The notes under the pieces were generated by a model. That model worked only from the letters and a program-made list of their open reading frames with translations, had not been told where the DNA came from and searched no databases. This document shows positions 1 through 64,000 of a stretch of DNA of 64,000 nt, in pieces. The stretch is taken from positions 3,534,001-3,598,000 of the forward strand of contig OZ361256.1 in assembly GCA_977018835.1 (NCBI GenBank). The letters run 5' to 3'. Each line of letters starts with the position of its first letter. Position 1 is the first letter of the stretch. The stretch comes from Minutocellus sp. GHC0000111. Its lineage: Eukaryota. Position numbers and translations under genes: made by a program.

Positions 1-24100: not shown

Positions 24101-24525
24101 TTGATCGTCACGGCGATGCCAAAATTACGGATTTCGGCCTGAGTAAGATTGTGGATGCTCCTGAAGCTGGTGACAGCATGGAGCTTACCAGTCAGGGTGC
24201 AGGTACCTACTGGTACCTACCCCCCGAGTGCTTCTTGACGCACCAGGGCATTCGCATCAGCAACAAGGTTGATGTTTGGTCGATTGGCGTGATCTTTTAT
24301 CAGATGCTTTTTGGCAAGAGGCCCTTTGGAGATGGACAGTCTCAGGATCACATCCTTACCAACAACATCATGCTCAACGCCCGAGACGTTCGGTTCCCCT
24401 CGTCGCCCCAGGTATCCGACGGCGCAAAGGACTTTATTCGCCAGTGCCTCACGTACGATCAAACCTTCCGACCAAACATCAGCCAGCTTTGTTCCAATCC
24501 TTATTTACAGCAGGATATCCAGTAG
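21108..24525 (+). CDS. TLK: Tousled-like Ser/Thr kinase, 2 exons
   Basis: Exon 1 21108-22001 (AAG|GTACGT), exon 2 from 22132, phase 0; RLGRIVY..ESWEDG, ELKR-like ALKRVASEDSSRF, LGRGGFSEV, AIKIHQL, IIHYDLKPGNIL, ELTSQGAGTYWYLPPECF, ISNKVDVWS. Confidence 0.95.
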
Positions 24526-24984
24526 TGACATAGTCGCATAGTCGCTGCTATTTGCATGCTGCCATGGATAGGATTGGAGCGCAGAAATTTCTTTTTGTAC
24601 AGTTGTGGTAAAATTAGTATTTTCATAAGATAAGACAATTACCTTCAATACTAAACTATTGGTGCATACGTATATTCATTTCTTTATACAATAAGAACAA
24701 ATTAAAGTGTACAACATGCCCTCCGGCGACAAAAAGCTTCCGTAGACTTGGAAGCACTCAGCTCTTAAGCTTTCCTTCTTTATCCACAGTCGACTGATTG
24801 CATTATTGCAACAAAGCAAGTGTAGATACCGGTCCCTCTCTCTTCATCTCATAGCAGCCAAAGGCACAGTTGCGCTACCCGTCCTCTTTCACTTGGAAAG
24901 CAAAGTGACACGTAATAGGAGATTGACTGACGCTACATTCGATCGTGTACATGTAGCCTTTCCTCGGAAACAATAATCGTTTTG

Positions 24985-25302
24985 TCATGTGACATATTTG
25001 GCCTGTGTCTGCTGCTTATGCGGCATGGCTCTCGGCGGCGAAAAGGAAAAACCAAACTCGTCGTCATCACTATATCGTAAATGTCCCGGTGGGCCATACG
25101 ATGCGGCTGCAGCGGCGGCCTGTCGCTGGGCCCTGCGCTGGCTCTTGGTGCTATTGCTCAACATGACCAGCGATGAGAGGCAGCAAAGCAAACCTTTGAT
25201 GCCACACCGTTGTCGCTCAAGGTCAGCCGGATCAACAAAGCTCCGATTCGGCACCGATCCGTGACGGGCGTGGAAGTCGGACCACTGTGTCGTCGAGGTC
25301 AT
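24985..25302 (-). CDS. Possible small hypothetical protein (105 aa)
   Basis: ATG-initiated ORF isolated in an intergenic gap, hydrophobic Cys-containing stretch; no recognisable domain. Confidence 0.4.
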   Translation of the reverse strand: MTSTTQWSDFHARHGSVPNRSFVDPADLERQRCGIKGLLCCLSSLVMLSNSTKSQRRAQRQAAAAAASYGPPGHLRYSDDDEFGFSFSPPRAMPHKQQTQAKYVT

Positions 25303-25797
25303 ATTGATGACGAGGGTTCCCCAGGATTTTTGTGGGAAAGCAGGATGAAGTACTCGTATCGTGCCTGGAATTGATCGGGGCGGAACTCGGAAGGATCGTG
25401 AATAACTACCTACATCAAACGACGGGCTAAAGACACAACCGATGCGAACGAAAAAGACTTAGATGGTTGCTTTATCAAAGCTGCTCCTCAACGAACGCAA
25501 GCACCGCAGGCAATCATCAATCTCATCAAATCTGTCATTACAACGGCCGCATGCCATCTCTCACTAAGTAGCTACGTAGGAATTCCTACTCTCGCTGAAA
25601 GACGGAGAATAAACAACAAAAACGCGAGTCTAATAAAAGGGTAACCCATACTTTCTTTCTCCGCTACACCAAACTCGAAAGCCGGGGCGGGGGGGGGGGG
25701 GGCGCGCGCCCTCCGCTCGCTCCGCGAAGAACACGAACACAAACTTGACGCTGACGCACATGTAAACTGCTCAATTCTCAATGTAGGGGCAGCCAAC

Positions 25798-27294
25798 ATG
25801 ATGCACCGGCCAATTGGCTCCTCGCGCTCTGCTGCTTCTGCGCTACTCTTGGCATGTCTTGGTGTGCCGTCAGTGGGTGGATTCGTACCCTCTACAACTA
25901 CTAGTAGTAGTATCACAAGCGGCAGTATCATCATCGAACCGAACAATGCCGACAACAATCATCACGTCCCGCCCACTCGTTCGTCATCGGAGCTCAATGC
26001 ATTCCTGGGACGATACCTGATCGATATCGGACCATCAGAGACAACTGATGGTGCCGAAATGGGCGTTCGTTCCACTTCGTCTTCTTCTTCTTCGCTCTCT
26101 AGACGAGATGCTCTGGGACAGGCCGCTACGGCGGCAATGGTCACTGCCGCCACCGTGTCATCGGCAGGTATTAGCCCAGCATTCGCCGAGAGCTATACAA
26201 AGGAGCCAACGAAGATAGACCTCGAGGTTGAGACAGACTACCTCATCAAGACACTCGAGTTCTTCGATGGGGATATGCGTAAGGTTCTGAGTTCAGTCAT
26301 ACGGAGCCCTTATACTACTGTCAAAATCAACGCGCCAACGATAGATAAGGATGCAGCTCGTGATGCGATTCTGCGGGCACTGTATTCGTACGAGGCTCCC
26401 GGCGATTACGCAGAACAGGCGAGCTGGGTGAACATCGGAGAGAGCGATAATTCCTTGATTGGATGGGTGACGAAGAAGCGCTACAGAATTGACATGCCCA
26501 ATTTCTCACCGGGAGAAGAATTGCCGCTGAAGACGACCATCACGCTGTCGAATCTAGAGGCAGGTGCTGCTGCCACTCTGCTGTCATTTCCCCTATCTTA
26601 CGGCTACTACAAATACGAAGGATATTGGGAGGAGCAAGAGGCCAAAGCAAGGAAGGAGGCTGCAGCTGCCAAGAGAGCTGCTGCGGCAAAGGCGAAGAAG
26701 GCGAAACCAGCAAAAGAGGGAGGTACGAAAGCCTCGGCGGGTAAACCAAAGAAGGCCACAGCACCGATGGCAAAGAATAAGGGAGGAGAAGTGGCAAAGC
26801 CAAGGCCTGCTGCTGCAGCTACAGCTGCTGTTGTCACCGAAGGAGCAACTACTGCGGCGGTGGCAGCTGCGTCAGTTGGTTCGACGGAGGAGAAGTCGAA
26901 GGGGCCACCTCCAAACGCCGACGCTGTTTGGCAAAAATTACAATCTGAGATGGCAAAGGATGCGTCACAAACGCCAGTCACGCCGACTGCAGTCGATTCC
27001 GCGGCTATCCCTCAGCCTGCTGCTGCTGAAGCCGCGCCATCAACTCCCGGCAACGTTGCTGGGGGGTTGAGCGCATACGAGTCATACCTCGAACAAGCAT
27101 ACTCTGCAGCGCCTGCTCCGGCACTGGTTAATCCTGCGGATGCTAGCGCGGCAACATATGCACCTTCTGAGCCTACAGTGGCCACGCTTGTAGAAGAGAG
27201 GGCAGAGCCGGTGGCAAGGTCGGCACAGCCTCTTCCCAGATCAGGACAGTCGACACCATTCGGTGGAGGTTATTTGGATTCACTTTCACCATAA
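25798..27294 (+). CDS. Plastid-targeted thylakoid protein (signal peptide, transit peptide, Tat lumen signal)
   Basis: Signal peptide ending VGG-FVP (ASAFAP-type); SRRDALGQAATAAMV..PAFA; hydrophobic segment near aa 255-270; C-terminal GGGYLDSL. Confidence 0.75.
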   Translation: MMHRPIGSSRSAASALLLACLGVPSVGGFVPSTTTSSSITSGSIIIEPNNADNNHHVPPTRSSSELNAFLGRYLIDIGPSETTDGAEMGVRSTSSSSSSLSRRDALGQAATAAMVTAATVSSAGISPAFAESYTKEPTKIDLEVETDYLIKTLEFFDGDMRKVLSSVIRSPYTTVKINAPTIDKDAARDAILRALYSYEAPGDYAEQASWVNIGESDNSLIGWVTKKRYRIDMPNFSPGEELPLKTTITLSNLEAGAAATLLSFPLSYGYYKYEGYWEEQEAKARKEAAAAKRAAAAKAKKAKPAKEGGTKASAGKPKKATAPMAKNKGGEVAKPRPAAAATAAVVTEGATTAAVAAASVGSTEEKSKGPPPNADAVWQKLQSEMAKDASQTPVTPTAVDSAAIPQPAAAEAAPSTPGNVAGGLSAYESYLEQAYSAAPAPALVNPADASAATYAPSEPTVATLVEERAEPVARSAQPLPRSGQSTPFGGGYLDSLSP

Positions 27295-27665
27295 CGAACG
27301 CAACACATAGACTCTAGAGTCTAGGCGTTTATATTAAAACAACCCTTCATTTTTGTGCTATTGGGTGAGGATCAATCTAACAGCGTCGTTCCACATGCAT
27401 GTAGATTTAGCTAAATCTACCTGTACCGGTAGATCTACCGGTAGATCGGAGAAAGCTCTCAGCCCACGGACGGGAAGGGTTGGTTCGCACCCGAAGGTTC
27501 GCGGCGTAGTGACGGCCAGACGCGACAAAATGGATTGCGCCGCGCCTACGCCTGTGGCTGCTGCTGCTGCTGCGCATGCGCTGCTGCTGCAGCGCTGACT
27601 CACAGCTTGACTCACGTGAGCATGTCCATCCTTCTTGATGCCACTCGCCACCGGCATGTTTTCTG

Positions 27666-29807
27666 ATGGCTGCAGCACCCCCCACCCTTTCTGTCGCATC
27701 GGCGCTCCTGGCGATTACATGTAGTAATCCATGCTTGGGACATGGACATCCAGCCTTTGTCGGTTCTCGATCTCCCGGCATCAGGAACACCCCCTTCGGC
27801 CAACGGTGGCAACAACGACTTTGGAATCGCTGCTTCAGCACACAGTTGTTCACCTCGCCTCATCATGTGGAATCTCGTCCACGTGTGTATATTGAGGAGG
27901 CAGAGGATGGCTTCGTTGATCATGAGGAAAATCTTGAGGAAGGAGAAATGTGTGTCAAGGCAGTCAAAGCATTTGCGAAGAATAATGAAGACGATGAAAA
28001 ACTATTTTTATGCGCTGGCGCCTTGGTTCGGCGACCACCATCTCCAATCACTACAGACGCCGCCAACATGACAATATATGACGCCTGGATGGCCGATGCA
28101 ATAATGAGCGGCAAAGGGGGACCAAACTTGCAAGTACAGGGCGCTATGTGCGTCTTGGATGATTTATATCGCCTATTTCTATCCACTTGTGCGGATGGTC
28201 GAAATAATGATAATTCCGTCTTTGTTGTACAGTGCGGAAGGGCGACGAGCGAGTATACCTGCGCATCGTACAGTGCGGCGCTTTCTCGGGGCTTTCGTCC
28301 TCTCGAGGACATAATTGCTCAGGAACACTCGCACGAGGGAGAATCAGAATCGAATTTTTGGCGCGACGAAATAGTCGATGGACTTGTTCTGGATCCTGCT
28401 CTGGGCATTGAGCGATACACAATTTCAGCATGGTATCACCGAGGAACTTATCAGGGCAACGTAGCGCTGAATATCCTTGGTCACTTGTCGTCTTTGCGCA
28501 AACCATTTGTATTCGGAGATAAAGAAAATTTGCAATCCTCTCTATTGTCCGAACAATTGGACGCCAGGTCAACCGTGGTACATACAAAGCAAATTTTACC
28601 TTCCACAGTTGTCTCGGATGTAAATCTTCATCTCAAACATATTGAGCAAGCCGGACTGTTGGATGATCAACTCGACTCCGTTGATAATCAACCTAGCAAC
28701 CACATATCTCTAATGTCAAATGGACAGAATGTTGTTGAGGAAGATTCAGAAGCTTCTTCAGTCCTATCAATCTTGGAAACCTATGTAGAGGGCGTATTAT
28801 TGCCTCAGGTAAGAATTGCAACGAACAATATCGACGTTATGGTATCGGACATCTTCTTGAGAACATATTCTACCGGTGATGAAAGTGTCAGGTGTGAGCT
28901 AGATGCGCACTACGATTGTTTCAACTTTGCGACCGCTGTCATTGCCCTAGATGATACTGCGTCTGATGGTACCAACGGTCTGTACACTTTGCTGCCAGGA
29001 TCCGAAAGAGAGAATGGTTTTAGCCATTCGGCTCAGCGCCGATACTTTCCTCTTCTAAGGGGAGATGCCGTGATACATTCTTGGAGAGTGAAACACGGAG
29101 TAAAAATTCACGGCGAAAATCAGAAGAGGGCGAGTCTTGTAATATGGTTCAATACAGGAAATGATGAAAATGATGAGCAACAGGGCATCATCTCGCTCTT
29201 GCCACCTCCACCGACATGGCTTGTAGAAGGAGCAAAGAAAGGGGACGAGATTGCACAATTTGTTCTTGCTAGCGCAATGGAGTCGCTATCTTTTTATTGT
29301 GATTTCGACGACCTTGCATTCAGTGACATACAAACTTGGTCTATACAGGAGTTGCATCCCCATGACTTGCTTATCAATAGTGCCTCTCAAGGCAATGGTG
29401 ATGCTTTGGCTAGACTTGGGACGATATGCCGAGAGAGAGATATTTCAGACGATGGTGGGAAAAGGTTGGTAGAAATGCTGGTGAAAATTAGGCCTGCCGG
29501 TGCATATGGTACATTAGATTCGGATCCTTTGGAGCTAGACGATGAAAAGGATGACGAAGAGGATGACGTTCCTGGTAGTGAGGATATCGATCGGAGACTA
29601 CTTGCTCGCAAGCTATGGTTCGAGGCGGCAATGCGTGGAAATCCTTCAGCCCAAATAGCGTTGGGTGATGAAGCGCTTGATTCAACATTTCCTCTCACCG
29701 CCGAGGCATTGCTCATGGCCAAAACATTTTACAGCCTTGCCGCCCATCAGGGGGATCCCGTCGCAAGAGCTGCCCTCTCAAATTTGGATGGACTTGGAAA
29801 GACATAA
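27666..29807 (+). CDS. 2OG-Fe(II) oxygenase (P4H-like) with Sel1-like repeats and N-terminal presequence
   Basis: FLRTY..LDAHYD..AVIAL..GDAVIH..KHGV..RASLVIWF; AKKGDEIAQFVLA, WFEAAMRGNPSAQIALG, YSLAAHQGD. Confidence 0.8.
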   Translation: MAAAPPTLSVASALLAITCSNPCLGHGHPAFVGSRSPGIRNTPFGQRWQQRLWNRCFSTQLFTSPHHVESRPRVYIEEAEDGFVDHEENLEEGEMCVKAVKAFAKNNEDDEKLFLCAGALVRRPPSPITTDAANMTIYDAWMADAIMSGKGGPNLQVQGAMCVLDDLYRLFLSTCADGRNNDNSVFVVQCGRATSEYTCASYSAALSRGFRPLEDIIAQEHSHEGESESNFWRDEIVDGLVLDPALGIERYTISAWYHRGTYQGNVALNILGHLSSLRKPFVFGDKENLQSSLLSEQLDARSTVVHTKQILPSTVVSDVNLHLKHIEQAGLLDDQLDSVDNQPSNHISLMSNGQNVVEEDSEASSVLSILETYVEGVLLPQVRIATNNIDVMVSDIFLRTYSTGDESVRCELDAHYDCFNFATAVIALDDTASDGTNGLYTLLPGSERENGFSHSAQRRYFPLLRGDAVIHSWRVKHGVKIHGENQKRASLVIWFNTGNDENDEQQGIISLLPPPPTWLVEGAKKGDEIAQFVLASAMESLSFYCDFDDLAFSDIQTWSIQELHPHDLLINSASQGNGDALARLGTICRERDISDDGGKRLVEMLVKIRPAGAYGTLDSDPLELDDEKDDEEDDVPGSEDIDRRLLARKLWFEAAMRGNPSAQIALGDEALDSTFPLTAEALLMAKTFYSLAAHQGDPVARAALSNLDGLGKT

Positions 29808-29860
29808 GAAGAAAGGGATTTCATCGAGTATCTAGTGTAAAAATCACAGTTAAATTTAAT

Positions 29861-32265
<2,405 letters not shown>

Positions 32266-32392
32266 CTATGACACTCCTGAACCGAATTTTCCCTCGCATA
32301 TAGACTCAACTCTTAAATTTGAGGAGTAATTATCGATTGTACAGCATTCGAGGCCGACGCGATCGCGACATCAATGGCAAATAGTCTTTGCA

Positions 32393-34207
32393 ATGGTCGC
32401 TCTTGTGCTGCCATTACTGGCCCACATCGCTTGCTCTTCGGTTGGATTTGCGTCAGGGTTTGTTTTGTCACCAGCAGTTCGTGATGATCGCCGGTCTCGT
32501 GGTCCCTTCCTGTCGTCGTCGACAACGACCGATGTACCCGTCAGCTCCTCATTCTGGAACGATGGCGAGAGAGTTGCAAGGTTGCCCGATCCACCGTCAG
32601 CGGAACGTCTGAAGCTGATTCAGGAAAAGCCCTACCGTGGTGGATTTGAGCCCGCCATCGACGTCGAGCAGCCATATGAGCTCAAGATTGTGCAGGGTCG
32701 AATCCCGCCCGACCTCATTGGCACCTTGGCATCCAACGGGGCGGGGAGGATTCGCGTTGGGGATACTCAATATGGGCACTGGTTCGACGGAGACGGATAT
32801 GTTAGCTGTGTGAGTTTCGACGGCAAAGAAAATCGAGCGGTGTTCAATGGCAGATACATTCGAACAAGCCGATTTCTGGCCCAAGAAAAACTAATGGAAG
32901 ACATGAGGAGAAATCATGCTGAGGAAAATGATTTGGCCGCGCCGTCTATCGCCTTTTCAGGTGCATGGACCAAGAAGGGCAGAGGTAGGTGGTACGAAAA
33001 TGTCGGCGTCTTCCCAACTAGCCCGGCAAATACAGCGACCATGTGGCTTGAAGGAGACGAAAGCAAAGGAAGCGAGGCGCCAAGGCTATTCGCGCTCTGT
33101 GAAGGAGGAGATCCTATTCAGCTTGACCCTCAAACGTTGGATGTAGTTCAAGACGAGAGGCCCTTTGCATCTTCTGACGGCTCAACCAAGGTAGACTCAT
33201 TCTTCAGTGCCCATTTCAAACGCTGCCCAATGACCGGTGACATCTATAACCACGGCTTTCTTATTCGGCCTGGACCACTCCAGCCTGAAATGAACGTGAT
33301 GCAATTGTCTGCAGAGGGGAACCTGCTACGTCAGGCAAAGTCCCAGCTACCCTTCGATTGTCTCACTCATGATTCTGCAATGACTAGCAATTTCATGATA
33401 TTTATTCTTCCTCCACTGTACATACCACCGACTAAGGTGTTCTCTTTGATCAGCGGCGCTGCCACCTTGGGCAACATGCTCGAGTGGCACGGGCAGGACG
33501 AGAAAGCTTATGTTCATGTTGTTTCCAAGGATGATCTCAAAATAGAGTTCCGCATCGAACTGCCAGAAATGACTAGCCTTTATCACACCTGCGATGCCTA
33601 CGAGGAAAGGGGTGATGATGGATCTACTCTACTGAGGGTAAGAATAGCTGAACATGATTCGATGGACCGAGAGAAGCTGGAGGAGCAATTCAGCGACCAA
33701 TATCGAGTGAGAGACAAACGAATCAATGCAAACCTCGTGGAGTATTTGTTTAGCTTAGATGAGAATGGAACAGCTGGCAGATTCGTCGATAAACGTCTGG
33801 TGGTAAAGAACGCAGCCTTGTGTGAATTTCCAGTCGTCAATGCGAAATTTGAGCCTGAGGAGAGGCGACGGTACATTTGGACGAATGCGCTCTCAGATCC
33901 ATCGGGCGAGTGGCTCGATGGCATTCAAAAAGTTGATGCGAAACAGGGCACCGTATCTGAGGTCGTTACATTTGGTCGTGGAACCTTTGCGGGGGCCCCA
34001 ACATTCGTACCAAGCAAGCCCATGTCGGCGGAAGATGATGGCTACATACTGGCTACTGTCTATGTGTCGGAGGAGCATCGATCTGATGTTGTCGTTTTGG
34101 ATGCAGCATCCCTCGATATTGTTTGTAGGATGGAACTCCTTCATCATCTTCCTTTTCAGTTCCACAGCGAATACTTGGCAGGCTATGTCAACAGTTCGGC
34201 GGATTGA
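32393..34207 (+). CDS. Carotenoid cleavage dioxygenase (RPE65 family), probably plastid-targeted
   Basis: HWFDGDG and four candidate Fe-binding His (SAHF, THD, LYHT, FHS); EFPVVN; EDDGYILA; signal peptide then ASG-FVL. Confidence 0.9.
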   Translation: MVALVLPLLAHIACSSVGFASGFVLSPAVRDDRRSRGPFLSSSTTTDVPVSSSFWNDGERVARLPDPPSAERLKLIQEKPYRGGFEPAIDVEQPYELKIVQGRIPPDLIGTLASNGAGRIRVGDTQYGHWFDGDGYVSCVSFDGKENRAVFNGRYIRTSRFLAQEKLMEDMRRNHAEENDLAAPSIAFSGAWTKKGRGRWYENVGVFPTSPANTATMWLEGDESKGSEAPRLFALCEGGDPIQLDPQTLDVVQDERPFASSDGSTKVDSFFSAHFKRCPMTGDIYNHGFLIRPGPLQPEMNVMQLSAEGNLLRQAKSQLPFDCLTHDSAMTSNFMIFILPPLYIPPTKVFSLISGAATLGNMLEWHGQDEKAYVHVVSKDDLKIEFRIELPEMTSLYHTCDAYEERGDDGSTLLRVRIAEHDSMDREKLEEQFSDQYRVRDKRINANLVEYLFSLDENGTAGRFVDKRLVVKNAALCEFPVVNAKFEPEERRRYIWTNALSDPSGEWLDGIQKVDAKQGTVSEVVTFGRGTFAGAPTFVPSKPMSAEDDGYILATVYVSEEHRSDVVVLDAASLDIVCRMELLHHLPFQFHSEYLAGYVNSSAD

Positions 34208-34650
34208 AGCAAATCAAATCAATCATGACGAAATTTCAGACTTCGATCTAAAAGTTGGATGAAAATCCTAAGGCACAGAGGGTATACACATACATTTTTG
34301 AATTTCAAGAGTACTTTGGTTGATACGGTTGATTTATCCACTCAGAAAAAAAGTCGTTAGGATTTTCATGTGAAGTACTACTAACTTGATCAGCATATAA
34401 TTCTCAAAAATCACAAATTGCTAGTTTATTTTCACAAGTCACCAGAGAGCTCCACGTGGCAAGAGTTACGTACGAGCTCGTACATGTGCACGTGCCAAGT
34501 GACAGCCGACGGCGCCGAGCAACGAGTGCACTTACTACGTTAGACTAGAGTAGTACTACGTAGCTACAAGCTACGTAGCATGTAATGCTGCTACCGATAC
34601 CGGTGCTGCTCCATTTGAGGATCCGTTTGCTTATCTCATCACGGCAGTCG

Positions 34651-35097
34651 TCAAACGTCGTCTTGTTCGGTCCGTTTCGCGAGGCTGTCGTTGGTGCTGC
34701 CAGCACCGCCATCTGATGTTTCATTCAGAAAAGTCTTCTCTACATCAAGGGGGACAGCCTCATCAGGTACCGCAGCTTTGTCTTCAAAAAGTTCCGTAAG
34801 CACACCCATGCTCTTCTGGAGATTGTCGACTGCAACGTCCAAATCACCGTTGACAGCATGTCCCAGATCACACGTGATGAGCACGTCTCTGAACTTCTCG
34901 AAGGCTCAATTCGAGGACGCGGTTCCAAAACATATGCATCTGTCCTTGTCTTTATGACAGATGGGCAACTCGCCGGCCCTCCCATGAAGAAGAGCAACAC
35001 CAAGCGCTGACTCAACAAGCGCATTTGTCAAACTTACTGCAACCACGAGAAGCATCCTATTTCCATCGGACCTCTCCTTTAAAAGAACTGTGCCGCC
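34651..35097 (-). pseudogene. Degenerate coding exon of unknown family
   Basis: After a ttctctag acceptor reads GGTVLLKERSDGNRMLLVVAV..LPICHKDKDRCICFGTASSN*AFEKFRDVL.. with one in-frame stop. Confidence 0.35.
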
Positions 35098-35673
35098 CTA
35101 GAGAAGAAATCCTGTTCACATCGGACCTCTGCGTGCACCACAAGAACAACAGCATCCTATTTGTGTCGGATGCATGCTGCAAGCCATGAGAGTGTTGTGG
35201 TGTTGGCTCTATTTACCACTATGATTATATTAATAGTATTCGAACCAACCATCACCACAAACCCCACAACAAATTTTGCACGATTCCACAGAGCATAAAA
35301 TGTCATGTGTGTAATATATATTTAATTTAACCTTCCGGTATTCTTACCATTCAACCATTTAATCCCCATAAATGGAATCTACATAATGTTATGCACTGGT
35401 AGCTATCTACTAGGTAGCTGCATTGCACACATGTAGATCTTCACTGGCGTCTACCGGCGCCTGATTGCAATAGCGCCGACTCACACCATCGTACATATCT
35501 GAAAACAGAGGAGGTAAGAAGAAAAATATCGGGGCAAAGATCGCAAAGATCTCTCTTGACACCGAACATCTGGCAACCGGCACCATCGATTCGCATGCGA
35601 TCGACCTTGCCATGAAAAGATATTGCGAAATTAGTGACTACCAAGCGCTCAATACAATGCGAAAACGAAAGAA

Positions 35674-37816
35674 ATGACACATTCGATGAAGATGGAAGTG
35701 CCAATGACGACCGAGGAAGAAGATGCGTTCGCAGAAAAGCAGCTCAAGAAGAAGCAAAACAACAGATCTAATTGGGAAAAGCACGGGTCGCGCTACAATG
35801 CGAAGCGACGTCAGGAACGTCAATCGAAGAAAGCAAAAAAAGAGGAAAGACTTGAGGAGTCGGAGATCATCGCGCAAAGGCAGCGCAAGATGAGACAACG
35901 CAGCAAATCCAATTGGGAAAAGCACGGGCCGAGCTACAATGCGAAGCGACGAAAGGCATATCGAGATAACAAAATGAGAGAAGAAGAGAGGTTGGAGGCT
36001 CTGGAAATCATCCAGAAAAGACATGCTGAGGACACGCGGCTCAAAGAAGAAATGAAATGCAAAGCAGTGGAGGATTCGCGCATGGCATACGAAACGGTGA
36101 TGGCTAAGGAGAGACAGATGATAGATGAGGCCGAGGCAAGAAATACAATGCCGCCATTACCGCCGCCACCAGCATTCGTGATGCAATTGCCCGATTTTCC
36201 CATCGTCCCCGAGCTTTCAGTGCCCACAACAGATGATAAAATGATAATTGGAGTTCGTTGTTTGTATCAGAAGAAGGGAGCCAAAAAGAGGAATAAATTG
36301 ATCAAAGAAGAAGTGATGTATGCTGATCCAAACAGTCATCCAATTTTCATCCGGCCAGTCGGCTGGCACTTGTACAGAAATCCCTCTTGTCTATGGCGGT
36401 GGGGTCGTCAGGTACTATCCGTCGGCAATTCAAGAGGAAGATGCAGAGAGGATATCATCTTATCTCTTGTCATCAGAGTGCGATCATTGGCGATCATACG
36501 TGTCCAATGGAAAGGAGCCTAGGCTGCATTTTTTGGTGGTTCCAAAAGATTGCGAGGGTTGCGGATATGCCTACAACACCGTGAAGATGAAAGGCGTTCC
36601 TCCAGAAAGATGCGGCGCTCTTGGAAATTACTTTAATGAATTCCTTGGCGCGGTTGGAAATAACACAGAGGATGCCCAGTCGATGTGGACTTTGGATGCA
36701 ATTCTGTACAGAAGCAACAAGGATCACATTAACAAACATGCTGATAACAAGCAAGGCGAGCAACGGATATTATGCATTGTAATTCAGTCTAATCCAAGGA
36801 TTGTTGAAATTGAGTCGAATGAGAGCTGTGGTGATATCATTGAGAAAATCACATTGCTCGTCCGGCAAGGCGAGGCCTACGAAATGGACCAGTCAACGCA
36901 AAAGTGCTACCAACACCAAGTACCGAAAATGGATGAGAAAATAAAAAAGAAATACAAACTGTTGTTTCCAACCGCCAGCAATGGAGTATCGTCTCGTGAT
37001 GGCGATACTACAGCCAGCAGGGCAGATATTGCAAAGGAGCAAAGATTAGCTTTGATATTTCGATTGATGCAGCAAAAGGTGGTAGACAGGGACTCCGGCA
37101 TTGTTGTTACAGATACTTGCCCTCCGCCGAAACCTTCGTATGCATTTGGCCATGTTCCGGGGGTCGAAGAAGGAAACGTGTACACCAAGAACGAATTGGA
37201 GGAATTGGGTGCCCACTTGGGCCAAAATAAAGGTGTAAGTGGAAAGAAGGAGGTCGGAACGGACGCAGTATTGATATCTTGCCCCAAAGAGGAACTGAGA
37301 GAGCGCGATCGATTTGTTTCATTACTGTACACTTCAAGTAACAAGCAAGGGGCTCTGGGAACAATGAAGACGATGCAACTTGGCGAGTTTGTCCGCGTAT
37401 TCCGGTCGTCAAAATCAGATGGTAAATGCCCAGGAGTAAAGAAGAATGGGTCTCCTGGCCATCGATATGATGGTTTGTACAAAGTAGCAAATGCTGTTGA
37501 TGAGGCGGGAAATCTTGTCAATGCTAGCGCCCCGCCAGGAAGCAAGGCGCAGTATACTTTTCACCTGGTGAGGGCCAGTAAAGGAACGGGCCCTCGAGAC
37601 AATAAATTGAGTGCCGTAGAGCTGTACAATATCATGCTGGACCAGCGCAGCAGCAACTGCACTACCGTAGACGGCAGTGGCGGCAGCGGCAGCAAGAAGA
37701 TGTCGCCACTACCACCCGAGATGCTCAAATCATTTGAATTAAGCAAAATTGGAAAGATATCTCTTGATGCCAGCGACTGCCGAAGAAGGAAGGTGGCCAA
37801 GGGTAAAAAGATTTGA
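35674..37816 (+). CDS. AlkB-family 2OG-Fe(II) dioxygenase fused to an SRA/YDG domain, with charged repeat N-terminus (frameshift or short intron near 36310-36360)
   Basis: AlkB: EPRL, ILYRSNKDHINKHAD (HxD), QKCYQHQVPK (H), QRLALIFR (RxxxxxR). SRA: FGHVPGVEEG, GAH..GVSG, VRVFRS, HRYDGLYKV, YTFHLVR. Confidence 0.85.
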
Positions 37817-37854
37817 AGAATGATTGTAATTGCTCTCTACAATTTTGGTTACAT

Positions 37855-40800
37855 TTAGTTATCTTCAACAGAAGAATCATCTCGATACTCGTGATCCTCC
37901 ATGTCAAGGGCCGCCGTAATCTTTCTGGAGCGGCCCTTCTTTTTCTTCTTTTCCATGCTGCGGCTGGCCGAGTCGTCTATCATCTTGCAAGCGACGCCCT
38001 CGCAGTATCCGTGCTTGCAGTACGCCTTCTTCTGGTACTGGGGACAAGAGCAAAGGTGGCACATGTCCATCCTCCTTTCGTTCTCGGGAAGAAGAGTGAC
38101 GGCATGGAACGAGTCGAGGCGCTTCTTGAAGGCCTCGAACTTACTGGCCTTGGAACCAAGGGCTTGGAAGCTTGCTGCGGTTCCTACCTTCATAGCCTTC
38201 TCAAATAGAATGTAGTCCTTGAGGGCGGCGTCACGGTACACTGTCATCTTGCCTTTGACACGTTGCACGTCGGTGCCGGTGCCGGTGCCCGTCTCTTCTT
38301 TTTCTAGTTCCTCTATTGCCTTTTTTTCCATCTTGTCATGGATATTGTTGATGGATAGTACGCTGTAATGTAAAAATAAATAAGAGAAGAAAACAACAGT
38401 GCGGGCTTTGATGAGAGATTTGATTTGCCATGATGCAGAAAGCAACAGAACAATCACACATGTACCGACCAGAACTTACTGGTGCCTCCTATCGTCAAGT
38501 GCATTATTCCATATTTCCTTCTGTCCTTATCGCGGTAATCAAGGCAAGCCTTGACTACTTTGGATGGTAGGGGCTTGCGTGTGCTTGGGGTCGCCACGCC
38601 ACCATTTGTGTGCGCGTTCGAGGCTCTCTTCGAGTAATGACGGAGCTGCTCCTTCATAAATTTAATGAAGTTGCGGACGTCCTTTCGCTGATAGTCTGCT
38701 GCTTGTTTGAGCCAACGATTCCGACTTCCAAGGCCATTGTTGGCGGCAGCATATCCAGGAGGATGATGGGCACGAGACCAGCGGCGGGTAGATCCCCCCC
38801 CAGTACTTCTTGACGTACTCGACAAACTCCGATTCGCCCCTCTCGGTCCATTTCTCGTAGAACAAACTCAGGAAGTACTCGAATGCATCTTCACACGGAT
38901 GGGGGACGCAGTGAAGGGCCCGGAGATCCCGCAGAATCTCTCCATAGTTGTCCTTGGTTTTCAGTTTGCTTCTGTTCTCGCGAGCACCCTTCATCATGTG
39001 AAAGAAGCACATGAGAAACCGCACCGTTCGGCGAGTGGGAGCATCTTCGTCTCCATCTCCAGCATCATCTCCAGCATCACATGCGTCGGCCGCGGTCATG
39101 TTGGTCATCGAACACACCAAAACATTCTGCAGGACAGCAAGAAGACAGAGCGGCGAGATGAAAGTGAGACATCAGCAATGAGATGGCACAAACGTTCAGT
39201 GGCTTAATCGCCAAGTGCAGCTTACCAGAGCCTCGCCTTCCGTGTCAAGTGATTCGGCCACAATTTCAATGTTTGCAAGGGGATGGTCATTGAGATGAGA
39301 AGCCTTTGTCGCACACTCGTCGTCATAGTCACCAAACACAAATTCAAATTCGACTCCGCCGTCTTCACTGCCATCATCGTCCTGGTCGCCGTCGCCGTCG
39401 TCACTGTCACTGTCCTGGTCGTAATCGCCATGAAGGTAACCACCGGTGCTGCTGGTCTCGGTCAAACCGGCAGAAGTAGCTTCGTCATCATCGCAATTGT
39501 TCTGCAGGCCATCTCCGTGGTGATTCCCAGCCTCGCCACTTTTCCTCCTTGATTTCTTGGAAGCAACGACGCCGCCCGCACGGCGCTTACCAGTAGGAGT
39601 TCGACGCTTACCAGTAGGAGCAGGATTACCAGTACGAGTAGGAGTTCGACGCTTACCAGCAGAATTAGTTCGACGCTTACCAGCAGGATTAGTTCGACGC
39701 TTCACGGCCACATCCATGCCGTTCCGAATTGCGGGGGCGGCATCTGCCATGAGGTGCATCTCCTTGGGCACAGTAGGGGCAGATTTCTCCTGGGCCTCAA
39801 CCACGTACTGAAAATCCTTAGCTAACGGTTATTATTAGAAGCATGTAATAAGTAAAGAAGTGGCATGGTGAGATCTACATGTAGACACACAGATAAAGAA
39901 TAAAGAAGAATCCGCAGTAATAAAGCACCGACCTTGCTCCGTTGCCGTCAGAGACAAGATACTGGGGTGGTAAACCCTGTTGGCATCATCTACTCCCATG
40001 ACGATGACTGGGTGCCCGGATTTCAGGAGCTTGTACGTGCCATCGACGTTTCGGCGGATGGTTACCGAAAAAAACTTGAGCAGCCTTTTGGTTGACATGA
40101 CAATGTTGAAGTCGTCCGGGGAGATGATTTGGTAGGATATCACATGTGGTTCATCCTCATCCTGTGGTACCGAGGACATCTCTTGACAAAGACCCCTGAT
40201 TACGCCCACTGTGTTTCGCTCATATTCGCTTTCTCGGTGATAGTTCTTCTTGTACGTTTGAATCTGCTCAAGGGACGGGAAGCTGCCATCGGAGAAGCAA
40301 AGGTTAAGAGACGGGTCAGACTCATTGACTATGGATCGATGAATATCTTGAGGGCTGGACCCTTTCGCAAATAAATTTTTGCAATAGTCCTTCTGCTGCG
40401 TAGTCAAACCTTCACGCTTGACACTAAAGTCGTGGCCCTGGATGCAGGATTCATGATGGGCATGGCGTATTTTCACTGTAACTTTAGCTATTCAAGAGAA
40501 GAGTAATAATTTGTTCGTTGGAGGTTCAAAAATCACACAACATGAGACTACAGGATCACATCAAAGATCACACCATGTATCAAATTGAAAAATAAATGGA
40601 ATGCACGCAATGAAACATGCAGCTGTACATGTACATGTACTTACGCTCCTCCTCCAGAGTTGCAGACACTTCGACCTGGAGATTGCATTTGTGGTGAGAG
40701 TATCCCTTGCAGCGCAGCAGGAAATATGCCTCCTTCAAGCCACTGGTGTGTCCACCTTTTGATTTCCGGAGGTTTGGAGGTCCATTCTTATTCAGCTGAG

Positions 40801-41553
40801 CACCAAGTTTGAGTTCAAGTATCTTCAAAATCTTTTCTCGCTCGCCGTCCGCAAACGCCATTTCTATTCTATCAACTTGGACTTGATGACCATCCAAACC
40901 TCCTTCTAAAACTTTCCATTGGGTACCACCTTCGATGCGAGGTCCAGGCCGAAACGCCGGTACCGGTAAATCCTGCTTTCGATGATGGGCGATTGCTACG
41001 GGTGCCGGTTCTGACTTGGTGGCCGCCGTAGCCATAGCCGTAGCACTAGGACGAACAAACATGTCGGCCAGAGTTAGTCCATCCTGCCAGGTACCACCAC
41101 GCTCAATGTACCCCAACACTGCAGTGAACCGATTTTTTACATCAAAGGACGGGAGCATGTCCAGGACACCGTGCGGACAGCTTGGTTGACATCCAGGTGA
41201 GCATGGCCGACCAATTCGCCATACGACGGAAACATGACCAACAGTTTATCACGCACTTTATCGTCTGCCACTGCCACTAAAGACAAAAATCCCATAAGAC
41301 GGGGATCGACGGTTGGTCTGGGCGGAACCGATTCCACGGGGATATCTTCCGGTAGCGAAACCGCAATAGCGGCGGCAGTTGCAAGTGGATCGACATTACC
41401 CTCCAGATCCAAAGTGGCACCAACTTTGATCGCCGATACAAGCGCATGAGCAGACGCCACGACCTCATCGGAGCCAGGAATTCCATCGGAGTTGCCGATT
41501 TTGCTTTCCATTGCACGGCGGCGGTATTCGTTTCGAAGGGCGGGCGGAGACAA
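37855..41553 (-). pseudogene. MULE/Mutator DDE transposase with WRKY/FAR1-like and SWIM zinc fingers; multi-exon, disrupted
   Basis: YFLLRCKGYSHHKC..HAH; NVDGTYKL (D1); MADAAPAIRNG (D2); MCFFHM (CxxH); ANNGLGSRN (expected E replaced by G); CSCPQYQKKAYCKH (SWIM); frameshifts near 41150 and at C8 38794-38801. Confidence 0.88.
39581..39702. repeat. 21-24 bp minisatellite in the transposase encoding (P/S)(A/T)GKRR
   Basis: Repeated gttcgacgcttaccag units. Confidence 0.85.
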
Positions 41554-42061
41554 TCAAAGTAACGACCGCAACGAGAGTTGGCTCGGCAGATACGACGTTG
41601 CCAGTATTATGCCGACGCGGTGCCCACCGCTGATTCGATATTGTTGGGTCGGCAACGACCGGCAACGTCAACGGCATACATGTCCCTGACAACATCATCA
41701 CCTTGATCGCGATAAAGAGAGGAAAGCGGCAAGCTTTACTGAAGCCAAAGAGGGACGCATGAATGATGTGCTCTTTTTGGGCCGGTGGGCCGGTGGGCTG
41801 TCTCGCGTCCCAGCAGCACCCTTGGACCCGTTCGACCGTATTGCCCTTCCTTCCACGTGTCGACCATCTGTGGACTCTTGTGATAATTGAGATTTTCTTG
41901 GTGAAAATTGAAGCATATATCCTTGATCAGTGGAGCGAGTTCAGTTGTAGAAATTTCTACATTTTTACAACGAACAAAACTCTTGTACTCTTCGTCAAAG
42001 GTAGGAACCGGCAATCACAGTAAGGTAATATTGTTACATCGTTACTTGGTCAAATACTGAT

Positions 42062-42829
42062 ATGTCTCTCTCCAGTGCATCGTCGGAAATTGCTCGGGCT
42101 GTTTCGTACTCTGACGACGAGGAGACCAACAGTAGCAAAGTAGCCATCGCTGCCAAAAAGCCCTCGTACATCGAACTGGAATGCATGTCGACCTTTTACA
42201 AGGAAAAATACCACGAGGCAAAATCGTTGCTCCATAACATTGCGGTATCGAAGGGTTGTGTTGCATCAGGAAAGCTTGTGGTCGATCCATCAGCTTTGAC
42301 GAGTAGCAATGTTGTTGCCCCCCAGTTAAGGAGTGCCCTCAATAAATGGAAGACCAAAATGGATCTAAAACGTCGGGCCGAAGAGGGCGACACCAAGGCG
42401 ATCATTGCTATAGGTAGATTTTACGAATTCGGGAACAAGTCGTTCGGCTTCCCAATCGATCATGCCCTCGCCTTTGCCAACTACCAGCATGCTGCGGATT
42501 GTGGCGATCCGGAAAGCACCGTTGAGGCTGGAAATTGCCATGTCCTGGGTTTCGGCACACGCCGAGATGTTCCCCGTGGGCTCAGCATGTTGTTTTGGGC
42601 TTCAGGCAGGTGCAATTCTGCAGCTGCTGCTCGTAGTCTTGGTAACTATTACAAATCTGTTCGACATCTTGGTCCTGAGGGGCTCAACACCGAGCGAGCT
42701 ATGGAGTGGTACGAAAAGGCTCTCGATCGGACCTGCACCATGCCACTTCATGAAACTGATCGGTCACATGTCAAGGATGACAAGTTGCGCTTGGAGATCG
42801 AGTTATTCGTTGATATGGAGGACTTGTAA
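42062..42829 (+). CDS. Sel1-like repeat protein
   Basis: AEEGDTKAIIAIGRFYEFG, YQHAADCGD, GFGTRRDVPRG, SLGNYY..RAMEWYEKA. Confidence 0.8.
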   Translation: MSLSSASSEIARAVSYSDDEETNSSKVAIAAKKPSYIELECMSTFYKEKYHEAKSLLHNIAVSKGCVASGKLVVDPSALTSSNVVAPQLRSALNKWKTKMDLKRRAEEGDTKAIIAIGRFYEFGNKSFGFPIDHALAFANYQHAADCGDPESTVEAGNCHVLGFGTRRDVPRGLSMLFWASGRCNSAAAARSLGNYYKSVRHLGPEGLNTERAMEWYEKALDRTCTMPLHETDRSHVKDDKLRLEIELFVDMEDL

Positions 42830-42934
42830 GTTATTCAGCCTAACCTTGAAGCTAGCAAGACTAGCTACGTACGTGTTTCTTTGTGGTACCGGTAATTTGG
42901 AGTGCTATCCAGAGTAGTTCTGTTGGATAAATGA

Positions 42935-45252
42935 GGCACGTGCATGACAATTTTCTACATAGACGTTTGTCAGATCGACATAGGATTCCTAATCAGGCGA
43001 TGAGAAGTGAAGAAAGTAACAAGCAAAGCCAACCTGGTAAATTATGTGATAGCAATATTCCTCTGTTACTTTTCATTCAATTGTATGTAGATGACGGATG
43101 TGCCACACATGAATGTAGCTACGGTGCCTTGTTTCGTGTCATCTGTAGAAGATCTTTGTCTCCGCAATCTGCATCGTCAACGGACGCATCAAAGCAATCT
43201 TGCTACACATCTCCGAAATCCGAAAAAACAAACTGACGTGGCGACGACCATGTCTTTGCAACTTCCCATCAACTCCAATCCGAAACAACACGCGAAGAAT
43301 GAGCATGTGCGACCTGACGTGGCCTAGCTCTAGATGTCTGCCCTTCGACTGACGGGTCATTTTTGCAGACAACGTCACGAGGCAAGGACGTGGCAAAAAA
43401 TCCGACCAAAAAGCGAACTTACTCTTGTCTGACGTGGTGCTGCTTGGGCAATAGCGTCTACGTACCGGTAGTAGCTATTGGGTAGGCTATCAAGGCCTCG
43501 CTAGCTAGCGGCCTCGTTTGTCATTCTGACTTGATACAATGGGGCCGATGCTCAAAAGAATACAACACGTGCCACTTGTTCTGTGTTATGAAGACAACTA
43601 CGTAGCAAGGCCTACATGTGTATGTCACTGACCAGACTTTTGCAGACAACTCGACTGTCTTTTTCCTCACTCAATCCGAGCATGATTTGCGTCGAACACA
43701 GTCTGACGTGGCGATGAATTCCTTCACTGCACTTTTCCATTGCCGTATCGACACGGTTTTGACAAAAACAAGTCGCAGTCGAACCCAAACGAACAACATA
43801 ACACGAGCCATAAATTGACGTCACTGATGCTGCACAGCCGGTGAAGAGCGTGCGTCTTCGCGTTTCTTTTCACCGAAATCCGAGCGAACCACCGTTTGCC
43901 ATCAACGATAACTGACGTGGAGAATCCACGACTATGAATTTGAGTTCAATGCGAGCTTTGAGCCTGGCTGACGTACATAAGAATCTGACACAACTCCCCC
44001 AAACCGAATTCTTTGATTTTAATATGGAAATGATGAATCGAAAATGACCCAGGGCCGATGATTCCTTGTTCTTGACAGAGAAAGCGTTTTTTGTGGACGC
44101 TGAAAAGTCATCAATTGCGGAGAACCAAACCGAACCTTCTCCACTCTTTGACTCAGGCAAAGAATCCAAGGTGGGAGAAGCCAAACAAGGGTGAAAAACA
44201 ACGCACTCACAAAACAAACCACGAAAACAATTCCAATTTCCATCACACCACCATCACACCACCATGATCCACATCGATAACAACCATAGCAGCAGACGGA
44301 CCATCGAGCACCGGCCGTCACTCTCCGCGTCAGCATCGCTCCGCCGGCTATTTGCTCAGCCCCAACCGGCATCATCGCCATACACACCGGGTTCGGTCAT
44401 GGTCCTCACCCAGAATATAGGCCTCAAACTCGATGAACAAGAACAAAACAGTAAGGGAGAAAGAATTTCCATGCACATCCAATCCTTCTTCAAGAACCTC
44501 TCCGACACATCTTCAAGAGGAGATCGACGAACAATCTGACAACTCCGAAACCGATCAGGAGGTAAAAGATCGCAATCCCACATCATCCATCAACAAGCAA
44601 GATCGTCGATCGGAGGAAGAATTTTCCGGCTACCTATACGAAGAGTTCACGGAAGAACTGAAAGACCACTCCACCATGAAGAAAGACAAGGATAGTTTTT
44701 ACGATTCCACTTCCACCAAGGTTCGACGGCCGCTTCGTCGAAGTTGACGGCCTTATCCAGTACGACCCGGAATGGGAAGAGAGACAACTGGCCAAACAAA
44801 AGAGGAGGCGACGACGACGCGCCAGCGCATGGGGCCAGAACATGGTTGTGAACAAGGCAGCATAGCAGGGACAGGTGTACATTACAAAAATACTGTAAAT
44901 ATACATATCATACTAGTACGTGTTCTCGCTCAAAGAGCTTGCAGTTACTACATGTACTACAAATATACTACTAGAGCTAGCCATAGCCAATTGTATGGCA
45001 AATATGTTGGCATATGGGCCTAGCTATCCTAGCTGCGATACAATGGGTTTCGGTATATGGCCCAATTTGGTGGTGGTATGTGCATGCATGTAATGGCATT
45101 CTTTGATGATTTGTAATATGTAGAATGTCACTAGCTAGTAGGCGAGTTAGGTATTTGTATGACAATTTTCTACATAGACGTTTATCAGATCGACATAATC
45201 AGGCGATGGCACGTGAAGACAGTAGAACAAGCAAAGACAGCCCGCAAATAAT
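42935..45252. repeat. ~100-bp imperfect direct repeats (~42935-43040 and ~45150-45252) flanking a 2.1-kb segment
   Basis: tgacaattttctacatagacgttt(g/a)tcagatcgacata..atcaggcgatg..gtgaaga..aagcaaag present in both copies. Confidence 0.85.
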
Positions 45253-45633
45253 TACTCATAGCGCCGTTCAAGTCCACTTCTAAAACCTCTAAATTGCTCG
45301 TAGTGACCATACCTAGGTACATGTATTCTCGACTCGAGTGTCGTGCCGAAAATCAGTGCACATCCTCAAACGTCGCATACGGGTTAGCTGCGGCGCATGG
45401 GGGGACACAGGAAAGTACCGGTACCACACTGACCAGGTGGTAGTATGAGCAAGGTCTAAGGAAACAAATAGTACTTTTGGTACGTTCAGCGAGAACTGTG
45501 GTCGAATTGCGAATGCCGAACTACACGAATAATTTTGGGCTGAAGGATACTTATATTACCATCACTTGCTACTACGACGTACCTAGCTAGGTAACATGAT
45601 GAGGGTGAAATACATGTATTCAATCGACGACAT

Positions 45634-46698
45634 TCACTCTTCCTTCTTCACAACGACCTTCTTACGTTTCTTCTTATCGGGTTGCTCAACACCTGCGCCA
45701 TCTCCTTCCGTCTTGACACGGACGTTGCCGCGCTTGGAGGCACTCTCGTCATCCCTCTCCAATTTCACTGCGGCCGTCGCCTTTTTGGTAGCAGCTGCCA
45801 CAACTGCTTGCATATTGCTAGCCATGGTAGACTTTGCCAGCGGACAATCCAGCTTGGTGCCATCCTTGGGAGGGAATTGAGGCTTACCATTGGCGGCACA
45901 GGCGTGGCAGTGCTTGCCGTGCGTCACCAGCAGGCAGTGTAAATCAAGCTTTACCTCAGGCGGGACCGTTGCATTGAGGTGGTCGTAGGCACTTTCCCTG
46001 GTCGAAGACGATGGTACCCATCCCAGCTTCTGAGAAATGCGCAGCACATGAGTGTCGACCGGGAATTCCGGTCGACCCATTGCAAAGAGAAGGACGCAGG
46101 AGATTGTTTTGGGGCCCAAGCCTTTGAATCTGGACAGCTCGAGCTTGACCTCCTCATCGGACAAGTCTCGTAGATAGTCGAGAGATGGAACGCCTCGTTC
46201 CTCGCGGACCTGAACAAGCATCTTGTGCATCCGCTCGGCCCGTGTCTTGGCCAGCCCAGCCACCTTGATGACAGCTTCCACCTTTCCAAGATTGTTTGGA
46301 TCGCAAACGGCCTCCCAGTCGGGAAAGGCCTCCTTCAGCTGGGCCCATGCCTGCTTGGAGTTCTTGTCCGTCGTATTTTGGCTGAGCATGGTGCTAATGA
46401 CAGAGTCCGTGATTGAATCTCGAAGGCCGCAGCTCTCCAGCAGCGTCTTCCTCCGTTCCTCGTTCTTGTCGACCACATGAGGATGGAGCTTGGCGAGCGA
46501 CACAGTCGCATAGATGCACTCCTCTGCGGTTGGTCGGATGGCAATGCTGCCTGCGGTTGAGCTGACCTCATCCGATTTCCGTCTCTTTGTAGTGGGCTCC
46601 TTCTTGACCTTGGCGGCAGTCCGAGCCGACGACGACTTTGTCGGCTCCTTCTTGACCTTGGTCGTTCTCTTGCTACCTCGTGCCATTGTTGGTTGCAT
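45634..46698 (-). CDS. HhH-GPD DNA glycosylase (endonuclease III superfamily)
   Basis: MLSQNTTDKNS, GLAKTRA, HhH KGLGPKTISCV, FPVDTHVLRI, HGKHCHAC..CPL; basic N- and C-termini. Confidence 0.92.
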   Translation of the reverse strand: MQPTMARGSKRTTKVKKEPTKSSSARTAAKVKKEPTTKRRKSDEVSSTAGSIAIRPTAEECIYATVSLAKLHPHVVDKNEERRKTLLESCGLRDSITDSVISTMLSQNTTDKNSKQAWAQLKEAFPDWEAVCDPNNLGKVEAVIKVAGLAKTRAERMHKMLVQVREERGVPSLDYLRDLSDEEVKLELSRFKGLGPKTISCVLLFAMGRPEFPVDTHVLRISQKLGWVPSSSTRESAYDHLNATVPPEVKLDLHCLLVTHGKHCHACAANGKPQFPPKDGTKLDCPLAKSTMASNMQAVVAAATKKATAAVKLERDDESASKRGNVRVKTEGDGAGVEQPDKKKRKKVVVKKEE

Positions 46699-47065
46699 GC
46701 AGCGGCGTTAGTACCGTAGTATGGAATGGATAGAGGCACACGTAGATGATAGATAGTAGCGGCCTTCTTCATCATTGCGGCCAACGCAGAATGAGAGTTT
46801 CCGTTGAACGACCGATTCATTCGACTAATAAAAAATACGGTGCTTGTTATGCAGTTGTGTCGTTTTTTTCAGCCGCAGACAATTGCCGCAGATGAAGCAT
46901 ATTTTAAGATTGACCAATTGAGGTTCATGATTGAGGATCGATCAAAGGGCAACAAAATATTTGCCGGGTTGCAAGAAGATACGTTGGCTGTGCGTGGTTG
47001 AGACCATTCTTGCCCATATGTCTGGGAGTCGTTGAAAGTAGCGGCACTATCGGTGAACGATCGCA

Positions 47066-48712
47066 ATGTCGTCCCTTCCACTCGTGCGACGGCACCAGGA
47101 TACGGCCTCTGCTACTGCCGCTTCCGCTTCTGATGAGAAGCCTGCGAAGATTACGAAACGGGGAATCATGGAGGCTCTGATCAGCGTAAGGGGCGCTGCT
47201 GCCTCCTCTGCGTCTGCCTCCGTCTCTGCGCCTGCATCTACCACGGCTGTGTCGAGAACGCGGAACTTTCTGGCGGCTCTCACAATTGCCTCTCTCGGCA
47301 GCACGATTTTATCGACCACATTCAACCTGTTCAACGTGGAGACGTTCCTTACTGCGTACGAATTGCCGCTTTCGTCCTATGCGTTCGGAACCTTCATATA
47401 TACCATCATTGACGTGATCAATGATATCGGTGGAGCCTACTTTGTCGACGCCTACGCCATGCGTTCGTCGCGTGGTGCCATCGGGAAGAGTGGGTGCTTG
47501 CTGGCGTTGTGCTTTCTGGCACCCTTCTTCCGAGGTGGACGGCGAATCAAGGACTCGCCCTTCCTGGCCACTTCTCACTTTATCATTTCCGTTAGCAGCT
47601 ATGACACGCTCTTTACTTTTCTGAGCATGCTCATCGGCAGCTACTTCACCGACAATGCCCACACGCTGTCGGAAAGTACGAGGATCAACTTTACGGCAAG
47701 CGGGAAGATTGTGAATCTCATCGGCTCTTTCGTAGTCGGCAGAGTCGGTCTGGAGCTGTTTGATACGGATGACATGACAAGCTTCCGGGTGCACGTATTA
47801 ATCCTGAGTGGTATTGCCTGTGTATTATTTGTGCTGGCCCAGAGATTAATGTACAGGGCGGCTGACAAAAACCATGATAAAGAGAAGGGTGGTGGCAGAT
47901 CAAAAATGAATCTAAGGAGACTCATTGCGGAATTGTGTCGATCTGAAAATTTCCTGAGCTTCATCGGGATGGAAGCTCTACTCGAAGCGGAGGTGACATT
48001 CTCCGAAAGTTTTGGTAAGGTGTTCTTCGACCGCCTTTTGGTTGATCTGACGGAGGAAACAGCCGACAACATCCTCGCTGCAATATCTCCAGCATCGCAA
48101 GTACTTTCCATCATGCTCTTTATGCCGATTCGAAGGATTGGGTACAGACAAATATTTGTGTATTTGTTTCAAGGGAAGATTATCGTATCGGCAATCGTTC
48201 TACTAGCGTTTGATTCATCTTCGACGACAATCCTCACCATGTTCTTGGTTGTCAATCAGATTGCAACAGCAGCGGTTCAGACCTCGTGTTTTTATCTTTG
48301 CATGGCCGATTTGACCATGTTTCTGAATTACAAGCAAGCAAAGCAAGGGCACATGGATGATTCCTTTGCGGGACTCATATTTGGTATCAACGCTGTCTTT
48401 TGCAAACCAGTCATTGGCCTCATACCAATTGTCGCGGCATGGAGCCTAGCGAGGGTGGGATTCAATACTGGAACGCATGAGAGATTCTTTAAGATTTACA
48501 AAGACACGCCTGACGAAGTGGAAGTACGTCAAGTGCTTTTCTACTTGCTTGTCATTCCACCTCTGGTTCTGTCTTCGATCCAGCTTCTTATCTGGCGATA
48601 TTATAGCCTTGCCTCGGCACGTGCGGAAGAAGTGAGATTGGAACTGAAGCGTCTGAGAGCATCGGAGGATGACCAACGTCACATTGGGAATGGCGGCGCG
48701 GTTAGTCCATAA
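47066..48712 (+). CDS. MFS-type multi-pass membrane protein, TMEM180/MFSD13A-like
   Basis: About 11-12 hydrophobic segments; IDVINDIGG, YDTLFT, FGINAVFCKP, QLLIWRYYSL. Confidence 0.75.
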   Translation: MSSLPLVRRHQDTASATAASASDEKPAKITKRGIMEALISVRGAAASSASASVSAPASTTAVSRTRNFLAALTIASLGSTILSTTFNLFNVETFLTAYELPLSSYAFGTFIYTIIDVINDIGGAYFVDAYAMRSSRGAIGKSGCLLALCFLAPFFRGGRRIKDSPFLATSHFIISVSSYDTLFTFLSMLIGSYFTDNAHTLSESTRINFTASGKIVNLIGSFVVGRVGLELFDTDDMTSFRVHVLILSGIACVLFVLAQRLMYRAADKNHDKEKGGGRSKMNLRRLIAELCRSENFLSFIGMEALLEAEVTFSESFGKVFFDRLLVDLTEETADNILAAISPASQVLSIMLFMPIRRIGYRQIFVYLFQGKIIVSAIVLLAFDSSSTTILTMFLVVNQIATAAVQTSCFYLCMADLTMFLNYKQAKQGHMDDSFAGLIFGINAVFCKPVIGLIPIVAAWSLARVGFNTGTHERFFKIYKDTPDEVEVRQVLFYLLVIPPLVLSSIQLLIWRYYSLASARAEEVRLELKRLRASEDDQRHIGNGGAVSP

Positions 48713-48806
48713 TGATCCATTTCAATAAATGTTTGTTTGGAATACTTGCACATACATGTACATGTACATCTGTCTATATAATTTTAAAGTTCTTCGAAGA
48801 ATTCAT

Positions 48807-51800
48807 TCATCGCCCGCCTGGTCTCTTGGCCTTCTCAATCGCTTCAGCTTCTTTTTGCTTCCATTTCTGAAGAACGCTATTGGACCCACCACCGCTGGCC
48901 CCGGTATTGATTCTTACAGTGTCCTTGCGAATCATGGGTTCCATAGTCGCCACATTGGCCTCCCTCCCTTTCCACATATTCATAGCACTATTATTATTGA
49001 CCGACCCAGCCGATGGTACGGAATCAGCAACTTCGTTCTTCTCCTCGACTTCTGTAACCTGCTCTTCTTCGTATTCTTCGTAATACTGTCCCTCTTCGCC
49101 ATTCCCATAGTCCTCGTAATATTCATCTTCGTTGTACTCTCCGAAGTCTCCATCGCGTGCCATAATCATGTACGGGAGAACCAGCTTCATCGTCACCCAC
49201 CGTCGAGCGAGACTCTGCACCAAGAGGATACAATCGAGCTTATGAACATAGTCCATTTCAGCTGCAAAACAACGCCACTGAGCTTGAATTTTCGTCGCTG
49301 CTGTATTTTGCTCTGGACTATAAGCGCTCTTGATTTGTTGCTGATGATTTGCGGCTTGAACAACTCGCTGATCAGTTTTTGTGAACACGGATGTATTATG
49401 GACCTTCGTCGTCTCCATCATCTCCGTCACTGGTGCGTCGTTGGCAATATTCGTTACCATTTTACGTTCTTCGAAGGTAGATGACTCAACTACTTTCGAC
49501 TTGCTCTGGTAGACAATATTCGGCTTCGCAGCTTGCTGCTTAGCCTGGGCCTCCCGAGCCTTCCAGGCATTGATCAAACTGCCCTTTCCACCACCAGTTT
49601 CGATAACTACGGGAGCAGTCTTGGCAAAAGACTGGGTCTTCGCTTCGGGTCGAGGGGGGACACTCTTGGTAGCAGTAGTATTGAAAGGAGCTGGTACAGA
49701 CCATGATTTCTGGCTCGCTGGACGAGGTGCAGCTCTTGGCGTTTGTTGATTTTCGGTGGCCAAACTTACTTCGACATATTCAGTTCCTTCCCTTGCCAGC
49801 AATGCCTTGCGCTTTGCAAGGAAACGCCTTACAGCACTCTGCACAATGACAATGCGGTAGAAGTCAAACTCATACTGCATTCGACGAAGATATCCCCGGA
49901 CAGCTTGCTGTATCAGGGTGGCACAGTAATTATCAACGCTCAAACAGTCACGGACCCACCATCCACGGAATGCCGCCTGGATCTTCATAGCGGCTAATTC
50001 ATCCTCGCTAAGATTTGCTCTCGACAAATGCCGAGGCACCGGTCGTTCTTCATGCTGCTGCTCCAGGCCGCCCTGTTCCTGAAGGCACTCATTTTCTGCT
50101 TCGGCAATAGCCGCTGCATCTGCTTCGGAGAGCATACGAGCTTGTTCGTGTGCCTTTGCTAGAATCTTTTCGCGCTTTTGTGCCTCTACTTCTGCCTGTC
50201 GTTGTGCAAACTCCAGCTCTTCCTCTTGTTCCCTCGCTTCGCGCCTGGCGTGAGTGGCATTGATGATGAAGTCCTTCACGGTCAGAGCAGCTTCGTAGCG
50301 AATGGTGGCGGTCTTGTAGGCAAGATAGCGCCTGATAAATGTCTGGATGACAACAGCTGCTACCGCCTCGATGAAACCAAACTCAGCATCTTGGAAGGCA
50401 ATGCGAGGAGTCTCTGGTTTCTCGCGCTTGGATGATGAAGTCGATAGATCAATAACGCGGCCCTTCAAATCTTCTGAGGCCCGTCCTTTCTGAATATCTC
50501 GCTTCGATGGGAGCTTTTCGTCTGGTTCCCATTCAGTATCCTTCTGGAAGGTGAGTTCACCACGAGGCATTCCAATCTCTTCGATGGGGCTCAAGGGGCC
50601 GCTACCACCGTCATGTGAAGATTCAGCCGACCGTTGAGGAGATGTCCGAAGCAGGTCCTCTCCATGTTCTCTCGCTTCTTTCACTCTCCGCTGTCGAATG
50701 GCGTGGGCTTTCTCAATCCTCTTCGCTCTATCTCTCTCTTCCTGTGACTGAGACGTGGGATCAGGAGCCGGTGCTACTGCGGCCGCAGAGTCGATCGCGG
50801 TGATCTGGTCCGAACTGAGAGATACCGGCGATGATCGCGGCGGACGTTGCGTGATCTCGGCATCCAGAGAAAATCTTTGGCGAATCATTGTCCTCGGTAC
50901 TGGATTGGACATCTCGTCGGTGAGCACGCTGTTAGGAGTGGCCGCCCTTACATCCGAGGAGGAATCTTGATTGGCCTCGTCGTAATTCAATTGACGATTG
51001 GTGGCACCAAACGCGGGCTCTCCAGCAACAGATGTTGGCGAGAAAGCGTTCTCTCCAGCAATTGCAGCAGCCGCAGCAGCTGCGGCCGCCTCGTACTTGT
51101 CTTGCGAGAAATCCTTCCTTGAATCGTTCCATCTATCATCCTCTGGACTTTCCCACTGGCCAACAACGATGTTGGGATCATCATTGTACGATGACGCAGC
51201 AGAACCGACAGCAGCATCATTCGGACCAGGACTATCGTAGTACGACGTTGGTGCAGGAGGCGCGCCAAGACGAGGCGAAGGACCTCCCCCCTCTCCCACG
51301 TTGCGACGGTGCGGGACGTTTGGCACCGGATTAATTGAGTATTGGTTGAATAAGTTCTCTCCTGATCTATTCAGCGGCGATGACTGTTGCTGATGGTGAA
51401 AGGAGGTATCCTGCTGCTCCCAGCCATCTCTGCTCCGGGGCGGAGTGGCGCCCTCCTCCTCAACGATTGGTTCCATCACCTTTCCTGCTGTGGACGAATG
51501 GGCAAGAAATGGCCGATCGGCTCTGCGCTTGGGAACAATCTTGGGCCCACTGTTGGCAGATGCAGTGGTAGCGGCAGCGGCACCAGCAGGAGGGTAACCG
51601 TTGTCATATCCCCTCACGGCCGTCTGCGGGGAAGGAAATGCACCCGCAGCGTTGTTGCTACCAGCATGATTACCCATGCCTTCGTAGGAATTATCTGTCG
51701 ACTTTGTAGTACGGGGAAGGGGCAATGATCCAAAGTCGTACCCACCTCGTCCATCGTGGCCATCGTAAGACCCGTCACTTCGGGGAACCCGTCGCTGCTG

Positions 51801-53327
51801 CTGCTGCTGCTGGGATTGCTCTTCGCTCTTGGGCTGATCCGTAGTATCGACACCCTCCCACCAAGGCGTCTGCGTCTGCTGCTGCTGACCATGCTGACCA
51901 CCGGCCAAGTCTCGCTGAGCTAGCATCCGCCGCGGCTGCTGCTGCTGTTGATGCCGAGCAGGGCTAGTAGGAGCAGCGTACGAGGTGGACTCCCCGTCGA
52001 CACTCTCGACACCGTCGTATCCGCCCATTCCGCCCCCACCACGAATACCACCACCGCCACCTCGGTTCGACATTCTGGACGACCCGATCCGCACCAGGCT
52101 GCGCATCCGCTCCCTGGCCAGTCGTCGTTCGTAGGCATTTTCGGTCGTCTTTGGCACGGCATTGGCGCTGCTGCTCTGGTGGTTCCGTTGGCCTTTGCCG
52201 GCGCCGCCACCGCCACCACCGAAGGAATCGGGCAAACCCAGAATCGTCACGTTCGACTTCTTATTGGGGTTGCGCTTGGGATAGTTCTTGGCCGAGGAGG
52301 AAGAGCCCAGCCTGTGTCCGTGACGCTTCTTCAACAGCCGCTGCTGGCTGAGGCCGGAATTCTCGCTCATGTCGTCCCGATCGTTGCCGTAAATTACCAG
52401 CGAGTCGATGTCCGGACCGCCGTTGCCGCCGCCGCCGCCGCGGCCATTTCCACGTCCACGGACGCTGCCCATGCCCTGGATACCCCGTGATGATGCCGCT
52501 GCAGCAGCATTATTCCGAGGTCGGTTTGGATGCTGCTGCATGACGCTGTGGCTGAGGGCGATTGGCTCGTAGCTCTCGGACTGGACCGACGCCCGTGGCT
52601 GACCGTCGCGAGTATGGAGCTGGGCAAGCGACGACCTCGCCGTGCCGACCGGGTGATGTTTGTTGGGTCTCTGCTGCATCATCATCTGCTGTTGCATTTG
52701 CTGCTGTTGCATCTGCTGCTGTTGCATTTGCTGCTGCTGCCGAGCCCTGGCAACCTGCGCCTCGGAAGGATGCACCGTCCGCTGCTGCTGCTGCTGTTGG
52801 TACATGTGCTGTGTCTGGTGCGCTGCAGGTGGCTGTCCACCGCCGCCGCGCATGTAGCTCTTGCGCGGATCGTTGCTACCAGCATTCGCAGAGGCTGCTG
52901 CAGGATTGCTGGTAGCAACAACGCCGGCGGCGCCGCCTCCACGTTCTCCGAGCCTGCTGTTACTGCTGCCGCCGCCGATGCCGCTGCCGCCACTGCTGGT
53001 CCGATAATTCGCTCGACCGGCGCCCCCAGGATCCGACGACATGCCCGCGTCTACTAGGCCAGCATCGAGCTCCTCGTAGATGGAATCAAAGACGGACGGA
53101 GAGGCTGCCGCTGTATCTCCGCGCATCCCTCCCTGGTGGTGGCCGGTACCGCCGTATGAGTACAAATGCTGGTTTTGCGCGGCTGCTGCCGACGCGTTGT
53201 GCTGCTGCTGCTCTTGCTGCTGCTGGATCACCCCCTCGCGTTCCAGCCGCCGCCGTTCGTCGCGAGACTGGCTCAGCATGGTGTCTCTGCTGCTGCCGCC
53301 GCTTCCGGTATTGATATTATGGCTCAT
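48807..53327 (-). CDS. Large low-complexity protein with several IQ calmodulin-binding motifs
   Basis: 1506-aa ORF; IQTFIRRYLA, IQAAFRGWWVR, IQQAVRGYLRR, VQSAVRRFLAK, IQAQWRCF; polyQ/G N-terminus. Confidence 0.85.
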   Translation of the reverse strand: MSHNINTGSGGSSRDTMLSQSRDERRRLEREGVIQQQQEQQQHNASAAAAQNQHLYSYGGTGHHQGGMRGDTAAASPSVFDSIYEELDAGLVDAGMSSDPGGAGRANYRTSSGGSGIGGGSSNSRLGERGGGAAGVVATSNPAAASANAGSNDPRKSYMRGGGGQPPAAHQTQHMYQQQQQQRTVHPSEAQVARARQQQQMQQQQMQQQQMQQQMMMQQRPNKHHPVGTARSSLAQLHTRDGQPRASVQSESYEPIALSHSVMQQHPNRPRNNAAAAASSRGIQGMGSVRGRGNGRGGGGGNGGPDIDSLVIYGNDRDDMSENSGLSQQRLLKKRHGHRLGSSSSAKNYPKRNPNKKSNVTILGLPDSFGGGGGGAGKGQRNHQSSSANAVPKTTENAYERRLARERMRSLVRIGSSRMSNRGGGGGIRGGGGMGGYDGVESVDGESTSYAAPTSPARHQQQQQPRRMLAQRDLAGGQHGQQQQTQTPWWEGVDTTDQPKSEEQSQQQQQQRRVPRSDGSYDGHDGRGGYDFGSLPLPRTTKSTDNSYEGMGNHAGSNNAAGAFPSPQTAVRGYDNGYPPAGAAAATTASANSGPKIVPKRRADRPFLAHSSTAGKVMEPIVEEEGATPPRSRDGWEQQDTSFHHQQQSSPLNRSGENLFNQYSINPVPNVPHRRNVGEGGGPSPRLGAPPAPTSYYDSPGPNDAAVGSAASSYNDDPNIVVGQWESPEDDRWNDSRKDFSQDKYEAAAAAAAAAIAGENAFSPTSVAGEPAFGATNRQLNYDEANQDSSSDVRAATPNSVLTDEMSNPVPRTMIRQRFSLDAEITQRPPRSSPVSLSSDQITAIDSAAAVAPAPDPTSQSQEERDRAKRIEKAHAIRQRRVKEAREHGEDLLRTSPQRSAESSHDGGSGPLSPIEEIGMPRGELTFQKDTEWEPDEKLPSKRDIQKGRASEDLKGRVIDLSTSSSKREKPETPRIAFQDAEFGFIEAVAAVVIQTFIRRYLAYKTATIRYEAALTVKDFIINATHARREAREQEEELEFAQRQAEVEAQKREKILAKAHEQARMLSEADAAAIAEAENECLQEQGGLEQQHEERPVPRHLSRANLSEDELAAMKIQAAFRGWWVRDCLSVDNYCATLIQQAVRGYLRRMQYEFDFYRIVIVQSAVRRFLAKRKALLAREGTEYVEVSLATENQQTPRAAPRPASQKSWSVPAPFNTTATKSVPPRPEAKTQSFAKTAPVVIETGGGKGSLINAWKAREAQAKQQAAKPNIVYQSKSKVVESSTFEERKMVTNIANDAPVTEMMETTKVHNTSVFTKTDQRVVQAANHQQQIKSAYSPEQNTAATKIQAQWRCFAAEMDYVHKLDCILLVQSLARRWVTMKLVLPYMIMARDGDFGEYNEDEYYEDYGNGEEGQYYEEYEEEQVTEVEEKNEVADSVPSAGSVNNNSAMNMWKGREANVATMEPMIRKDTVRINTGASGGGSNSVLQKWKQKEAEAIEKAKRPGGR

Positions 53328-53535
53328 GTGTTGCAGGAGCTCCGTGCCAAACGGAGCTGCGCCTTGGCTCTTGGCCCTCCTGCCTCGCGCACTTCTTTCG
53401 TTTTTATGGTTCCGTTGGACGAGCCCGCACTCAGTTTACGGGCTGAGCCGGCGCGCAAAACACATGAGATCCTCTTTTGGCTACGTACCGTACGTACGAA
53501 CACGTCATTCTCGCAATTGATTCTCGCTTAGGTGC

Positions 53536-53993
53536 TGCTCATTGCTCATTCTCGATGGGCAATCGTCGGCGCCACCGTGCACGTGCCATCGCTGGCGCTG
53601 CCGCTGCTGCGGTGGCAGTATCTTGCCTCGTCTCCAATGTCTGCCCTGCCTCTGCATTCGTTCCGTCACAAAACACCAAGCATGTCGATGCGTCGTTGAT
53701 GAGGCTTCGGGCAAGCAGCAAGCCCACTAACGATGAAAACAACAATGACAGCAACCCATTCGTCACGCTATGGTCGTCTCTTGCCCAGGCCTCACCCTCC
53801 CGACAACCGGCCGTCGAAACAGAAGAACAGCGCATCAAGCGTCTCAAGGACGAACGGCTGGCCGAACTGGCCGAGGGGGAGATCCGTATGCGGATGTTTT
53901 GGCTCTCCTCGCCTCCTCGACTGCTCCTCGATTGCTTTGCTCGTGATAGTTGCGGACGAGCAACGGACAGACTGCTCGACAGATAAGAATTAA
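53536..53993 (+). CDS. Small plastid-targeted hypothetical protein (3' structure uncertain)
   Basis: Signal peptide ending ASA-FVP; probable intron from gtatg at 53886 to ~53948. Confidence 0.5.
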
Positions 53994-54055
53994 TTAGAAG
54001 AGCAGACGAGGCGAAGAGACAAAGGCCAACGCACACAGCCACTTCAACGATCGCA

Positions 54056-54838
54056 ATGCCCTCCCAGCAAACAACAATCAGTCGAGAAGAGAAGGAATTG
54101 TTATCGTCTCTGGGTCTTGGGGATTTGCTGTCCAGCGACAGCACCACATCGGCAACGACCAGCACCCAAAGCCCTCTCGATGCTGGCGGCGAGCAGGATG
54201 CTTCGACCTCATCCCAAGTGCATCCCGCCGTCAAGGCAGGTCTCGCAATTGGGTTCGTGGCAAATCTTGGGCTACTGCTCAGTCTCCCACCGGTCATAAT
54301 GGGCAAGGGAGCTCCGTATCTGCCGACATTCTCTCGATCGTCCAATGTAATGTGGGAGAGAATACGACAAAGTTCCAGCATCCAAGCCCGAGTGAAGCGT
54401 GGAGATCGCCTTACGTTTGTCGACCTTGGGAGTGGAGATGGCCGGTTGGTGTTCCAGGCGGCACGGCAGAATATGTTTGCCAAGAGCATTGGCTACGAGA
54501 TCAACCCGGTATTGCATGCCTTTGCATCCGCCAGACGAATAGTACAAGCACCAATGTATTGGAACAAAACCTCATTTGCAATGCGAGATTTGTTCAAAGT
54601 GCCGTTGCAAAATTGCGACATCGTGACAGTGTATGGGTTGCAGCCAATTATTGAAGACTTGGGAAAGAAGCTACAAGCTGAACTGCGTCCGGGCAGTCTG
54701 GTGGTATCAAATGTCTTTCAAATTCCAGGATGGAGGGCCGAGGGTGCAAGCAAGGACAACGTCTTTATTTACTCTGTGCCAGATTGTTGGGACAAGGATA
54801 CCGGTAGTACGAGGCAAAGGGAGCAACGACGCACATAG
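54056..54838 (+). CDS. FAM173 (ATPSCKMT/ANTKMT)-like class I SAM methyltransferase
   Basis: TM segment then GAPYLPT, FVDLGSGDGRLV, GYEINPVL, KKLQAELRPGSLVVSNVFQIPGW. Confidence 0.85.
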   Translation: MPSQQTTISREEKELLSSLGLGDLLSSDSTTSATTSTQSPLDAGGEQDASTSSQVHPAVKAGLAIGFVANLGLLLSLPPVIMGKGAPYLPTFSRSSNVMWERIRQSSSIQARVKRGDRLTFVDLGSGDGRLVFQAARQNMFAKSIGYEINPVLHAFASARRIVQAPMYWNKTSFAMRDLFKVPLQNCDIVTVYGLQPIIEDLGKKLQAELRPGSLVVSNVFQIPGWRAEGASKDNVFIYSVPDCWDKDTGSTRQREQRRT

Positions 54839-55291
54839 GGGGTAGAGATGCATGTGTAAACATGATGATTTGCCAGTTGGACTGGTCAGCAATGCAAGGG
54901 CGTTTTCATTTTGTTTGTTCAAAATGCATTCAGCAGCAAACATTTTTCTTCCAGCGAGCGATAAGTTTGATCTCTAGAAATCGTAGCAATATAGATAATC
55001 TTCAATCTGGTGCATACCGGTACTTACTTTCGACTGCTATTGTAACCCACACTCAATACATGTACCGGTACATGTAGATCTAGCCGACATGGCGATGGCA
55101 AATTCGGGGCCGGGTGCTTTTCAATCCCGATAACCAGTCCCGGTTTGATTTCGAAGGAAACGCTAGAATTTGCCGATGATCGATGCATTGCGACGATTGG
55201 ATTTGATGAATTGAATTGAATGAATCGAATCGAATCTGAGAAGTAGAATCGTCTATTTCGTTATTGTAAGAAAAGGCCAACAAACAATAGG

Positions 55292-56216
55292 ATGTCCCAG
55301 TCCAGTGGCAAGGACGCCGGCGGCGGCACCGTCAGGAACAAGGCCTTGTCGGCGAATGCCGCGTCCTTCTACCCGTCATCTTCTTCGAGCACCCAACAAC
55401 AAAATTCCCAGTCGTTCACTGGCAGTGCTCCCTCTCCCGGTGCCGCGGCGGCACCAGCACCAGCAGCGGGAGCATCCACAGCGTCAACTAGCATGGTATC
55501 TGGTACCGGCGCCGGCGCCAGTCCCTCCTCCCCCTCCGCTACTTCCCAACAGCAGCGGCAATCACAATCGTCGAGTGCCGCATCGCCATCGTCCAAGCAA
55601 CAGCAGCACCAATCGGCGTGGGGTGGACTGCGCGTCCGAACCTACTCGGCGGGGACCATGGGGACAGCCACAAGCGTCGGTGATACCAGTGCTGCCATCG
55701 ATCACTTCTCCGAGTATCTGTACGACTACGAGGATTACGAGGTGTCCAGTCAAGAGGTGCGGGTGGCCATGGACCAGCAGAGTCAGGAGGGGATGCATCA
55801 GCAGTATCAGCAGGGGCAGCACGATCAGGGTTACTACGATGATCAACTCCGATATTGAGGCCGAGATGGACAGAGATCAGGAGATGGCCGATATGGAGGG
55901 GCTGGTGGTGGCCATGTACGAGACGTCTGGAGTTCGAGTGGGTGGTAGTGAAAATGGCGGTGGTATCGGCAGTAGCGCGCACGAATACTGGTTCCCAGAA
56001 TGTCGGGACTGTGGATGCTGCCGGGGTTACAAATATGGGTGCGTTTGTGTCCAGGGTGGGGTGAATACCATGTGCAAATGCACGAGTGTTCTCGAGAGTG
56101 CCGCCAATGGCACTGCTTCTACTCATGCCGATGAAAAGACGCAAAGTGTTGAATCTTCATCAGCGCTTGCGCAACGAGGTGATGGGGATGCGGACATAGA
56201 TATGGATACTGCGTAG
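55292..56216 (+). CDS. PAM2-motif protein with C-terminal Cys cluster; frameshift near 55840
   Basis: ALSANAASFYP fits the PAM2 consensus; second frame gives NSDIEAEMDR..EYWFPECRDCGCCRGYKYGCVC. Confidence 0.65.
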
Positions 56217-57385
56217 TTAGTTGCAGTAAGGTGATGCCGGGAAATAGATTCTATTCCTTTACTTCTGACATCCTTGGCATCGAGTGCGGCAAGTGCGAAT
56301 TTGGTCAACTCCTTCGCGTCGGCCATAGCTGCCTTGGACACATTGCCTTTCTGGTTGCTGGTCTTCTTCTTCCCGAATCCTGCCCAACTGGACTTGGACT
56401 TTTGGGCTGGAGGCGCAGCAGCTGGAGCAGGTGCAGGAGCTGGAGGTGGGACTGGCTTGGGAACGACGGGGGGAGGAGGTGGAGTGTCGTCAAACGCCAT
56501 GGGTGGCCGGTGGATTCCAGCTGCCGCCGACTTGACAGCTCCGGGAACGAATACGTCTCCGTCACTGTTGTCGTCGTCACCTCCTGGATATGCCGGAGGA
56601 GGAGGACCATTCAATCCAACCTCGGTGCCCTCTTCCTGTGTTTCTTCCTCGGCCTCGGCCTCAGGCTCGGGTTCAGGTTCCGGCTCTGGTGCCGAAGGCG
56701 CTGACGGAGCAAAGCCAGTTTTGGGAGCAACCGGCGGAACAAAGATGTCTGGCGCTTCTTCCTCCTCTTCATTCTCCACTACTTCGCCATCACTAGTCGC
56801 TGGTGCTGCCACCGCCTCTTCCTCCTCCCCCTCTTCCACCCCCTCGTTCTCTTCAGTTTTGTCCTTCTCCAAATCTTCTCCGTAAGCACCTGGCGTCGGC
56901 TTGCGTCCCTCCCGGATGGCCTTCAATATCTCCGTCGCCTTCCACTTGGCATAGACCCTCCGCTCTTCCTCCTCCTTGCTAATGTCCGGGTCGGTCGATT
57001 CGTCGTCAAACTGCTGCAATATCTCAAAGAAGCTGGCCGCGGCGTAGAAAGTTCTCGCCGTGCTCTTGTCGGCCGCGCCAGCTCTATCGACGGCGTTGGC
57101 CCTGTCGAAGATGGTGTCGGCGAATCCGCGGCAGATCTGCTTCGATTCAGCCTTGTTGAATACGCTCATGGCCTGCTTCTCCGACTCCAGCTGTCCGAGC
57201 AGCTCTCCGAGGCACGTCTTGGCGGCATCCGATGACGACGAGAGGGGAATGCCTGTTTGGACCGCCCATTGGCGGCAGTAGTACGCGACTACGCGGCTTT
57301 CCGGTGACTTGTCCTTGTCGAGCTCTTCCGCTCTTTGCACGAATGGCTTGATCTTTTTGAGTTCGGGTGGAATGGAGAGTGGCAT
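56123..57385 (-). CDS. VTA1: Vta1/LIP5 (Vps4 cofactor), C-terminus apparently truncated
   Basis: VVAYYCRQWAVQTGI, FYAAASFFEIL, YAKWKATEILKAIREGRKPTPG, Pro-rich linker, VSL start ADAKELTKFALAALD. Confidence 0.88.
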   Translation of the reverse strand: MPLSIPPELKKIKPFVQRAEELDKDKSPESRVVAYYCRQWAVQTGIPLSSSSDAAKTCLGELLGQLESEKQAMSVFNKAESKQICRGFADTIFDRANAVDRAGAADKSTARTFYAAASFFEILQQFDDESTDPDISKEEEERRVYAKWKATEILKAIREGRKPTPGAYGEDLEKDKTEENEGVEEGEEEEAVAAPATSDGEVVENEEEEEAPDIFVPPVAPKTGFAPSAPSAPEPEPEPEPEAEAEEETQEEGTEVGLNGPPPPAYPGGDDDNSDGDVFVPGAVKSAAAGIHRPPMAFDDTPPPPPVVPKPVPPPAPAPAPAAAPPAQKSKSSWAGFGKKKTSNQKGNVSKAAMADAKELTKFALAALDAKDVRSKGIESISRHHLTATNYAVSISMSASPSPRCASADEDSTLCVFSSA

Positions 57386-57793
57386 TTTGGTCTACCGGTA
57401 CAATTCTTGAAGTGATCAACGACTGAATATCGAACTAAAACGATCGGATTGGATTGGATCGGATTGCCAAGGAGTGGATTGAAGGCGGACAAGCACTGCC
57501 TGGGCCCAAGAATTGGAAAATGCGGATGTGCAGACGGTAGAAGCCTTGCCTTTGAGAATGGTGTTCAGGGTCAGGAAATGGAGACGATGGTCAAGGCAAA
57601 GAACGAGTTGGACTGTTGCGTTGTATCGTTGCGTTGTATCTTGATTTTGCTTGGTCTTGCTTGGTTGCGTTGCGGGAAAATATCGGCGATCGGCGAAGTC
57701 GCGTCGGGCGACCGTCCTCACATCCTCTCATCCCTCACATCATCCCATCCGGAGCATCGGCATCCCATCACTTCCATGATTGAATAAAGTCCG

Positions 57794-60700
57794 ATGGAAT
57801 CGAATCCCTACCTAGTCGGCGACGAGCCTACGCAAGAGGTGGAAGATGAGGTAAGCCCATATTTGTGTCATTTTTCGTATCGTAGGGATCCTATCTTGGC
57901 ACGTTGAATTTATGGATTGCCATGCGGGTCTGTGGCCGAGTGTTCCGAATGATTTTTTTATTGCTCAACCGATATTGCGTCTATTGCTTCGTTACCACTG
58001 ATAGGCCGAGGCAGCCCTTCTATCGGTGCTGGAAGAGCGACGAGATGTCGCTCGCTTCGGTATGCTGGCTCGTGCCGAATCGCAACGCGACGTCCTCCCA
58101 GCGGTAGACCCTCAAGCGGCCGACGTTATTCTTGCTGCCGCTGGCGATAGTGAAACGGCCAAGGGAACTACGCCCCGAACCAGGTTGCCGTCGTTGGGCC
58201 TGTCGTCTGCGTCGAGGGCTCAGTCTGCTTCTGGTGCTCCTGCGTCTCACCACCGTCGTGCCGGCAGCTTCGCGGCAGATACGGTAACCACTGCCACGAG
58301 CGCCGAATCCCGCATGAATCTCTTGTTGGCCGCCAGAGAGAATATGTCGCAAAAGAATCTGGGCATCGACGTTGCCCCGACGACTGGTGGCGGGGGCAGT
58401 GCTGGCGACATTCTCTTTCATTACTGTGGCAATCCCAGTCTCCCCTTCCTCCCCGGCGATTCAGCGCTGTCGTGGTGGCTCATATTCATCACTCGTCAGC
58501 TGCTGACTCTGCAACTCGCTTTTGCTCCGGAATATATCCTCGTAGAGGCCATTGCATGCAGAAGTCCGGTAGCGATCAAGTTGTTCGGTCCGCTAATGAC
58601 CCTGTTTGCCATGCAAGCCAAAGGCTGGCCGTTTCTCATGGCTAGTTGGGCAACATGGGACTTGCTACTGCTTCATGGAGGGCATGTATTTGCCAAGAAC
58701 TGGCTATTTTATTTGGACATTCCCATGCTGTCGGAAGCCAATGGAGACGATGGATTTTTGGAAAGTGAGATTTACCTTCGATCTCTCTTGGCGGCCATCT
58801 TTGCTGCTGGAATCATGACAGCCATAAAGCGCACGTATCTTGCGCTCTACATGGGCAGGCGAACATTCGACCATTACAAGCCCCAGCTGGAGCAGCTCAT
58901 GATCAACATCGTCCTCATTGCGCACATCGCAGATCTTGCCTCGGAGACGGAAACTCCTGAATTCGCTGAAGCCTTGGCGCTCTGCGAGGAATCAACCGTG
59001 CCCTTGTCGCAGAGAGGTAGGGGAAGGGAGAGCATGCGAAAAAGTGATAAGAAGTGGAGTGACATCAAATTCGAGCAGAAAGATAAGAAGAAGGCTCCGG
59101 TTGATGATTCCAGCGAGGAGGGGTCGGTCCGCGAGGAAAGCGAAGACGAAGGCGATGGCCAAAACAAGAAGATGAAGTGGAACAAAATGCTAGATGGCCA
59201 AAGTGTTACCTCTGATGATGCCCCTCGGAGGGAGCCTCTCACTCGCGGGGATATGTCTCCAGGCAGGGGCGTTGTGGGCTCGAATGGAGACATTATTGAT
59301 GCTGAAAATGGATCACCTCCTATGCGAACAATCAGCGCAAAGCACATGGGCGACGGGCCACCTTTTCCACAGCCTGGATATCAGCGTCAAACTAGCTCCA
59401 ACATCAAGATGAAGAATCTGTTGGACAGGTGGGACGAGCCCGTGAACAAAATGGACAAAGCTGTTCCGCCCTCCATTCATGACATCTTACAGTTCAGAAA
59501 AGCGCTCTCTTATCTCGATGATTCCCATCCCTTTTCTGAGTCCTTCGGCCCCTCGGAGACTAGAGACCAATGCATCAAATCGAGCCAGAAGGTCTTCAAA
59601 CGCCTCCTCAATTTCGTGCCGGGCGAAACTGTGCTACCATTCGACGTTATTGGCTCGATTGCCATGGACGAAGATGGTGTCTACGACCGTGACGTCTCTT
59701 TGGCACTCGTCAGATTATTTCGCCCAAACCGAGATGATTGCCTTACAATGCTCAACTTTGTCCAGTCATGCGATTGGATGTACAAAAAAGTGCGCTACCT
59801 TCGAGCGAGTGTCGCCAATAGCACCCTCATTGACCGGGTGCTTGAGCACGATTTTAATGTCCTCTTTTATTTTTTTTCTCGTCTTGATTGTCATTTCCAT
59901 CCTCAACTTTGATCCCTGGAGCCTCCTCTTCTCAATGAGCACCATTCTCGTTTCCTTTGCCTTTGCGTTAGGACCTTCGGCAGCGAAAGCTATTGAAGGC
60001 GTTTTCCTCATTGCTATGCAACACCCATTTGACCTCGGCGACAGGATCTGCATAACATCGGCTACAGGCCCTGAACCGGACCTGTCTCAGAATTGGTTCG
60101 TCGAAGACGTCTCGCTCTGGAAAACAACTTTACGCTTTGCAGCAACAAACGAAGTATCCACGGTAAACAATGGCAGTATCGCAGGCAGTCGAATCATCAA
60201 CTTCGCCCGCTCTCAGAAGGCGCTTGTTACTCTCAATCTCATGTTTCGATCCGAAGCGACCAGCCAGCAAATATCACTCTTCCGGGCAGCTGTTGAGAAG
60301 TATGTCGAAGATAATCCAAGAGTTTGGTCATCCATGGTAGCATTTTTCATTGTGAAGATCGACCCTGACGCGGAGTCTACCGAATATTTGCTGCGGTTTC
60401 AGCACCCGCTCTCAGAAGGCGCTTGTTACTCTCAATCTCATGTTTCGATCCGAAGCGACCAGCCAGCAAATATCACTCTTCCGGGCAGCTGTTGAGAAGT
60501 ATGTCGAAGATAATCCAAGAGTTTGGTCATCCATGGTAGCATTTTTCATTGTGAAGATCGACCCTGACGCGGAGTCTACCGAATATTTGCTGCGGTTTCA
60601 GCATCAAAAGAGTTGGCAGGAAATCGCAACAATACTATTGAATCGTGGCGAGCTACTTCAGTTCTGCCTCACTCTCATGGTGAAACTTGACATAGCCTAC

Positions 60701-60892
60701 GACTCACCAAAGAGTAGGATATCGGTGGAACTCAGTGCTTCGAAGCGTACTGGCGACGATGAAGGATCTCAACTACTGCGAATGGTCCCTTCCTTTCTGA
60801 GAGGAAGTGCCCGATCTACCAGCAGTGGTCTTGCTAGGTCAACGAGTGAACCGGCAAGTCCTCGTCCGAGTCCTCGCGAAAAGTTATCCTAG
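57794..60892 (+). CDS. MscS-like mechanosensitive channel, disrupted
   Basis: Exon 57794-57850, intron to 58004; EF-hand-like LFRPNRDDCL, LRASVANS, HPFDLGDRI, VEDVSLWKTT, RIINFARS; frameshift at T-run ~59870 and a 199-bp duplication. Confidence 0.85.
60206..60603. repeat. Perfect 199-bp tandem duplication in the MscS gene
   Basis: cccgctctcagaagg..ggtttcagca at 60206-60404 and 60405-60603. Confidence 0.95.
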
Positions 60893-61056
60893 CTAGTCTC
60901 ATTTATTTTATGGCAAGTCACATCGTATTTAACATTTAGAATTAAACTTCCTAGCTCCATGTGCTTGCTTGATCTAGCTGCACATAGCTAGTACTAGCTA
61001 GCTAGTAGAGTACCAATGGGTAGGTTTCGCCCTTATAACCCTACATTTACTAAATT

Positions 61057-64000
61057 TTACAAGATAACATCGCTGGCCGAGAAAGCATCTTGCCGTCGCT
61101 TCTCTGCCGATCGCCGCCAGCAATAGGTAGCGACGCCGCAGAGGACAAAAAGGCCCACAATTAAAAGCAAAAAGGTCGTCATGTTTGTAATACCGCTATT
61201 TCCATAACCACCGTATTTTCCTGCTCGTCCATACGGAGTCCAACCGTCCTCACCAGCATCATAGCTGCATATTTTCTCTAGATGCTCGACTGAGCAACTT
61301 GTATCCTTCGTTTGCGTTGAGTTTTCATCATGGTTGCCATTAAATATATCGTTCTGTGAGAATAGATTTCCAACAAAGCTGTGATAATTAGGGAGGACCT
61401 CACTCAGATCACTTTCCTTAACTCCAAACCAACGAACGATGGCAGTCCAAACAGAGTCATAACTTAGTGTTGGCAGCACTCTCCCTCGACCAAGATTTAG
61501 ATGGCTATCATCCGTCAGATCGCTGGGATACTTTCCAAGAATTCGGCCGCCTTTCACAGATCCACCTATAACGAATGAATTGCCACCTGGTTTCGGTACA
61601 AGATTTGGAGACAAGAGAAAAAATAAAAGATGGTTAGGGGGATAGGTTCACGTACATTTTTCAAATGCGACTCAAAGACTTTTATGATTCAATCGATGCT
61701 ACCCCAACCGTGATCTGAGCCGCCACGGGAATTAGGTGTTAAAGTTCTGCCAAAGTCACTATGCATCATCAACACTACGTCCTCAAACATGCCCTGATAT
61801 TTCATCTCTTTCACAAATGAAGTTATGCTATCGTCAAGCTCTTGGAAATTCTCCCCAAGGCGCTTCTCCGTCGAATCGTGGGTGTCCCACCCACCGCTCT
61901 TGACATAGAATACCTCTCTCTCGACACCACGGCATCTCCGTGTGGAGATCAACAGGGCTACCGTTTCCAGCTGCCTGGAAATAGAGTCCCTGGAAAAGTC
62001 GATACTTGTCTCAAAATCTTGGAGTGTATTGTAAATTAGAGCATTCTCGCTCAAGCTGTCGGTAATTATGCGGCTCCAAGTTTCCCCCATCATTGACGAC
62101 CGCCACGATGTGGCATCATTGAGTCTTCGAACTGCAGCCTTGAATAGGCCCGAAATAGGCATTGGAGCGAAATTTTCATTGTTCTTCTCATTGACGACCA
62201 TTGGCCTAGCAATCTGTCCGGTAGAGGCTTCTGACACTTCGTCTACTGCAACGTTTCCCGTCCTAAAGCCTGACCGACTCATTACATCAGCAAGTCGTCC
62301 AAGAACACCAGTTCCACTGAAATTTCGATAGGCGTCAACCTTCTTGACCTCACTTTGCATGTGTTCATGAGAATATAAATTCATTTTCAATTTTCTCACA
62401 TCTTTAGCGCGCGAAAAAGGCTTCGGAAGCATACCAATATTTGCCAGAAAAAGGGCTGATTCTTCCGAATATAGGGTATGTAGGCCTTTCAGCGCAGGGT
62501 GCAAGCCAAAGGATGAACATGGCTGAGCTGTGTTGTTGGATTCGATCGGTAGTAGATCATCCTTATCAATCGCAAGATAGTTCCGAACGGTAGCGTATTC
62601 AGCATATAGATCCTTCCCGATTCGATCCTCACATCCTGAGTGAGGAATAAGCATGTTCTGAGAATCAACTGCCCCCTCCAACATAATTACAACCACAGCT
62701 TTGTATGGACGACAGGTTGTCGCGACATTGGCAGATTTTCTTTCTTTCTTAATCGACTTTGGAACGGCGCTTGTACCGGTATACTCTGGCGTAGTCACTA
62801 TCAGCTGTTGCGCCATGCGAAGGGCGGCTTCCTTGTCCAACTCTCTTCGATACATGTCTATCATAATGTCTCTATTCTCTCTACTGAGACGTCCAGAAGT
62901 TAGAAGAGTCGCCAATTCGTCCACGATTTCTTCTGCAGTTGCAGCAGTGGGCTTGTACCGCAGTCGACCTTGAGAGCGGGAATATTCGCCTTCGGAAAGC
63001 CTCGAACACCCTTGGGTTGGCCTATCGCCGAGTCCATAATCACATGATGTAAGGCCAAAGTTGACAAGAGAAAACATTGCATTCATAGACGCCACTACAG
63101 ATGACATGGCCATCAGTTGTGCTTCCGGAGCAACTAGTGAGGCATCGGCAAGTGGTCCGAATGGAGAATAATGCGGCAACATGAATGAAAAGACCGTGGG
63201 AGATTCAAATGCCATCTGACCGATTCTATCCTGCACGCCATGAAGTTTGATAAGCTCGTGACCTGGATTTGCCTCGAACTGCATACTTCTCATAAATCCC
63301 AAGAGAAATAAAATAGGCTCCTTCAGGGCGCCATGCGAAGGATCGGCGTCAAGAACAACCGCCCTGGACTCTCGGTCCAATAGAATTGCAGCCACGGTCG
63401 CACCGATGGACCCAAGCCGACCGTCGCCAAAGGCAATACTCTGTTGATTACTCGAGGAAGTGAACGTGTAGGTACCAGTCTTGAACGCTGTCGCAACTGT
63501 CTCGACAAAACGCGGCGATGGATTGCTTATGCCAAATCGTTGAATTAGACGAGTGGCTATGAATGGAGCCGTGTTTTCATGATGTAAATAGGAATTCAAT
63601 ATTGCATCTGTTTCATACATGGCATCCTTGGGCTGAGGATCAAAAGAAGGCATAAATTTTGGCGGATTACGAAAGGAGAGAGACCCTCTCTCATTTCCAA
63701 CACGAACCGATGATATTGTGTTCTTCAGAGAAAGTTGCCCCTGGACTTCATCTTTCACAAAAAAAAACTGAGGCAGGTCCAACCCCAGGACCAGCGGATA
63801 GAAAATGGTAGGTAACTATGCCATTTCCTTTGTCCTCAATGTAGGTACCATTACCATAGTTCGTAGGATCGATGTGACCAATGAAAAGCTCGCTCAGGGC
63901 CTCTTCTTTCGTTGGCATTCCAGAAAATACTTGCTCTTCTGTAACTTCAATATCACAGAGACATTCATCGTCATTCAGAGGCCTGCAAAAGCTAGAATCT
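61057..64000 (-). CDS. DUF1800-DUF1501 fusion protein with C-terminal TM helix (5' end outside window)
   Basis: HENTAPFIATRLIQRFGISNPSPRFV, LKEP, SPTVFSF; MLEGAVDS, FGLHP, LYSHEHMQ, GGWDTH, SDFGRTL, GSDHGWGGN across intron 61702-61587; +1 frameshift at A9 63759-63767. Confidence 0.88.

Follow-up and report, generated by a model that had tools for sequence, protein, structure and literature searches.

A Mutator-like transposon carrying an expressed AlkB-SRA fusion gene, with a possible role against DNA methylation-based silencing, in Minutocellus sp. GHC0000111

Two convergent genes inside one mobile element

We analyzed a window of 64,000 nucleotides from Minutocellus sp. GHC0000111 (contig OZ361256.1, positions 3,534,001 to 3,598,000), in which a Mutator-like transposon holds two convergent genes, one encoding an AlkB-SRA fusion protein and the other a transposase (Table 1). 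The ends of the element were placed by the 9-bp duplication that flanks it, together with public contigs that span the empty site. In these contigs, found in X1 (depth 50), X2 (170), and X5 (12), position 34384 is joined to 41922, skipping 7,537 bp and leaving 9 letters that fit either side; the short side of the joint comprises 30 letters (21+9) and was read as a junction contig from 31-letter words, the word size being our own reading of the index. Contigs of other element copies diverge from the window sequence at 34393/4 (one flank) and 41921/2 (two to three flanks), and the depth of the X1 contigs is about twice as high within the element (176 to 209) as in its flanks (100 to 117).

The initial annotation had described degenerate terminal inverted repeats, and these are found when the two termini are compared in register, starting at the true ends: 26/45 bases match the reverse complement, compared with 11.2 ± 2.9 for random pairs (26 was reached by 0/20,000), and the gapped 75-nt score of 14 (random pairs, −12.2 ± 5.2) was equalled by 0/3,000 pairs. 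They do not emerge from a blind search, where the best local alignment, sitting 34 nt in from each end, scored a nonsignificant 23 (shuffles, 19.4 ± 1.9; maximum, 26) and no inverted pair of at least 40 nt was found across the whole window; the repeats are significant once the ends are correctly placed. Given the empty allele, the 9-bp duplication (9 to 11 bp had been expected), the in-register repeats, and the copies at other loci, the two genes belong to a single mobile unit, and 34394-41921 is a mobile Mutator-like DNA transposon carrying both. The proposal of a mobile two-gene unit at 34290..42005 therefore stands in substance and not in its coordinates, the true ends being ∼100 and 84 bp further in.

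The left arm of the element is a mosaic, in which DNA and RNA contigs have loose ends at 34552, 34606, 34722/3, and 34802 and copies differ by an indel at the joint 34977->35111. Two of its open reading frames (ORFs), 34651-34905 and 34906-35097, form one frame interrupted by a stop, and the left-arm ORF fragments matched no Pfam family. A junction 34438|38973 (29+1 letters), seen in X1 only, fits an internal-deletion derivative of the element.

Table 1. Features of the element, in window coordinates
Feature	Position	Strand	Description	Basis
Left copy of 9-bp target-site duplication, CTTGATCAG	34385..34393	.		identical to 41922-41930
Whole element, Mutator-like transposon	34394..41921	.	7,528 bp	empty-site contigs, copy/flank breakpoints, depth
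Left degenerate terminal inverted repeat	34394..34465	+		in-register comparison with right end
Left-arm mosaic	34552..35200	.	short segments common to other loci/transcripts; minus-strand ORF fragments broken by stops; 133-nt indel between copies	
AlkB-SRA gene	35674..37816	+	intronless; 713 codons after removal of extra T at 36346	relatives, X contigs
Tandem repeats, two of 141 nt	35729..36010	+	basic N-terminal motif (SNWEKHG..YNAKRR) inside predicted long helix	repeat search, 72% identity
Extra T (T4 instead of T3), frameshift	36346	+	private to window copy and X5 strain	
AlkB-type 2OG-Fe(II) dioxygenase domain	36407..37063	+		PF13532, motifs
SAD/SRA (YDG) domain	37145..37510	+		PF02182
Spacer between convergent stop codons	37817..37854	.	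38 bp; transposase-side stop codon at 37855-37857	
MULE transposase gene	37855..41511	-	exons 41511-40645, 40487-39933, 39821-38480, 38362-37855	spliced RNA contigs, relatives
SWIM zinc-finger core, CSCPQYQKKAYCKH	38011..38052	-		Pfam SWIM E 0.0063 (under cut-off); local profile C-terminal region E 1e-10
Second frameshift site, TGG-A7-GG	38319..38330	-	precedes reading frame of SWIM exon	
Third catalytic residue codon	38727..38729	-	GGA (Gly) in window vs. GAA (Glu) in other copies	
G8 run (C8 on +)	38794..38801	-	transposase frame departs from MULE profile frame	
Insertion of ∼0.66 kb in DDE domain	39016..39700 (approximate)	-	KRRT repeats and acidic tract	absent from relatives
Second catalytic Asp region, MADAAPAIRNG	39718..39750	-		aligned to liaDgaeaIrng of local profile
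First catalytic Asp region, VDGTYKL	40027..40047	-		aligned to vDaTYkl of local profile; exon 2 E 3e-36
Missing G in exon 1, frameshift	41163	-	plus 9 nt missing behind 41018; both private to window copy and X5 strain	
Right degenerate terminal inverted repeat	41850..41921	-		in-register comparison with left end
Right copy of 9-bp target-site duplication, CTTGATCAG	41922..41930	.		matches left copy; fits empty-site contig

The AlkB-SRA gene and its convergent transposase

The true start of the AlkB-SRA gene had been missed in the initial annotation, and in the window copy the gene is divided by the extra T. One T at this site is missing from the X1 (175.9 of 175.9), X2, X6, and X8 contigs and retained in X5 (0 of 14.4), and the relatives P0001 (702 amino acids) and P0159 read through without a frame break. 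The corrected ORF has no internal stops, and X1 and X2 carry the majority ORF undisrupted; the window copy differs from the majority by 8 changes, 6 nonsynonymous and 2 synonymous.

Both domains ascribed to this gene are borne out. In a whole-ORF Pfam scan (36320-37816, plus strand), SAD_SRA scored 42.6 bits (E 6.6e-11; cut-off, 30.7) and 2OG-FeII_Oxy_2 28.6 bits (E 1.9e-6), under its cut-off of 31.2. When scanned alone, the SRA part reached 45.3 bits (E 1e-11) and the AlkB part (36380-37099) 31.4 bits, barely over the cut-off (E 2.7e-7, profile 2-194 of 194); PF13532 was absent from the whole-protein Pfam scans of the relatives P0001, P0159, P0002, and P0003. The AlkB signature HxD..H..RxxxxxR is intact, as had been noted, with HAD at 36737-36745, the H within YQHQVPK at 36908-36928, and RLALIFR at 37043-37063, and the SRA motif RYDGLY lies at 37463-37480. 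The best solved match of the AlkB domain is ALKBH3 (E 0.11, catalytic motifs aligned), and a structural atlas paired it with a cluster of bacterial AlkB proteins (row TM 0.75). Among solved chains, the SRA domain is closest to that of the TagI restriction endonuclease (6ghs, E 3.9e-4). The AF2 model of the protein (mean pLDDT, 38.4) is too poor for checking folds, its sole confident part being a helix at residues 3-146 (pLDDT 60-83 in 10-residue blocks); family searches with the N-terminal repeat/helix region gave no match.

The AlkB-SRA gene is expressed, as RNA contigs from two studies cover 35687-37637 (X6) and 35807-37801 (X8), and the X6 RNA depth is 11.6 to 12 across the gene versus 0.87 immediately upstream. 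The gene ends 38 bp from the convergent transposase stop, exactly as first described, and the RNA contigs of the two genes, ending at 37801 (X8) and 37832 (X6), do not overlap.

The convergent gene is, judged by homology, a MULE+SWIM-type transposase with three spliced introns (40488-40644, 39822-39932, and 38363-38479, CT..AC on the plus and GT..AG on the minus strand), all supported by spliced RNA contigs from two studies. Its original designation as a MULE transposase had to be established through homologues, since none of the 7 minus-strand ORF pieces matched a MULE domain in Pfam, which reported only a subthreshold SWIM match (E 0.0063). At E≤1e-3, 361 relatives were found for the exon 2 piece; among 25 that were scanned (the 5 best and 20 longer ones, out of 150 listed of the 361), a PF10551 row appeared in 17 (16 over cut-off) and a SWIM row in 8 (6 over cut-off). 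With a profile built from 13 MULE+SWIM relatives, the gene is collinear from profile positions 109 to 599. Relatives skip the insertion in the DDE domain (e.g., P0132 passes from residue 390 to 393 across 39676->39015). Inside it lies a candidate fourth intron (39127-39225, GTAAG..CAG, 99 nt), the excision of which clears both in-frame stops; it is kept in the X6 and X8 RNA contigs, and P0006 has preserved the region as open reading frame.

Decay of the window copy and gene pairing in relatives

The window copy is a decayed member of its family, with a frameshift in each gene and a G replacing the catalytic E. At the latter site, NNGLGS of the transposase aligns with NNalEs of the profile, and X1, X2, X5, and X6 all have T for C at plus-strand position 38728. 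The G and the 9 nt missing from exon 1 are supplied by X1, X2, X6, and X8, not by X5. The near-identical copies that form the majority in the genome also carry two transposase frameshifts. At the G8 run, X1, X2, and X6 agree with the window and one base fewer is found in X5 only, which has homopolymer losses at other sites too. At the second frameshift site, where X1 has no gap, the window reads MTRWKKRQ*, and the corresponding sequence in the SWIM frame of P0155, P0156, and P0161 (derived from RNA) is ..RWE.K.I... Because of these two frameshifts, movement of the near-identical copies would need transposase from elsewhere or frame recovery; together with the retention of the stop-bearing candidate intron in RNA, this makes the autonomy of the majority copies doubtful.

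A word-limited search found three relatives of the AlkB-SRA protein (79 to 95% identity), and all three are on contigs that share their size with a contig bearing a relative of the window transposase; pairing in the other copies was judged by this equality of contig size. P0001 and P0155 are each on a 4,976-nt contig, P0003 and P0006 each on a 7,375-nt contig, and P0002 and P0159 match P0157, P0160, P0166, and P0167 on 338,571-nt contig(s). The suspected co-occurrence of AlkB-SRA genes with MULEs thus recurs in 3/3 relatives, none of which is a transposase-free copy, and the pairing looks like a family trait.

Possible roles of the AlkB-SRA protein

From its domain content, the AlkB-SRA protein is predicted to dock on 5mC DNA, and we tentatively favor the reading, to which we give somewhat less than an even chance, that it oxidizes methyl groups there and so counteracts silencing. 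The reader-eraser first proposed, acting on the methylation of its own element, remains a candidate function. The SRA domain would read 5mC (or 5hmC) on marked DNA, and the ALKBH3-like domain would act on DNA close to the SRA-bound mark, where it could oxidize 5mC, as AlkB enzymes weakly do in vitro, or strip N-methyl groups. Such demethylation would counter silencing of the element, with a benefit that may reach the element family in trans. The gene would probably enable the element to clear silenced DNA of methyl marks or methyl damage. AlkB enzymes act chiefly on N-methyl lesions, and 5mC oxidation by them is, to our knowledge, known as an in vitro finding only. Because an SRA domain encloses the 5mC that it flips out within its binding pocket, that base would be unavailable to the fused AlkB enzyme, and since the protein would act in trans, a benefit particular to the element is putative. 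Precedents exist: AlkBH3-SAD/SRA fusions have been predicted to be DNA demethylases (PMC4738411), ALKBH2, ALKBH3, and AlkB oxidize 5mC in vitro (PMC6582317), and transposon-borne TET/JBP and VANC are on record (PMC12730594). A further precedent is a diatom MULE that has 9-bp target-site duplications and a second gene (bioRxiv 10.1101/2023.01.02.522487). Transposon-borne epigenetic modifiers are already known as a kind, and an AlkB-SRA gene on a MULE, for which literature searches listed no report, appears to be an unreported variant.

A close rival, which we regard as rather unlikely although clearly the strongest of the alternatives, retains the element and its cargo and assigns the cargo to repair. 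Here the SRA domain would guide the ALKBH3-like enzyme to methylated DNA for the removal of 3mC (and 1-methyladenine), so that in transposons, as the most heavily methylated DNA, the off-target 3mC left by DNA methyltransferases would not block replication or cause mutation. N-demethylation is the robust activity of the AlkB family, the nearest solved relative is a 3mC/1mA repair enzyme, and an SRA domain marking methylated CpG would set the enzyme where DNA methyltransferases (DNMTs) work. DNMTs do introduce 3mC, and ALKB2 coevolves with DNMT1/3 (PMC9246332). The element lacks CpG depletion (observed/expected, 0.95 vs. 0.94 elsewhere in the window), which is in line with repair and would suit an element that is young, unmethylated, or protected equally well. 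However, trans-acting repair would serve host and element alike, and the strict pairing with the transposase is less expected for it than for a selfish anti-silencing factor.

That AlkB-SRA is a captured host gene without use to the element, kept by chance or for host benefit, seems improbable to us. MULEs are known to acquire extra ORFs and host fragments (PMC6446971), and the mosaic left arm, made of segments common to other transcribed loci, the frameshift in the window AlkB-SRA copy, and the excess of nonsynonymous over synonymous differences from the majority would all suit a passenger. Yet the pairing is kept down to 79% protein identity with catalytic and YDG motifs retained and a full-length ORF in P0001, the majority AlkB-SRA ORF in X1 and X2 has stayed intact next to a broken transposase, the gene is transcribed in two studies, and the word-limited search found no relative without a transposase.

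Even less probable is an RNA target, with the AlkB domain stripping m6A or m1A from element transcripts, as proposed for the AlkB domains of plant RNA viruses and of orchid Ty3/Gypsy elements. ALKBH3-type enzymes accept RNA, and an AlkB domain of orchid retrotransposons is reported to demethylate m6A in RNA (PMC9289625). In the window, however, the fused reader is an SRA domain, which flips bases in DNA, and the solved structure closest to that domain belongs to a modification-dependent DNA endonuclease; an element that transposes as DNA, moreover, carries no RNA genome in need of protection.

Finally, chance neighbors or a segmental duplication, with no transposon carrying AlkB-SRA, would accord with the nonsignificant blind search, the silence of Pfam on MULE, and the broken transposase but is extremely improbable, being contradicted by the empty-site and flank contigs: the empty allele drops both genes together and leaves one copy of the 9-bp duplication, and copies have identical ends but different flanks. 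In addition, the termini pair in register as inverted repeats, and the gene pairing recurs among the relatives.

Boundaries and mobility of the element

The AlkB-SRA gene is an integral and expressed part of a mobile Mutator-like transposon (MULE), the ends of which could be placed to the base with public contigs. The analysis covered five of 20 listed sequencing runs: X1 and X2 (two samples of one organism), X5 (a further strain) and the RNA runs X6 and X8. Contigs of X1, X2 and X5 carry an empty allele, in which 34384 is joined directly to 41922, so that 7,537 bp are skipped and nine letters fit either side. The short side of this joint has 21 + 9 = 30 letters, which we read as the remainder expected of a junction contig built from 31-letter words. 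The sequence CTTGATCAG is found at both ends of the insertion, with a single copy left in the empty-site contig. Because of this joint and of CTTGATCAG at both ends, we delimited the element and its 9-bp target-site duplication (TSD) as listed in the table below; this length falls within the 8 to 11 bp of MULEs. The ends initially assigned, 34290 and 42005, were too wide by about 100 and 84 bp, respectively.

Coordinates of the element, its genes and other features of the window
Feature	Position	Strand	Remarks
High-depth region	31934-32400		just upstream of the RPE65-family gene
Carotenoid-oxygenase gene, RPE65 family	32393-34207		Pfam E 3.9e-87; one side of the element
TSD, two copies	34385-34393, 41922-41930		9 bp
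Element	34394-41921		7,528 bp
Left-arm patchwork	34552-35200
Segment missing from RNA contigs	34978-35110		133 nt
AlkB-SRA gene, full	35674-37816	+
AlkB-SRA open reading frame (ORF) of the window	36320-37816	+	498 aa
T run	36346		four Ts in the window
AlkB part scanned alone	36380-37099
RYDGLY motif	37463-37480
Segment missing from an X8 RNA contig	37614-37664		51 nt, in frame
Convergent transposase gene	41511-37855	-	stop codon 37855-37857
Second frameshift site	38319-38330
Transposase introns	40488-40644, 39822-39932, 38363-38479	-	GT..AG
G8 run	38794-38801	-
Insertion in the DDE domain	39016-39700	-	about 0.66 kb
Candidate intron in this insertion	39225-39127	-	99 nt; donor G/GTAAG, acceptor ..CTGCAG
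Missing G	41163
Sel1-repeat gene	42062-42829		other side of the element
49-nt direct repeat, two copies	42934-42982, 45149-45197		90% identity, 2.2 kb apart
Tandem duplication	60206-60603		199 nt, two copies, 100% identity

The depth of the X1 contigs is 100-117 over the flanks, 50 in the empty-site contig and 176-209 inside the element (about twice that of the flanks), a pattern that fits a heterozygous insertion together with further copies. Contigs of other copies diverge from the window exactly at the two ends, into one flank at 34393/4 (X1 and X2) and into two to three different flanks at 41921/2 (X1, X2 and X5), and two more copies probably lie on a 338,571-nt contig. Moreover, a junction between 34438 and 38973 (29 + 1 letters), present in X1 and absent from X2, has the look of a copy with an internal deletion that is confined to one sample. 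The empty allele, the unlike flanks at exact ends, the extra copies and the X1-only deletion junction are what mobility of a MULE entails, and the element is one mobile unit, real and well delimited. A second apparent junction, 34575 to 37673, was rejected as a deletion derivative, given that its short side has only 21 letters and that the same contig diverges to unlike sequence at 37693.

The initial annotation had placed both genes inside degenerate terminal inverted repeats (TIRs). These are significant when the termini are compared in register from the true ends, where 26 of 45 bases are identical (random pairs, 11.2 ± 2.9; none of 20,000 reached 26) and the gapped score over 75 nt exceeds that of random pairs by five standard deviations, although a blind inverted-repeat search had missed them. 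That search gave nothing convincing, its sole notable local alignment lying 34 nt inside each end, and the degenerate TIRs emerged only once the empty site had set the ends.

The AlkB-SRA gene and the convergent transposase gene

The AlkB and SRA motifs reported earlier are all present in the window ORF (HAD, the H of YQHQVPK, RLALIFR and the YDG of RYDGLY), and the iron triad HxD...H and the 2-oxoglutarate-binding RxxxxxR are conserved across all aligned copies. The profile searches bore out the initial annotation in part. SAD_SRA was matched above its cut-off in the whole ORF (E 6.6e-11) and in the SRA part alone (PF02182, E 1e-11, 45.3 bits, cut-off 30.7), and 2OG-FeII_Oxy_2 (PF13532) fell below its cut-off of 31.2 bits in the whole ORF (E 1.9e-6, 28.6 bits) and passed it narrowly, over the whole profile, only for the AlkB part scanned alone (31.4 bits); on the transposase side, a direct MULE match was lacking and SWIM stayed below threshold. 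Among four relatives scanned whole (P0001, P0159, P0002 and P0003), PF13532 was matched in none and PF02182 in three, the fourth, P0003, being broken by a frameshift within the domain. Pfam returned only these two families for the cargo protein, with no TET/JBP or VANC homology, and no NCBIfam family was matched.

In a PDB search, the only AlkB chains found for the AlkB part were those of ALKBH3, as weak matches (E 0.11-0.24), and its HxD and H line up with the corresponding residues of human ALKBH3; among solved chains, the SRA part comes closest to the SRA module of TagI, an endonuclease (E 3.9e-4). A relative's ESM Atlas model could be superposed on a cluster of bacterial AlkB proteins (TM 0.75 by row) and, with a poor fit, on SRA-HNH proteins of bacteria. 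An AF2 model built from a four-sequence alignment was poor (mean pLDDT 38.4, pTM 0.24), with only an N-terminal helix predicted confidently. The full gene begins upstream of the window ORF, where relatives extend by about 215 residues; this N-terminal part is basic and helical, is built on two 141-nt repeats and gave no usable match in an ESM Atlas search. It is out of frame in the window, which has four Ts at 36346 instead of three. Three Ts are found in X1, X2, X6 and X8 and four in X5, and the three-T version reads through 713 codons with no internal stop.

X6 and X8 are RNA libraries, since contigs with spliced transposase introns occur in them. X6 contigs cover the AlkB-SRA gene at a depth of 11.6-12, compared with 0.87 directly before it, with the same pattern in X8, and the transcripts of the two convergent genes end at 37801 and 37832 and do not overlap. 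The spacing of 38 bp between the two stop codons, noticed at the outset, was confirmed. The cargo is a real and expressed gene, probably linked to the family. One X8 RNA contig lacks a segment of its low-complexity C-terminal tail, bounded by 7-letter microhomology; copies or strains thus differ in the length of this tail.

Three AlkB-SRA relatives were found in a collection of 5.8 billion proteins, P0001 (702 aa, 86% identity), P0002 (95%) and P0003 (79%). We judged pairing by equal size of the longest contig given for each protein, and by this measure each of the three is matched to a transposase relative, a co-occurrence that the initial annotation had suggested checking.

AlkB-SRA proteins and transposase proteins on contigs of equal size
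Copy	AlkB-SRA	Transposase	Contig
86% copy	P0001	P0155 (exon 4, 85%)	4,976 nt
79% copy	P0003	P0006 (exons 2-3, 90%)	7,375 nt
About 95% copies	P0002, P0159	P0157, P0160, P0166, P0167 (exon 4 fragments)	338,571 nt
Window's own ORFs	P0158	P0165	1,206,057 nt

No transposase-free AlkB-SRA relative was seen among the relatives found in this word-limited and length-limited search, and JGI metagenome contigs, scanned once with the AlkB-SRA protein and once with alignment A2, gave no relative. To go by the equal contig sizes, the pairing of AlkB-SRA and transposase is probably a family trait.

That the convergent gene encodes a MULE transposase was shown indirectly, by its relatives. Pfam gave no MULE row on seven minus-strand ORF pieces; intron 2 and an insertion of 0.66 kb interrupt the MULE domain, and the SWIM match (E 0.0063, 16.5 bits) lies below the cut-off of 19.6 with its CxC..CxH core present. 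All three introns are spliced in X6 and X8 RNA contigs. The exon 2 piece retrieved 361 relatives at E ≤ 1e-3 from 1.84 billion representatives. We scanned 25 of the 150 listed matches with Pfam, namely, the five best and twenty longer ones. A PF10551 MULE row was found in 17 of these 25 (16 above cut-off), beginning where the match of the exon 2 query ends, and a SWIM row in eight (6 above cut-off); neither was found in another eight, among them the five best matches, which are short ORF fragments. A "longer" protein search with exon 2 gave no match. A profile of 13 full-length MULE + SWIM relatives is collinear along the gene: exon 2 holds the first Asp region (E 3e-36) and the beginning of exon 3 the second, after which come a CxxH motif, an NNxxES motif and, last, the SWIM region (E 1e-10).

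The insertion lies between the second Asp and CxxH, inside the DDE domain. It has about 200 codons, among them basic repeats of the KRRT type and a long tract of acidic residues, and is absent from all 13 profile relatives; its open frame is kept in P0006, the 90% transposase relative. Removal of the candidate intron within it would eliminate two in-frame stops. This intron is retained in RNA contigs of X6 and X8 while the other three are spliced, and its retention could limit transposase production.

The transposase of the window copy is not intact. The codon of the catalytic Glu, the third residue of the triad, reads GGA (Gly) in the window and GAA in X1, X2, X5 and X6; the G missing at 41163 is restored in X1, X2, X6 and X8. 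The reading frame also departs from the MULE profile at the G8 run and at the second frameshift site. The G8 run is common to the window, X1, X2 and the X6 RNA contig, with only X5 having seven; either all near-identical copies have inherited a frameshift here, or slippage or frameshifting occurs at this run. The second site shows no gap in X1 either. The majority copies restore Glu and 41163 and keep the other two frameshifts. Because of the GGA codon, the frameshifts and the kept frame slips, the window copy is a decayed member of its family, and the transposase of the majority copy is doubtful too. We distrusted the in-frame G7 of X5 at 38794, as X5 also drops single bases in the homopolymers at 35835 and 37940, as a read error would.

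Comparison with known systems and candidate functions

The element shares with MuDR and other MULEs a MULE-type DDE transposase with a candidate C-terminal SWIM finger, a 9-bp TSD, inverted ends, internal-deletion derivatives and a second gene. The genes mudrA and mudrB are convergent, a layout that this element recalls. Its DDE domain differs from those of the compared MULEs in the 0.66-kb insertion. Second ORFs of MULEs include mudrB, mutB and vanB/C, and diatom MULEs appear with one ORF in the survey table of Dupeyron et al. (PMC6446971). A Phaeodactylum tricornutum MULE described by Abbriano et al. has 9-bp TSDs and a companion gene for a UBR-type E3 ligase and was seen jumping (bioRxiv 10.1101/2023.01.02.522487). 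The companion here is an AlkB-SRA fusion, neither mudrB nor such a ligase; the element has 7.5 kb, versus 3.7 kb for the MULE compared, and its ends span about 70 nt with a match of only ∼58%, versus TIRs of about 200 bp there. We found no description of an AlkB-SRA-bearing MULE in the openly accessible literature, which mostly leaves out subscription journals and Repbase reports, so that a prior description is possible.

Transposons that encode their own epigenetic countermeasures are few; examples are the VANC of Arabidopsis MULEs, the TET/JBP of fungal elements and the SET genes of oomycete elements. The Arabidopsis VANDAL/Hiun MULEs with VANC offer an analogy, in that a MULE would again carry its own, here putative, factor against silencing; VANC belongs to neither the AlkB nor the SRA enzyme family, and homology to AlkB-SRA was neither seen nor expected. 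Fungal DNA transposons of the KDZ and other lineages encode TET/JBP dioxygenases (PMC12730594, also for VANC) and are the closest functional parallel, as a 2OG-Fe(II) dioxygenase for methylated bases (putatively so here) lies beside a transposase. The element differs from them in the AlkB family of its dioxygenase, in the fused 5mC-reader domain and in its MULE carrier, and the words "AlkB," "SRA" and "Mutator" are absent from the accessible text of that study. AlkB-SRA is a homologue of neither TET/JBP nor VANC and would at most work like those modules. The same domain pair was described by Iyer, Zhang and Aravind (2016), who predicted that fusions of the AlkBH3 clade with SAD/SRA demethylate bases in DNA, named fungi for a divergent SRA version and proposed m6A as a substrate (PMC4738411). 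The AlkB part here is likewise nearest to ALKBH3 (weakly, E 0.11); the fusions are not placed in a transposon in the accessible part of that article, whereas the one in the window is.

We tentatively favor an anti-silencing role of AlkB-SRA for its element, at somewhat short of an even chance, because of the strict pairing with the transposase, the TET/JBP and VANC parallels, the oxidation of 5mC by AlkB enzymes in vitro (PMC6582317) and the predicted demethylase activity of the fusions. The SRA domain would read 5mC-type marks, and the ALKBH3-like domain would oxidize methyl groups near the mark to which SRA is bound. A fuller version is possible and more doubtful, namely, that a MULE family of marine microbial eukaryotes has its own reader-eraser, in which SRA finds 5-methylcytosine and AlkB strips methyl groups, as an AlkB-based counterpart of the fungal TET/JBP that has been kept intact despite transposase decay and keeps the family transcribed and mobile. 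Several points count against an anti-silencing role. The observed/expected ratio of CpG is 0.95 in the element versus 0.94 in the rest of the window and thus shows no depletion; an SRA domain occupies the base that it flips; any action of AlkB-SRA would be in trans; the element's transposase is broken; the PF13532 pass of the AlkB part is narrow; and the AF2 model was unusable.

A close rival, predicted and in itself rather unlikely, is repair, in which AlkB-SRA would remove the 3mC that DNA methyltransferases make (PMC9246332). Repair is a better fit to AlkB chemistry but explains the transposon linkage less well. Less probable still is passenger capture of the AlkB-SRA gene. The element is not a Pack-MULE, which is nonautonomous, lacks a transposase gene and carries host gene fragments: this element has a transposase gene, and its cargo gene is whole and expressed, the likeness being confined to the captured-fragment look of the left arm. 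An RNA substrate for the AlkB domain is very unlikely. AlkB domains have been acquired by plant RNA viruses and orchid Ty3/Gypsy retrotransposons (PMC9289625), which resemble the present case as selfish or mobile elements; these replicate through RNA, have RNA as the proposed substrate and, in the accessible text, no SRA, whereas this is a cut-and-paste DNA transposon with a DNA-reading partner domain. Chance adjacency of two genes is scarcely credible for a pair that recurs across relatives.

If the anti-silencing function holds, AlkB-SRA on a demonstrably mobile MULE would add a new enzyme family, with a built-in reader, to this role and place an anti-silencing module in a lineage outside plants and fungi. 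The expressed gene lets the older prediction of SRA-tethered AlkBH3-type enzymes acting on methylated DNA be tested, with 5mC, 6mA and methyltransferase-made 3mC as candidate substrates. The element also offers a natural experiment: its site occurs filled and empty, it has near-identical copies, and two samples of one organism differ in a deletion derivative, so that activity and methylation could be compared directly.

Insertion site, left arm and other repeats

The insertion lies 177 bp downstream of the stop codon of the RPE65-family gene and 131 bp upstream of the ATG of the Sel1-repeat gene. In the empty allele, a gap of only about 318 bp would separate these genes, so that the insertion hit a short spacer on the promoter side. 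Its left arm is a patchwork, in which DNA and RNA contigs diverge after short common segments at 34552, 34606, 34722/3 and 34802, and holds two minus-strand ORF fragments in one frame with a stop between them; it possibly consists of captured fragments of other transcribed genes. RNA contigs that lack 133 nt of this arm pass directly from 34977 to 35111, which we rejected as an intron, GT..AG being absent on either strand at any shift of the cut.

In the region just upstream of the RPE65-family gene, X1 depth rises to 618 from about 105 nearby; some contigs swap 109 bp (32283-32391) for 139 other letters, and many loose ends lie at 32270-32334. This region holds either a further repeat or a promoter indel polymorphism. 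Beyond the Sel1-repeat gene, the bin with the first copy of the 49-nt direct repeat reaches a depth of 553 in X1, compared with about 117 in its surroundings, and numerous contigs diverge into unlike sequence at 42944 and 42982. The pair resembles a short repeat of the dispersed kind and may mark the ends of another element. A perfect tandem duplication lies farther along the window, as listed in the first table.
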